Part shown: positions 1-64,000 of the stretch, one piece after another | How positions within the stretch are numbered: position 1 is the first letter of the stretch | How the letters are laid out: the number at the start of each line of letters is the position of its first letter | DNA from: Lytechinus pictus | Taxonomy: Eukaryota | Assembly: GCF_037042905.1 (NCBI RefSeq) | Contig: NC_087251.1 | Coordinates: 33,854,001-33,918,000, forward strand | Direction of reading: 5' to 3' | DNA: 64,000 bases | The notes under the pieces: model-generated | What the model saw: the letters and a program-made list of their open reading frames with translations, nothing else | Databases searched by the model: none | What the model was told of the DNA's origin: nothing | Made by a program: the position numbers and the translations under genes

Positions 1-341
1 GTGTGTTGAGTGTTGATTAAAGTTTGCTTTTGAAAGTCAGATATTTTGTTTATTGTGTTATGGTATTTGCATGTGAAGATTGGCTTTTATTAATGTTTAA
101 AGCTAAATTCAGGTAGTGCTGCAAGGATTTCACAATAAAGTCTAATAAAGGAGAAGGTCAATTATCACCTTATTGTACATGTATTTGATAAAATCATGAA
201 ATCTAGGCTGAATAGCACACATGCTGAAGATAACGAAACCAGGTACGGATATGAGGGAACACTTATTATTTTAATAGGAGACCCATCTTACTGCAGGGAT
301 ACCATGCTTATTTCCCTCATTTTTTTTATAGCTATTACGCA

Positions 342-1128
342 TTTGTCTCGCCTGCATAGCAGAGCGAGACTATAGGCGCCGCTTTTTTGACGGCGGCAAT
401 GTCAACATTGAAATCTTAACCAAGGTTATGTTTTTGAAATATATAAGTATATGGACCTAGTTCATGAAACTTGGACATAAGGGTAGTCAAGTATTACTGA
501 ACATCCTGCCTGAGTTTCAGGTCACATGACCCAGGACAAAGGTCACTTGGGGTCAACAAACTTTGACCATGTTTGGGGTATTTGTGGAATTGTCATCATA
601 ACTTTGACATTTTATGGATCTAGTTCATGAAACTTAGACATAAAAGCAATTAAGTATCCCTGAACATCCTGTGCGTGTTTCAGCGCACATGACCAAAGTC
701 AAAGGTCATTTTGGGTCAACAAACTTTGATAAAGTTTTAGTTGGGGGGTAATTGTGGAATTGTTATAACTTTTATTAAAGTTTATGGATCTAGTTGATGA
801 AACTTGGACATAAGGGTTATCAAGTATTACTGAACATCCTGCCTGAGTTTCAGGTCACATGACCAAGATCAAAGGTCATTTAAGGTCAATGAACTTTGGT
901 CGTGTTGGGGGTATTTGTAGTTCATAAAACATAGATATAAGGGTTATCAAGTATTTTTTGCACACGTCATGGGTCACATGATTATGGTAAAAGGTCATGT
1001 TGGGTCAATGGACATAGTATTTTATTATCATGTTTTCTTTTGTGAATAATTATTTAATAACTGTTTTCAAAGTCAGCACTGTTGCTATATTGAATCGTGT
1101 AATGCAGACAAGAGGCGTTCCACTGGTT
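342..1128 (+). mobile_element. Helentron-associated (HINE/DINE-1/pearl-type) non-autonomous element, older copy
   Basis: 5' TTGTCTCGCCTGCATAGCAGAGCGAGAC inverted repeat, short GGC tract, ~160-170-bp internal tandem cores, 3' ...ATGCAG...GAGGCGTTCCACTGGTT; homologous to 45009-45987. Confidence 0.75.
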
Positions 1129-1829
1129 TACCAGAATCATTTTGCACATATTATTTCTGCATACATGTACAAACACTTGAGTTGTCCTTTTATTGGATGT
1201 TGCTCTAACTTATTTGATATTGATTGTAACAACTGGCGTTTACTTTTAATGAACTTGTGCCTTTTGATAAGGGAACCAGTCTTAAAGCCTTGATTAGATG
1301 TCACGAGACATTCATTTTGACATGCACAGCAACGAAGTGAGACTAATAATCACCCCACTTACACTTATCTTAAGTGTTGGTAAATCCCCCAAAATGTTTC
1401 AATGTTATGGTTTATTACTGGATAATGTGAATGTGTATGTCATGACACAAGGTTAAAAATGTGTTTTATTGGATAAATTATTATCAACATTCACTTTGCC
1501 AGGTACACAATCAAAACAAAATATTTGGGTGCTTTTTTAATAGTTACTTTCAATATTAATCCTCTTCTAAGAGAAGCATGGATTAGGATGAAACTTTCAG
1601 GATATATCCTAATCAGACAAACAACATTTTGTTTTGTGGGTGGGAGGGGGAGGATTTACAACTAAAATAGGCTTTAATGTTTTTACCACTTTCACTAAAA
1701 ACTACTCAAGTCAGTTTTCATGCTTCTCATTCCTCTCATCAATTCACACTTCTTGTTCACATTCGTCTAGGCGAGCTTTTAGACCATGGTTTATATATAT
1801 CTAAATCTAACTTTGAATAGCCAAATCTG

Positions 1830-2677
1830 ACACTGATCTCAGAATAGTAAAAACAACTAGCACATCAATGATGTGGAGCTCATCCGGCATCTCGCAACAA
1901 AATTTAACACAATTCTTAATTTCAGCCCAGTTGACACTGTAGTGAATTATATTGGTGACATAAATTGAGGAAACAGAATTGAAATTGGTGAGCCTCATGA
2001 GGCTCTCGGATGGAACAAAAAAATCAAAATCACTCAACAAATAAACATTTTTTGTGAATTTTGAAAAATGCGCATCATAAACTAGCACATTAATGAGTTT
2101 CAAAATTCTGTGTAGTAGTTTTGAATCCCCCACCTAGTGCTATCATATAAAGCAAACAGAATTGAAATGACGAGGAAGAAGTATTTTGAAATTCGGTCAA
2201 CAAATAAAGAGGCATTTTCTGTGATTTATGAATAAATTAGCATAAATAACTTTCTACTCAAAATTTCAATCTTCTGTGTAGAAGTTTGGTGAACCTCATG
2301 AAGCTCTACCAGATGGAAGGAAAAAAAAATCAAATTTGGTCAACAAAGAAGAAGCATTTTATGTGAATTTTAAAAAAATATGCATAAATTATTATTTTTT
2401 TTTTTCTAGTCAAAATTTCAAAATTCTGTGTATCAGTTTGGTGAAGAAGCATTTTTTTGTGAATTTTGAAAAATGCACATAAATTAGCATATTTAATGAG
2501 TTTCAAAATTCTGTGTAGAAGTTTTGAATCCCCCACCTAGTGCTATCATATAAAGCAAACATAATTGACATCAGACTTGAAATGATGAAGAAGAAGCATT
2601 TTGAAATTGTGGACAGACGACGGACGCCACGCCACAGTATAAGCCTATCTGGCCCTTCGGGCCGGATGAGCTAAAAA
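1830..2677 (-). mobile_element. Second HINE-like repeat family with internal duplications
   Basis: Minus-strand 5' end TTTTAGCTCATCCGGCCCGAAGGGCCAGAT...GTCCGTCGTCTGTCC; duplicated blocks at ~2045-2160 and ~2450-2560 (twin MGDSKLLHRILKLI ORFs). Confidence 0.6.
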
Positions 2678-4704
2678 TCAGCATTTTAAAATCATAAAAA
2701 AATATTGATGAATGATAGGTACAATAGTTTCTTGGCCATTAAAGGCAAGAATTGCAATAAATACAAGAAACATAATAAAAGGTGTTCATTTGGCTACTCA
2801 AAATTGCTTCATATCATGATGTAACTTGACATACCTGTTGTGAATGCTGACCTTCTTTGAATATCTCTTGATTTCCCCATATCAAAACAGAATGCTGCAT
2901 GAAACTACAAAATTGAGTTCTTTCAATAGAACAAAGATTTATTACATTAGTTATTCTTTGACAATATATTATATCAATGCTTTATTCTTTGCACTTAAAC
3001 CTATTTACATCAAATATAATGTGCACATGTACAACATGTATATTAAGACATTTTAGTCATTTCCTACATGAACGAGTGAAGAGAGGTCAACACATCTGTG
3101 GATACCAGAACCACTTGTTTATGTGCAAAGATTGGAGAAGAGAGAGGGAGGGAGGAGAGAGGGAGGGGAAAGAGAGTGTGAGGGGGGAGGAGAAAGAGAA
3201 TAAAGATAGGAAAAAAGACATGAAAACACAATAGAAATAAAATACTGGACATTTCCATGAAGCATACCTTGCAAGTCTACAGCACTAGATCACTAATGTA
3301 TTTATTTCACATGTCTCATTCATTTCATGTTGTCTAAGCCAAGTAGCCTTCTGAACATACTAATTCCACAGAACCAACCAGAAAATCCAAGAAGTCTTCA
3401 TGAATATACATGGAAGCCTATTCTTAATTATACAAACAACAAAAAACAAAACAAACAGAAAGACTAAAAGGCCTGAACTAAGAGCACTGAATATCATTCT
3501 TATCAATGAATGATGAAAAATATGTATTTTTAATAGAAAAAATAGCAATAAATACAAATCAATACAAAAATATAAAAAATGAAATTTATCAACATGTATT
3601 TGAGCATACACTAAATAATATAATCTGGTTACAACATACATTGTACACATGTATTTACCTATTCATTATTACCGCTGTCTCCAGATTCGATAAGTCATCC
3701 AAGCACACAATTTATGCACATCTTTCACTCCCTGGGGAGTACTAGTATTCCAGACTTGGCAAAATGTGCTTGGATACAGAATTATGCCTTTTGGATGTTG
3801 AAGAACACATCCAGCCCCAGGTATTGAACAAAAATTGACATTTTGTTGAAATCAATATGATTCTAAAATTAATAATTGGACACCTCTCTAGAGTAAGCCA
3901 CAAAAGTTGCTATCAACTTTCACATTTACCATTCTCATAAATTCTATTTTTATTGTAAAACCTCACAGTGATTCACACCTGTTTGTGACATAACAAGAGG
4001 TCATATTAAATAAAAAGATAAAACAACAATGTAAAATAAACTGACAGAGACTTAATCATGTGAAATGCAGCATATAATTATAAATGAAGCAGACAAACCA
4101 TCGCCCTGTATTTATGACAAATTATACGTTAGTTTTTAAATTGTATGACCAGGGGCAGACACAGTTGTGTGACTGTCTTGAGAAACATAATTTGTCACTC
4201 ACAAAGAGCTCAACTTACTATCCTATCTCTTACATACAGAAAATTCTGTACATGAAGCTAGAATCAAGTGCAGAGATTGATTGTATTTCTTTACGTTACA
4301 CTTACAGGGCCCAAAGTTACCTACATAGATATTGCAACATTCCTCAAGTTTATAAATAATTATTTCTAAGAAATCTGCATTTTATCACAAAAATCCCTTT
4401 AAAAAATCCCTAGAAAAATGCACCTCTCTAGCCATCAGACAATGATTCATTCCCCACATGATGATGATGATGAAATAGCCTAATACAAATTACAGCTTCG
4501 AGGAGTGTGCAAAGGCAAGAAAGAATAATATATTAACACCTGTCCCTTATACAGGACATAAATAGCCCACCAACTGGGACTCGATCCCATGTCACTGGTT
4601 TGTGAAACCACAATCTATCGACTGAGGTTTCATGCATCTTTAGGCCTTTAAGAGGAAAATTAAAATGATACTATGGACAGATTTAATCTGTATATCCACA
4701 GGTA

Positions 4705-5042
4705 TCAACAATGAGAAATTTTATGAGGTGGAGTATGTGAACTACCCTCCTTCCACGCTTCAGCAAGGCCACCGACCCCATCCCTGTGCATCGGTTGATG
4801 ATCTCCATCGCTTCCCTCATCCTGGCCCCCCTCGGCTCCTCTCGGGTGGATCTCCTCCATGCTGGGTTGGCGAAGCGTGGTGCTGGAAGCTCGCAGCTGG
4901 GTGGTGCGTAGGAGGGGGATGAGCTGGGAGGAGGCGGGGCTCATGGAGGGCGTGGTGCACCGGGAGGCGCTCACGTCGCACCCTCCGAGGAGCTTGATGA
5001 GCTCCTCTTCAGTGGGCCCACCGGGAAGACCTTCTGCTGAAC
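4705..5042 (-). CDS. KCTD3: KCTD3-like last coding exon ([35 protein letters not shown]...HKISHC*)
   Basis: CAG acceptor at 5043-5045, in frame with ORF 4705..4974; family motif [19 protein letters not shown]. Confidence 0.9.
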
Positions 5043-8000
5043 CTGGAAAAAGAGATAAAAATTCTGATTATAGTTCATGTTGCTACATTATTGCATTGAT
5101 TACAGCCCAAGAGGAACCTTGCAAACAGCTGAAGATTGACTTCATAGAAATTCTAAAAAATCATATTTGGAAAACAGTATAGAAAAGTAAGAAAAGAGTA
5201 TAAACAAAAGCGATTGAAAATTAGGTATTGAAAGTTTGAAATTTTAACTGAAACTCAAGAATAATGATCTCCGGTACAGATCAAAAAAGACATAAAAGGC
5301 ACTTGAAATTGTCATGTCCGAATATTAAATATAATCAATATAAGACCTATTGATGATATAACATCATGAAAGCACTATCTACTTACTCTTTTCTACTTTT
5401 TCATTCTTGTTGAATATGTCCATGGCAGTGGTCAGATCCCACATCTGCACACCACCGTTGGCATGACCTGTAAAGAGATACCTCCGAGGTCGTGACCCCA
5501 TTCTACTTGACCCCTCGCACTCGTGGACGCAAAATGACGAGATGCTGCTGCCGTCTACCGATCTGATTTGACACACCCTATACAAATGTAATAGAAAATA
5601 TTTATGAATAATGTACATACATTAAGTGTTACAAAGAAATTAACATTGATCAAATCCTTGACTACTGGGTTACATCAGTTTAATTCATAACTTAATTTTC
5701 TTTTTCTCCTCACACAGTCTTCTAAATGATTTCTCCTTCTTTAATACATTTCTCATCCAATCAAACCTCATTCAAATCCTCCTCTTGATATTTGTTTTTC
5801 TTTCTTTCAACTTATACATATGTATTATCAGACACACACACACACACACACAAAATTGAAAAAAAGAGAAAAGTGCACAGACTGGTCCTTGTAAGGTAAA
5901 GTGTCCAAACCCCCGGGGGAAGGGTGTGGGGAATTTTACATTTAATGGTATAAAGACCATTATTTGAACTCTTATTTATGTTACTTATTGTGAATATACT
6001 TCTTATATTATCCATTCATTCATTACTCTTTTCTCCTTGCTCCCATTATCATCCATATGCCCTTGTTATTTTTTTGTATTCTCTATTCATTATCATTCAA
6101 TGAATCCAATTATTCTTACCTCTGCCCAGTAGATGATAGTCTAACATAGACTTGGTCGGTATCTGGGACTACCTTCTGAACAAACACTTGTTGATCATCC
6201 CTCTCTCCAAATGGCCCTTTATTACAAATGGGGGAAAATAAAACAAGTTAAAGTGTAGATAAACTTAAACATAAAAGGCGTTTAATGGTAGTATTGTGCA
6301 CATATTAAAGCAGAGAAAAGTACTATGGAGAACAGGGCATGGTGGTTTCCAAATTCATTAAGTTTATACCATTCCCTGAGACAATCAATTGGTCATATCG
6401 TCGGCGGTCATCCGAACCGTCGTATCACACATGATGACAGTGCAAACCCATTTCAGAGAAAATCGACTTCAAAGTTTACTGTTATTTTCACAGTTAGTTC
6501 TCCTGCCTTACAACATATTCATTGCTAGAAAAATACATGGTTGGAAAGACCAAGACAATTGCTTGACATTCTTGACATTGGTATCTTTATTTTTTACACA
6601 AACCAAGGATCAGAGAAAATATCGCAAAACAGCTACATGCTTATAATTTTGGTTCGCGCGGTTTATATTTTCCCTGTACAAAAACGCCATAAGTAAGACA
6701 ACAACCCTGATCACAATTTCAACGCGCATGGGCAGTCAAAACGTTGTATCGCCTTTTCACGTGCAAAGTCAATGCAATGCCGATACCTGACCGCGCATTT
6801 GTATATTAAGTGCGCGCAGCTGTTGTTTGCTTAATTGCTACAGTACACGTTTCCTATGGGATTTGCACATTTTATCAACAATTTGCATGGCCTCGCCATG
6901 AAAATCCCCACAAATCTCAGAAACTACCGATAGATTGCTGCCTAGAAATTTAGTTATGAATGAAATAGGACTTGTACTTTCATTTTCTGCAAAAATCTCA
7001 AAATCGATCTTTTGACCAAAACTGACTGATACGACGGTTCGGATGAACGCCGACGATATTTATTACCATACTAAAATGATCATATCCACTGAGGGGCAAC
7101 AAAGAGTACATACAAGTGTGCCAAGTGTACATTGTCTCTTTGTGAGCTTATTAAGAATTTGGTGATGATGTCACAAAAAGAACAATATTTGGAGTTTTTG
7201 AAGATTGGATCTTAGCAAGTATTTGGATCCTTAAATAGCAACACAGGTAATTGATTAAAGAGGTTCTTTTAAAAAATCATACAGTTCCTACATCCCCCCT
7301 CAAAAAGGCAAAGGTCATCAAGGAAAAGGTGCTTACTGGCAAACTTAGAACTCTCTTATAATTAAAGAAAAAAAATCTTCAAGAAAAGACCTTCTACATT
7401 GGTTATCGTAATATAAAACCCCTCATATTTCAGGCAATCTCTGTTTTGTACATGTATATGCTGTATATACTCATAACCGGAGGAAAATGAATTTTCTTTC
7501 CAAGGACAATAAATGCTTATACTCATCCTGTTTACTTACCAATGTCATTGCCAGCCTGATGGCAAGGATATGGCTCTGAGTCTTCCAGAGACAATACTTT
7601 AAAGGAAGCCAAAGGAGTCGACCCTGGTTGAGTAGAGATCATCCCTCTGAACCGGGTCACCGTCCACGTACGGGCGTGGTTGTACTCAGAACAGACTAGT
7701 TGGGATAGAGCAGAAGAGTAATTGTTTTAATGTTTGTACTGTCAGTTGTTTATGATTTAGTTAATTTTCAGGAACTCGTAATAACTTAATTGCAAAGGAA
7801 ACAATATGGAGTAATATTTAATAAAATATGAGATGAATTCTGTAAAAGTATTGACTGTCAATTGTTTACATTTATGTTTTATGTTTGTTTACTTAATTTC
7901 CAGGAGCATATAACATCATACAACCTGACATGTTTCAACATTATTTCACATGCATTTATAAACATGCACAAATTGTTTATATATTTGCATGTTCTTTGTT

Positions 8001-11000
8001 TATGTTATTTTAATCCAACCAACGGAGAATCACATATAAACTGTATAAGGGAATGATAACAAATCTTGAAAGGAAAAAAATATATAAACAACCAATGCTC
8101 GTGGATTGTATAGAAAAAAAAATTCATATCTAAAAACTCTCAACGGTTGTTGTACAATTTTATACAAATAAACCGGCTAGAGTGTATGTGGCAGGAGTAA
8201 AACGAGAGAGAAGGAACATGGAAAATATGTCAAACTCGAGATGGCTCTATCCCATATTGTATTTTTTTTAAATACCATTAAGCTAATCAACAGTTGGGAC
8301 GTGGAAATCAAAACCATTCAAGAAGAGGTCCTCCAGGTCAATGAATCCAATCAGGCCAATGACATCGAGGTCAATGACCCTGACCATGTTGAGGACAACC
8401 AGGACGATGCCAGGGATGAGGGCATCACATTCAAGGCTCGCTCCTGCACTCCGAGTGACACAGAAGAGATCCCGGAGGATATAAGCAGTTTTTGATTTCC
8501 CCGATCAAGGTTTGCTTAGGGTTGCCTTTTGGGTTTAAAGATTTACACAATTAATGCAAGGTGAAAATCATAGGGTACCACTCCCATCAACACTACAAGG
8601 CAGGAATCATCTGGAACCGCTTCCACCATCAAACCAATACGAGAAAGAGCACTATAAATTGTGAAACAAGGAGAACTTCAGGTAAAGATAACAGTAAAAG
8701 TGTGTCAGCATGGGGGGGGGGGGAGGCCTTTTACATATTCTTTAAAAAATGTTTAAAAGAATCCCAGGCCAAAAAATTGATGACTTCTAGGCCTCCAAGA
8801 GTGGTGGGAATAATGGACTACCATGCACACCACTGTTTATGCAAGGCGGGAATCATAGGGTACCATGCTCACCATTATCAACACAAGGCGGGAATCGTCT
8901 GGAACCGCTTCCACTATCAAACAATTCACGAGAAAGAGCACTATAAATTGTGAAACAAGGAGAACTTCAGGTAAAAATAATATAATAGCGTGGCAGTGTA
9001 GGGGGGGGGGTAAAGGCCTTTTACATATTCTTTAAATAATGTTTAAAAGAATCCCAGGCCAAAAAATTGATGACTTCTAGGCCTCCATGAGTGGTGGGAA
9101 TAATGGACTATCATGCACACCACTGTTTATGCAAGGCGGGAATCATAGTGTACCACGCGCACCACCATCAACATAAGGTGGGAATCATGGGGAACCACGC
9201 CCATCACCGTTACTGCAAGGCGGCATTCATAGGGTGCCACGCCATCCACCATCACTAAGAGGCGGGAATCATCTGGAACCGCTTCCACCATCAAACCATT
9301 CACGAGAAAGAGCACTATAAATTGTGAAACAAGGAGAACTTCAGGTAAAGATAACAATAATAGCGTGGCAGTGTAGGGGGGGGGGGTAAAGGCCTCTTAC
9401 ACATTCTTTAAAAAATATTTAAAAGAATCCAAGGCCAAAAATTGATGACTTCTAGGCCTCCATGAGTGGTGGGAATAATGGACTACCATGCACACCACTG
9501 TTTATGCAAGGCGGGAATCATAGTGTACCACGCGCACCACCATCAACACAAGGTGGGAATCATGGGGAACCACACCCATCACCATTACTGCAAGGCGGCA
9601 TTCATAGGGTGCCACACCATCCACCATCAATAATAGGCGGGAATCATCTGGAACTGCTTCCACCATCAAACCATTCACAAGAAAGAGCACTATAAATTGT
9701 GAAACAAGGAGAACTTCAGTTAAAGATAACAATAATAGCATGGCAGTGTGGGGGGGGGGGGTAAAGGCCTTTTACATATTCTTTAAATAATGTTTAAAAG
9801 AATCCCAGGCCAAAAAATTGATGACTTCTAGGCCTCCATGAGTGGTGGGAATAATGGCTTATCATGCACACCACTGTTTATGCAAGGCGGGAATCATAGG
9901 GTGCCACGCGCACCACCATCAACACAAGGTGGGAATCATGGGGAACCACACCAATCGCATTTAATGCAAGGCGGTAATCATAGGGTGCCACGCCAACCAC
10001 CATCACTACAAGGCGGGAATCATTTGGTACCTCCCTCACCATCAAACCAATTCATGAGAAAGAGCACCATAAATTGTGAAACAAGGAGAACTGGAGGTAA
10101 AAATAACGATAATAGTGTGGCAGCATGTGGGGGTGGGGGGGGGGGGGGTAAAGGCTTTTACCAATCCTTAAAAAATAAGAATCAGGCCATAAAAATTGAT
10201 GACTTCAAGGCCTCCGTGAATTATTCTTTTCTCCAAATACGATATCTCCTGACATAAATTAACATGAAATTAATTTATCAACAAGACTTGCCCTCTAATT
10301 TTCCTTCATATTCTATTGGCTTTAACAGAGGAAGAGATGCTCCAACAAGAGCTACACCCTCCATGCCCTCCTGCAAGATTCCACCATTGCCTTCTCTACA
10401 AGCGTGCCCATCTTACCAATGGTTGGGACGTTGTATTAAAAAATACCCGAGAGGATGTCCTCCATGACCCTGACCATATTGAGAACAACCAGGACGATAA
10501 TAGGAATGCAGGCGTCACTTTCAAGCCTCCCTTCAGCACTCCGATGACAAGAAAGAGATTCCAGAGGATATAAGCGCTTATAGATTTCCACGATCAAGAT
10601 TTGCTTAGGATTTCATAGGTCATCAGACTTTACAGAAGACCAACTTTTGCTTCCATTACTTCTAAAGGCAGATCAACCTAAATAGTTGAAGACATTTTTC
10701 TTGTCAATAGAATATAAATGGCAAGTTGAGTTCCATTCAATTTGAGCAGGTCTATGGCAAAAGATCATGGGCGAACATCACCTGAACTTTCACCTCAGAT
10801 TGGTGCCATCCTGCTGTATCAATTGTTTCTTGTTTTTACATTTCATGTCCTTTCTGTTTCTTAGTGTTTGTTACATTCAATTCATCTATATTTGTATGTT
10901 CTTTGTTTATATTATTTTAATCCAGTCATTTGGATGCAATAGAGAGGGCATAACAAATTTTGAAAGGAAACAATAATGTACATAAAAATTATTTCTGTTT

Positions 11001-14000
11001 AAAGGCTCTCCTCAATGGTTGTTTTGATACATATTCATACAAACAAAATATCAGCGGGTATGTGGCAGGGTTAAAAGAGAAAGAACATGGAAAATATGTC
11101 AAACTGATATTGCTCTATCCCATATTGAAATATTTTTTGGGGGTATACATTCGCCCTATCATTTAAAAACGCATTTTGTTATAGATGCCATTTATAACTT
11201 GTATTGAGATTTCAGTGATTTGATCTTTGTTCCTTTCCCGATTATTTTGTTATTTCCTGATCAAGGTGAACACAGCAAGGTCAATGATAATCAGGTTGAC
11301 CAATCGGACATGGAAAGACCAACAACCATGAATTCTTGGATGTTGTCCAGGACGATGCCAGGGATGACAGGACGCATTCAGCAGGTGTCACCTTCAAGGC
11401 TCACTCCTGTACTCCGAGCAGTGACACAGAAGAGATTCCCAAGGAGATAAGTGCTTAAAGATTCTTCTGATCAAGGTTTGCTTAAAGTTTCATTTGGGTC
11501 ATCAGGGTTTACTAGTATACCACATTTTGGTTTCATTATTTTCCCAAATTCTGAAGTTGGATCCTTCATATTCCGTCGGCTTTAACAGAGGAAGAGACAC
11601 TCCAACACAAGACATACCTTCTTACAGGATCCCACCATCATCTGCTTTACAAGCGTGCTCAACTTACAAACGGCTGGGACATCGTCCTTAAAACTACCAG
11701 AGAGGAAGTGCTTCAGGTCATTGACTCTGAACAGGCCAATGACATCGCGGTCAATGACCCTGGCCACGACGAGGACAACATGGTTATTGTAATACAATTT
11801 TAAACATATAAATATCCAGCATATATGTGGCAGGAGTAAAGATAAAATGAAGGATATAATGAAAAATATGTCAAACTGAGATTGCTCTTCCCATATTGTT
11901 AGATTTTTTATCATTAGGCCTATTAATATCCTTTATATTTAATGGCATTTTGGTATAGATGCCATTTATTACTTGTATTGAGATTTCATTGATTTACTCT
12001 TTGTTCCTTTCAAGATTATTTGTAAATTCAAGTCCATTACCAGCTTCATTTTTATTATTTTTCTGTTTACAATTTCTTTATAATTGATGGGAAATATGGC
12101 AGTTTCATTCCTTTACATTAAAGGTTAAAACACAGTCATTGATGAGCAAATACTGAACTTAACATCAGTCAACCTGATAGAGGCTTGGAAAATAACATTA
12201 CAGAAAGTTTGAATGGTTTTAGGATAATGATTTGAGCAAAACCATTATCATTTGTTTAGGTTTGAAATGACCTCTCTGAGGTGGTCTTCCCAATGTAGTG
12301 GGCAGTAACTACAGCAAAGGTAAAGGGATGGCTTCTGACAAGGGAAGTGGAAGCATGAACAAGAAGACAGATGCTCCTCCTCTGAGGAAAAGAGGAAAGG
12401 TGATAACTAACAGATCCTGCAACGGCAGGGGACGGAGAACATCTGACACTGCGATGTATCTGCTTTGGTGAACAGATCAAGAGACATTTGTCCAAACGCC
12501 AGGAGCATGAGCTTGAGAACTCTCTCAGGTATACCCGCTACCTGTTTAGCTGTATATTTTCACATTTTGTGATTCCATCTTTTTATATTCTTATTCTTTG
12601 TAATAATAATGTTTTTCTTTGTTTTGAATGATGTACTGATTTGCTTTACACCTGTTTATGTAAGTTTGAATGTTCCATATGGACATGCTGAAAAACAGCT
12701 TAATAGCTGATAGCATGTGTTTTTTTTAATCTGTATTATCTCTAAATAACAGGGACAGAGATCATCTGACCCTGTGATGTATCTGCCATGGCAGATGACC
12801 CATGAACCATCAGGTCAAAAACCAGCAGTGTGAGCCTGTGAACTCAGCTAGGCCAGCTTACTGTGAGTATATGCAGGTATGACCCTGGCATTTGGCAAGG
12901 TATGAATACCTCATAGAACATACTGTGCATTGAGAGTCAGCCAAAACCCATAACTAACATAGACAGGTCTCACCAGGTTGGAAAAATACTTTCTCCAAAT
13001 CGCGATGTGCAGACCAGAATCTCCCATGGTGTAATAGACATATTCTACCAGGAGAACATTCTGTTACAATTCAAGACACCAGAGTCCGCCTTCAGGTCTC
13101 TCATTCACTTGGAATGAGAGTAATCTCTGACATAAAGCACACTGTGCACTTGGAGTCAGACAAAATCCACTAGGCTACTGGCAAACATTACATTGGTGTT
13201 TCATTGGATGGGCTCTCTGTCAAGGCTACACTACATGTTTCTGGAAGGAATTCTGAAGTCGAACTCATCAGAAGACAAAGACCTTGATTAGCAAAGTACC
13301 AAAAGAAGAGTACATGTACATGGGAAGAGCTTCACATCATCTTTCTCTTCCTGAAATGGACACAAAGGAAATGATGACCTTCACAAAACGTTCACCTTGC
13401 AGTGATAACTGCACCAATCCATGTCAATGTTCCCTTTACAAATGCTGTCTCAATTGTAAAGACAAATGTGAATGACCAAAGGCAGGTAAGTTGATATGTG
13501 CATGTACAGAAGATGTAACTCCTTTAACTGATTTCAAGTGAAATTCACTATGCAGACTTCAAAAGAGAGTCATACGGTAGCCAACAACACAACACTGTGA
13601 TATATTGTATTGCATAGTTTGTTGATGAAATGTCTTCATTAACAGAATACTGCTGCCAGACTGGTCAAAAGGACCAAGAAATCTGAACACATAACCACAA
13701 TCACAGTCACTTCAAGGACCAACAATACAGGAATAGATTTAAAATCATGGTTTCAGCTACCATAGAATTACCGGTACACTATCTCCATTTCTCTCTCGAA
13801 CTTGTCTCTATTTTTTTTAACCTGTCTCACTAAACTCATATGTTTAATGGATTTAAAATCCTGAAAATAATTAGCCAGTATTTGATCCAAAAAAGGTGGA
13901 CTAAAAGTGATTTTGGTGTTTATGACATGATTTATGAGTGGAAAGATTGGGCTATGTATTGATTTTTAAGTTGTAGGCCTAATTATACACCATTTGAACT

Positions 14001-17000
14001 GCTGGAAGACAGGTGGACCTAAATCTGTCCTGAAGTTTCATGTGTCATGTTCTTATACAGATCTAGCCATTTTTGTTGCTCTACAGGTGCATGAATGTTC
14101 TTTGTGTAGAAAATTATCGGAGCCATTCAATGAGAGAACACATTTAACTTACCAGAAACCAAGTATTTCTCTGAAAGCATAACCTTAGTGATAGGATTGC
14201 GATGAACGGTGAAGGTCTGGAAGAGCTGAGGTCCTTGACCGACTGTTTCTGGGTGCTGGACGATGACCCGGACCTTGCCAGAGCTAGTTCCATATGCTAT
14301 CTCAATCCAGTTTCCACTCAAACCTACATAAAAAATATAAGTAAACGTCGTTGAATTGTTAATTTCATTCTTTTATTTGCAGAGGGTGAGATAGATCTGT
14401 TGACCCAACATCCATGTCTTCAAGCTGCACAATAATGGATGATTGAACAATGAACAAAACAAAACAAAACAAATGAGAATATTTCATGTTGGTTTTGTAA
14501 CGCACCATAAAAAACATGTTTCAAACATATAATTGATAAATCTATTTTATGAACTTTTGGAATTGAGATATGACTAACAAAGCTATCACCACTGAAAATT
14601 TATTTAATCTTGCTATCAATTAATTCCTGAAAATATTGAAACACTCTCCACTAATTTTCCCTCCATACATGCTCTTGGGAAAATCAGTAGTGAAAGTTCA
14701 ATACAATTTAATTTTCACACGTATGTTCTTTGCTATTTTATTCATTGGGTTTTTGAAGTGAAGGAAAACTTTTTAAAGCCAAAGCATTCAGAGGTTTTGA
14801 ACATGAAAGTATCGAACAAAGGACATGTTAAGTTAAGAGAATCAACGTCTTAAAATTGTCATTAACAAGTGAAAGACATGGATTGTGTAATTAATTTTCC
14901 CCAAAGATTTGGTTTTATCGAGAAGAGCGTCAGGTGCAAGCAAGCGTCATATTGATAGTGTGTACAAGGTAAAGTATATCATGACTTTGTTCATTGATAC
15001 TTGTGTTTGAAATTTTTTTTTTTGACAAGTATTGTTGTATCCCCAAAATAGTGCAATAATTATTGTTATATCTTCTTTTTCTTTCAGATCCACTGAGAGA
15101 AACGATGAAGATTTGAGGCTCGGTTCCAGTGCAATTGACAGAAGTGTAGAAACAAGAGACAGATTTCCATCTGCCATGAAACCTGGTTTGCCCAGTCGAA
15201 TATGAGCATCCGTAAAAGCCTTCTTTTGGTCCACTGTTTTATTTACTGTCATTAACTACCCAACAGAGACTCATTAAAAAAGTGATACAGCAGCTAGAAC
15301 ATCTTCTATTTGTAGATCTACTCAGAATCAATCATCTGCCACTATTGCCAGCTCTACATCTACTAAGTCAGTGAAGTGCTTGAATATCAGAGGATGTGCT
15401 TCTTGTAGCGATGTAAACATCGGCAAGTTTTTTCCCCCATCTTCTCAAATGTTTTTCTTGCTTTTTAATGAATTTGCATTTGAAAATGATATCAATATCG
15501 TATAAATGTCAGAAATTAAGTCGTATCCCATTTACATGATATAGGGCTAGGGCCACTTCCATTGACGAGTGGATACCATGCGCGACCATGAGATCTCAAA
15601 AAGCACCCTAAACACATATTTTCCATATTCTAACAATGCACCCCATAACAAGTATTGGTGTGTGAAACCCTACCCTTAACAAGTATTGGAAACAAAACGA
15701 TACTATTGGCAAATATTCCCTGAATTGAACCCCTAAACAAGTACAGCGATATTTCAATTGTTATATCACGGACGTCGGTCGTCGGTTTTACCTTTACCTA
15801 CATCATTGGGTTTAGTACAGCCCCACTTGCGCAAATCGTACTCTAAACACGTAGTGTTGACTCTTAGGGCAAAAACTACATCATTATTGACCTTTATAAA
15901 ACATTTTAGTCTTGATTTTTCTATACACTCGCAAATTTGACCCTAAACAAGTAGCTTTCCTATCGAAAATAGATACCCTTTTTTTCATTATTTTAGTGTT
16001 TTTGACACCCTTATTACGTTACGTACGTAACGTGCCCTATCTTGGAAAGACATCCCTTTTACATGTTTTTTGGGTCGCGCATGGTATCCACTCGTCAATG
16101 TAAGTGGCCCCCCCCCCCCCCCCCCCCCGGGCCTAAATCTTAAACATCTATCATAAGATAGTTGAATTTACATGTACATACATGTACACTAAGTCATAGA
16201 TACATGTCTGCACATTTACATGAATAACCTTTTTATTTATTATTTTCTCACTTTTTTGTTAAGCATCCCTTTTTCATAAAGGGGGCATATGGAACTCTAG
16301 CTGATAATATCATCAACTTTACAAGTCAAAATAGAGTCAGACTTTCCCTTGAGGAATGGTGAAGGAAACATGACTTACTGCTTTTTGGTGTCAGGTACAC
16401 ACTGAGAGCTGTGACGGCATCGTTGGCGGGGTCCTTGTATAACTCGGTAACCAGTAGATCCTTGTCTTTGATTCTCAATGGAAACTTTTGCATATCTTTA
16501 TTACGAAAACAAAACATGAAGCAATATAAGTTCAAAGCACAATCAATGTTTAACCAAGGACCTAGTCCTGATGAAATAAGAAAAATTATAGTACCCATTT
16601 CTATGAAATGCTAGTGTTGGTTGTAGAGGAAGACCATCTATTAATCAGTGCTAAAACTGTACAAGGAAAAGGGTGGCTCAGTCTCTCATCACCAATAGAA
16701 TCAACAAAATGGAGAAAAGGAAGACAGGACAAATTAGGGAGACATGGTGCAAATAATAGGTAGCTTTCTATCGCCAGACCGAACGTCAAGCTACTACGAG
16801 TGACGTCATATTTTGCCACTGCGCATGCCCGAAAGCTTGCTCTCACGCCGTCCCCTGATTCTGACAACGGGAGTTGGGGGAAATTTCCCTGATTCCACGT
16901 TGCGGTGAAAGCGACAACGTGAGTGCAATTTCTTCGATCTTTACTTGTCCAAACAATCGGATTAGGTTGGTTCATAAAATATTTTGTTGGGAGGGCTCTA

Positions 17001-20000
17001 GATATGAATCAATCACCATGCGATCATATTTTTCATGAAATCGTTTCTTAGATCATGTAAATTGGAGTGAAAGTTTTCATTTCCATGATAGCGTAAGTCA
17101 TGTTTCCCAGCGGAAATCAACGAGGCTGGCTGCCGGGCAGCACGTCGGCTGAGTAGCCTATAGCCAATATACTTTTAGCTATCGGTGCAACGCAGGTATT
17201 TCGTTTATGAACATTGTTAGGATTGAATTTTGTGTTTATGGGTATTTTAAAGAAAATACTTGGCACTGTAGGCTTAGTATTTTCTTAGCCTGCAGCAATT
17301 ATATCCCGATTGAGGAGTTTGTCTTGCCTGCAGTAACAGGAAGAAGAAGAACTACTTGAACTTACTTAGGCCTAACAAAAGTTAGTATTTTTAAGAAATA
17401 TCTCTAGCTCCGTGTAAGTTCAGCCGGCGCCTGATGTTCGCCATTTCGGATGGATTCTGAACACTTAGTCACGTGATATAGCCGAGGGCCCCGTAGTGAA
17501 AATCGAAAGCGCTTCTGCGAGGTCTGCACAACCTAGATATGCACCAGTTAATTTGTAGTAGCTAACGTTCGGTGTGCGGGTAGAAAGCTCCGTATTGTCT
17601 TTATGTACATGGAATCAAAGAATCAAGCAACAAAACAAGTGGACACAAGCAAATATATGTTATGGCTCTTTATTAAATAAGATACTGGAATACAAGTGAT
17701 GACACATTGCTGATGAGGCAGCATATATGATCTGCCAGTATTAATTCCATTATTCCATTTTGTTTAGTCAATTTCTGAAATTTTTGAAATTGTTTTCATT
17801 CAATAGTTTACCATATTTCATGACACATTTAGGCTTTGATATATATTTCATCATGAGATCCATATTTTGTGATCAAATAAAACTGGTACATATTCCCAAT
17901 TATCTATTTTTAACACATCACTTTTCAGTTTTCCTGTGAAATTGGCGGCATTACAGGCTGCCACCAAAGGCTACAGTGCACCTTTGTATTCTTTTGTACT
18001 TCTTTAGAAATCTAAAGCTACATAAATTAATTTGCATTTCATTGTGACCCCATCAGTCCATGAAATAACCAATGTAACAGATGAATAACATGTTGGAATG
18101 ATTACATAGTAAGAATGTTGAACAAAAGATTCAGATATGAATATGTAATGGTTGAACACATCTGAATGGGAAAGGAATGGATAGAGAAGTAGGTTGAAAG
18201 TCAACTGGAAAGGATGACAACATACACACAAAGAATGTGAACAAAGCTGGTAATGAATAATTGTACTGAATACTATTGTACTGTAGCTTAACAAATAAAA
18301 TGGAATCCATATGTCAAATAACGAAGATGAATAGCATGATGGGATGATTACATACATGTTGTAAGAATGAAAAGAATCAGATGTGGGAATGTAATGAACA
18401 ATCTTAATAGGAAAGGAATGACTAGAGAAGTATGTTGGAAGTCAATTGTACAAAAGAATACACAGGTGCACTGTAGCTTTTGGTGGCGACTTGTGATGCC
18501 GCCAGTTTCATGGGAAAACTGATTTGTATTAAAAATACAGAATGGCAAATATTTCCAATTTTATTTGATCACAAAATGTGGATATTAGCCATGGGTTGTG
18601 TGGTCCAGTGGTTAGAGCATTGGACTCATTATAGGAAGGTTGTGAGTTCAAATCCCCGCTCTGCCATTGTCTCCACTTTGATAAAAAGACCTGAGAGTAA
18701 TATTTGTCTTATAAGGTCAGCCGATATGACTGATTAAAAGACGTCAAATGTATCCTATGTAATTGGTTATAAACCAGCTTGGCATTGAGCAGCAAAAATG
18801 CTGTCCTGCCGAGTTCCTGCGGGAGTTACCATAAACAGAAACATTTACCACATGACAAAATATATCTCCAAGCCTTATTATGTCCTGAAATTTAGCAAAA
18901 TATTGTATGATATTAGTTTCAAAATGTGAATTTTCTTACAGTCAAATGAGTAAATCCTATTTTCACTGGATGAAAATACTGTCTGTGTCCCTATTTTGCT
19001 TAGAGACTTCTAAACAAGTATTTTACACTATGAACTCTCACATCTATACCATTTTTAAGAACCAACATGAAATTAAAAAGAAAAAAAAATCCTAGAGCTA
19101 GTATCTGTCTTTAACTTTGATTACAAAGCTTAATATGATTACTTCCACCTCTTTCTCACTAACACACAAACATAAAAAACAAATTACATGTAGACAAGAC
19201 AATTAGGAACTAAAATATTACACACATCTAGCTAGTTTTCTGAATAATTTACTTTCAAGCAAATACATGTACCACAAAGAACAACATTGGCTAAATACCA
19301 TTTTTAATATTTCTATTTTATTTTCCTGTTATGTACCATTTTTCTATCTTGTGGAGCATCTCCTGACTTTGGAACAGAGGGTCGTGGGATCAAACCCCGG
19401 CCACGTGCTGTACTCGACCAAGGTGAGGTAAAAGCAAATGTAATTCCTTGAAATGCATGTGCGCTGTAAGTAATTATGGCCACCGAGCTAAAGCCAGGGT
19501 AATAGTATCCAAGTTCTTTGAAAGCGCGTAGAGACATAAATAATAAAATTTATAAATTATAATAAAAATAAATAAAAAATAAATAATCATAACATGATAT
19601 GCGCTATAAAAGACCTGTTTATCATTATTAGTAACGAATAAGATATTTGATAATTGACAATGCTCACCTATGTAGTATATAGATCCATTTGTACATCCAA
19701 GTAACAGGAAAGACCCTGCCGTGTCATAGCTGGCTATTGGATTGACATCTTGAACCTGCCATGTCTGTGTCAGGGCATGCCACACCCCGACCTTGCCAAC
19801 GTGACTGGTGGCTACTAGCTGACTACCAATGAAGAAAAGACTATCCACCTTCACACCAAGGTTAAAGGTCCCTATCAAGCAAAGCAAAGACAGGTAAATA
19901 TGAATTTCATTTGATCAACACAAGGGGACAGTTTCATTAAGCTTTTTGTAAGTTATGCAGGACTTGACTGGTGACTATTTCTTGTACAAAAAGACATATC

Positions 20001-23000
20001 CCTATGTAGCTTACTTAGCACATACAAACACGCTCCTTACTGACAGGCCTCTAAAAAATTGTTTTCATCACTTGCCCTCTCGGGCAAGTGATGAAAAAAA
20101 AATTTGCTTACCAGATAGAAAAAAACTGCTGGCCCAATTTTTTAAATAATTCTTTTGCTCTTAAATAATTTTCTTATGATGGTACTACCCTTAATTTTAA
20201 AGGTCAAGAGAAATATCTACAAATGAGAATCATGTAGTAAAGAACACACATATAATTTTAAGTCTATTTTCAGCAACGTCATGACATCAGTTCTTATTGC
20301 CATCACACACGTGGATCTGCTAATTTTTCCTCAGTTTCACTAGTAGCTTCACTCACACTACCTTATAAAACTAAGTCAATGCCGATAAAGACACAAAAAA
20401 TTGCTGATTTCAGTCTGACGGCTCATTATTTACTCGGTTGGGAATGATCACGAATCTTGAGGCTGAATTACAAAGTTTGCAGCAAGCTCGAGAATCAGCT
20501 GCCTCGCTGATGTAGCGTTGATTTTTTTTAATGCTCTTTAGCCTTTATTCAGATATCACATTGTTCATACATACAAGGGTAATAAATAAAATATACAAAA
20601 TAAAATCAAGTACATGTATACAGCAATATAACAAATAAAATATTATACATTGTGATATACATTTTTTGAACAAAGATTATCATAACCCATAATACAAACA
20701 AAAAACAGTTATTTTCACTTGTATTTACTGTATAATAATATGGTTTTGTATGATGAAAAATCCAAACATAAAGACTTATTAAGTTGTGAGCAGATAGTAA
20801 ATAATTTGTTTGTATTAAAAAAAAATGCTTTTTAGCCTTTATTCAGATATCACATTTTTCATACAAACAAGGGTAATTAAGAAAATATATGAAATAAAGT
20901 GAAGTACATATATACAGCAATATAACAAATGAAATATTATACATGATAAACATTTTTTAAACAAAGATTATCACAACCCATCATACAAACAGAGAAAACA
21001 GTTATTTTCACTTGTATTTACTGTATAATAATGCAGTATTGTATGATGAAAAAATCCAAACATAAAGTCTTTTTAAATTCTGAGCAATTAATAAAATTAA
21101 TATATATAATACTTTGTTTAATAAGGATGTGAATAGACTATCCCATAATAAAAATATGTATATATTTATATCTCCATATTTTGTAAGTCTCTACGTTTAT
21201 ACTTAAACAACAATCTGAATAAAGATTATACATATAAAACACACAAAAACAAAACATCAACAAAACCAAAAACAGAAAATGTGAAAGGAGAGCAGCCAAA
21301 CTGAAACCCATCTCCTTTATCTTTTACCCATAATGGCATCTTGATATATTTTATAATATTGAATTACTATTATTCCAATACTATACTATAAATCATTTTA
21401 TACAAAATAAGCTTTGTTGGAAGATAATCGTATATATTTAAATTGATGGGTAAGGATCAGTGGGAGAAAGAGTTTGAAGAAAGAAAAAATAAATAAATAA
21501 ACACTTGAGTGTAATTGACTCAAACCGACAATTGGGAAAATTTTTCCCATTTTGTATGGTGTAGAGTCAATTTATCCTTTCTTTTTGCCTTTTCATATTC
21601 AATCTGATTTGACCTTTTAACAGCACTGCATATTTCTTTACATGTAGGGACCCTTTCCAGTTTACGGTTATTGTAAATCATATATTTGACCAAAATTATT
21701 ACATGATTTAATAGAGAATTGTGTTGATGCATGGAGCATGCCGTGTGTTGCTGCCCTCTACGTTCGTTGGTCATCGGCAAATTGTGCAAGATAGTAGCAC
21801 ATGCGCATAGCATATTTTAGAACGTAAGATGGCAGCCCCCCCATAGCCGTTCTTCGAACGAGTTACCTAGCGATGAATTATCGGTAAACTGGCGCTGATT
21901 TTACATGTTTCCAATACTGGTTTGACAATGTATGAGAGATAATTGGCTGATAATTGTGATTTATCCAAAAGTTATTGAAATTTACTGTCATTTCATTTTT
22001 TCATTTTCAAAACAACCACTTGCCTGATTGGGCAATTGACTTTGAGAAACGCTTGCCCACACGTCATTTCCACTTTCCCCGGGAAGCGGGTTTGTCGCGC
22101 CCTGCCGTACAAACAGCATTATAAAACACTACCCAAAAAGTGCTTCACAGAGATTGCCCAAAAATGGAACTATGAAGAAAAAATATCAATAAAATTCCTT
22201 AATCTACCAGTCAAGAACATAAATCTACAAATATATCCTGGAAGAAAAATAAACAGTCTTACCAATTTCCACTTTCTCCTCTCCTTCATTACTGCTCCAC
22301 ATCCTGATCTGGCTACCAAACGCCACGGCAACCATCTTCTCCCTGTTCTCAATATGGGCTGCCCCGCCCACCTTGGGGTTAAGAGCGACCCTGTGCACTG
22401 TCTGCTCCAGGTGGGGAGACTGGAAGACGAGATGCCATCCCGTCGACTCCTTGATGCGGTAGCAACAGACAAAGTGAGCATAGGCCAGCACGATCCAGTT
22501 GTGGTGGCCGCTGACGATGAGCACTCGGCGTGGATCAATGCTTGCATCTGTAGCAAAATATAGATAAACAAACAAACATCATAAATATTTTTTCTGCTTC
22601 AGGGGTATCAGCATATCGTTGCTGAGGTGTTAAAATCTCCAAATTAAAATGTTTTAAGGACGGTTTAGAAAAGCTTTTCTTTGAGTTATGAAATAAGTAG
22701 CAATATTTGTTTGCATAGGAAGAGTTAGACTATTCTAAGCCAATAGGAAGGTGCCATCATTGTCACATTTCTAAAATACAGCTTTTCTGAGCTGCCCTCA
22801 GAATCTTTAAATTTTGAGATATGTTCCAGGTTTAAACACTAAAGGACAATATTTATTAAAATGCAATTGATCAGCAAAATATGAGATTTTCATTGACATA
22901 TTTATTTTATTTATTTACAAAATGTATGTACAGAATGTTACGGCATTAAGATTCACATTAGGATTCTCTCAGTCAATCAGATTCCATAATTTCAGCAGCT

Positions 23001-26000
23001 TATAACAATTGTCAGTGTAAATCACCGACTAATCACTTCATGAACTATTCCCCTGGAGAGCGTTTCATTCAAAGATATGTCAGTGACTTTCACCTACTAA
23101 TTTACTCTCAGCGAATCAGATGCAAGGATGTGCAGTAGTCTGCATGTCTCAAGAAATGCTCTCCTTAGGGCCTGTTTCATAAAAACTTGTTTTAACAACA
23201 AATTTGTTATAACAGGTAAAAGCTACTGAAATCCTTCAATCTGATTGGCTGATAGTAAATTTGTTACACAAATTGTGCATGTGCTATCATAACAAGTCAT
23301 CATGAAATGCTCCCCTGTCCTTACCTAGTGGTATATCTAGATCATGCTTGGAATGTCTGATATCAATCGCTGAGGCAGGTCTTTGATCCCGTCCTGAACC
23401 CCCTCTGGATCCCGGTCTTGTTCTGAGCTCCGCCTCGCTAGCGAAGCTATACCTCTGTTGATCTATCAAGTCATGTCTGACAGGAAAAGCTGCATGTCAA
23501 AAGAGAAAACAAAATGAAAAATAGACAAAATGGAACACTATAAAGGCCATAATTACAATTTTTTGCTTCAAACAGTCCCAGATAGATTGGGGATGTCTGT
23601 AGGAAAATGAAAACAAGCATTTTAAAGACAATGAATAATATTTTACAGGTAAAAATCTCTTGATTCATAGAGAATGTCTCTAGATGCTTCCCTAGACATC
23701 CCATAAGACTGGTAATCAGATTCTGGCTTGCCTGTACAATTTGACTTTCAGAGAGCTAATTATACATGATTGATAATGGGAATTGTACATTAATAATAAT
23801 AAAACATTGCTTATATAGCGCATATAACCATGATATAATCATGTCTCTATGCGCTTAAGAAAGATGAATAGAAAGAATGGAGAAGAAAGAAAAGCCTGTT
23901 CACAGAGCAAATATATAATCAATTAATCGGTACATGTATATCTTATTTTACAAAAAGGAATGTCTTCAAAAGGGACTTAAAGGATTCTACATTATTAGCT
24001 TGTTTAACAATATCAGGTAATTTATTCCAAAGTTCAGCAGAGGACATTTTGAATGAACGAGCGCCGTAGAATTGAGCGTTTATCCCAATCCTAGACTGAA
24101 TGCCCTTTTACCATTTCTGAGAATTTTTTCTCTTCACCACAAAAATAATAATCATCCTGGTTATCATAATTTATCATTTGATTAGAAGGTAATAGAGACT
24201 TGGATGGAAACAATTACAATTTTTGAGAATTAGCATTATTACAGTGGTTCGCGCTGTTATTGTAATCATCTTTTTCTTCTTCTTTGCGTCATCATCATCT
24301 TCATCATTACCATCTTCATTACCATCATCATCATCACCATCATATTCATCATCATTGTCATCCCCATCATCATCATCATCATCATCATCACCATCATCAT
24401 CATCACCACCACTATCACCATAATCATCACCACCACCACCACCATCACCATCATCATCATCCTCATCATCATCATCGTCGTCATCATCATCATCATCACT
24501 TACGAGATGGGGGAAGAAAGCCATGAAACAGTACACTGCCACAAGACGACCGGTCAAGTTCCTCGCATAATGTCAGCTTTTTTACTGTTTGGAATGAGAA
24601 AAAAAATGAAATTAATAATGCTCATATTCAAGGAAAATATTGCACCAGTACCAGACCCCTATTCTTGAAAAAATGAGAAGTCTAAGTCTCAATTCATATT
24701 TAATGTCCATGTAAAAGTTTTATGACTTTTTTGAAAACAAAAATGATCCTTTGAAGATTTTTGCTAAATATAAAAATAAGGCTATCATTAATATTATGTT
24801 GCTTGCATGAGCCTAAGAGAAGAAAGTGGTAACATGAATTAAATAAAACAATCCTGTCACATTCAAGAAATAAGTCTTGCATCTCATTTTATTTTTCATT
24901 AATATCATTCATTCATATATTTGAATTAGATTAATTTATTTTACCTTTATCGCAATCTTAAAACAAACTCGATTAAAATCCTTAATATATGGAATAACCC
25001 CAGAGAAAATCTTATGATTCAGATTAAATGTGACATTTTTTAAATGATTAATAACAATGACATAATTTATGGACTATATAAAAAAATGTTATATATATCC
25101 ATTTAAAAAAGTATTCATCTTTTGTGTATCCTTACAAGTAAATATACAATAAAGACATTCTTTTACCCAATGGTGATATGCCATAGAATTCAGCCTCGTG
25201 TTTGAGTGCCTGTATATCAAAGCCTTTGATATTGAGCTCCTTGGTCCTCAAATAATTCAAGATAGGCACAAAGAAGCTAGGGTCTCTATCAATAAATATC
25301 TGAAATAAGCAAATTTGAAATTAAAAAGGGGGAGTAATGAAGACAGAAAAGAAGGGGGAAATAGATGCAAGCCATGATTAAATATACACATTCTAATGAT
25401 GCTCAAGAAATTGATTAATTTTTACCACTGTCAAACAGTTTAAAATATATCAATCATGCTTGTTTCCTTAATTGAAAGTAAAACTCCACAATTCTGCAAC
25501 TCTTGATAAATGATTCAAAACTTTCAATTGATGGTATGTTACCACAAATGATCAATTCAACCAAAGATCTTTTTTAAAAAAATTCAGAAATACTATGAGA
25601 TTTTAAATAATGCTTCTGTCTAGATTCTATATATTGAAACTACATTGTAGGCCTAATGATCCCTGACCAGATTTTTTTTTTATTTCTGAGGATAGAATTC
25701 ATGCCGACTCTTACTTCACAGAATTATGATTAGTTATATTTTCACAAGCATTTGTCACACATATTCAGATTTCCAAGTAAAACATTTATTTGCAACTGAA
25801 AATGCAACTCTTTTGAAGATCTAAAGAATGTACACATGAATAATGAATTTTTTTCCTTTAAATTTGTCAAAAGAAAATTCTTCAAAAAGGATCATTTTGA
25901 GACTGATCACTGATTGACTACTTACTGCTCCTGTTTCATCTTTGACTGATGATATCCTTCCACTCAATAAGCTAAAAAAAAATTTAAAAAGACATTAAAT

Positions 26001-29000
26001 TGTAATAACTGACATAAAACATGTTACATAGCAGCCCAGTGATTGAAAATTGGGCTCCCTGTGAATAAGAGAGTACATTCACTTCAACCCGAAAAATACT
26101 ATTTTCTGGGAACTATTTGCACAAACATTTCATTCACAAATAGAAAACAGTCTTTTAATATTGCTGGTAGTATACTGAAATTCATATTTTTCCTTTGCAT
26201 AATGTCCATAGAATTTATCATTTTAAGGGAATTATAATTTAGAGCATGAAGTAAAGTGCATCATTCAAGTTTAATTATGAAGGAGGAGAAAAGGAAAAGG
26301 AGAAGATGGGAAGAAGAAGATGATGACGATGATGAAGAAAAGGATAATAAACATGAGAAACAAAGGAAGATTGAGGAAGAGAAAGAGGAGAATGGGGGAG
26401 AGGGAGAAAACAAAAACCAAGAAGAAGGGGGAAGAGGAGCAGAAATGAATAAATGAATATGTTTAATCAAATGAATGTGTTTAAAAATTGAATATGTTTA
26501 ATCCAGTTATCTGGGACTACTTTCTTTTAATGGAAACTGTGTTCAGTAGTCTCCATTCTCAGGCTGATAATTTACAAACATTTTGACTGTAACCAAGTAA
26601 TCTTACCTAGAAAAAAATGAATCCGGAATCCAAGTCAAGGTCTGTCGAGATGTAGAGAACCTGTCAAAGACATAAAGAGATTCGATTCTATGGCATTTAT
26701 TTCTACAGATCACAACATTTAACATTTACACACAAAAAATGGAAACTAGTCACCAAACTTTTGGGAGATGAAAGAAATTACCTTAATTGCTGAAGCTGGT
26801 GATTTTAAAAGCTTGTGTTATTAAAATCCCTTTTCATGGAAATGTGATATCCTTTTGCAATTGTATGCTAAAATCACATATGCTGACACAAAACCTTTGT
26901 CTGCTGAAATAAGAATGGTAATACTTGGAATATTTTTTTTTTTTTTTCTCTTGATCTAAAGGATAAATGCTTGATTTTTTCTGGCAGTCAGTTTATGATG
27001 ACAGTTTTTCATCATACATGTATGCATTGGGGCAAAACGAAATTGATTTCTTTCAATTATTATTTTTTTTCTTTTCAAGAATAGAGGGCCTTACAACTTA
27101 TGCCAAGTAAAATAAAAGTTTTTCAGCATTCTGCTGAATACAAAAATAATCATCAAGATTATAATGAAAGACAAATCATAAACAAATTTTTAAAATCATT
27201 TTTAGAGTAATGTGCCTGACATTCAACATGGCAAACTTATTACTCAAGCCAGCACAGTCAATCACCAAAAACACACACAAAACATACTGTTATATACACG
27301 GGCACTATCACTCACCACATTAAAGTCCCAATTTCAACTCAAAAGTCCCCTTTAAAAAGTAAATTAAAATACAGATTCTGCGCCATATTTCCAGAGCACA
27401 CGGCAGCTTAGCTCAAATTTTAAAAGCAGGGTTATCGAAAAATGTGCTAAAAATTAAGAAATCTGTGGTTTTGTTCTAAGTTCACAATCTTTTTGGCAAA
27501 TTTAGGATCGTATCTTCAATCAAAAAAGAAAGAAACTGAAAAAATCTACATTGAATTTGCACAGAAATAAAGTTGACGACATGCTAGCTGCAGGCTTTCA
27601 TTCGACATGGGGTCCGAGTGTGATGTGAATGGCCGCTGCAACTTCTGGGTTGCATACATGTATATCACATGCGGTGTGGCGCAATTCAGCGGCGCTCGCA
27701 TGTTTTGACTTTTGAACAAGCGACGCGCTATGTCAAATGAAGGGCGGGGGCTGTCGCATCGTGGTTGCAAAACATGATTTTATGAAATATTAAGATAGGT
27801 GAAAATAAACATTGCAATTAAAATAGACAAATATATTCAACATTGATGCGAATTTCATTTTGTGAAAAGACATTTTAGACTTAACAAAAAATATTGGCTT
27901 TGCAGAAAAGCTAATAAAATATAGCATGCCAAATTGTGGGCAGGTTATCATGAATAATTTTAGGATTTTGCATAGACTGATCTATACAGAGAATGTTACC
28001 AATTTAGGCAATAAATTTAGTTTAAAAGTAACGTTTTAATCACCCAAGGGTTCATTACATGCCGCCGCGCACAGAAAATTCAAGCCATAGAATTAGAAGT
28101 CGTGTGTTGTGGACCCAAGAAGTGAGATCCCAGCACGCGCGACCCACTAGTTAGAAATCCACTGCCAAACGCGGTTCGTGGTGCGAGGTTAGTATACTAA
28201 TACTAACCTCGCAATACGTGTGAGTGCGTTTTAATAGCCCCCGGAAAAAATGGATTGTCTGGCGGCAAGACAATAAATTAATTATTTTCAGGGGCTACTT
28301 TTAACATACTGTAGCGTAATGAGTTATACCTTTAAGATGTATTTCATAGTTTAATCGTAGAGGGCGATATTTTAGTTGTGATATGCTTTGCGATTATTGG
28401 AGAAGTACGTGAGTTCGCTGGGAGCTGCGGTGGCGTACGGTTGTAAGATGTAAGCTCCGAATAAATCAAGTTGAACTGTATACTGAATATCTCCCAAGTT
28501 GCTTCATTTGCATGATTTAGGGTGAGTGAGCGGGTGATTCGGTGTATTTCAGAGGAGCGAGAGAGTGTACCACGTTGCACAATATACTTTTGTGAACGAA
28601 CCTGCCCAAAAAGAGATATAAAAGTGAGGAGAAGCGTGGACCGGGTTCTAGAGACTGCGAGACGGCAGAACGCTACCCCGACAGAGCTCGGTTACGCCAC
28701 ACTGGTGGCCGCGGTGGGATTGAACAACGTGGTATTGGAAGCTTAGACAACTTAGGCGCCTGTATTACAGGGAGCGCCACGTATATCGCCTATGAAGATT
28801 GCCAGGAGAGGCAAGAAGAGAGCGCCCTGGGTGTACGTGTGCGGCGGAGATAGTGCCTACACACGTTGGTGAATAGCGCCCTGGGTGTGTGTGGCGGAGA
28901 TAGTGCCTACACACGTTGGTGAATAGCGCCCTGGGTGTGTGGCGGAGATAGTGCCTACACACGTTGGTGGATAGCGCCCTGAGTGTGTGTGGCGGAGGTA

Positions 29001-31633
29001 GCTCCTACACACGTTGGTGAATAGCGCCCTGGATGTGTGTGGCGGAGATAGTGCCTACACACGTTGGTGAATAGCGCCCTGGGTGTGTGTGGCGGAGATA
29101 GTGCCTACACACGTTGGTGAATAGCGCCCTGGGTGTGTGTGGCGGAGATAGTGCCTACACACGTTGGTGAATAGCGCCCTGGGTGTGTGTGGCGGAGATA
29201 GTGCCTACACCGTTGGTGAATAGCGCTCTGGATGTGTGTGGCGGAGATAGTGCCTACACACGTTGGTGAATAGCGCCCCGTGTGGCGGAGATAGTGCCTA
29301 CACACGTTGGTGAATAGCGCCCTGGGTGTGTGTGGCGGAGATAGTGCCTACACACGTTGGTGAATAGCGCCCTGGGTGTGTGTGGCGGAGATAGTGCCTA
29401 CACACGTTGGTGAATGGCGCCCTGGATGTGTGTGGCGGAGATAGTGCCTACACACGTTGGTGAATAGCGCCCTGGATGTGTGTGGCGGAGATAGTGCCTA
29501 CACACGTTGGTGAATAGCGCCCTGGGTGTGTGTGGCGGAGATAGTGCCTACACACGTTGGTGAATGGCGCCTTGGGTATTTGTGGCGGAGATAGCGCCTA
29601 CACACGTTGGTGAATGGCGCCTTGGGTGTGTGTGGCGGAGATATATAGCGCCTAAATACACGTTGGTGAATGGAGCCTTGGGTGTGTGTGGCGGAGATAG
29701 CGCCTATACACGTGGGTGAATAGCGCCTATTGAGTCGGTGTGTAGACGACAGCGTGGATAGCGCCTATACATGTAAATGTATAGCGCCTACGACGTGTGG
29801 CTATGAAGAATGGATCTGAAATTCCTTGCAGGATAAGTGCAGCGTGGAGATGGGGATCTCTGAACGTCGAAGAGAAGTACTTGTTGGATATGCAGATACT
29901 AGCAACGAGGGAACTGGAGCTGTCCTATGTTGGGAAGGAGCAAGTCATATCCTATGCTAGTGGGGTACTGCATTCAGAAAGCAGAGAAAAAAACTACTAT
30001 GGGGCTCAAAAGGAGTCATGGGCCATGGTAGTATTTCGGAGCTGCAACAGAACTTCTATGGGCGGAGATCAGGACGGATCATCGGGCACTTGGTTGGATC
30101 TTTGCAGAGGCAAGGGTGGTTGCCGTGGAACTTGACATCAGCAATGAGCAGATACCAACAGAAAGAACCTTCGATCAGGTAGATCTTGGAAGCAGAGCAT
30201 CAGTCAGTCGACCGGCCCGATTGGTCAACGGTGGCTTCAAAGTCTAGTGTGGAGAAGTCCTATTGGAGGATGCACAGCTGGAGATGAAGCAAGACATACT
30301 CTACAGGAAGTAGGAGTGTGACCAAGGTCGGAATGTAACCTGGCATGTGATGTTGTTCTTCAGATAGATAGTTCGAAGGAATTGCGTTGGATGCACATCC
30401 GCTGATTGTTACGACAGGGTAACGCCTTGGCCTCCAAAGAAGTCTTTATAGAGAGAGATCGAGATGATGAAAAGTAGTTCTAGACATGCGCCTTGAAGAA
30501 ACCCCCCAAGAAGGAATCGTCTAGCACTATAATAGAAATCCGCAGAATAGATATTGGACAGAACTTTCGCTATATATTACTTTGTGCCAGAAACAGTCAG
30601 ACTCTGACGCATTTGAAATTTGTATTCAACATGTTGTTTTATGCCTTGATGTATTCTTTATATTTTTTGCTTCCATGTTTCCTTTTCCTATTTTCTAACC
30701 TTTCTTATGTAATTCTCTTGACATTTTCCTGATCTCAATGCTACTCTGTTTGCTCTTTCTATCTATTTCTGTATATAGATTGTTTTGGTTGTTAATGTAA
30801 GAACGGTACTTTATGTACTATGCCAATGTATATACCTGTATACTTTTAACGATGTTTTAATGTTTTATTTTCTTCTTTGGAAGAGCGAGATAACATTTAA
30901 AGAAATTTATTGTTATGCTTTGTTGTTAATATACCTGGTCCGAGGACAGCCCAGACTTGGGGAGGGGCTGTGTAGCGTAATGAGTTATACCTTTAAGATG
31001 TATTTCATAGTTTAATCGTAGAGGGCGATATTTTAGTTGTGATATGCTTTGCGATTATTGGAGAAGTACGTGAGTTCGCTGGGAGCTGCGGTGGCGTACG
31101 GTTGTAAGATGTAAGCTCCGAATAAATCAAGTTGAACTGTATACTGAATATCTCCCAAGTTGCTTCATTTGCATGATTTAGGAAATTAGGGTGAGTGAGC
31201 GGGTGATTCGGTGTATTTCAGAGGAGCGAGAGAGTGTACCACGTTGCACAATATACTTTTGTGAACGAACCTGCCCAAAAAGAGATATAAAAGTGAGAAG
31301 CGTGGACCGGGTTCTAGAGACTGCGAGACGGCAGAACGCTACCCCGACAGAGCTCGGTTACGCCACAATACTATTGCCTAAAAATCGTGAACATTCTCTG
31401 TAAGAGTCTATGCAACATCCTAAAATTATTCATGATAACCTGCCCAAAATTTTGCATGTTAATTGGCCCACACTGACATTCACTTCACTTGTGTTGGGAT
31501 TTTATTTAACTTCAACTTAAACTTAACGACATTTATACATACATGTGGGACCGAAGCAAAAATAAGGAGATACTCACCGCGTACCACCAACATTCAATTT
31601 GATGAGATCACCCGAACCCAACATCCCATTCAT
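4705..31633 (-). CDS. KCTD3: KCTD3/SHKBP1-family BTB/POZ + WD40 protein, complete 14-exon CDS (~697 aa): join of 31578-31633, 26607-26660, 25926-25971, 25167-25299, 24504-24584, 23325-23489, 22263-22547, 19668-19871, 16379-16495, 14153-14323, 7540-7695, 6120-6216, 5387-5577, 4705-5042
   Basis: All introns are GT-AG, phases are consistent, and the total of 2094 nt is divisible by 3. Recognisable family peptides: [145 protein letters not shown]. Probably a co-ortholog of vertebrate KCTD3 and SHKBP1. Confidence 0.95.
5387..5577 (-). CDS. KCTD3: KCTD3-like exon 13 ([48 protein letters not shown]...)
   Basis: ORF 5379..5618; TAG acceptor, GTAAGT donor. Confidence 0.95.
6120..6216 (-). CDS. KCTD3: KCTD3-like exon 12 ([33 protein letters not shown])
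   Basis: Manual translation; AAG acceptor, GTAAGA donor. Confidence 0.93.
6398..7056. mobile_element. MITE with ~30-bp TIRs and TA TSD
   Basis: TA|TCGTCGGCGGTCATCCGAACCGTCGTATCA ... TGATACGACGGTTCGGATGAACGCCGACGA|TA. Confidence 0.85.
7540..7695 (-). CDS. KCTD3: KCTD3-like exon 11 ([38 protein letters not shown]...AGNDI)
   Basis: Manual translation; conserved [19 protein letters not shown]. Confidence 0.95.
8560..10220 (+). repeat. Higher-order tandem repeat: ~375-bp units built partly from 42-bp subunits
   Basis: GAAAGAGCACTATAAATTGTGAAACAAGGAGAACT recurs at ~8643, 8932, 9306, 9681 and 10057; subunit CAAGGCGGGAATCATAGGGTGCCACG... Confidence 0.9.
14153..14323 (-). CDS. KCTD3: KCTD3-like exon 10 ([16 protein letters not shown]...SEKYLVS)
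   Basis: ORF 14127..14321; TAG acceptor, GTAAGT donor. Confidence 0.95.
15550..16131. mobile_element. MITE with ~38-bp TIRs and a poly-C end
   Basis: GGGCCACTTCCATTGACGAGTGGATACCATGCGCGACC / GGTCGCGCATGGTATCCACTCGTCAATGTAAGTGGCCC; internal ACCCTAAACAAGTA-like repeats. Confidence 0.85.
16379..16495 (-). CDS. KCTD3: KCTD3-like exon 9 ([39 protein letters not shown])
   Basis: ORF 16326..16598; AAG acceptor, GTAAGT donor. Confidence 0.95.
16762..17589. mobile_element. CpG-rich non-autonomous element with imperfect ~35-bp TIRs
   Basis: AGCTTTCTATCGCCAGACCGAACGTCAAGCTACTAC / GTAGTAGCTAACGTTCGGTGTGCGGGTAGAAAGCT. Confidence 0.7.
17790..18930. mobile_element. Foldback-like element with long imperfect arms around an internal degenerate tandem array; right arm interrupted by a SINE
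   Basis: 17942-17999 pairs with 18448-18508; 17862-17897 with 18550-18583; ~17811-17856 with ~18851-18893. Confidence 0.65.
18592..18845 (+). mobile_element. tRNA-derived SINE
   Basis: A box TGGTCCAGTGG and B box GAGTTCAAATCC in a tRNA-like head (18593-18666) with a degenerate anticodon arm. Confidence 0.65.
19355..19630 (+). mobile_element. Degenerate tRNA-derived SINE with L2-like tail
   Basis: GGGTCGTGGGATCAAACCCCGGCC B-box-like motif; 3' GCGCTATAAAAGA...ATCATTATTA tail. Confidence 0.55.
19668..19871 (-). CDS. KCTD3: KCTD3-like exon 8 ([31 protein letters not shown]...GSIYYI)
   Basis: ORF 19474..19887; TAG acceptor, GTGAG donor. Confidence 0.95.
20530..21085. repeat. Two-copy ~295-bp direct duplication
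   Basis: ATGCT.TTTAGCCTTTATTCAGATATCACATT...AATCCAAACATAAAG at ~20531 and ~20825. Confidence 0.85.
21520..21720 (-). mobile_element. 3' fragment of an L1/Tx1-clade non-LTR retrotransposon ORF2
   Basis: [21 protein letters not shown]...[22 protein letters not shown] resembles the KY.IY...IE...A....KL..H..KW C-terminus of invertebrate L1/Tx1 ORF2. Confidence 0.6.
22263..22547 (-). CDS. KCTD3: KCTD3-like exon 7 ([34 protein letters not shown]...)
   Basis: ORF 22225..22575; motif GHHNWI..AYAHF..CYRIKES. Confidence 0.95.
23325..23489 (-). CDS. KCTD3: KCTD3-like exon 6, poorly conserved linker ([54 protein letters not shown])
   Basis: Open frame, symmetrical phase 1-1, CAG acceptor and GTAAGG donor. 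The acceptor position is less certain. Confidence 0.7.
23790..24090 (-). mobile_element. 3' end of an L2/CR1-group LINE
   Basis: Minus strand [40 protein letters not shown] (typical ORF2 C-terminus), then GCGCTATATAAG and (ATT)n tail. Confidence 0.85.
24288..24497. repeat. (CAT/CAC)n microsatellite adjacent to the exon 5 donor
   Basis: Read directly; explains the poly-D/H/M/S ORFs. Confidence 0.97.
24504..24584 (-). CDS. KCTD3: KCTD3-like exon 5 ([27 protein letters not shown])
   Basis: Matches the KCTD3 post-BTB motif; CAG acceptor, GTAAGT donor. Confidence 0.92.
25167..25299 (-). CDS. KCTD3: KCTD3-like exon 4 ([44 protein letters not shown])
   Basis: BTB/T1 motifs FIDRDP, ILNYLR and EAEFYG; splice sites present. 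Confidence 0.95.
25926..25971 (-). CDS. KCTD3: KCTD3-like exon 3 ([15 protein letters not shown])
   Basis: TAG acceptor, GTAAG donor, BTB sequence. Confidence 0.93.
26607..26660 (-). CDS. KCTD3: KCTD3-like exon 2 ([17 protein letters not shown])
   Basis: CAG acceptor, GTAAGA donor, BTB sequence. Confidence 0.93.
   Translation of the reverse strand, partial: VLYISTDLDLDSGFIFF
28703..28720 (+). promoter_or_regulatory. Primer binding site complementary to a tRNA-Leu 3' end
   Basis: TGGTGGCCGCGGTGGGAT lies 1 nt after the 5' LTR. The complement of the metazoan tRNA-Leu(AAG/TAG) 3' end, from memory, is TGGTGGCAGCGGTGGGAT (1 mismatch). Confidence 0.8.
28823..29790 (+). repeat. Tandem array of ~18 copies of a 50-bp unit inside the LTR element
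   Basis: Unit GGCGGAGATAGTGCCTACACACGTTGGTGAATAGCGCCCTGGGTGTGTGT; degenerates toward the 3' end. Confidence 0.97.
29870..30135 (+). pseudogene. Frameshifted Gypsy pol RNase H remnant
   Basis: Read across frames: [15 protein letters not shown] (cf. DAS..G.GAVL), [23 protein letters not shown] (cf. VI.YASR.L...EKNY....KE.LA.V), [10 protein letters not shown] (cf. TDH.AL.WL). Confidence 0.8.
30959..30967 (+). promoter_or_regulatory. Polypurine tract
   Basis: GGGGAGGGG just upstream of the 3' LTR. Confidence 0.75.
31578..31633 (-). CDS. KCTD3: KCTD3-like coding exon 1 ([19 protein letters not shown])
   Basis: GCAGCCATG start context, BTB LNVGG motif, GTGAGT donor. Confidence 0.9.
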
Positions 31634-31834
31634 GGCTGCTCGATCTGGCCCGGGAATGTCGAAGTTTCGTCCCGAATTGCCTTTTATCTTAAACTTATTT
31701 TTGTTTTGTACACTAATTACGTCAGTTTCTAATGTGATTCATAATGACAAATTAAAACAACACTTGTCTTGTTTGGGCGTGAATCACTAACGTAGATGGC
31801 AGCAATCAGCTAGCAGAGTTGACTGCAGGAACAA

Positions 31835-32151
31835 CTGGGGCCGATTGCACGAAAGGGTCTTTCCAAGGACCGTCTTTCGTGTCGCCCATCTTTTATGATG
31901 CGCTGTAAGCGGGGTGTTTCTGAAATTTATGATAAACAAATAAAATTCGTAAGCTAGCTTTTAAATCAAATTTTATACAATTTCATGAGATATCACATCA
32001 TTTTATAAGAAAATATTTTTGTTTATTCAACGGACAAATAAAATATATTTGCAGATAATCTATTTGAAATGCGTTTCACATGGCGTATCATAAAAGATGG
32101 GCGACACGAAAGACGGTCCTTGCAAAGACCCTTTCGTGCAATCGGCCCCTG
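31835..32151. mobile_element. MITE with ~70-bp TIRs, ~200 bp upstream of the KCTD3 ATG
   Basis: CTGGGGCCGATTGCACGAAAGGGTCTTT...CCCATCTTTTATGAT vs its reverse complement at ~32083-32151. Confidence 0.88.
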
Positions 32152-32787
32152 TATTTTTCCAGTAGATGCGGTATAAAGGTATAAAGAGTTCAGAGTAGAG
32201 TAGTTCAACTCTGGCAAAGTTGTGAAAAGTTGCGTTATAAATGTAAAAAACAACAACAAAAGAAAATGGATAACAAATGTTTTTTTTTTTAATGAGAGGT
32301 CCATAGAGGTCCGACATGCCGTAGATAGCCCCTTAAGGAGCAAAATTTCTATTTGAAAAAATAGCTGCAAGTGAGCAAAAATGAAATTTTTTTAAATTCA
32401 AATATAGTTTGTGATAGATTTTTACATAATCAAATAATATTCCGAAACTCGTATCTCAGTCCCTTTTCCTTTTCTTTCCGTTTTTCCTGAAACTTTGTGG
32501 ATGTCCTTGGGCCTTGCTGGCCCATCTGTAGGCCATTGGTGATAGAATAAGTTGATTGATACTAAACCGAATGTGTATAGATTCACGTGAAAATAGATAA
32601 AATTGTAAATGGGCTAATTGGTGATAAGATCAAAATGGTTAGTAGATGAACTGGTTGTAAATGATAATTATATAGGATTAGAATGAGAACCTAGAAGACA
32701 AAATGGAGTAGTCAAATGCAATTTTCCATGCTGATTCTTCTCAATGACTGCTAAGAAATCAGGTATCGATTGATTTGGTATAATCAA

Positions 32788-32969
32788 TCGAGTGGTCTAA
32801 GGCGCCTGGCTATACATGAAAAAGTCCGGGGTTCGATCCCCGGCCGTGGCACCTATGCCCGTGAGCAAGGCATTTAAGCTACAATGCTCTTTTATCCTGC
32901 TTTCAAATAAATGGAAATGATATATGCATTGTTGGTAACTATATAGGTGTGAACTTGTTAAAAAAAAAA
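32788..32969 (+). mobile_element. tRNA-derived SINE (slightly 5'-truncated)
   Basis: CGAGTGGTCTAAGGCG...GGTTCGATCCCCGGCCGTGGCACCTATGCCCGTGAGCAAGGCATTT...poly-A; near-identical copy at 48126. Confidence 0.85.
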
Positions 32970-33339
32970 CAATAATCCGTCTAAAGAGAGGTCAAAGTAA
33001 CCGCATATGCTTCGAATTGGTAAATTGCCAAGTACCCCCAACTCGTCCACTCAGCGCATGGCCTACTTTCATTTAGTCTAATACTAATATTCCGTCCATC
33101 AACATTTCGTCGAACAAACCACTTGGTACAATCATCACTTCGTCTAATCACCATTTCGTCTCATAACCAGTTTGATAATGATACTACATGTATAACGACC
33201 TGTGTTCCTGCAATTTTCCTCTTTTCACTTTCAATTTTACTTGTAGTTGCACTACCCCTCCTTCCTTTCTTTGCCTCTCCCTTTTTCCTTATTATAATTT
33301 TATTATTACTATTGTTTTTTACTATTATTTTATTTTAGT

Positions 33340-33462
33340 ATTATTGTAATAATTATTATCATTATTATCATTATTATCATTATTATCATTATTATCATTA
33401 TTATCATTATTATCATTATTATCATTATTATCATCATTATCATTATTATCATTATTATTATA
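33340..33462. repeat. (ATTATTATC)n / (ATT)n simple repeat
   Basis: Read directly. Confidence 0.95.
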
Positions 33463-34651
33463 ATTAATATTAAAGTCACTCAATTTTTTGATCGCTTTAC
33501 TTTGATACTCTGTAGCCGATTACATGTTTTAATCCCGCTTCCGTTCGTCTTCATTAACCCCACTAGAAAATGCACTTCTTCATGTCGAGTGAAAACAACA
33601 CTAAAATGTTCAGCGAGCCAAGAGAAACAAACTTAATTGAATGTAATATTTTATCACCTGACTTAAATATCTTAAACAAAGCAGAATTTGAACACTGCTC
33701 ATTTTCTGGTGTGGTTCACTAACTTTTTAGAACCACGGTATATAGTTTTGTTAATGAGGTTATATAGGGGCTTGCCTTTCAGCTCAGTTTTTCTTGGCAG
33801 GTTCCTCCGTTCCGTTCCATTCACTTTTTATCGCTAAAATAATAGAAGCTCCCTTCAGTTCCTGTTTAATATCTATTTAATATTTTTATGTAACATCATT
33901 GAACTGTTTGTATTATTTTGAATAAATTATGTACTGTTACTTCAATTGTATTTTGTTTATTTTGTTGAACGGAATTGAATAAAATCTAATTTAAATCTAA
34001 TCTAATCATTGTGGGGAAAGATGGGGGTGGAATTACAGCAGAGATAAGAAAGAGCGAGAGAGAGAGAGAAAAAAAAATTAAGAGGGAGAGGGAGGGATAC
34101 TAAAAGAGTTGTGACAAAGCCGAGGAGAAGCTGCAGGGAAGTAGGGTGAAGGGGGCGGCCACCTCTTGTGATTTTGTCAATAGTGAAAAAAGGGAAACGG
34201 GTGGGGGTAAAAAAAAGAAAAAAAGTGGAGTGATGCATGGAGTAATGTTTTAAATATCTGGTGCATTCAAACACATGTAACTGGATTTTTTTCCTTCCAT
34301 GATGATCTCGAAAATCCAAAAAGCTTACCTGACTTAACAGACATCACCCGAGTTTTGATAGAAGCAATTTTTAAAACCCTAAATAAGAAGTGTATCTATA
34401 GACAGTTCCATGTGAATCACTTCAGCGCTACAGAGGGTGGGGCAGAGATGAACGCCCCATATTTGCTTTTAAGTGATGAAACATGCAAGGAATGAACCAA
34501 TTAGAGAGGAACAAAATAAGGGGAGACGTAAACGATCTAAATGCTTGGCCTGATTGTGTAACTATAAAATTACAATACCGCAGTACTTTTTAAATTCTTA
34601 TCATAATATCCTATATTGTGCAAACGTGTGGTAAGAGATGGGGATAGTAAA

Positions 34652-34921
34652 CAGGGCCCTGGCAACGATTTTTTTTACTGGGGGTGCTGAAGGAAATTTG
34701 ACAAGCCAAAAAAGGATAAAAATAAAAACAAACAAAATAAAAGGTTACATTACAAAATGAGGGTGATTTCGATCCCGAGAAATTTGACAAGCAAGCAAAA
34801 ATTAATGTCGTTACATTGCATGTGGTTACATATCTGCCATTTATCATACATACCAGATTTCCAGGGGGTGCGCTGTCCATGGAAAATAACACACGCAGCA
34901 CCCCCGCTTCCTAGGGCCATG
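34652..34921. mobile_element. Short hAT-like MITE
   Basis: CAGGGCCCTGGCAACG...GGGGGTGC / GCACCCCCGCTTCCTAGGGCCATG; no clear TSD. Confidence 0.5.
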
Positions 34922-35025
34922 CATGGAGATTCAAGTTGAATATTAAAGCGATTGTGAATCGATTTGAATTGGGGAATATTGGTGCATGTAAGTCTGTCAA
35001 CCCCGGCTGTTTTCCGCCAGAACAA

Positions 35026-36700
35026 TCGGTTCGGTGTAAAAATGGCAGAGGTAAAAATGGCAAAGGTAAAAATGGCAGAGGTAAAAATGGCAAAGGTAAA
35101 AATGGCAAAGATAAAAATGGCAGAGGTAGAAATGGCAGAGGTAAAAATGGCAGAGGCAAAAATGGCAGAGGTAAAAATGGCAGAGGTAAAAATGGCAAAG
35201 GTAAAAATGGAAGAGGAAGAAATAGGAGCGGTAATAATGACAGAGGTAAAAATGGCTGAGGTAAAAATGACAACACTTGAGTTGGTATTTCTTATTTTTT
35301 TCCTGGACTTACATGCACGACCTTCTCATGTCAAATCGCTCTTCTAATATTTAAATTTGAAGAACACTTTGGATCCCAAATATTGTACTGAATTCATTAC
35401 AGGGGAAATTTACACTGACATAGAGTATATTAAAGTGATATTGGTGAGGGTTTTAGGGAATCAATCAAAGATTTAAAAAGCTACTAAAATTTTACATGTT
35501 AATGGGGACGTCATATGCGAGCAGTTTTCCCCATAATTATATGGTGTAATAAAAGAAATATCAATGAAATGTCATTAAAAAAAAAAAATGGTTTTAATTG
35601 TACCTTAAGTATATTAACATACAAATAATTTCACATCCACTCCTAAAAGATTTTTTTTAGCAATCATGAACCACTGATTAAAAAATTGAAAAGTAGACAT
35701 TTTGGTGCACAAAATACGGGGTAGTTACTAATATATGACGTCACAGATCAAAAACTCAAACTTCTAATAACTTTTTAATCTTTGATGGGTTTTCCGCAAA
35801 CCTTCACCAATATATTTTTTCTGCTATTTTTACAGTAAACCATTCGACAGGATGAATTTCCCCTTTGAAACAGGTCTATAGAATGGTACCTAAGAAACAC
35901 CCATGAACTTAAATCCCTGATTCCCTACACATTTCAAAATTCATGCGGTACCCGTTACCATAGAAACTAGTTAAAGAACCTGATATCCACTTGGACTAGC
36001 TGCAATGAGGTATTACTCTGAAAAATGAACACTAGTTGCTATTATTTTATCATTTACATTAAACTATATACGTATCATATGAATATCTATTCGGATTCAT
36101 TATGATGTTGAAATATGAAAAATTACTTTTATTACAGAACGTTTTGTTAGTTGTCTGTTATCCAAGTTATGCAAGTGGTTCAAAGAAATCCCGAACTCGT
36201 CTATTTCAGTGTGTTAATGGTAGCGCACATTGGTGTTTACATTACAATTCGTTTTTTTTTTCTGTTACATTACAATTCGTTTGATATGTATGTGATGAAG
36301 TGCTGTTCTACTATACGAAATGGCCAAGATAAATCCTTTCATCACTCACTAACTGAAATCATTTTGGCATGAAAATGTTTGAGTTTAATCATATCAACGA
36401 TAAAGTGTAGACCTAAAATGATGAAAAAAAATCCAAATAATATCTCAACATAATACTCATTTTGTCGATAGGAGTCCATTCAAGGTCAATTATTACTGAT
36501 ATTAACTGGAAAGGCTATATATTTTCCTTGCTGATCTAGCATGTCATGATCTTTACCTCTGTAATTTTTACCTCTGCCCTTATTACCTCTGCCATTTTTA
36601 CCTCTGCCATTTTTACCTTTGCCATTGTTACCTCTGCCATTTTACCTCTGCCATTTTTACCTCTGCCATTTTTACCTCTGCCATTTTTACCCGGCACCGA
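35026..36700. mobile_element. Foldback element whose TIRs are arrays of a 15-bp unit (GGTAAAAATGGCAGA)
   Basis: ~16 units at 35035-35270, inverted ~10 units at 36548-36690; termini TCGGTTCGGTGTAAA / TTTACCCGGCACCGA. Confidence 0.88.
35400..35866. mobile_element. Non-autonomous TIR element nested inside the foldback element
   Basis: AGGGGAAATTTACACTG...ATTGGTGAGGGTTT...ATCAAAGATT...GACGTCATAT mirrored by ATATGACGTC...AATCTTTGAT...AAACCTTCACCAAT...CAGGATGAATTTCCCCTTT. Confidence 0.7.
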
Positions 36701-37866
36701 ACATCACAATGAACCTCCAATAATTATCAATCTATTCATTATGAAAAAGAAATAATATCCTGGAGCTGTCCCTGTGTAAACATGAGCTGTCAAATAATAG
36801 CAACAAAACATTTCCCTTGTACTCTCATATTATGCAATATTCGGAATTTCGAAACATGAGTGATATCGTGAGATTAATTGGCGCGCTGATCGAACTGTGC
36901 TCGTAGAGCGCGCAACTGCAACTATAATCACAGATTATACCTTTATCGAATCAGTTCTATGATACCATTCACCGCTCCCGATTGGCATTGGTCGTCATCT
37001 ATTTGATTTCAAGGAATAACCATGGACTGGTATTTGGGGCTCGTTTTACTATCTTCTATTAACAAAATCTGAGGATATTTTCCATTCTTATATTTTCCGA
37101 GTTGGCCTATAGAGTAACCCATACACTTCCAGTCTCATTTATGTAGAGCAGTTTAACAGGAAGAGATGACAGCATTGATCTACTGAGGTTCATTCTTTAT
37201 TTGCAGAGCGCAACCACCCTTTTTGTCTGTTTGTGTTCATTCTTATTTGTTTTCAAGTTCTTCTTTTGTCTGGATCCGACTGAAACTCTTCGCCAAACAG
37301 TTTCTTTTGCATACAGTTCTTGAGAGCATATGCACACGATCTGTACTGAGTCTATATTTTACGTAGAATATAACCGTCCGTATACAAGCGCAAAATATAC
37401 CTGCAATTAACAGCAATCGGTATCATGTATGCCGAGGCTAGAGACAATAGAGTTTTGGAAGACATTTACGGACAAACAAGTCGATGAAAGTGTTTTCATG
37501 TAATTGTTCTTCCCAACTTTTTTTTATTCATGTTATCCTTTATTCAGTTGTGAAATCAATGATTTGGTAAAGGATGATTTAAAAAAACTCTGTAGGATAT
37601 AATAAAAAAAAAATTTACTTCATTTTAATTTCTTCGCAGTGACACTTTTAGATCTTCCACAATATAGATCTATCCATTCGGTAACTTCACCTTGCAGTCC
37701 ATTTGTGGATCCTTGATCTTGGAATTTCAATTGTTCCAAGAACTATTCCTTGTCTCTAAAGCAGTACGCCTCCATTTCTTTTTTCAATATATATGACTGG
37801 CACAAGGATATTTCGTATATATGTTTCTTGGATTCCGTCGGAACTAACACGAAAAAAAAAATAACA

Positions 37867-38182
37867 ATGGGAAGTGCAGGACGCCTCATCCTCTTTGCTC
37901 TCCTCTACATTCTGTACATTTGTCTCGGGGCCGGCGTCTTCATGGCCCTTGAGAAGCCGTACGAGCAGGAACTGGCCAGCGACATCATCCGCAGGAGAGA
38001 CGGGTTCCTCGATGCCCACACCGAGTGCATGACTGTCGAGGAGCTCGACCAGTTCGTCAACGACATCGAGGAGGCGTTCCAGTTCGGCGTCACCTACGCG
38101 GTCGCCGTCAACTCAACGGCCAACACCATGTGGGATTTTGGAGGATCGTTTTTCTTTACCACAACTCTTTTGACAACCATAG
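37867..38182 (+). CDS. Two-pore-domain K+ channel (K2P/KCNK) coding exon 1: M1, cap domain, pore 1 up to TTIG
   Basis: MGSAGRLILFALLYILYICLGAGVFMALEKPYEQ...HTEC...WDFGGSFFFTTTLLTTIG; GTGAG donor in the conserved phase-1 pore-1 intron. Confidence 0.95.
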
Positions 38183-40133
38183 GTGAGTTTAAAACATGTC
38201 ATTGCTTCATCTACTAAAAAGGTAGAAAACTTGGGTCTTGCAATAGTGTTTATGTTATTTATTACAGTTGTCAGAAAAGGGAAAGTGACAAATAATATCG
38301 GGGAAATTGATTATCAATCGTAATATTGAAGGTGAAGCTTTCATCTTCGGCACTGTCCCCTCCCTAACTTTCAAAGCGTTCCGCGAACACAGACGACCTG
38401 ATGATTATCTTTCTTTTCATTAAAAACTGAAAAACACGGAATCTATATGGGTTCCGTTGTTAATATGCGTGATTTTATTTCATAAAAGAATACTGCACAA
38501 CTCTAAAGTGGGAATATCTTGTAATAGGGTAACAGTACTCGACTGACAGCTGACTGCTGATGCGTGATACTTTCAACAATAATTCACGACAATTCAATAT
38601 TTGGGTGATAATAATGAAGCATGAGTGAGGGAAGGGCCAAAAGGGAGTGCATTATAGATTCGTAAATAGTTATTGCCTGTAGCCGGTGTGTAAAGTTTTC
38701 TGCACTTTGAACATGTTGAACCGAAATGAATAATACCAACCATTCTTACCCTGACTGTGTGGTTATGATAATAATATGCAACATTTGTTTAGCGCTTAAT
38801 ACAAAATTCTAAGCACTGCATACTATTACCCCGGCTGGTAGTGAAAAACGAAACATTTCCTAAATCAGAGAACTGTGATCAAATTGAACGAATTAAAACT
38901 AACTTTTCTAGACTACTTGAACTAAGTAAATTCCTGTAACCACATACATTTTCCGCCAAATTACTATTTACTTTGTAATTTTGCTTCATAGATGTCAAAG
39001 GCCAATTCTACCCAATATAAGTTTGATCTGAATAAACTGAGAAATATTTTCTAATAGCATTGATTTTTAATCAATTCAAAGACCCACCTGTTTAATGTCT
39101 AGATATCAGTTGTGGGTTGCTCTAAATGGAGGTGCACATCTTAATTGCCTTTTGTTTCTTTAAATTTTGTTTTAAATTCATTAAGACTACTTTTTATTTT
39201 CACATGAGGAAATTTAATTGATAAACAGAAAACTGAGCCGTTAGAAACTGTATTAAGCGCCTACAAATGTTATTATTTTTATTATTATCAATATTATTAT
39301 CATCATTATTATTACTAATCAAAGTCATATGTAAAACAAGACATTTACTTAAATATTTTCACCTCGTACATTGCTGATATGCAGCTGGAAGAGCCGATGA
39401 AAATACACACTCATTCTTGTTTTCATTTTTTAACTATTTAGCATTTCAGATATTTACATTTTGTGTATATTTTTATAAAAAAAAGATCTGATCTAACCTG
39501 ATCCAATAGGATTTATAGTATCATCTACATTATTTGAGTAAAATGAAAATACCTTAATTCCATCTTGATGCAAATTCTTTCTGGATTAGAACATTATTAA
39601 TCGATCCCTTCTGAATAAGTTTGTTTTAAACGTGTGTCATTGTCATCAAAAACATAAAACTTCAAAGAGCAGGGAAATGCACGATATTTTTACCAAGCGC
39701 ATTTTAGTTTGGTATAAGATGAGAAATGTAATAACATGAAAAGTTTCCATTCTTACTTACATTAATTACATTCAATGTTCTACTTAGATGCATTTACTTG
39801 AATGTAAAAGGCGTAAGTAAGTTTGTTTAACAATCAATATAATTGCCAATATATTTTTCAGCTCTGGAAACATAATAAGTAGAAATTGTGAATTTCAAAC
39901 AGCGTCACTTAAGCATGTTAAGAATGCATTATTACCCGTTCTCATGATGGAAATTAAGTCAATCTACATGTTTATTCAATAAATTAAAAGTAGTTGTTTA
40001 CAAAAGTACTTTCGTAATGTATAAAACCTTTACTAACACACGTGCAAAAGAATAATGCGAATAGGCTCTCTACTTAATTACTTGCCTTACACGATGCACT
40101 TTTCGTGCTATAGGGAACTGAAATCGAGATATA

Positions 40134-41128
40134 CAGTGCGTATCAAAAAAAGTTTACACATTTTTTTAAATGTGGAAAATTCTTCAATATATTGCAAATG
40201 TATAATTTTACAGGATTTTTCCACATTTAAACTGGTGCAGACCCATTTAAGCAAATGACAATATAACTGTCGAAAAATATTTCCGCTTGAGTGAGCACCA
40301 CTTACTTTTGAAAAGTTAGTGAAAAATGATTTGCGCCGAACTTTAAAATGGTTATGCGAGTAAAAGTATACCTTAATCATGAAAAAAACATGGAATTTAG
40401 CTAGTAAAATTGATTTGAAGACATCTTTTACCTTTTTTAACTTGTTTCCTTGCCCAAAACACTTCGAAGAGTGCATTGCGCCCCACCCCATTCCCCCACA
40501 TACCGAGGTCATCGTGACAATATTTGTTTTACACTGAGCTGTGATTTACATGAAAAGGCTTAGGCTTGATTTTCATTTTGTTAATCATTGTCAAGCTTGG
40601 GAAAAGTGTGGAGAAACAAGGATTAAATGAAAAATGAAATGTAAACCCACTTTAAATATAAAAAACTTAGTGAAAAAATGCTGGAGCTGTCAGATATAAA
40701 CTTTTGTTCAGAGTCACTTATGTCCTCAGATCCAGCTGGCACAAAAAGGGTAAAGGTTGTGCTTACTAAGCGTTGAAATATCAAGTTGGGTGGCAAAATT
40801 GTTACAAAATGCTTGAATATATCCGTTTTATTTCAATTGACTAAAAGTGCAAGGAAAATGTATGAGAAATGTTTCGCAGGGTAAGTTTGATTTCGCCCTT
40901 TCCCCTTGACACAGCATGAAAACGAGCATTTCTGCGCAAACAGATTTCTGCGAGCTTTACGAAAATGGACAATGCTCACTCGAGTGTAACATTCTGTCAA
41001 AACTTTTACTTTCATTGGATAGATGAGACCCAAAACCAAGAATATATGTGAAAAAAATTACCCACATGTTGTATATTATTTAATTCCCAGGGCTTTTTCA
41101 AAGTGTAAACTTTTTTTGATACGCACTG
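40134..41128. mobile_element. Tc1/mariner-type non-autonomous element (995 bp) with TA TSD
   Basis: TA|CAGTGCGTATCAAAAAAAGTTTACAC ... GTGTAAACTTTTTTTGATACGCACTG|TA. Confidence 0.92.
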
Positions 41129-42169
41129 TAGTTTGCATAATATCTAACACTTTTCCCCACGATACTATTTCTGATAAGAGTACAATTTCATAACGACCTT
41201 AAATCTTCCCATCCCCCACCCTGTCTTCGCTAACATACATTGCCTGTTTCCATAGAAACCAGTAATGAGGCAAAAACTTGCCCGATGGTTAATTTCTAGA
41301 TGAAATATGGCGAAGGATATTACGTAACTTCATAATCATGCATTGTATACTCAAATCGAGGATGAGTGGACAGTTTTCCTCTGTGACGATGGTGTTAATT
41401 GGATGCAGATAGTCTTAAGAGATGTCCGTGAATTGTTCGAAGGTAATGCCCTACTTGGCGTGTACGAATGAAACAGAGCACGAATCTAGTCGCATTTGAC
41501 TAGCACTATTCACTAAATCACTTCCATACACAAAATACTCTACTCTCAGCCCTTAATCAAAATAATAGCACACAAGAATTTAGAACAATGATTTCAGAGA
41601 CTAATTCCAGTAAAGGGGCGTGCATGGCACCACAAACCATATGTTATTCTCTTAACCACATTTACAGAAATAATTTGCAAGTTTTGCTTCGTTAGAGCAG
41701 TATATTTTTAAATTCATAGAAGCCTTCAAGTTTTTGGAAGGGATTTTATATGAATGTATACAGAATACCCTTAAATTTCCGAAATTGCATTCTGCAAGAG
41801 AAAATAAATCGCGTCAGGCTAAATGCTTTCCGCGCCACTAAATTATTTTCAAAGTACACAACTTAATACCATATGGTTCTTTTTAATGTTTTTGAAGGCC
41901 TTATTAATGAGAAATTGTTTTCAAAACAAATATTGATGAAGTATTACTACGACGTTAGGCGACTGACAGCGTGTTGGCTTATAGTAAATATGGTATACAA
42001 GATTCTATGCCAAGTTTAATTAACATATGGATTATTGTAAATCTTTTCTTTGCCACGCTGTTTTCTCCAATCTCATCATTATTATTAATTTTTGTTGTCG
42101 CTTAAATTAAGGTATATCATAAACTGTCCATCATCTTTGTAAAACTTTGTCTTTCTCTCTCAGTGGCTC

Positions 42170-42700
42170 TGGATATATCTCGAACTCTCACACGTCTACA
42201 TACCTCTTCACTCACCCACGCACACCCTCCTCACACTCTCTCTCCCCTCTCTCACACTGCGTCCCACCCTGTGGCAGGTATAGGCCTATACATACACATC
42301 CTCACACACACACACCGAACTCACAAACCTTTTCACTCTCCCACATAGCATATCCACAGTCCTCTTATTTTCTCCTGCAATACAGGGACATACTCAACTC
42401 ACAGACTCACCGTCATCATGGTCATTATGATCTTGCTCCCACGCCACCGTGCGCAACCCACACACCCCACTCGGAGCTTCATCCACCCATAGGTCCGTGA
42501 TCCACCCTTACACCTACACACCCACCCACATACACACCCACACACACTCTCTCTCTTTCTTTCCCTCTTCACACTCGATACCTTCCTCACACGCACCCAC
42601 AACCTAAACACACTTTTTTCCAACAGGTGTATGATTAGTTTATCATCACAACACACCCTTACACACACCCTCACACACACACACACACACCCACACAACT
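42170..42700. repeat. Degenerate CA/CT-rich low-complexity region
   Basis: Read directly. Confidence 0.8.
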
Positions 42701-43259
42701 TCGCTCGCTCTTATTCCGTCTCTTTAATACCCCGTTATTTTGTTTTGCCTTCTCTCTTTGATAAGCCTTTGAACGCAAAGGAAAACACATACCAAGAAAA
42801 TATTAGAATAAACTATGTCACTCAAATGCAAAATAGGGGTAAACCGGATCATGTGGAAGACGCGCTGTCTCATATCTTCGCTGCTACACTGAAGCTGTCT
42901 CTATAATACCTGTCAATAATGATGCTAAATCCTTGATGATATATTAATCATGAACCTGTATCGCTTTAGCAAGCAAGCTGTTCAAACACGAAAGGAATTG
43001 TTTTGAGACATTAAAAGTTTTAAATGAACTCTGTTACAGTGATGTTTTCCAGCATCCCCATTAATTTCTTAATCTCTCACGCACTCACCCACGTGCGCGT
43101 ACACCCAGACATACATTAAATTTAAACTCAGGTTGTATCAGTAACCAACATGTACATCAAAAATCTGATATGTAAAATAGAGAATCTGGCTAAATTAAAT
43201 CAAGCTTTATTAGGTAAAAAAAAAAAACCTAGTGGAGAAAAGCGCAGTGCTTCATAGTG

Positions 43260-43860
43260 TGCCCTACAGTGTGTTCACAGTGGAACACGATGTGATATCA
43301 TTTTCACACCGTTAAATTTGAGCATTTCAACAGTGCGAATTATTTTTTTCTATTTTCCAGTGGTTTTTCCACCTGACTCCATTATGTCAAACACTTTGAA
43401 AACTTACACTGTGGAGGTGCCCACTGTGTTTGATTATCTCCATAGTATTCAATTTGGGCAATTTAACAGTGCTAATCATTTTTTCTTCTATATTCCACTT
43501 GACTCCATTATGCCAACACACTGTGCACATCCACATTGTGAGGGTGCCCACGGTATTTGATTATTTCCACAGTGTTTGGTTTGCACATCATAACAGTGCT
43601 AATAATTTTTTCTCTTTTCCACCTGACTCCATTATGTCAAAACACTTTGAAAACTTACACTGTGGAGGTGCCCACGGTGTTTGATTATCTCCACAGTGTT
43701 TAAATTGGGCATATGAACAGTGTGAATCTTCTTTCTTATATTCCACTCATGTCAACACACTGTGAACACCCACACTTTAGAGGTATCCACAGTGTCCGAT
43801 TATCTCCATACCGTTTAACTTTAACATTTCAATCTTTACATATTCCACTATGTGAATATT
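43260..43860. repeat. Degenerate tandem repeat, ~125-bp subunits with a ~250-bp higher-order period
   Basis: TTTCCACCTGACTCCATTATGTCAAAACACTTTGAAAACTTACACTGTGGAGGTGCCCAC at ~43366 and ~43616, with related units between and after. Confidence 0.8.
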
Positions 43861-45008
43861 TTGTCTGTTTAAATTCTCCAAATCCTTCAGTCTCTTGAAT
43901 TACAAAGAATCTGTTTCTGAAATCCATCTCCTCAAACCATGTCGGTTTTGAGCAACTGTGAGCTGCAACGTTGGTTGTAAGAAACCTTTGACAATATAGA
44001 TTCATTTCATAATTCAGGTGTCATTTATTATTCAGGTACAAAACAGGTGGACTTCTAATCCACCCCTGTCAATGCAACTGTAAAGATTGCATGGCTGTCT
44101 TATAAAAACAGACTTTAAAACATGTTCTTCAATATCAATAAATGAAAATACTTTTTCTATTCATTGGGATGAGGCCATTTTCTGTTTACACAATAGAGTA
44201 AAATCTAATATAAATCATGTATAATATTTTCGTCATTTCTGATCTTGAACAAGCGCTTTGTTTCCTTAGAAAATTCATGGATCTGGAAAGGAGTAGATCT
44301 TTTAACGTTTGCCATGAATTTCACTGATATGAACAAAAGCGACGAAAGTTGACAAGCTTGTATTATGTCCCTTTAAAAAACAACATACTTTCATCAATTT
44401 TAGCTTTTCTGAAATGAGCATTGGCATTTCGAAATGATTTTTATGTTATTGTTGATACCTGATAACTATAGTATCAAGTTTCTTGAGATTCTAGATAATA
44501 CAAATTCCTTGCGTTAAGTTTCATTAAAAATATGAATTCAATGTTATGATGAGATTTCACAATACAAATCATGATACTTACTCAATACATGATTTTATTT
44601 GCACAAACTATCAAGTAATCAAGTTCTAGTTTTTAGTCTCAGAAATCCTCTTTCAAGATCACTTTGATCCATTCTGAATGATAATAAGAATCTTCATGAT
44701 TATGTTCTGAGGACTTACTGTTCCTATGGATGACCTATGCATCATTGTCTCTTTTTCATTCAAAATCGGTCGACATACATGTACACACTCCCCTACAGGT
44801 TTGCGTAATTTTTCAGTGAGGATAATTTGATGAGGTGTTTTTTTTTTAATCGACCCCAAAATCTTTATTTTACTAATCTTCAATCTTTTGTGCCCATCAA
44901 TCCACTATGGCATTCTTCGCAACTAGTCACTGAATCGTTATAAAATCCATCCCTTTCAAATCAGTTTGGCGTGTACCTCGTATCTTACATTATTTATCTG
45001 TACATTTA

Positions 45009-45987
45009 TTGTCTCACCTGCATAGCAGAGTGAGACTATAGGCGCCGCTTTTCCGACGGCGACGGCGACGGCGGCGGCGGCGGCGACGGCGGCGGCGGCG
45101 TCAACACCAAATCTTAACCTGAGGTTAAGTTTTTGAAATGACAGCATAACTTAGAAAGTATATGGACCTAGTTCATGAAACTTGGCCATAAGGTTAATCA
45201 AGTATTACTGAACATCCTGCCTGAGTTTCATGTCACATGACCAAGGTCAAAGGTCATTTAGGGTCAATGAACTTAGACCATGTTGGGGGAATCAACATCA
45301 AAATCTTAACCTAAGGTTAAGTTTTTGAAATGTCATCATAACTTAGAAAATATATGGACCTAGTTCATGAAACTTATACATAAGGTTAATAAAGTATCAC
45401 TGAACATCCTGCATGAGTTTCACATCACATGACCAAGGTCAAAGGTCATTTAGGGTCAATGAACTTTGGCCGAATTGGGGGTATCTGTTGAATTACCATC
45501 ATAACTTTGAAAGTTTATGGATCTGATTCATGAAACTTGGACATAATAGTAATCAAGTATTACTGAACATCCTGTGCAAGTTTCAGGTCACATGATCAAG
45601 GTCAAAGGTCATTTAGGGTCAATGAACTTTGGCCAAATTGGGGTATTTGTTGAATTACAGCCATAAATTTGAAAGTGTGTTGGTCTAGTTCATAAAACTT
45701 GGACATAATAGTAATCAAGTATCACTGAACATCCTGTGCGAGTTTCAGGTCACATGATCAAGGTCAAAGGTCATGTAAGGTCAAAGAACTTTGGCCACGT
45801 TGGGGGTATTTGTTGAATTGCCATCATATCTCTATAAGTGTATTGGTCTAGTTCATAAAACGTGGAAATAAGAGTAACCAAGTATCACTGAACATCTTGT
45901 GCGAGTTATAGTAGTTTTCAAAATCAGCACTGCTGCTATATTGAATCGCGTGATGCAGGTAAGACGGCCAGAGGCATTCCACTTGTT
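45009..45987 (+). mobile_element. Helentron-associated (HINE-type) non-autonomous element, well-preserved copy
   Basis: Subterminal IR GTCTCACCTGCAT (45011) / ATGCAGGTAAGAC (45953); (GGC/GAC)n microsatellite 45056-45100; ~5 tandem ~163-bp cores; T-rich flanks. Confidence 0.8.
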
Positions 45988-47808
45988 TTCAGAGTTCCCT
46001 TTGTGGTAAAAAGTCACGAAACAGCACAAAAGAAAGTAAAATTATTTCTTTATTTTTTTTTTTAATATTCGATTTACATTTAACAAAAAAATCATTTACG
46101 TCCCTTGAACATTTGTTATAAAATATATCATTTGTTTAAAAAAAAAGCACATTTAGCAAGTTGATCCTTACTTTGACATTTCAAATCGTTTAATTATATA
46201 CCTATCCTGTTCATGGTACAAAAAGTGCTTAAAATGTCAAATTTCAGGTCAGAATATCAGAAGTTGTGCTGAAAGTAGGATTTTATGATATATACAGGCT
46301 ATTCCGGGTTAAGGGAATGCTGGCAATGCAAAAGGAACTGCTATTGGAAAGTCAAAGACCGAGCTCACTGAAAGTCGCCCCAATCTAATCTATAAAAAAA
46401 ACCAGCATATAATGGATAATAATAAGAAAGTTTGGTAAAATTGTCTCGGGTGAGTGCAGCGAACAGTAGTCCAGTCTGATGCCGTGAAAGCTTCTTTTGG
46501 AATTTTTTGATCAAATTCACTTTTACCAAGACAGCATCGATATAAAAGATGTTTCCCAATAATTATATGTATTAACTCACTTAAACTATGACTAAGCATT
46601 AATGTGCGCATATTATGGTCACATCAAACTTTGATCATGGAGAGTATCACAAGACTTTTGGGCACTTATCAAATAGAGGAGATTTTGAAAGGTCAAATTG
46701 ATCCTTTTTTATTTCAACATTATAATTTATATAAACTAAGGTCACTCCTCGCGCTCACATTTTTTAAACTTAGGATTGATTAGATACTTCAAGTTCTTAC
46801 TAAAAATAGAGCTAAAATTACTTTGACTTTTCTTTACAATACCTCTCCACCAACATGACCATGTTTTTGGCTTTTCGATCAGCCGAAGATGAGGATGAGA
46901 TCCACCTCTCCCCAATATCCCCGATTCATACCGTACCACATTAAAATTTCGTCCAACGGGCTTGGTTTAATTTTGTTACCACTTAAATTATTGATCAAAT
47001 ACATTGTAGTCCAAAAGCGTGAAATTATTCACAGCGAGGGGATATTTAACACAAAGTACAACTACTGTATACTGTTAGTCATGTGTGACATTTACCAAGG
47101 TTGATCACACATGCAAGAGTACATCCGGATCAAGGCAAGTACTTCCGATGTCAAGAGGAAATGAGACCGGAACTTCTACTGGAATACTGATCACGAATAA
47201 CTCTAGTAATCCTAGATTTGTATGAAGATTACCAAACATTCTGTGTCAGAGAATATGAACGGTCTTTTTATTGATATTAATTATTTTCAGGTCTATAATA
47301 ATGACAACAACAACAATAATAATGATGATGATGATCGTAATGATAATTGGCTAAAAGCGCACATGTAGGTCCATCTTGGGGTGGTCTTAGCGCTTCAAGT
47401 TCATAGTTGATCATGTTGATGATTCCATGGATCCATGTTGATTCTAAGACACTGGGTGATAAAATGGAATGATGGTGGAAGATTGTCTAGTCTGAAGACA
47501 CATTCTGATTGTTTTTTTTAACCAACGAGGGGGCATTAGAAAAAAAAATCCAACTTGATAAATCAAGGGTAGCATTACAATAACCACTTGTGCTAGGCTA
47601 GCAGCGCTGTGTCATCCTGCACTTTGTCCACGTAGATCAGTAATATGGGGGGGGGGGGGGGGTAATTGCAAGTTGGACACCATGCTTATACACAAAAGTA
47701 AGTAAACAGCCAACATCAGGGTGTACCGTTACTTTTCAAAACTCCTCCGAACAGATGGATTTCAGATGGGCTAAACATTATGATGTGTCCGTTAGCGTTT
47801 GCTGCAGG

Positions 47809-47813
47809 ATCCA

Positions 47814-47844
<31 letters not shown>

Positions 47845-48053
47845 CTAAATACCCCCTCTCTCTCTTTCTCTCTCTCTCTCACACATTCTCTTAAAAATGT
47901 TGGGCAACACACTGTCCACACAACTATTGGTTAAAATTTTATCCAACTCTAGCATGTCTGGATAGTTTTCACCCAAAGCACACATTATTGGTTTAAAACT
48001 ACCTAAAGGTTTTCTATTGTTGTGTAGACAGTAAGTTGCCCAACATTTTGAAG

Positions 48054-48084
<31 letters not shown>

Positions 48085-48125
48085 GGGGTATTTAGGTGTG
48101 TGTATGGGTGTGCGTGAATGTGGAT
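47809..48125. repeat. Inverted repeat comprising microsatellite flanks plus a central small MITE
   Basis: ATCCACATTCAC(AC)nCTAAATACCCCCTCTC...CTCTTAAAAATGTTGGGCAAC mirrored by GTTGCCCAACATTTTGAAGAG...GAGAGGGGGTATTTAGGTGTG...GTGAATGTGGAT. Confidence 0.8.
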
Positions 48126-48304
48126 GTGCCGTGGCCGAGTGGTTTAAGGCGCCTGGCTATAAATGGAAAGTCCAGGGTTCGATCCCCGGCCGTGGCACCT
48201 ATGCCCGTGAGCAAGGCATTTAATCTCTTTTATCCTGCTTTCAAATAAATGGAAATGCTATATGCATTATTGGTAACTAGGTGTGCACTTGTTTTAAAAA
48301 AAAA
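48126..48304 (+). mobile_element. tRNA-derived SINE, same family as 32788
   Basis: A box TGGCCGAGTGG, B box GGTTCGATCC, shared body and poly-A. Confidence 0.88.
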
Positions 48305-49344
48305 TGTCTGGATTGTGGGTGTTTATGGAATGGTGGATCCTGGGGTTCCCACCCATAAGACCTGCGAATATTCATGCCGATGGTTGTTTCCATTTTAAAG
48401 GGTGGGTTTTTTTTAAATATAAAGAAGAATACCGGTTGCTGTGAGCTTAGACATTCAATATTCCTTCATTCTTTTACGAGTAGGCGAACGCAGTAAAATT
48501 AAGAAAGAACTGTTGCAAAAAATAATAGTAGACAAAGTATTCTTATAGTTCGGTCTCGTAAAAGAACCCCTACTGTTTAATTATGGCCAATATGCACTCT
48601 TATTCTAATCCGCTTTTAATCAATTAGATTTTGCCAAATGAAATTAGTTTGCAATCCACTTTTTTTGTTATCACAGCTAAAATAAAGACCATTAGCAAAT
48701 CGAATTATAGTTGAATAAAGAAATAGACCTCGCTGGGTATGCTTGCATACGTATATACGGCAGTAATAGCAGTATTGGCAAGTGGGCCTCTGTATGGAAG
48801 AAAACAAGGCTCAGGGACCTGTATGGAAATAATATACAATCATATTCATTCATATTCATGTTCAAAGTGCATAAAAATAACAGGTCATTATGCTTACAAG
48901 CCCGTGAAAGAGCTGACTTTAGCTACCATTGTACAAGACACCGTGCAATGTCCATAAAATTATTGTTTACTTTTTCGCCTTAAAATTTATATAGCACAAT
49001 TTAATCATATAGAATTGAACACAGCAAGAACTCTGGTGTTAACCGGTGTACATAGAGGACCACATCAGTTATTTTACTCCGGTGTTAAATTGGCAAACAC
49101 CTATAGGTTTTATTATAACACTTTTGGTTATTTTCAATCTCTATGGTGTAATTTTAACACCTCATGGTGAGGTCCTCTATAGATACCAACTGGTGTCAGT
49201 TTTAACAGTGAAGTGGTCGCTCCTCTACACTTTTTTTTGGTACTGTTGGAACTGGTTGTTTGTATACTGAGCTAATGAAATCGACACAAGATACATGAAT
49301 AAAATTATGCAATTCGAGCGATCTATCTCGCGTGATGAGCTATC

Positions 49345-49538
49345 ACTCTAAAAACACTGAGTAAAATTTTACCAAATATTAGGTAGAAAGGGAACATCCA
49401 TGATTGCTGGTTTTTTTTTTTTACCCCATATTGGACTATTTCAACGCACAACGCAACATTGCGCAAAATTTACAATTTACCCAACCAACATGCATGTTCC
49501 CATTTTACCCATTATTGGGTAAAACTTTTTTTAGAGTG
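49345..49538. mobile_element. Small MITE (CACTCTAAAAA...TTTTTAGAGTG); related copy at ~50649-50899
   Basis: TIRs plus internal TTTTACCC/GGGTAAAA motifs. Confidence 0.65.
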
Positions 49539-52098
49539 TAAACGTATTCATTTATTCATTTACCTGTCAAAATATTTTACTATCATCAAATCGTTTGATA
49601 TGATGCTATTAAGTCAACCGAAGTCAATCCAAATATTAAATGGACTTGAACTGATAAAGAAAGAGCCATCACCAAGTAGATCAGTGGATATGATGTGCTT
49701 ATGAATTGTGGCCGATTTGATTAAGTTGCAGATTTGCAAGTAACAGTTGACGATATTTCACACTCATAATTATAATATTCTCTCTATAATATACTTTCTC
49801 TTTTTTTAAATAATTCATATCATAAAAAAATATTTTATTATTTTGAAGATCTTTGAATTATTGAACAATTGCGATGATTATTTAAAAAACATTTTTGTTT
49901 AATCTATTCTATTCTTATAACTTGTCTGCTGTCTTTTATTAACATGGTCCTTGAACGCGCAGAATAGTCTGTTTTCTTCTTAATTTTATTGCCCGCTAAA
50001 TTGATTCACTCAAATAGGGTCATCAAATTCTGAAATATATTGATAAGTATTTAGTAGAGCACTGAAATGTCCTATTAAACAAACCAACAACTTTAACCCC
50101 TCCAAAAAAAGCATTCAAACAACAGAAATCCGGGGTGGGAATTGTTGATTTTGCATGAAATATAATGGATAGTTCGGGGCGGAGCAAAGAAAAGAAGCAC
50201 GGGTTGGTGGGAGAATGTTGCATGAGAGCGGCGGGGGGGGGGGGGGGAGGGGGGGGGGGGCATTACATAAGGGAACGAACTTTTAAGTCGGAATGTATCT
50301 TATGTTACAGTCACACCAAAAGAATCAATTATTCTAAACTTATAGATAATATAATATTATTGATCGACTTTACGGATGTGAATGCCTTTTCCCCTTGTAT
50401 CAAAGTGTTTTTCATTCTTGGCATTTCTGATCATGGATTAGTTATATAATTAAGAAAATTCACTGGTCATTATGCGAACCTTAACAATTATTTTATGTTC
50501 AATGACCTGCATTAGACTTGGAATGCACATATAGGAACGAGGAAATGGAACTAATTTACATATTTTTTTAGACAAAAGCAAAATTAATAATCAGCATCAT
50601 CCGCTCCGATGAAATCATCTCTTTTCAATTTTTTTATAGGGGATATATACATTCTAAAAAAATATTGTTTAAAAGTGCTCCATGAAGGTTGTGTCCAGCC
50701 AATATTGGGCATTTCTTTTGGGCATTTTTATTTATCCAGTGTGATGAAAATTTTGCCCATTCTAAAGTAATTCTGCTTATTTTTTTACCCTTACTGGACA
50801 ATATGCTTCCCGCATTGGGTAAAATACTGCCCCAAATTGGGTTGACACATAATAACCCTCGTGGTGGTAAAAAATTTTACCCAAAATATTTTACAGTGTA
50901 GGGGGAATTGGTATGTTTGGTAGTTTAAACCATATAACTATGTCTTGATCCCCTTAAACGTAATGCACAATTTTTACCTTTATAGTTTATATTTCCCCTT
51001 TATCACTTTATCATTACTGTCTGTGCGATGCAGATATTACATCGGCAGTTATCACACCACAGCGCACGACGGATTTCAGAACATTGAAAATGTATTGTCA
51101 AATGCCCTTCATGACAATGAACAACCAAGATGTCTTTGTCGAAAATTCATGAATCACAAGAGCAGTTTCGTCCTTGACTTTGGAAAAACGACATGATTGC
51201 AATTTTTCGTCAGCTCCGAAACTTTGGACGAAACTGCGAATTCGTGTTACCGATTTTCGACAAAGCCCTCCCAGCTGTACTTTGTCATTTGAGGGGAATT
51301 ATCAATACATTTACTGTGTTCCTCATCCCGTCATGCTTCGCAAAGAGAAAACTCCCAGTTATCATTTGACGAGTATTCGGTTGATGCCCTGGAGCTCGAG
51401 AATTTAGAATTCATCGACGGGAAACAAATTTAATTACATAATTCTCTTTTCCCTGGTAATGAAATTATCGGTTGTAATTAAATGGCGGGATGCATTTACT
51501 AAAATGATTTGTGCATTCACGGACCAAGGGCATCATTGTTCTCCTCAATCAACATTCGTTAGACTGAATTGGGTAACGAGAATATCGTTATTAAACAAGC
51601 AGAAGGTCGCTAGCACTCCATTAGTTTAACACAGACCTGATGCCTTATGGATTTTATTATACTCTAAAAGAAAATTACGATCTCTACCTGACATGCATTT
51701 CGAATATATTTATGCAACTTGGTAAGGTTCAAATACGGAAATTGGCACAGAGTTGCTTGTGTCACAATGTTTCAAATAAAAATTAATGAATACTCGAAGA
51801 GCATTTGTGGAATGGATTTGCATAGTTAAACAGAAATAAGACATTAATGATAAAAAGTGCATATTACTCGAAAGAATGTTTTATAGATAGTTGGATAAAT
51901 CAATTCAACAATTAAATTCAATGTTAATTTAACATTTAGTCTCAGCCAAAGGGTCGTGTATACAGTTGATAGACACATTACATTGAAAGCTATGTTTACT
52001 TATTATTACTTATCATTAATAAAAACCAACCGAAAGAAAAAAAACGCTTATACGACTCAATCCTGAATATTTTTCTTCATTTCTGTATGTTTCTACAG

Positions 52099-52257
52099 GT
52101 TACGGGCATGTGTCACCGCTGACAGTCAAAGGTCAACTCTTCTGTCTATTTTTTGCTCTGTTTGGTATTCCTTTTACGTTCTTCTTTCTCGGTACAATCA
52201 CCTACGCCGTCAGCAAACCTTCGCAGATACTCCTTGACTTCCTAACTGAAAAATTCG
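52099..52257 (+). CDS. K2P channel coding exon 2: (G)YGHVSPLTVKGQLFCLFFALFGIPFT (M2)
   Basis: CAG acceptor completes GYG; P.T..G..FC..FA..GIP motif; GTAAG donor. Confidence 0.95.
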
Positions 52258-52619
52258 GTAAGCCTTCTCAACCCACAGTTCTATTTTATTTGGAATTACT
52301 GACATCTGCCACCTTTCCATTTATTGATATTGATTGTTTACTCAATATTTTTTATTCTCATTCTGTAAAGATACATGATCGTGTTTTAAACTATTTGATC
52401 AATAGTGATTTATAATTTGATCAATAAAGTTGGAGAAAAAAATATTTGGTCATTTCATAAAGTTAACTTAACTTGATCCCAGACCTAGCTTTTAACATTC
52501 CATTAACTGAGATAATGACAAACAGTAAGTACATTATAAAATATAAGTTCATTGTTCATCTGAATCTTTAAGTTTGAACTCAATGTCAATGTTGACACAC
52601 ACACACAAACACACACATA

Positions 52620-54026
52620 CAGTGCGTATAAAAAAAAAGAGGAAAAAATTTGAAAAGTATATAATTTTTTTTTCAAATTATGATGTCTATATTTTGGCGT
52701 TAATAGGTGCTCTGAAGTCTTATCTTTCAAATGACATTAAAAGAAATTAGTTTAGTTCATGCTTGAGCGAACACGGAATGTTTTTGTCTGGGGTTAAAAA
52801 GGAGGCTTGCGCCAAAATGGCATAAAATGATGAATATGATTATCGGACTTCTTGCTAATCAGCAGACTTCCTCTTAATCTTTTCATTATCTTTGCCATAA
52901 TTTTCAAATTATGCGGTCAAAATTTATTTTAAAATCTATTTATTTGCTTAAATTGTTCTGTTGTTCTTTCTTTTTTTTATGTTCTCTTTTAGCTTTGAAT
53001 ATTCCTTCTTTAAGAAAAAACAATTTTTTCAACTGAAGTATGGGAGAGCGTGTTTTTTTTCCAAATCCTTTCATTGTGTGCTACAAAGGTATGGTGCCTT
53101 TTGAACAGTGCCATACAGATGGGCGGGGGCTCGGGGCCCCCTTCTCCTCCCGGTACAGGAATAGTTCCAAAATGTTACCAAGTTTTATTTATATAACAGG
53201 TGGTATAATTAAAAAAATCATGACCAAGAAAAAAAGTGGAAAGGAAAGATAGAAAGTAAAATATGATGTTATTTTCTGATTACGGTATGTCAAAATCTGT
53301 TATTGTAATAAGAAAGTGGGAATATTTGTGTGCTCGCTTCGCTCACAACTTTTCAATACATTTCACCCGATCTGCCATATCTAGCTCTTTCAAAATTGAC
53401 TCAATACACCATTAAAAGACATGAATCCCTTCCTGCTTGTCCTGCCCAGCATGTAATTAAACTTGGTCAAGGAATCAATAACCCCTTGAGGAATGGATTC
53501 ATGAGTTTTAAAGGTACCATAACATAATTTGTTTTACATAATAAAAGGATTTGAATAATTACAAGTTTTCCCAATTAATAATGCAAATCTTCTTGCTTGG
53601 GTTGACAGAACTCACAGAAGGTCTTCTTTTCTTACTTATGAAGGAAAATTTAAAGGTAAAAGAAGTTTGAATGAAAAAAAAACAAAATAATTCAAGGAAA
53701 TAAATGAATTTGTAAATAAAATTTGACTGCATAATTTGAAAATTATGGCACAGATAAAGAAAAGTTTAAGAGGAAGTCTGCTGACTAGCAAGAAGTCTGA
53801 TCATCATATTACTCATATTCTGCCATTCTGGCGCAAGCCTCTTTTTGAACCCCCGACAAACTTAAACGTCCCGTGTTCGCTCAAGCATGAAAAACATTTA
53901 TTTTTTTAAAATTGCATTTAAAAGATAAGATTTCAGAGCATCTATTAACATCAAAATATAAATATAATAATTTGAAACATTTTTTATAGACTTTTCAAAA
54001 CTGTCCCGTTTTTTTTATACGCACTG
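52620..54026. mobile_element. Tc1/mariner-type non-autonomous element with ~300-bp imperfect TIRs and TA TSD
   Basis: TA|CAGTGCGTATAAAAAAA ... TTTTTTATACGCACTG|TA; arms share CATGCTTGAGCGAACACGG, GAGGCTTGCGCCA and CAGCAGACTTCCTCTTAA. Confidence 0.88.
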
Positions 54027-54048
54027 TATATATATATATATAAATATT

Positions 54049-54462
54049 GGTTTATTCCAATTCGTCTAATGCCAATTCGTCAAATTGCCAACTCGACTAC
54101 TACCATTTTGTCTATCATCAGTTCGTCTACTCACCACATGGTCTACTTTCATTTAGTCTAATGCCATTCCGTCTAATTACCAGTTGGTCAAATAGCCATT
54201 TAGTCCATATACCATTTGGTGTAAGTAAGCTAAAGTGTTAATTGTGTGAATAAAAAAGATAATGGGTATTAGACCAACTGGTTATTAGACGAAATGGTAA
54301 TAGAAGAAATGGTGATCAGACGAAGTGATGATTGGACCAAATGGTTATTGGACCAAATTGGTTGATAGACGAAATGTTGATGGACGGAATGGCATTAGAC
54401 TAAATGAAGGTAGACCATGTGGTGAGTGGGCGAGTTGGCAGTGGACGAATCGGCAATTTACC
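54049..54462. mobile_element. Palindromic MITE built of ~15-bp degenerate units; related fragments at ~32540-32730 and ~33020-33180
   Basis: GGTTTATTCCAATTCGTCTAATGCCAA... / ...TTGGCAGTGGACGAATCGGCAATTTACC; TCACCACATGGTCTAC.TTCATTTAGTCTAATGCCATTCCGTC mirrored. Confidence 0.8.
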
Positions 54463-55823
54463 AATATGGTCAGGGCCCGGTTACACAAAGCTTAGCAATC
54501 ATCGAAGAAGAATATCTTTACGATTGATTGCATTGACTACAATGTAAAATCAATCGCATGATTAATTGCTTTTATGTTACGGGACCCATATCTCAAAAAA
54601 AAATATTTGTGTGTGTGTGCAAAAGTACATACTTCTGTGAAATGTGTCGAAATGTCTATATAAAATTGATTGAGAAGTTAGGGTGTCCATCTAATGTAAT
54701 TTTCTTTGAACAACTCTAGTTATACACGAGTGTCCCATAAGTTTTTTCCATAGTATTACTTACAGGGATGAAATTATACATGTAGGACTCCAAAGTCTGC
54801 CTGCATAATTATATTAGTTTAAAAAAAAACCGACATGGCCGTAATAATAAGCGTGGTGTAGAAACATATGGCGTTTTCATCAGTTCGTATTAGTTACGCT
54901 TGAAAAACCCATAATATATATACACACATGGGGTACATTCGAGTCAATAATATTTATATTTCCTGAATATGCTTATTTTGCTATGTGAAGGCAGTGGAAT
55001 CTATAAATCCATAGTCGTTCGAATACTATTATGATAAACCCAAAGTAAAATCGAAGGAAGCATTTTTACTGTTTGGATGAGATATGTTACTATATTACAC
55101 GGAAGGAAAATTTCGTATAACTATGCATTTCGTTAGCCAAGTAGTCTTCTGTGCAAACCCTTCAATCGAGTTAAGGCTCTGAATATGCAGCCTATAATGA
55201 TTTGTGTAATGGAGGCCTTTTCGCTCAATCGAAACAGCAAGTTTTATATGTTGTAGTCTGCGTATTTTTTGAATATTTATTTTATTTATTTATTTACCAC
55301 TCGTGGGATGGAACACCCTATCAGCAAATGCTGTTTTTCGTTTTTCGTAGAGACCCACTTGTTGATCAAAGTTTTAATCAGGGTCTGTGTCTGCAGACTA
55401 TGAGCCAAGTGCGTTGTAAAATCGAGTTAATGGAAATATAGGAGCAAAAAAAACAACAAGGGCCACTTCCATTTCAAGCTACATACCATGTTCATACCAA
55501 AAAAAAAAAAAAAAAAAAACGGTATAAAAATTACCAAAATCAGAGAAAAGGCGTTTATTAATCATTTAAAATTGAATATTTCAAGTATCCAGGCAGGGGA
55601 AACTTGACAATGTTAATTTCATTGAATGAGCATGATGTCCACCTTGTAATTAAAATTATTTATGTAAAAAAAGGGTTTATTAAGTTCAGAGCTTCTACAG
55701 AGGGTTTGAATGACTTAGAGCAGTTTTTATTGATTATGCGCTATATGTATGTTATCGTTATTATTATTATTATTTTCATTATCATCATCTTCATCATGCA
55801 CGTAATGCAATATAACTTTACAC

Positions 55824-55826
<3 letters not shown>

Positions 55827-55884
<58 letters not shown>

Positions 55885-55894
55885 TATATTTATA
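55827..55894. repeat. (TA)n microsatellite
   Basis: Read directly. Confidence 0.97.
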
Positions 55895-56995
55895 TGAAAA
55901 AACTTATTTACTTGACTGCAGTAGATATGTAACTACTACAGTCATCTAAATTCCCTGTATTTATCATCATTCTAATCATAACGAGACAGATTTCCCTTGT
56001 GAAACATATCAAAACGTAAAGTTACTGTATTGTTTATTAATTCACCCTTGATTCAATTTTGAAGTTCATTGCATCCGCGAAGACTTTCATATAACTAAAT
56101 ATGACCATTTCCCGTTGTTGAAGGTGAATGGCACATGCCATATCATAAGGGAATAAAGCTGCTCTTGTGACCAGTCAATTGAATTTTACTCAACTGTAGA
56201 CACAGATAAACGAGAAATGCGAATGACTAATACACTCATCAAATGATTTATTGCCCACTTTCACCATCATAAACATAAAATGGGTCATAAAGCAAAGTCA
56301 CTGCAAAGTCATTGTTAATTTATTATAATGGGTTACCCTTTGATAGTCCGCTTCCAGAGTTCTGATTGTATAAAACAATGATTTCCTAGTTATCATCGCA
56401 TCTATGTCAGTGACATTATTAATAATGGCTAAAGCATCCTCTTCTGTTTATTGATCTGGCGGGGACGGGGGTGGGGGCGTTGGAGAGATACTCGAAGGTC
56501 CGACATAAAAATATGAAGTGGAGACTCCTGTTTATTTTGGAGACAATCTTAAATCAAATTAAAAATGACTTTCATGACAATGTGATTGGAGACATGAAGG
56601 AGGGAGGACATGCCCAAAGTGAAGATGTCGCCCATCTTTGGGTTCCAAATCTTTAACTCTCCCTCTTTTTAATGATAATTTTTTGTGATAGCATACTTTT
56701 TGAATATTTTGGCTCCTTATATTCCCATCATATTTGGAGAATCTGTAAACTACCAGTGCAATAATATTTTTCAAACTCAGTTTCAATCAAATTGATATCA
56801 ATTCAACAATACAAAATTTGATTTAACCGTTTTTTCAATTATCGTAGTCATCGCTTCATGAAGATCGTAGCAATAATATATGCACAAGAGAGTATACAAA
56901 GCCAAACAACGTAGAAGGGACTTTAATTTAAACAATGTTTATCAAAACAAATGTTTTGGAAATGTTCTACAGAGCAATAGAAGTTGATCGATATC

Positions 56996-57518
56996 AGGGC
57001 CCCGTCTTATAAAGAGTTGCAATTGATCTGACCAGTCACAATAATTGTTGAAAGGCAGCAACCCAAGCATCTAAAATGAGTTTTATCTGAATATGATCGC
57101 GATAGGCCCCGTCTTACAAAGAGTTATGATTGATCCAATCAATCGTAACTCTATGGAAATCCATCACTGCCATAATTTTTTTCTACAGGAAATATGCACA
57201 ATGTCCTTTGTAAACAAAGAGAAGCACATTGAAATTTCCAGAAAACAATGAATGCATGGATATACATCATAGTTAGAAAATATTTTGAACAAACATGCAT
57301 AATAGATGTTGACGTGCTGGCCGTCCATAGTTGTAATTGATTGGATCAATCGCAATTCTTTGTAAGACGGGCCCATAATGTACATTCATGTATCGTTGCC
57401 TTGACAACTCAGTGTGCTCTTATGTTTTTCCGAGGACACAATGTGCCAATTTTCTGACATTGATGGATTGAACTTGAACTTAATAGGATCAATCAAAACA
57501 CTCTTAAGACGGGGTCCA
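56996..57518. mobile_element. MITE with a same-family MITE nested inside (inner 57104-57375)
   Basis: Outer CAGGGCCCCGTCTTATAAAGAG / CTCTTAAGACGGGGTCCA; inner GGCCCCGTCTTACAAAGAGTT..GATTGATCCAATC / GATTGGATCAATCGCAATTCTTTGTAAGACGGGCCC. Confidence 0.8.
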
Positions 57519-57700
57519 TATCTGTAATATTAATTCTCACCCACCATCTTCATCGGTCCAATCTATGGTTCACCCCCCAAAAAATAAAAATTACAAGTCT
57601 GATTCTATTCAATAATGTTTTATCTATGTACAATGAAAAACTATTTTTGTTTGTTTCATCTCTCGCTTATCCCATTCCTCTCCTCTAAATTTCTCTTCAG

Positions 57701-57955
57701 ATCATAAAGGATCGGGTGCCGGCGTTCGGGTGTGTCATCTTTTCATCCTCTTCGTCCTCATCCTCGCCCTATTCTTCCTCATCCCTGCCGCCATTTTTAC
57801 CACTTTAGAAAAGAGATGGAACTACTTTGAAAGTTTTTACTTCATCTTCGTGTCCCTCACCACCGTGGGCCTGGGCGACTTTGTTCCCGCCACCGCTTTC
57901 CGTGAAGGGAGCGTCTACGAGAGCACACGATCGATCTACTTTATAAGTGTATCAC
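57701..57955 (+). CDS. K2P channel coding exon 3: M3 and pore 2 (WNYFESFYFIFVSLTTVGLGDFVP)
   Basis: Polypyrimidine tract and CAG acceptor, GTAAGT donor, phase consistent. The M4/C-terminal exon was not found and probably lies beyond 64000. Confidence 0.93.
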
Positions 57956-58011
57956 GTAAGTATAGCCGCCCCAATTTTTTCTGTTATAGTAATTTGGTGG
58001 ATTTTTTATTG

Positions 58012-58225
58012 GTATTATCATTAATATAATAATAATAATGTTAATAATAATTGTAATTATCATTATTATCATTGTTATTATTATCATTATTATTATTATC
58101 ATTATTAATAATATAATTGTTATTATTATTAATATTATCATTATTATTATTATCATTGTTATTATCATTATTATCATTATTACTTTTGTTATAGTCATTA
58201 CTTTTATTATGATCAATATTATTGT
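58012..58225. repeat. (ATT/ATC)n low-complexity tract
   Basis: Read directly; explains the poly-Ile ORFs. Confidence 0.95.
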
Positions 58226-59192
58226 ATTATATATTTTCAAAAAAAGATGTATGATTAATGTAGGGCATTTATGATTCAAGGAACATTTTTTTCTGCGTTT
58301 GTGTCTGTAGCGTGGAATAAAGTGTTGTCAAGTTGCATCCTTCCCCTACTAATTAGACTACCTGTATTCTTATGAAATATAATACATGTACTATAAAACA
58401 ACAAGATAGAAACATGATATAAACTTGACTTAGTTGTATTCACTTTCGTGATCATGATTTCCATCTAGAAAAGAAAATGGTAAAACTCAGGTAGTAAGTA
58501 TTTATTACACGGACATATGTATAGAAGATGTTGCAAACTTGCTTTAAAAACAACATTGAACATGGTTAAACTCAGTTTTAACAACGCATTGCTTTATTCA
58601 ATATTCATTCAGTATTCACGTGTTACCATATAGTTCTGAAGAATACGGGGAAGAATACAAAGCCATCTTCAAATTTAACCCTTTGACTATTGAATTATGT
58701 AATTCCTATTGGCTTTGTACAGGGACCACCTGATTCCATAGCCAATGAGTTAAGGTAGCTACTGTAAGTCACTACATCAAACGTCACAGATCTTGAATAA
58801 AGATATTAATAGTGTGTGAATCACCGAGTGATCTGAGCGCATCCCCACAATTCTTAATTAACATCCCACGCAACTTGGCCCATAATAAATTGTTAAATAG
58901 CAAGGACTTTGACATGAAAAATGGGGAGTGGGAGGTAGCAGGTCTTGGTATTACTTTGTAAGTTGTGCCAAATTTGATGTGAAGCCAAATTGGGTATGGT
59001 TACAAAGGGACTCTCACACGTTCAACGCTTTAGAAAGCATACGCCTCCGTGTACATGATAAATCGTTCTAACATTTAATATTTCTTATCGTATTAAGAAT
59101 AATAATCCCAATACTGAAACATTTTTCTTAAATAGACATTCTTGGTTTGAAGAGTTCAATTCGTGTCAGAAAGAATTAATTGTTGCAAGCAA

Positions 59193-59325
59193 GGTGCCGT
59201 GGCCGAGTAACCAAGTTGCCTGACGACACCATGGTAGTCCTGGGTTCGATACTCGGCGTGGCCCCTGAGCAAGACTTTTTATCTCCATTGCTGTTTTATC
59301 CCGCATCAAAATGTAAAAGAAAAAT
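59193..59325 (+). mobile_element. Diverged copy of the same SINE family
   Basis: GGTGCCGTGGCCGAGT...GGGTTCGATACTCGGCGTGGCCCCTGAGCAAG...TTTTATCC. Confidence 0.65.
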
Positions 59326-59344
59326 CATTAACGTGTGCATTTGT

Positions 59345-59658
59345 CATGGGCGGAAATCCCAGGGGGACAGGGGGGGGGGGGACGTGTCACCCTACTCAAA
59401 ATAGTAGGGGGGACACAATATCAAACGTTCCCCCTACTATTTCTGGTCTTTTATGATGGTAAGAAATTCATCATTCAAAATCAAAATAAAACATGTATTT
59501 TAGGACTAGATGACCTTACTTTTGGAACCTTTTTTTTTCCAAATTTATTTTCGTCCAAATGACCTGAAATTTGGGGTGATAAACCGTTTTTTTTTTTGCT
59601 TGTCAGAATTTCCAGCCCCTTGTCCCCCCCTACCTTTTGGGAGAGATTTCCGCCCCTG
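59345..59658. mobile_element. hAT-type MITE with a perfect 8-bp TSD
   Basis: GCATTTGT|CATGGGCGGAAATC...GATTTCCGCCCCTG|GCATTTGT. Confidence 0.9.
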
Positions 59659-60838
59659 GCATTTGTTATTTTGTTATTTAACTTACCTTACCCCCCCCCC
59701 ATGAAATGTACCGCATAGCTAATTCTCGTATGTCCTTATTATAAATTCTGCATGACTTTTGACCACGTTTTTAGAAGCAGGTCATAATTCTCTTCAAATT
59801 TTCCATCTCATTATATCTTTTGGTCCAGCCACTGTGTTTGAAGTGCACTTGATATAGCGTTACAATGACGACCACTCATTAGGCTTCAGAACCTATAAGG
59901 GATTACCTATTCTCGTCATTAGGCAATTCATATTGCTGCTCGCCTATAATTATGAAATCATCAGTGTGCTATTTGAAGATTTTATGTCGCTTGGAACTTA
60001 TTTGTGAGAGCGCGACTGTCTAATGCAACAACAACAACAACAACTACTACTACTACTACTACTACTACTGCTACTTCGACTACTACGACTACTACTTCTA
60101 CTACTACTACTACTACTACTTATTCTTTCCCCACGTGCCTTTATACGTAGCTAATCAGTTAAATGTAAAGAGTCCATCTGTTTCAAATCCTTATTCACCA
60201 AAGAGAGGAGACCTTTTCTTAGATTCATAAAATGTAAAATAATTTTCTGTTAAATATAACGCACAACCCATTGTCACCGCTTTAACCCGCACCACTACAC
60301 TACCGCTACTAACCACCTAACGCTGCCACTCATCAGTAGCGAAATGAGCCAAACAAAATTGAGGAGGCCAGAGATTGCGTGTGGAGCAAAGAATCTATAA
60401 AGCTGCGAACGAGCGAAGCGAGTAGGCAACATTTTTTATCATTTTTATATAAAAATCCAATTTGGTTTTAGATTTTGACAAAATATTTATTAAATATGAA
60501 ATTTTCAAATTCAAATTTGCTTTATTTCATTTTCAACAGAACACAGAACAAAATAACATGGTCGTAAATAATTACAATGACATTTGCAAATGAAACTTAT
60601 ACAAACAATATACATTGAGGTAGGATGATATTTTCCCATAAATAAAACAAATTATTATTTAAAAGCAAATTATCATTCACATTATCAAAATATGAGAAAA
60701 TGGAGGGATCCACTAAAAAGCAAATGTTTGTAGTGTGTGGACCCCTATTTAACCCCTTTCATTTCGTCTTAACCATTCCTCCTTCTCTTCTTGGTCGTGA
60801 AAACTTTGAGGGGTCCATCACGCCAAGTCCCCCATCTG

Positions 60839-60896
<58 letters not shown>

Positions 60897-60917
60897 ATAC
60901 CACCACTACTACTACTA

Positions 60918-60962
<45 letters not shown>

Positions 60963-60968
60963 TTACTA
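60839..60968. repeat. (CTA)n microsatellite; a second (CAA)n(CTA)n tract lies at 60026-60120
   Basis: Read directly. Confidence 0.97.
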
Positions 60969-60994
60969 CAACGGCTACATGCTACATCGGAATG

Positions 60995-61280
60995 ACGAAG
61001 CGCTTTACTATATATATTATCACCCCGGTCATCGATTTCTGGCATTCCTGCACACAATGTATACATTTCCTCCACTCCCTGGGGAGCACTCCAAAAAGAG
61101 TTCCAATACTAATTGCTAGGCATACTATAGACTTTCGCATCCTACCGGGTACAAAATTCAAACTGGGTGGAGAGTGGCAAAGAGTGGATTGACGCCTTGC
61201 AAAAGGACGCAAGACCACAGTGGGATTCGAACACACGACGCTTTGTTTTCGAGTCGAGAATCGCTACACCACGACGCTTC
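60995..61280 (-). mobile_element. Degenerate tRNA-derived SINE on the minus strand
   Basis: Plus strand GGGATTCGAACAC equals minus-strand GTGTTCGAATCCC (B box); body with CTCCCTGGGGAG palindrome, also seen at ~3728. Confidence 0.6.
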
Positions 61281-62417
61281 TATATAATTCTTCTTCTACA
61301 AAACTACTACTACTTCTACCATCACCACTACTACTACGATTAATCCTACAACTTCTACTATCTCTGCTTGTACTAAAACAAACATCACCACCACTATACC
61401 ATCACCACCCTAACCATTTTTCCTTGTTTGTTTTGATTGTCGATGTTAACTTGTCACGCCTCTCGGTCTATGGATGTTCCCATGCTGAGATGATAACCCA
61501 TGCATATTCAAAATGAAAAAAAAAGAAGAAAGCGACAGCCACTCATCCGAAAAGGTATACCAAAAATAAAACAGGACAGAACATTCATTTCCTCATCACA
61601 TGATTATAATGCACCTTCACATTTGAACCCGGTGTTTTGAACTGAACACTTTCATTTTAAATAAGACCCATGATATTAGAGGTTTGATATTTTTATCAGT
61701 CATGTGCCATCGAACATTATCACATGTTATTAAGTATCTAATTGACCATTGTTATGCTGGAGATATATGGGTGTAAGCCTTCCCTGAGCTAACCGCATCG
61801 TTGATATTACGGAAATGATAAAAATGTGTCGACTGAAAGACCATTTCATAATCATCCTATATTACCACTACATCTTCAGTAAATCTTGAAATGGGGGGGG
61901 GGGGGTGGCGACGAACAATTTCGTTACCCTCCCCTATACCACTGCACAGCTTTAAGTTCATAAAAAAGCTATATTAATTTCTCCATGTTTGTTTTGAAGA
62001 ACCATGATGGTGAAAGTCTGCTGTTTCTGAATTTAGTATACACAAAACCATCACATCATCATTATCTGCATTGTATTCATAATATAATATAAAACCATGT
62101 GTTGTATTTGGAAATAATATTTGTTGTAATCACATGATGACACTCTAGCCCTGTCATTAAGGTCTTAACCTGACATCGTGATTGATATATAAAAGAAGCG
62201 TTTACCTTTATTTAACAAATAATCGAAAATATAAGGATTGATGTTTAAAAAAATGTGTTTTTCAAATTTACACATGAAATGAATGCATCATAACATATAC
62301 ATATATATATATATATATATAAATGTGATCAATCTTGGCGATGTACGTGTACGGGTCTCCTTCATAATTATATTTGAGATCAATTGTATGGAGAGGGCCG
62401 TAGCAAGGTCAATACCC

Positions 62418-62463
62418 GTCTTCTTCAAGCTTTCGGGCACATGCCCTTCATCAGGATCTAAAC
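62418..62463 (-). ncRNA. Minimal type I hammerhead ribozyme motif (mirror copy)
   Basis: Plus strand reads GTCTTCTTCAAGCTTTCGGGCACATGCCCTTCATCAGGATCTAAAC, the reverse complement of the 62627-62672 motif. Confidence 0.65.
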
Positions 62464-62626
62464 CAATATATAAAATACAAAATATAGGCCTACTAATAAC
62501 AATGGTAAATACAATGCAATACAATATATAATTATAGATTATTATTTTTGGACTATAATTATATATTGTATTGCATTGTATTTACCATTGTTACTAGTAG
62601 GCCTATATTTTGTATTTTATATATTG

Positions 62627-62672
62627 GTTTAGATCCTGATGAAGGGCATGTGCCCGAAAGCTTGAAGAAGAC
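62627..62672 (+). ncRNA. Minimal type I hammerhead ribozyme motif
   Basis: CTGATGA (62636-62642), A, GGGC-ATGT-GCCC stem II, GAAA, palindromic AAGCTT stem III; putative cleavage after U62663; stem I short with a 3x3 internal loop. Confidence 0.65.
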
Positions 62673-62713
62673 GGGTATTGACCTTGCTACGGCCCTCTCC
62701 ATACAATTGATCT

Positions 62714-62749
<36 letters not shown>

Positions 62750-64000
62750 GTGCAAGGGTGTGTGTGTGTGTGTGTGAGAGAGAGTGCTAGAGAGATAGTG
62801 TTTTGTGTCTCTAATGCTTTATAAACAAAAAGTACTGATTGCATAAACTGAGAGGCCCCGTAAATAATGTAAAAGTAATCGTTCACATTTTAGAAACTTA
62901 AGTCAAGTAATTTCATTGCGCTTTGAAAACAGTTAATGAAACAGTATAACAACGTTAAACAACGCACGCACACAGGCCTGTGGATGCATTATAGGTCTAC
63001 AACAGTGAGGTGTATCATGTACATGAATGGAAATCAGAACAGTAAATACAGAATCTATGCGCTATGGGATTAGTGCATCTTGAAAGTGTATTACAAAACC
63101 ATTAAATCTTAATTGGTATAATGGACACGATCTCTCGGGTGTTTACACAGGGCATATATTAGTGCAAGGTATGGCCTTGGTGCCGCTTTCGACCAGTGTC
63201 GTGGTTGTTCCTGTATTTGCCCATCTATTACAACGCTTAGCTAATTACTGCTTTTCTTCATTCATGGAGGTGATTGGATTCCAAGGTCACGTGACGTGAT
63301 TTTTGTAATGGCGTATAGCCCCACATGTTGCTATCTTGATTAGATGACGAAGTGTTACTACATAGGCAATATCTTGTTACTTTACCCTCGGGTTTCATCT
63401 GTTATCCATGTTTTTTCTCATTTGCTGCCTTTCATTTTCTTCCGCCCCCCCAAAAAAAATAATTGCAAAAGAATCATTGGAGCATTTTCTTTCTAGTATC
63501 TCCAATCTTCTGCCTATTGACACTTACAAAAAAATAATGGTGTCTGCCATGATACACTTCAAGTTTTTATGGCGCAGTAATACATACCGGTTACATACCG
63601 CCTACGATGACCGTACAGCGAGTCGAAAACAGCCGTTTGTAACATTTTTGTACCAGCTTCCTGTATGTGGTTCGTATATAAATCCATTAAACGACTGTTT
63701 TCGACTCATAGTGCGTCACATGCAAACAGTACAATAGGGGAAATGTGAAGCCTTTGTAATTTGTGTGTCAATTTTATACATAGACATTGTTGAATGCTGG
63801 ATTGTACTAGGTTAAACATGTATGTAGGCCTATAGCAATTTTCTATCACCACTTGACATCGGAAAGAGTTCTTGAGATTGGCAGAAAAGCGGAATTAATT
63901 CTCAAAGTCAGATAACCTTCCATGGGATATGATTTCTGCTGGTGGTTGGTTTTGCTCCTCTTTTTCAAATCTGTAGAAAAGCGAGACATTCATTAATGCA

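What the first reader, a model, noticed from the sequence alone, without database searches (positions are those of the whole stretch)
28310..31367. Young non-coding Gypsy-type LTR element with a long array of hairpin-forming 50-mers where gag/pol would be
Seen: TG..CA LTRs that differ, by eye, only by an 8-bp and a 3-bp indel; a perfect ATAC TSD; an 18-nt tRNA-Leu-type PBS; and a PPT. The only coding trace is a heavily frameshifted RNase H relic. Near-identical LTRs with a long-dead pol imply the element moved recently after losing coding capacity, so it would be a trans-mobilised non-autonomous (TRIM/LARD-like) lineage. The gag/pol position is occupied by ~18 x 50-bp repeats starting ~100 bp after the PBS. 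Inference: the array could be an amplified packaging/dimerisation signal that lets the element compete for a helper's Gag.
Basis: partly seen in the sequence, partly recalled or inferred. Interest (0 to 1): 0.75.

Follow-up and report, generated by a model that had tools for sequence, protein, structure and literature searches.

The report
Helper-dependent sea urchin LTR retrotransposon
This is a recently inserted copy of a jumping-gene family that lost its own genes long ago yet still moves, probably by borrowing enzymes from a relative; it carries a run of eighteen 50-letter repeats whose proposed role as a multiplied packaging signal remains unproven.

Summary
Real. A 3,058-bp LTR element (0 substitutions in 389 LTR sites, 4-bp TSD, tRNA-type PBS, PPT) lies antisense in intron 1 of a KCTD3-like gene, probably in Lytechinus. 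It has no gag, protease, RT or integrase: only an 18 x 50-bp leader array and a multiply frameshifted RNase H relic. Laid public runs support a long-lived non-autonomous family. Another sample lacks the insertion here, and LTR ends run into other flanks. A related organism (about 5% diverged at the flank) holds several relic pieces that share most frame breaks, and links LTR to array in one contig. A 4.26-kb relative, 88% alike in one patch, is a candidate helper; its coding state was not seen. No genome was available, so full-length copies were not counted. The packaging-signal idea is unsupported: units fold little or no better than shuffles (z -0.5 to -1.8), loops are not self-complementary, and variants show no pairing bias (p 0.31). 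Still, the array persists in three organisms although reverse transcription tends to delete direct repeats. Non-autonomous LTR families with internal arrays are known in sugar beet; I found none described in sea urchins. The scan had not noted this family before.

The parts
28306..28309 (+). Left target-site duplication (ATAC, 4 bp)
28310..28701 (+). 5' LTR, 392 nt, TG...CA; AATAAA at 28460, TATAAAA at 28617
28703..28720 (+). Primer-binding site, complement of a tRNA 3' end; Leu by analogy to ta-TRIM
28721..28820 (+). Leader with degenerate copies of the array core motif (28755, 28773, 28785, 28798)
28821..29790 (+). Tandem array: 18.1 x 50 bp (28821-29727) plus decayed half-units to about 29790; each 50-mer has two half-units sharing TAG(C/T)GCC; 7 of 18 units identical; edge units most diverged
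29889..30310 (+). RNase H relic and following linker, broken by at least five frame changes between motifs and by stops in all frames
   Evidence: motif labels recalled
30531..30958 (+). T-rich non-coding 3' region (43% T)
30959..30967 (+). Polypurine tract, 3 nt before the 3' LTR
30971..31367 (+). 3' LTR, 397 nt; carries an 8-nt microduplication not seen in most other copies
31368..31371 (+). Right target-site duplication (ATAC)
27922..31461 (.). Host MITE-like element (inverted arms 27922-28013 and 31372-31461, 87% alike) inside which the LTR element sits
26661..31577 (-). Intron 1 of a KCTD3/SHKBP1-like BTB gene (gene name recalled); the element is antisense, 206 nt from the exon 1 donor

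Best explanation
A young copy of an old non-autonomous Ty3/Gypsy-derived LTR family of sea urchins. SHOWN: all cis signals (LTRs, PBS, PPT, inverted ends) are intact; gag, protease, RT and integrase are gone; the RNase H relic was already broken before organisms A and C split; this copy inserted recently and is absent from another sample. INFERRED: the family is transcribed from its LTR, packaged by Gag of a longer relative, primed by a tRNA (probably Leu), reverse transcribed, and integrated with a 4-bp duplication by the helper's integrase. The array grew from a short motif repeated in the 5' leader and is a family trait carried in the RNA. Its most likely role (about 0.45 among array roles) is a tolerated, variable-length structured spacer, kept by a balance of DNA-level expansion and loss during reverse transcription. 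A specific signal (packaging or enhancer) is listed among the rivals.
For: LTR identity 389/389; 95% upper bound on divergence 0.77%. Empty site: X1 record 7 matches 31368-31605 with 0 differences and runs on 100 letters unlike the LTR (orientation checked on record 3). Other flanks at the LTR end: X22 at 31367 and 31375 (3 reads each), X13 at 31370 (3 contigs). X1 record 1 joins the last array unit to the relic over 597 nt with 2 substitutions and 3 gap letters. Organism C relic pieces are 4-10% diverged with 0-2 gap letters, against a 4.8% diverged flank. One C contig runs from LTR end to array (depth 58). In organism B the LTR end continues into the same 30 PBS/leader letters. In X13, LTR depth is 32x and median relic depth 3.8x the flank. 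A Lytechinus pictus gene model starts with 54 aa identical to the relic and goes on as a LINE that is not in this window. A 4,264-nt contig in X1 matches in five patches along relic and 3' region, with 2,992 letters downstream of 30349 where this copy has about 1,020. Leader motifs grade into the array. No structural signal beyond composition.
Against: No genome was held, so no full-length sibling with its own TSD was read. The 100 letters beyond the empty site were not printed. Depth is not copy number, and X1 looks like RNA. Pfam support for RNase H is below the curated cut-off, and HMMER on 1.84 billion representatives found 0 hits. No helper ORF was seen. RNA reads in X22 are few (41 laid from 8.7 million records), lie in both directions and show no start or end. 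Against a merely tolerated array: direct repeats are lost often in retroviral reverse transcription (110-bp repeat, 41% per cycle; PMC3187697 passages), yet array units are found in organisms A, B and C.
Confidence: 0.8

Rival explanations
1. The array is an amplified RNA cis-signal (packaging or dimerisation): about 36 small stem-loops with purine-rich loops bind the helper's Gag multivalently and let this RNA outcompete the helper's own.
For: It sits where retroviral packaging signals lie, just after the PBS (established knowledge). Both half-units form a 4-bp stem around a loop ending in AUAG, with G-U pairs that work only on the sense strand (array -402.6 vs -300.6 kcal/mol). Two units pair with each other at -32 kcal/mol. 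The array is kept in three organisms despite repeat loss in reverse transcription. In X1, array-bin depth is 14x the relic, near the 18 units per element. A VNTR sets trans-mobilisation efficiency in gibbon LAVA (PMC4432496 abstract and section 15).
Against: Four units fold no better than shuffled units repeated four times (85 of 300 as good, z -0.53). Best-register test: 12 of 300 (z -1.76). No palindromic hexamer in the unit, and no loop-loop pairing. 5 of 6 stem transitions keep a pair against 22 of 34 expected, p 0.31; 6 of 11 distinct stem changes break a pair. The sense-strand energy gap is expected from a G+U-rich strand. Five distant elements with the same PBS type have no core motif within 1 kb downstream, or to contig end (0 of 5).
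Confidence: 0.22
2. The array acts as DNA: 32 copies of one 7-bp motif form an enhancer or insulator cluster in the 5' leader that drives germline or embryonic transcription of the element, as the ZAM 5' UTR enhancer does. Concerns the array only.
For: TAG(C/T)GCC occurs 32 times on the + strand, all in the array, and once elsewhere in the 64 kb. Relic depth in the RNA-like run X1 is 3.7x that of host exon 1. The ZAM 5' UTR carries enhancer sequences (PMC1885662 passages). The clustered Su(Hw) sites of the gypsy leader are recalled, not checked.
Against: No factor identified. Any tandem array gives a repeated motif. Expression in X22 is very low and not strand-biased.
Confidence: 0.2
3. An ordinary old Gypsy insertion that decayed in place; its LTRs look young through gene conversion, and the array is a local minisatellite expansion or a satellite mostly found elsewhere.
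For: Two indels with no substitution between LTRs is an odd pattern. No full-length sibling was read. One organism C contig (record 9) leaves the window's sequence left of 29797 for 224 letters.
Against: Empty site in X1. Frame breaks shared with organism C. Array linked to LTR in C and to the relic in A. The 3-nt indel is polymorphic in runs of all three organisms, and the 8-nt one is nearly private to this copy. No excess of array over relic depth in the DNA-like runs: 0.5x in X13, 6x in X9.
Confidence: 0.07
4. Copies spread by DNA-level events (segmental duplication, or carriage inside the surrounding MITE) and not by reverse transcription.
For: The element lies between the inverted arms of a MITE-like repeat.
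Against: Reads and contigs leave the reference at or within a few bases of the LTR end (31367, 31370, 31375; X13 record 14 at 30971), not at the MITE end. Both LTRs share two letters absent from nearly all other copies (31072, 31098), as expected if one RNA templated both.
Confidence: 0.05

Closest known systems
Non-autonomous LTR retrotransposons of sugar beet (PMC13570524; passages and section 32 read, supplements not read)
   Same: LTR, PBS and PPT without coding capacity. 10 of 115 families have internal satellite-like arrays; 15 keep decayed pol remnants, 7 of them without gag/protease. Lengths form a continuum between TRIM and LARD.
   Different: Plant, not animal. The passages read do not place the arrays in the leader or give them a function. 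Leu is not among the six PBS types listed.
ta-TRIM with candidate helper lennie, Echinococcus (PMC4558846; passages read)
   Same: Animal non-autonomous LTR element with TG...CA ends, a Leu-tRNA PBS, a PPT 3 nt before the LTR and mostly 4-bp TSDs. A primer printed for its interior begins with the same PBS core, apart from one base.
   Different: About 1 kb, 198-bp LTRs, 8-9-nt PBS; no pol relic and no internal array reported in the passages read.
biv-TRIM of bivalves (PMC6934838; passages read) and PbTRIM of ants (cited there)
   Same: Invertebrate non-autonomous LTR elements.
   Different: Under 1 kb; biv-TRIM has no typical PBS; their tandem forms repeat whole elements, not a leader unit.
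SVA/LAVA VNTR composites (PMC4432496; abstract and section 15 read)
   Same: Works-like analogy: a non-autonomous retroelement with a central array of GC-rich 30-50-bp units that affects mobilisation in trans.
   Different: Non-LTR, mobilised by L1; no PBS, no particle packaging. Not the same family.
Drosophila ZAM / Idefix / gypsy 5' UTR elements (PMC1885662; passages read)
   Same: Regulatory DNA in the leader of Ty3/Gypsy elements.
   Different: Autonomous elements with tested enhancer or insulator function; nothing tested here.

Membership tests
LTR retrotransposon | Paired LTRs with TG...CA ends and short inverted termini | tested here: met
LTR retrotransposon | 4-6-bp target-site duplication made by integrase | tested here: met
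   ATAC on both sides; empty site in X1 ends at the TSD
LTR retrotransposon | PBS complementary to a tRNA 3' end | tested here: met
   A pattern made from its reverse complement plus T-loop letters hit tRNA genes in 4 of 5 viral loci; same PBS core after an LTR-like end in 5 of 5 metagenome loci
LTR retrotransposon | Primer is tRNA-Leu | tested here: inconclusive
   Core matches the Leu-primed ta-TRIM apart from one base; the viral-contig tRNAs hit were Met(CAT); host tRNA set not available
LTR retrotransposon | Polypurine tract before the 3' LTR | tested here: met
   30959-30967
Ty3/Gypsy superfamily (by descent) | Ty3/Gypsy-type RNase H | tested here: inconclusive
   RT_RNaseH E 0.051, below cut-off; Atlas 23 of 30 hits, 0.91; nothing. 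Likely but weak; BEL/Pao origin not formally excluded
Ty3/Gypsy superfamily (by descent) | Domain order PR-RT-RH-IN and RT phylogeny | not testable with these tools
   RT, protease and integrase are absent; helper sequence not readable
Non-autonomous LTR family | No intact gag or pol | tested here: met
   Longest ATG ORF 110 aa; stops in all frames of the relic; no Pfam domain
Non-autonomous LTR family | Several dispersed copies sharing the same lesions | tested here: met
   (other flanks, shared breaks in A and C); P0001. Indirect: no full-length sibling read
Non-autonomous LTR family | Identified autonomous partner | tested here: inconclusive
   4,264-nt relative in X1, coding state unseen; protein searches blank
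TRIM (classic, under 1 kb) | Length under 1 kb with 100-250-bp terminal repeats | tested here: not met
   3,058 bp, 392/397-bp LTRs; definitions. It fits only the wider under-4-kb usage
LARD | Length over 4 kb | tested here: not met
   3,058 bp; definition
TR-GAG | Retained gag/protease | tested here: not met
Retroviral-type packaging/dimerisation signal | Self-complementary kissing loop | tested here: not met
   No palindromic hexamer; loop-loop energies positive
Retroviral-type packaging/dimerisation signal | Structure conserved by covariation | tested here: inconclusive
   Within-array variants only, p 0.31; no homologous arrays readable
Retroviral-type packaging/dimerisation signal | Specific Gag/nucleocapsid binding | not testable with these tools
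   needs an experiment

The most novel reading that the evidence does not exclude
A parasite of a retrotransposon that replaced gag-pol with about 36 tandem stem-loops multiplying the helper's Gag-binding signal. It would have held the array against loss in reverse transcription since before two sea urchin lineages split, so that copy number of a packaging signal is the trait under selection. My searches turned up no paper on amplified packaging signals in LTR parasites.
Probability: 0.2. Interest if true: 0.75.

Novelty: new member of a known kind. Interest (0 to 1): 0.4.

Why it matters
Few non-autonomous LTR families are described in invertebrates, and I found none with an internal array in sea urchins (only listings and abstract starts seen). 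This one is datable on both sides: coding loss at least 4-10% of divergence ago, insertion under 0.8%. It is still polymorphic, and it sits 206 nt from a splice donor of a host gene. How such elements are recognised by a helper's Gag is poorly known; the ta-TRIM paper says packaging signals are conserved only as structure and hard to find. A natural array of variable length in the leader would make that testable by comparing unit number with copy success. Without that link it is one more family of a known kind.

Tried and rejected
No whole genome held. Pfam on three whole relic frames and three leader frames: no relevant hit. HMMER on 1.84 billion representatives with the 54-aa piece: 0 hits. 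Word-indexed protein searches: 1 hit of 2 candidates, 0 of 158, 0 of 1. PDB sequence search blank for the relic piece and for a host exon. Array unit as exact pattern: 0 in viral contigs, 0 in metagenome contigs; uninformative for an animal repeat. PBS pattern: five metagenome loci share only 28-30 nt with the element and carry no array after the PBS; L006 is a chance match in a phage gene. Rfam: one chance match in the flank, E 3.6. No tRNA gene in the window. No RNA holder listed. Idea that the host MITE arm continues left of the insertion: only 9 nt, score 18 against a shuffled mean of 16.8, rejected as evidence. A single-unit fold z of -2.9 was set aside because the register was chosen; the fair controls give -0.5 and -1.8. 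Array as a coding repeat: period 50 is not a multiple of 3 and all three sense frames carry stops. CTCF- or REST-like motif in the unit: judged by eye against recalled consensus, poor match, not pursued. Using X1 depth as copy number: rejected, because its intron contig starts at the splice-donor branch (expected 31607 less 2 shared letters = 31605, observed 31605), so X1 is RNA-like. Rice Dasheng as a precedent is recalled only; one search listed four papers that I did not open. The scan's own notes held no look-alike.

Full report
1. OBSERVATION. The element spans 28310-31367 (3,058 bp). The LTRs (28310-28701, 30971-31367) align over 389 sites with no substitution and two indels of 8 and 3 nt; the 95% upper bound on their divergence is 0.77%. 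Ends are TG...CA with 9 of 10 inverted terminal bases. ATAC flanks both sides. An 18-nt PBS starts one base after the 5' LTR; a 9-nt PPT ends three bases before the 3' LTR. The array has period 50, 18.1 copies and 92% matches at 28821-29727; 7 of 18 units are identical and the last units are the most diverged. Each 50-mer is two half-units sharing TAG(C/T)GCC at alternating 23/27-nt spacing. Degenerate copies of that core occur in the leader and after the array, so the array probably grew from a leader motif (inference). The longest ATG ORF is 110 aa.

2. CODING RELIC. Whole frames give no Pfam hit. One 36-aa piece hits RT_RNaseH at E 0.051, profile 28-58 of 105, below the curated cut-off. The Atlas puts 23 of 30 feature hits in the RT_RNaseH set at 0.91, and all ten best named hits share that family or clan (the tool warns a third of shuffled proteins get such agreement too). 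Motifs I recall as RNase H-like occur in the right order but change frame at least five times between 29889 and 30310. HMMER on 1.84 billion representatives found nothing. The Gypsy call is therefore likely but weakly supported.

3. SETTING. The element lies antisense in intron 1 of a minus-strand BTB-domain gene (BTB_2 E 1.7e-10; exons located; the name KCTD3/SHKBP1 is recalled), 206 nt from the exon 1 donor. It sits between 90-nt inverted arms of a MITE-like repeat. The organism is probably Lytechinus: RefSeq model XP_054748767.1 of L. pictus begins with 54 residues identical to 29803-29964 and continues as a LINE endonuclease/RT protein. That LINE is not in this window (best other tblastn E 0.21). 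The simplest reading is a sibling copy at another locus with the same broken frame. I could not rule out one long-intron model at this locus. Earlier scan notes also call this genome a sea urchin (not checked further).

4. FAMILY EVIDENCE. No genome was held. Of 24 listed runs, 19 hold part of the element, from 8 studies: organism A 0.41-0.54 of words (8 runs), B 0.30, C 0.05-0.12, D 0.05. I laid 4 of the 24 on 29635-31830: the last two array units, relic, 3' LTR and right flank. For minus-strand records, record positions count from the right-hand end; this is checked by X1 record 3, whose 11 loose letters lie behind 30506. (a) Empty site: X1 record 7 matches 31605 down to 31368 with no difference, then runs on 100 letters unlike the LTR; those letters were not printed. 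Its start fits the splice-donor branch exactly, so X1 is RNA-like and its depths are not copy numbers. (b) Other loci: loose ends at 31367 and 31375 in X22 (3 reads each) and at 31370 in X13 (3 contigs); X13 record 14 runs 936 letters beyond the LTR start. (c) Shared lesions: X1 record 1 spans 29684-30279 with 2 substitutions and 3 gap letters, joining the last array unit to the relic. In organism C, whose orthologous flank is 4.8% diverged, four relic pieces are 4.1-10.1% diverged with 0-2 gap letters. Record 10 has one 2-letter gap over a span where the window changes frame four times, so at least three changes are shared. Record 12 has no gap over 30094-30315. (d) Array link: one X13 contig joins the LTR end to 29695 (depth 58); X9 has array units and the same 30 PBS/leader letters after the LTR. 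Against uniformity, X13 record 9 leaves the window's sequence left of 29797, and two X13 contigs have other sequence left of 29932, so differently built subfamilies exist. (e) Abundance in X13 (DNA-like): LTR 32x and median relic 3.8x the flank depth; array/relic is 0.5 in X13 and 6 in X9, so no large free satellite of this unit at 85% likeness shows up, although diverged or fragmented units would be missed. (f) Both window LTRs carry letters at 31072 and 31098 that differ from all X22, X1 and X9 data and from nearly all X13 data, as expected if one RNA templated both. The 3-nt indel is polymorphic in three runs; the 8-nt one is absent in 5 of 5 X22 reads and 540 of 549 X1 depth. (g) Candidate helper: X1 record 2, 4,264 nt, depth 10.5, 11.6% diverged at 30152-30349, with four joints linking patches along relic and 3' region, and 2,992 letters downstream of 30349. 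That is room for an integrase this copy lacks, but its sequence was not shown. An earlier scan note on a sea urchin Gypsy clade with a third gene (e1-7881919) is a lead for what such extra length might hold; not tested. (h) Expression: X22 gave 41 laid reads from 8.7 million records, in both directions, none on the flank, with no common start or end. In X1 the relic is 3.7x host exon 1 and the array bin 14x the relic.

5. THE ARRAY. In one register a unit folds into a 13-bp and a 4-bp hairpin (-20.3 kcal/mol, z -2.9), but that register was chosen. Four units fold no better than shuffled units repeated four times (85 of 300), and the best-register test gives 12 of 300. There is no palindromic hexamer and no loop-loop pairing. 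Of 11 distinct stem changes 5 keep a pair; of 6 transitions 5 do, against 22 of 34 expected (p 0.31). Five distant elements with the same PBS core have no array motif downstream. In favour of a role: position just after the PBS; a shared 4-bp stem and AUAG-ended loop in both half-units; and persistence in three organisms, although retroviral RT deletes a 110-bp direct repeat in 41% of single cycles (PMC3187697, passages; extrapolated to a retrotransposon). My weights for the array: tolerated structured spacer 0.45, packaging/dimerisation signal 0.22, DNA enhancer or insulator 0.2, other 0.13.

6. MECHANISM. Shown: intact cis signals, old loss of coding, recent and polymorphic insertion, dispersed relatives. 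Inferred from retrotransposon biology: LTR-driven transcription, packaging by a relative's Gag, tRNA priming, reverse transcription and integration with a 4-bp duplication. Confidence 0.8 for this core.

7. COMPARISON. It works like other non-autonomous LTR elements. In sugar beet, 10 of 115 such families have internal satellite-like arrays and 7 keep pol remnants without gag (PMC13570524, passages and section 32). Its Additional Fig. 4, which I did not read, may show leader arrays and would bear on novelty. ta-TRIM of Echinococcus shares a Leu PBS core, PPT spacing and 4-bp TSD (PMC4558846, passages). By size it is neither a classic TRIM nor a LARD, and it is not a TR-GAG. LAVA's VNTR is a non-LTR analogy for an array that affects trans-mobilisation (PMC4432496, abstract and section 15). 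ZAM's 5' UTR is an analogy for a DNA role (PMC1885662, passages). A review lists minisatellites arising in LTR elements (PMC6947457, passages). biv-TRIM lacks a typical PBS (PMC6934838, passages). Searches showed no description of this family or of an amplified packaging signal; the library lacks most subscription papers and Repbase was not searchable.

8. VERDICT. Observation confirmed; non-autonomous family supported; packaging array unproven. New member of a known kind, interest 0.4; about 0.75 if the array proves to be a multiplied Gag-binding signal (probability about 0.2).

Noticed in passing
window 28670-28676 and L001, L002, L003: The 7-mer CGCTACC lies in the last 80 nt of the LTR in the window and in 3 of 5 distant elements with the same PBS type. 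It could pair with the PBS or with the primer tRNA's 5' end, as a second primer contact.
   Followed up: partly
P0001 (XP_054748767.1): A public L. pictus gene model is a chimera: first 54 aa from this element's relic, the rest a LINE endonuclease/RT fragment. Probably an annotation artefact or a spliced read-through transcript.
   Followed up: partly
window 31367-31375 (loose ends): Flanks of other insertions begin with ATA- or CTAT-like letters, hinting at a preferred target like the ATAC used here; consensus of few mixed reads only.
   Followed up: no
window 27922-28013 and 31372-31461; 31834-32152; 28182-28213: A MITE-like element with 90-nt inverted arms hosts the insertion. A second MITE-like element with about 60-nt arms lies 460 nt further right, upstream of host exon 1. 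A 32-nt near-palindrome lies left of the insertion.
   Followed up: partly
window 28460 and 28617: In the LTR, AATAAA lies upstream of the only TATA-like box, the reverse of the usual order; transcript start and end are unresolved.
   Followed up: no
window 28992-29041: One unit has three clustered changes that break the usual small stem but create an alternative 4-bp stem around a loop again ending in UAG (structure read by eye).
   Followed up: no
L001-L005: Five metagenome contigs hold probable animal LTR element ends with the same LTR-end/PBS arrangement; L003 has a 128-aa coiled-coil-like ORF starting about 165 nt after the PBS with no clear Pfam family.
   Followed up: partly
window 37717-58029 (+): Exons of a two-pore potassium channel gene (Ion_trans_2 hits).
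   Followed up: no
window 8554-10141; 445-918; 45101-45907; 35036-35269; 36552-36691: Other tandem arrays: a 290/375-bp higher-order array built of 42-bp subunits, 163-192-bp repeats in two places, and 15-bp arrays in opposite orientations.
   Followed up: no

Follow-up and report, generated by a model that had tools for sequence, protein, structure and literature searches.

The locus at 62321–62746 of the window, by which we mean the whole 64-kb stretch of Lytechinus pictus DNA that was analysed, comprises two 5′-truncated copies of one dispersed repeat, and we propose that they were joined by two-ended priming in a single insertion of a Penelope-like element (PLE), a reading to which we assign a probability of about 0.6. 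Whether it arose by this route or by fold-back, the locus is very probably a by-product of PLE insertion. The minus strand carries a tailed copy of 217 nt and the plus strand a tail-less one of 184 nt, and the 5′ ends of the two meet. Hammerhead ribozyme motifs are present in both copies as passengers of the pseudo-LTR (pLTR), and the locus is a new member of a published PLE layout, with nothing new in kind.

The left arm (62369–62537, minus strand) and the right arm (62553–62721, plus strand, sense to the host K2P gene) are each 169 nt long and are reverse complements with a single mismatch, A62496 on the left opposite C62594 on the right, which confirms the initial annotation of two 169-bp arms differing by one base. 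Between them lies a 15-nt spacer (62538–62552), which forms the loop of the hairpin and, judging from a loose contig end in a public run, is native to the right copy (plus strand), extending it in the 5′ direction to its 184 nt. The locus is asymmetric, with 62321–62368 lying on the left side alone as a 48-bp 3′ tail (minus strand) that has no counterpart in the right copy and that brings the left copy to its 217 nt. Tracts of (TA)n on either side, at 62295–62320 and 62722–62746, are the left and right remnants of the likely target microsatellite. When folded, 62321–62746 has a free energy of −308.7 kcal/mol, which lies at z −37 relative to 100 shuffles. The annotation had taken this entire span as the palindrome; the arms and the two inverted copies are real, but 62321–62368 is present on one side only, and the annotation overlooked both the tail on one side and where the spacer comes from, the two traits by which the structure can be recognised.

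The dispersed nature of the repeat is seen in contigs of two public runs (X1 and X2), which we placed on 62321–62580 at 85% likeness, with the placement extending 30 letters past the stretch. Fourteen contigs fitted, of which 12 pieces were listed; most contigs of the runs have a depth of 2–9, and the runs, containing 4% of the words of the left flank, may come from another individual or a sister species. Among the matches listed, five X1 contigs stop at 62323/62324 and continue into unlike flanks, one X2 contig stops at 62369 and runs into TA, matching the tail-less end of the right copy, and at the 5′ side the contigs stop at several different places. Two X1 contigs (again among the matches listed) carry the tail contiguous with the arm, with at least 31 letters on each side, which ruled out the reading of 62321–62368 as a fragment of a diverged element. 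The X2 loose end behind 62531, compared by eye with the reverse complement of the spacer, agrees with it at 10 of the 11 letters that can be compared, the other orientation giving 4 of 11, and a second loose end fits more loosely, also by eye. An independent opposite-strand junction (62506/62375) is present in one X1 contig (record 3, depth 2.9), where the tail is on the short copy, the arms are very unequal (at least 100 nt and 52 nt), and nine letters at the junction fit both sides, eight of the nine being identical in the window. Separately, a stop at 62386, which lies 17 nt within the tail-less end, occurs in one contig of each run, and the flank is the same in both; it may mark a third 3′ terminus, or else a deletion that arose later at a single locus.

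These independent copies bear on the possibility that the palindrome is an artefact of assembly or of reads, namely a fold-back chimera. No contig of the two runs spans the centre, and inverted PLE structures are reported to trouble assemblies (PMC8557442); the depth across the centre (62537–62580) is zero in both runs, which at their partial coverage proves nothing either way. An artefact is nevertheless most improbable, as the arms stop at the two natural 3′ ends of the family without running into the flanks, the flanks differ, and the asymmetries, with the tail on one side and the native spacer on the other, match those of independent copies. At the sole mismatch, moreover, the left arm agrees with the four listed contigs that cover the position, which makes the base of the right arm likely to be the newer one.

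For the origin of the structure by two-ended priming, we envisage that the endonuclease of the element would cut the TA tract on both strands. The left cut end would prime reverse transcription from an outer site, so that the tail is included, while the right cut end would prime from an inner site, 48 nt upstream, and would give no tail; both cDNAs would stop within 15 nt of each other and would then be end-joined, a dead-end of insertion. Such a course of events would account for a tail and a spacer found on opposite sides, as well as for the second junction having arms of unequal length. A purified lizard PLE is reported to cut and extend both target strands, and to have two adjacent reverse transcription start sites that bound the tail (PMC11167929). 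No microhomology was established at the centre junction, and arms of nearly the same length are just as consistent with fold-back.

In fold-back, an antisense strand (RNA or cDNA) would have primed itself near the 5′ end of the pLTR, leaving the spacer as the loop, and the tail would then have been lost from one side as the intermediate was resolved. The minus strand reads as antisense copy, native spacer, and sense copy with tail, which is the topology expected of this route, and the arms are near-equal and have three uncommon states in common. G62673 is found in both arms and in none of four covering contigs, A62666 in both arms and in one of four (each among the matches listed), and the 5′ region of both arms is 13 nt shorter than in the two loose ends shown. 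States common to the arms are expected if both derive from one template or from one subfamily, and they may mark a subfamily and not this locus. Each arm also has a self-complementary 10-mer at its 5′ end, self-priming on an antisense template has been proposed for head-to-head PLE junctions (PMC3846280), and the tail has been ascribed to resolution by the endonuclease (PMC8557442). Against this stand the extra clipping step that fold-back needs, because a target-primed cDNA without the tail offers no template for the tail of the opposite arm, the poor pairing of the spacer end with the base of the loop (three weak pairs in the minimum free energy structure), and the very unequal arms of the other junction. 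We therefore regard fold-back as possible, though doubtful, and two-ended priming as the preferred reading.

Because a link to an open reading frame is missing, the assignment to PLEs is founded on non-coding hallmarks. The family has dispersed 5′-truncated copies with fixed 3′ ends (five at 62323/62324 and one at 62369, among the matches listed), a tail at one end only, an adjacent inverted 5′-truncated copy, both here and in one independent contig, and a microsatellite target, with (TA)n on both sides of this locus and one other copy ending in TA. A target-site duplication is unreadable within (TA)n, and such targets are described as hiding the duplications of PLEs (PMC8557442; PMC3846280). 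The published PLE unit has an inverted 5′-truncated copy and a tail of 30–40 bp that is often one-sided (PMC8557442), and minimal hammerheads in the pLTRs of PLEs, including opposite-strand pairs, were described in 2014 (Cervera and De la Pena, PMC4209133). The consensus fit of the motifs, the contigs and the (TA)n tracts support the earlier proposal of a PLE-type hammerhead in inverted pLTR-like copies at a microsatellite target.

In the coding sequence of the window, no reverse transcriptase or GIY-YIG domain was found among 135 open reading frames of at least 70 amino acids, low-complexity frames having been excluded beforehand. A 46-residue frame through the motif and the tail had no credible relative in protein searches; its only match, P0004 (E 5e-4), was rejected as repetitive unrelated sequence. 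To our knowledge, no enzyme is known for the repeat family of 62321–62721. On the minus strand (62365–62321), an ATG close to the start of the tail begins a frame of 15 codons that reaches the TA tract; no protein match was found for this frame, and a change in one X1 contig removes the ATG. The pLTR and tail can contain the first codons of a PLE open reading frame (PMC3846280). The literature searched, outside which most subscription papers lie, yielded no study of PLE hammerheads in sea urchins.

We also considered a non-autonomous palindromic unit, foldback-like or retrozyme-like, that would move as a whole with its ribozymes back to back. The locus is compact and near-perfect, no parent open reading frame was found in the window, and non-autonomous derivatives of pLTRs have been reported (bioRxiv 10.64898/2026.07.22.740005). 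Even so, this is very unlikely: none of the 14 contigs, at their partial coverage, includes the palindrome centre and the sole inverted junction has other breakpoints, copies stop at several different 5′ places among the matches listed, and the 64-kb window contains no second copy beyond the locus itself. Retrozymes, furthermore, are arrays of tandem units that run head to tail and each bear a motif, and are defined by at least two such units with same-strand hammerheads, whereas the locus has one motif per strand.

Other repeats in the window include older imperfect palindromes at 31834–32152, 47812–48128 and 54058–54406 and an inverted pair at 52617–53018 and 53627–54029 (67–80% alike), which are MITE- or foldback-like; none of these contains a minimal hammerhead. 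A direct repeat pair of ∼400 bp (28310–28701 and 30971–31367, 97% alike) flanks a tandem array with a 50-bp period and a GC-richer stretch in an LTR-like layout, and the open reading frames of this pair gave no Pfam match. Weak BLAST matches at 16826, 26265 and 54795 were discarded, as they fall within the background of 250 tiles.

A closer examination of the ribozyme motifs shows that the core of each conforms to the published consensus for minimal type I hammerheads. The plus-strand motif (62627–62672, core 62636–62663) has C3 at 62636, an extra A at 62643, a stem II of 4 bp (62644–62647 with 62652–62655) closed by a 4-nt loop, GAAA at 62656–62659, and then a G-C pair, U16.1 and U17, with the predicted cleavage site after U62663. 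The 15.2/16.2 pair (G62660/C62661) is palindromic and without loop 3, and helix I consists of 2 bp, a 3 × 3 purine loop and 4 bp, the same weak stem I that had been described at the outset. Its mirror in the left copy (62418–62463, minus strand) begins at 62454, with the predicted site after 62427. The core CUGANGA-H, the helix II of at least 4 bp that begins with G10.1-C11.1, and GAAA-N-N-U-H all agree with the consensus (PMC4209133). A descriptor of the minimal hammerhead, which was designed after the motif and the published consensus had been seen, matched exactly twice in the window on both strands, at these two motifs, and once in 300 dinucleotide shuffles of the window searched in the same way. 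Descriptor and consensus together bear out the initial annotation of a minimal type I hammerhead with palindromic stem III on both strands.

The Rfam search that had been proposed alongside this annotation gave no hammerhead at the gathering score, nor was there one among 38 matches up to E 10; the miRNA models in the top rows are generic hairpin matches below their gathering scores and were set aside. Exact and degenerate scans for the motif returned nothing in metagenome contigs and nothing in viral contigs. A U at 62666 would pair with A62633 and so provide a third pair in helix I; the locus has A62666, and the pairing letter is found in three of four relatives among the matches listed. In the published alignment, the consensus helix I is 3 bp, the Schistosoma mansoni families have 4–5 bp, and one case of 2 bp is included (PMC4209133). 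Co-folding of two short copies gave pairing between loops II and not the dimer fold, and is uninformative for the dimer. An X1 contig with a loose end behind 62407 matches the arm over its final 38 letters alone, beyond which a diverged hammerhead-like sequence continues in register without the palindromic 15.2/16.2 pair; this contig is likely to represent a related subfamily.

The locus lies downstream of three exons of a potassium channel gene. Exon 1 matches P0001 (337 residues) at 100%, a protein that its source names a KCNK1-like potassium channel of the sea urchin Lytechinus pictus and that carries Ion_trans_2 domains. By protein mapping, the exons in the window are at 37867–38184, ∼52099–52256 and 57701–57955 (plus strand), the third ending in a phase-1 donor at 57956. 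Residues 244–337 had no credible match in the window among the matches listed, so that the last exon would lie beyond it and the palindrome, lying ∼4.4 kb downstream of the donor of exon 3 with the next exon at least 1.3 kb further on, would be in the last K2P intron, which supports the intronic position first suggested. Immediately upstream of the plus-strand hammerhead, a U-rich AG (62632–62633) is a possible acceptor; a join from K2P exon 3 to this site would keep the reading frame and extend it to a stop at 62790. It was rejected as a notable site, since 16 of 47 comparable YAG sites in 57990–63990 are equally pyrimidine-rich. In Penelope of Drosophila virilis, an intron is reported to end at the 5′ side of helix I (PMC4209133). 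A search for runs of RNA containing the left flank gave none among the matches listed (two runs, share 0.04).

Once transcribed as part of the host pre-mRNA, the two arms are predicted to pair into a long hairpin in which the single sense motif is concealed. Equilibrium folding, as distinct from kinetic simulation, gave a probability of ∼1e-16 for the local stem II in all six plus-strand and all three minus-strand transcript lengths, in support of the earlier argument that the antisense arm is transcribed first and masks the ribozyme. Masking follows automatically from the geometry of the common head-to-head joining. A 169-bp duplex in pre-mRNA is a plausible putative substrate for Dicer or ADAR. 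The right copy alone is predicted to form stem II with a probability of 0.985 when transcribed to 62675 and of 0.04 when transcribed to 62721, and, by this folding and by analogy with related motifs, the sense motif would probably not cleave even without the hairpin.

With one motif in the transcript of each strand, no dimer can form in cis. A single minimal hammerhead of S. mansoni showed no detectable cleavage (PMC4209133), dimers are described as having low activity only (PMC4209133; review PMC6765202), and the hammerhead of the lizard PLE is reported to cleave only with the protein of its element, its cleavage being dispensable for insertion (PMC11167929). The proposal that masking protects the host pre-mRNA from cleavage is left unsupported by the single motif per transcript, the lack of cleavage by the S. 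mansoni monomer, a helix I that is weaker here than in three of four relatives among the matches listed, and the predicted loss of stem II in the fully transcribed right copy.

A device retained by the host would go further, with the antisense arm kept because it guards the K2P pre-mRNA against being cleaved or mis-spliced, or because the hairpin gives rise to regulatory small RNAs. Masking is predicted on both strands, the possible acceptor at 62632/62633 is in frame with exon 3, and retrozymes are reported to be under-represented in Xenopus introns, where active ribozymes may be selected against (bioRxiv 10.64898/2026.07.22.740005). Such a role is nonetheless highly improbable: each transcript holds one motif, the S. 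mansoni monomer tested was inactive (PMC4209133), helix I is without the third pair found in three of four relatives among the matches listed, a single copy is predicted to misfold anyway, the acceptor is unremarkable among its neighbours, and the high identity of the arms is explained by recent insertion. No study of antisense masking of intronic hammerheads was found in the literature searched, outside which most subscription papers lie. We predict that the ribozymes are silent, and see no sign that they serve the host gene.

As it stands, the locus means little beyond one more short PLE insertion in a published layout. Its value is as a clean specimen for tracing the origin of the inverted 5′ copies of PLEs, because the tail, the spacer and the common variants assign each base to one of the two copies. 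Its importance would grow were palindromes of this type shown to supply silencing RNA regularly, or introns shown to favour them. A broader conjecture, which we consider very unlikely, is that head-to-head by-products of PLEs quench themselves, with the antisense arm leading in a transcript of either strand, and are tolerated in introns, where hairpins transcribed by the host would feed small-RNA silencing or A-to-I editing directed against the parent family. Were this so, introns would tolerate head-to-head pairs where lone sense copies would be purged. Transcribed from the K2P promoter, this locus would act as a built-in source of silencing, and its two ends would record in vivo how a single template was copied from each of the two reverse transcription start sites.

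Among known systems, the described unit of endonuclease-bearing (EN+) PLEs (PMC8557442; Pen2a_Av, PMC3846280) is alike in its head-to-head 5′-truncated copies, the tail at one end, the (TA)n target, the hammerhead near the 3′ end, and the absence of a readable duplication. Unlike that unit, no open reading frame lies between the repeats here and both copies are ∼200 nt, and the tail is 48 bp against the 30–40 bp reported (PMC8557442). Metazoan PLE minimal hammerheads, as presented in PMC4209133, share with the locus CUGANGA followed by one extra base, G10.1-C11.1, GAAA-N-N-U-H, the palindromic 15.2/16.2 pair without loop 3, and a U-rich 5′ flank. Opposite-strand pairs are 100–700 bp apart in S. 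mansoni, compared with ∼180 bp here; the locus differs in having a helix II of 4 bp and a proximal helix I of only 2 bp, where the consensus shows 3, and the motif sequence is unlike the two Strongylocentrotus purpuratus examples in the supplement of that paper. The animal non-LTR retrozymes described in bioRxiv 10.64898/2026.07.22.740005 are similarly non-coding, with a type I hammerhead and a proposed pLTR origin, but they have at least two same-strand head-to-tail motifs where the locus has one inverted pair, and, unlike them, the locus cannot release unit-length RNA. In the Poseidon PLE of Anolis (PAc; Frangieh et al. 2024, PMC11167929) the open reading frame is reported to begin at stem II, whereas here the two ATGs of the motif close within a few codons and only the tail ATG, missing in one contig, stays open. 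PAc is alike, as reported there, in its two adjacent 3′ ends that bound the tail and in its AT-rich target, and its extension of both target strands would give inverted copies such as those joined at this locus.
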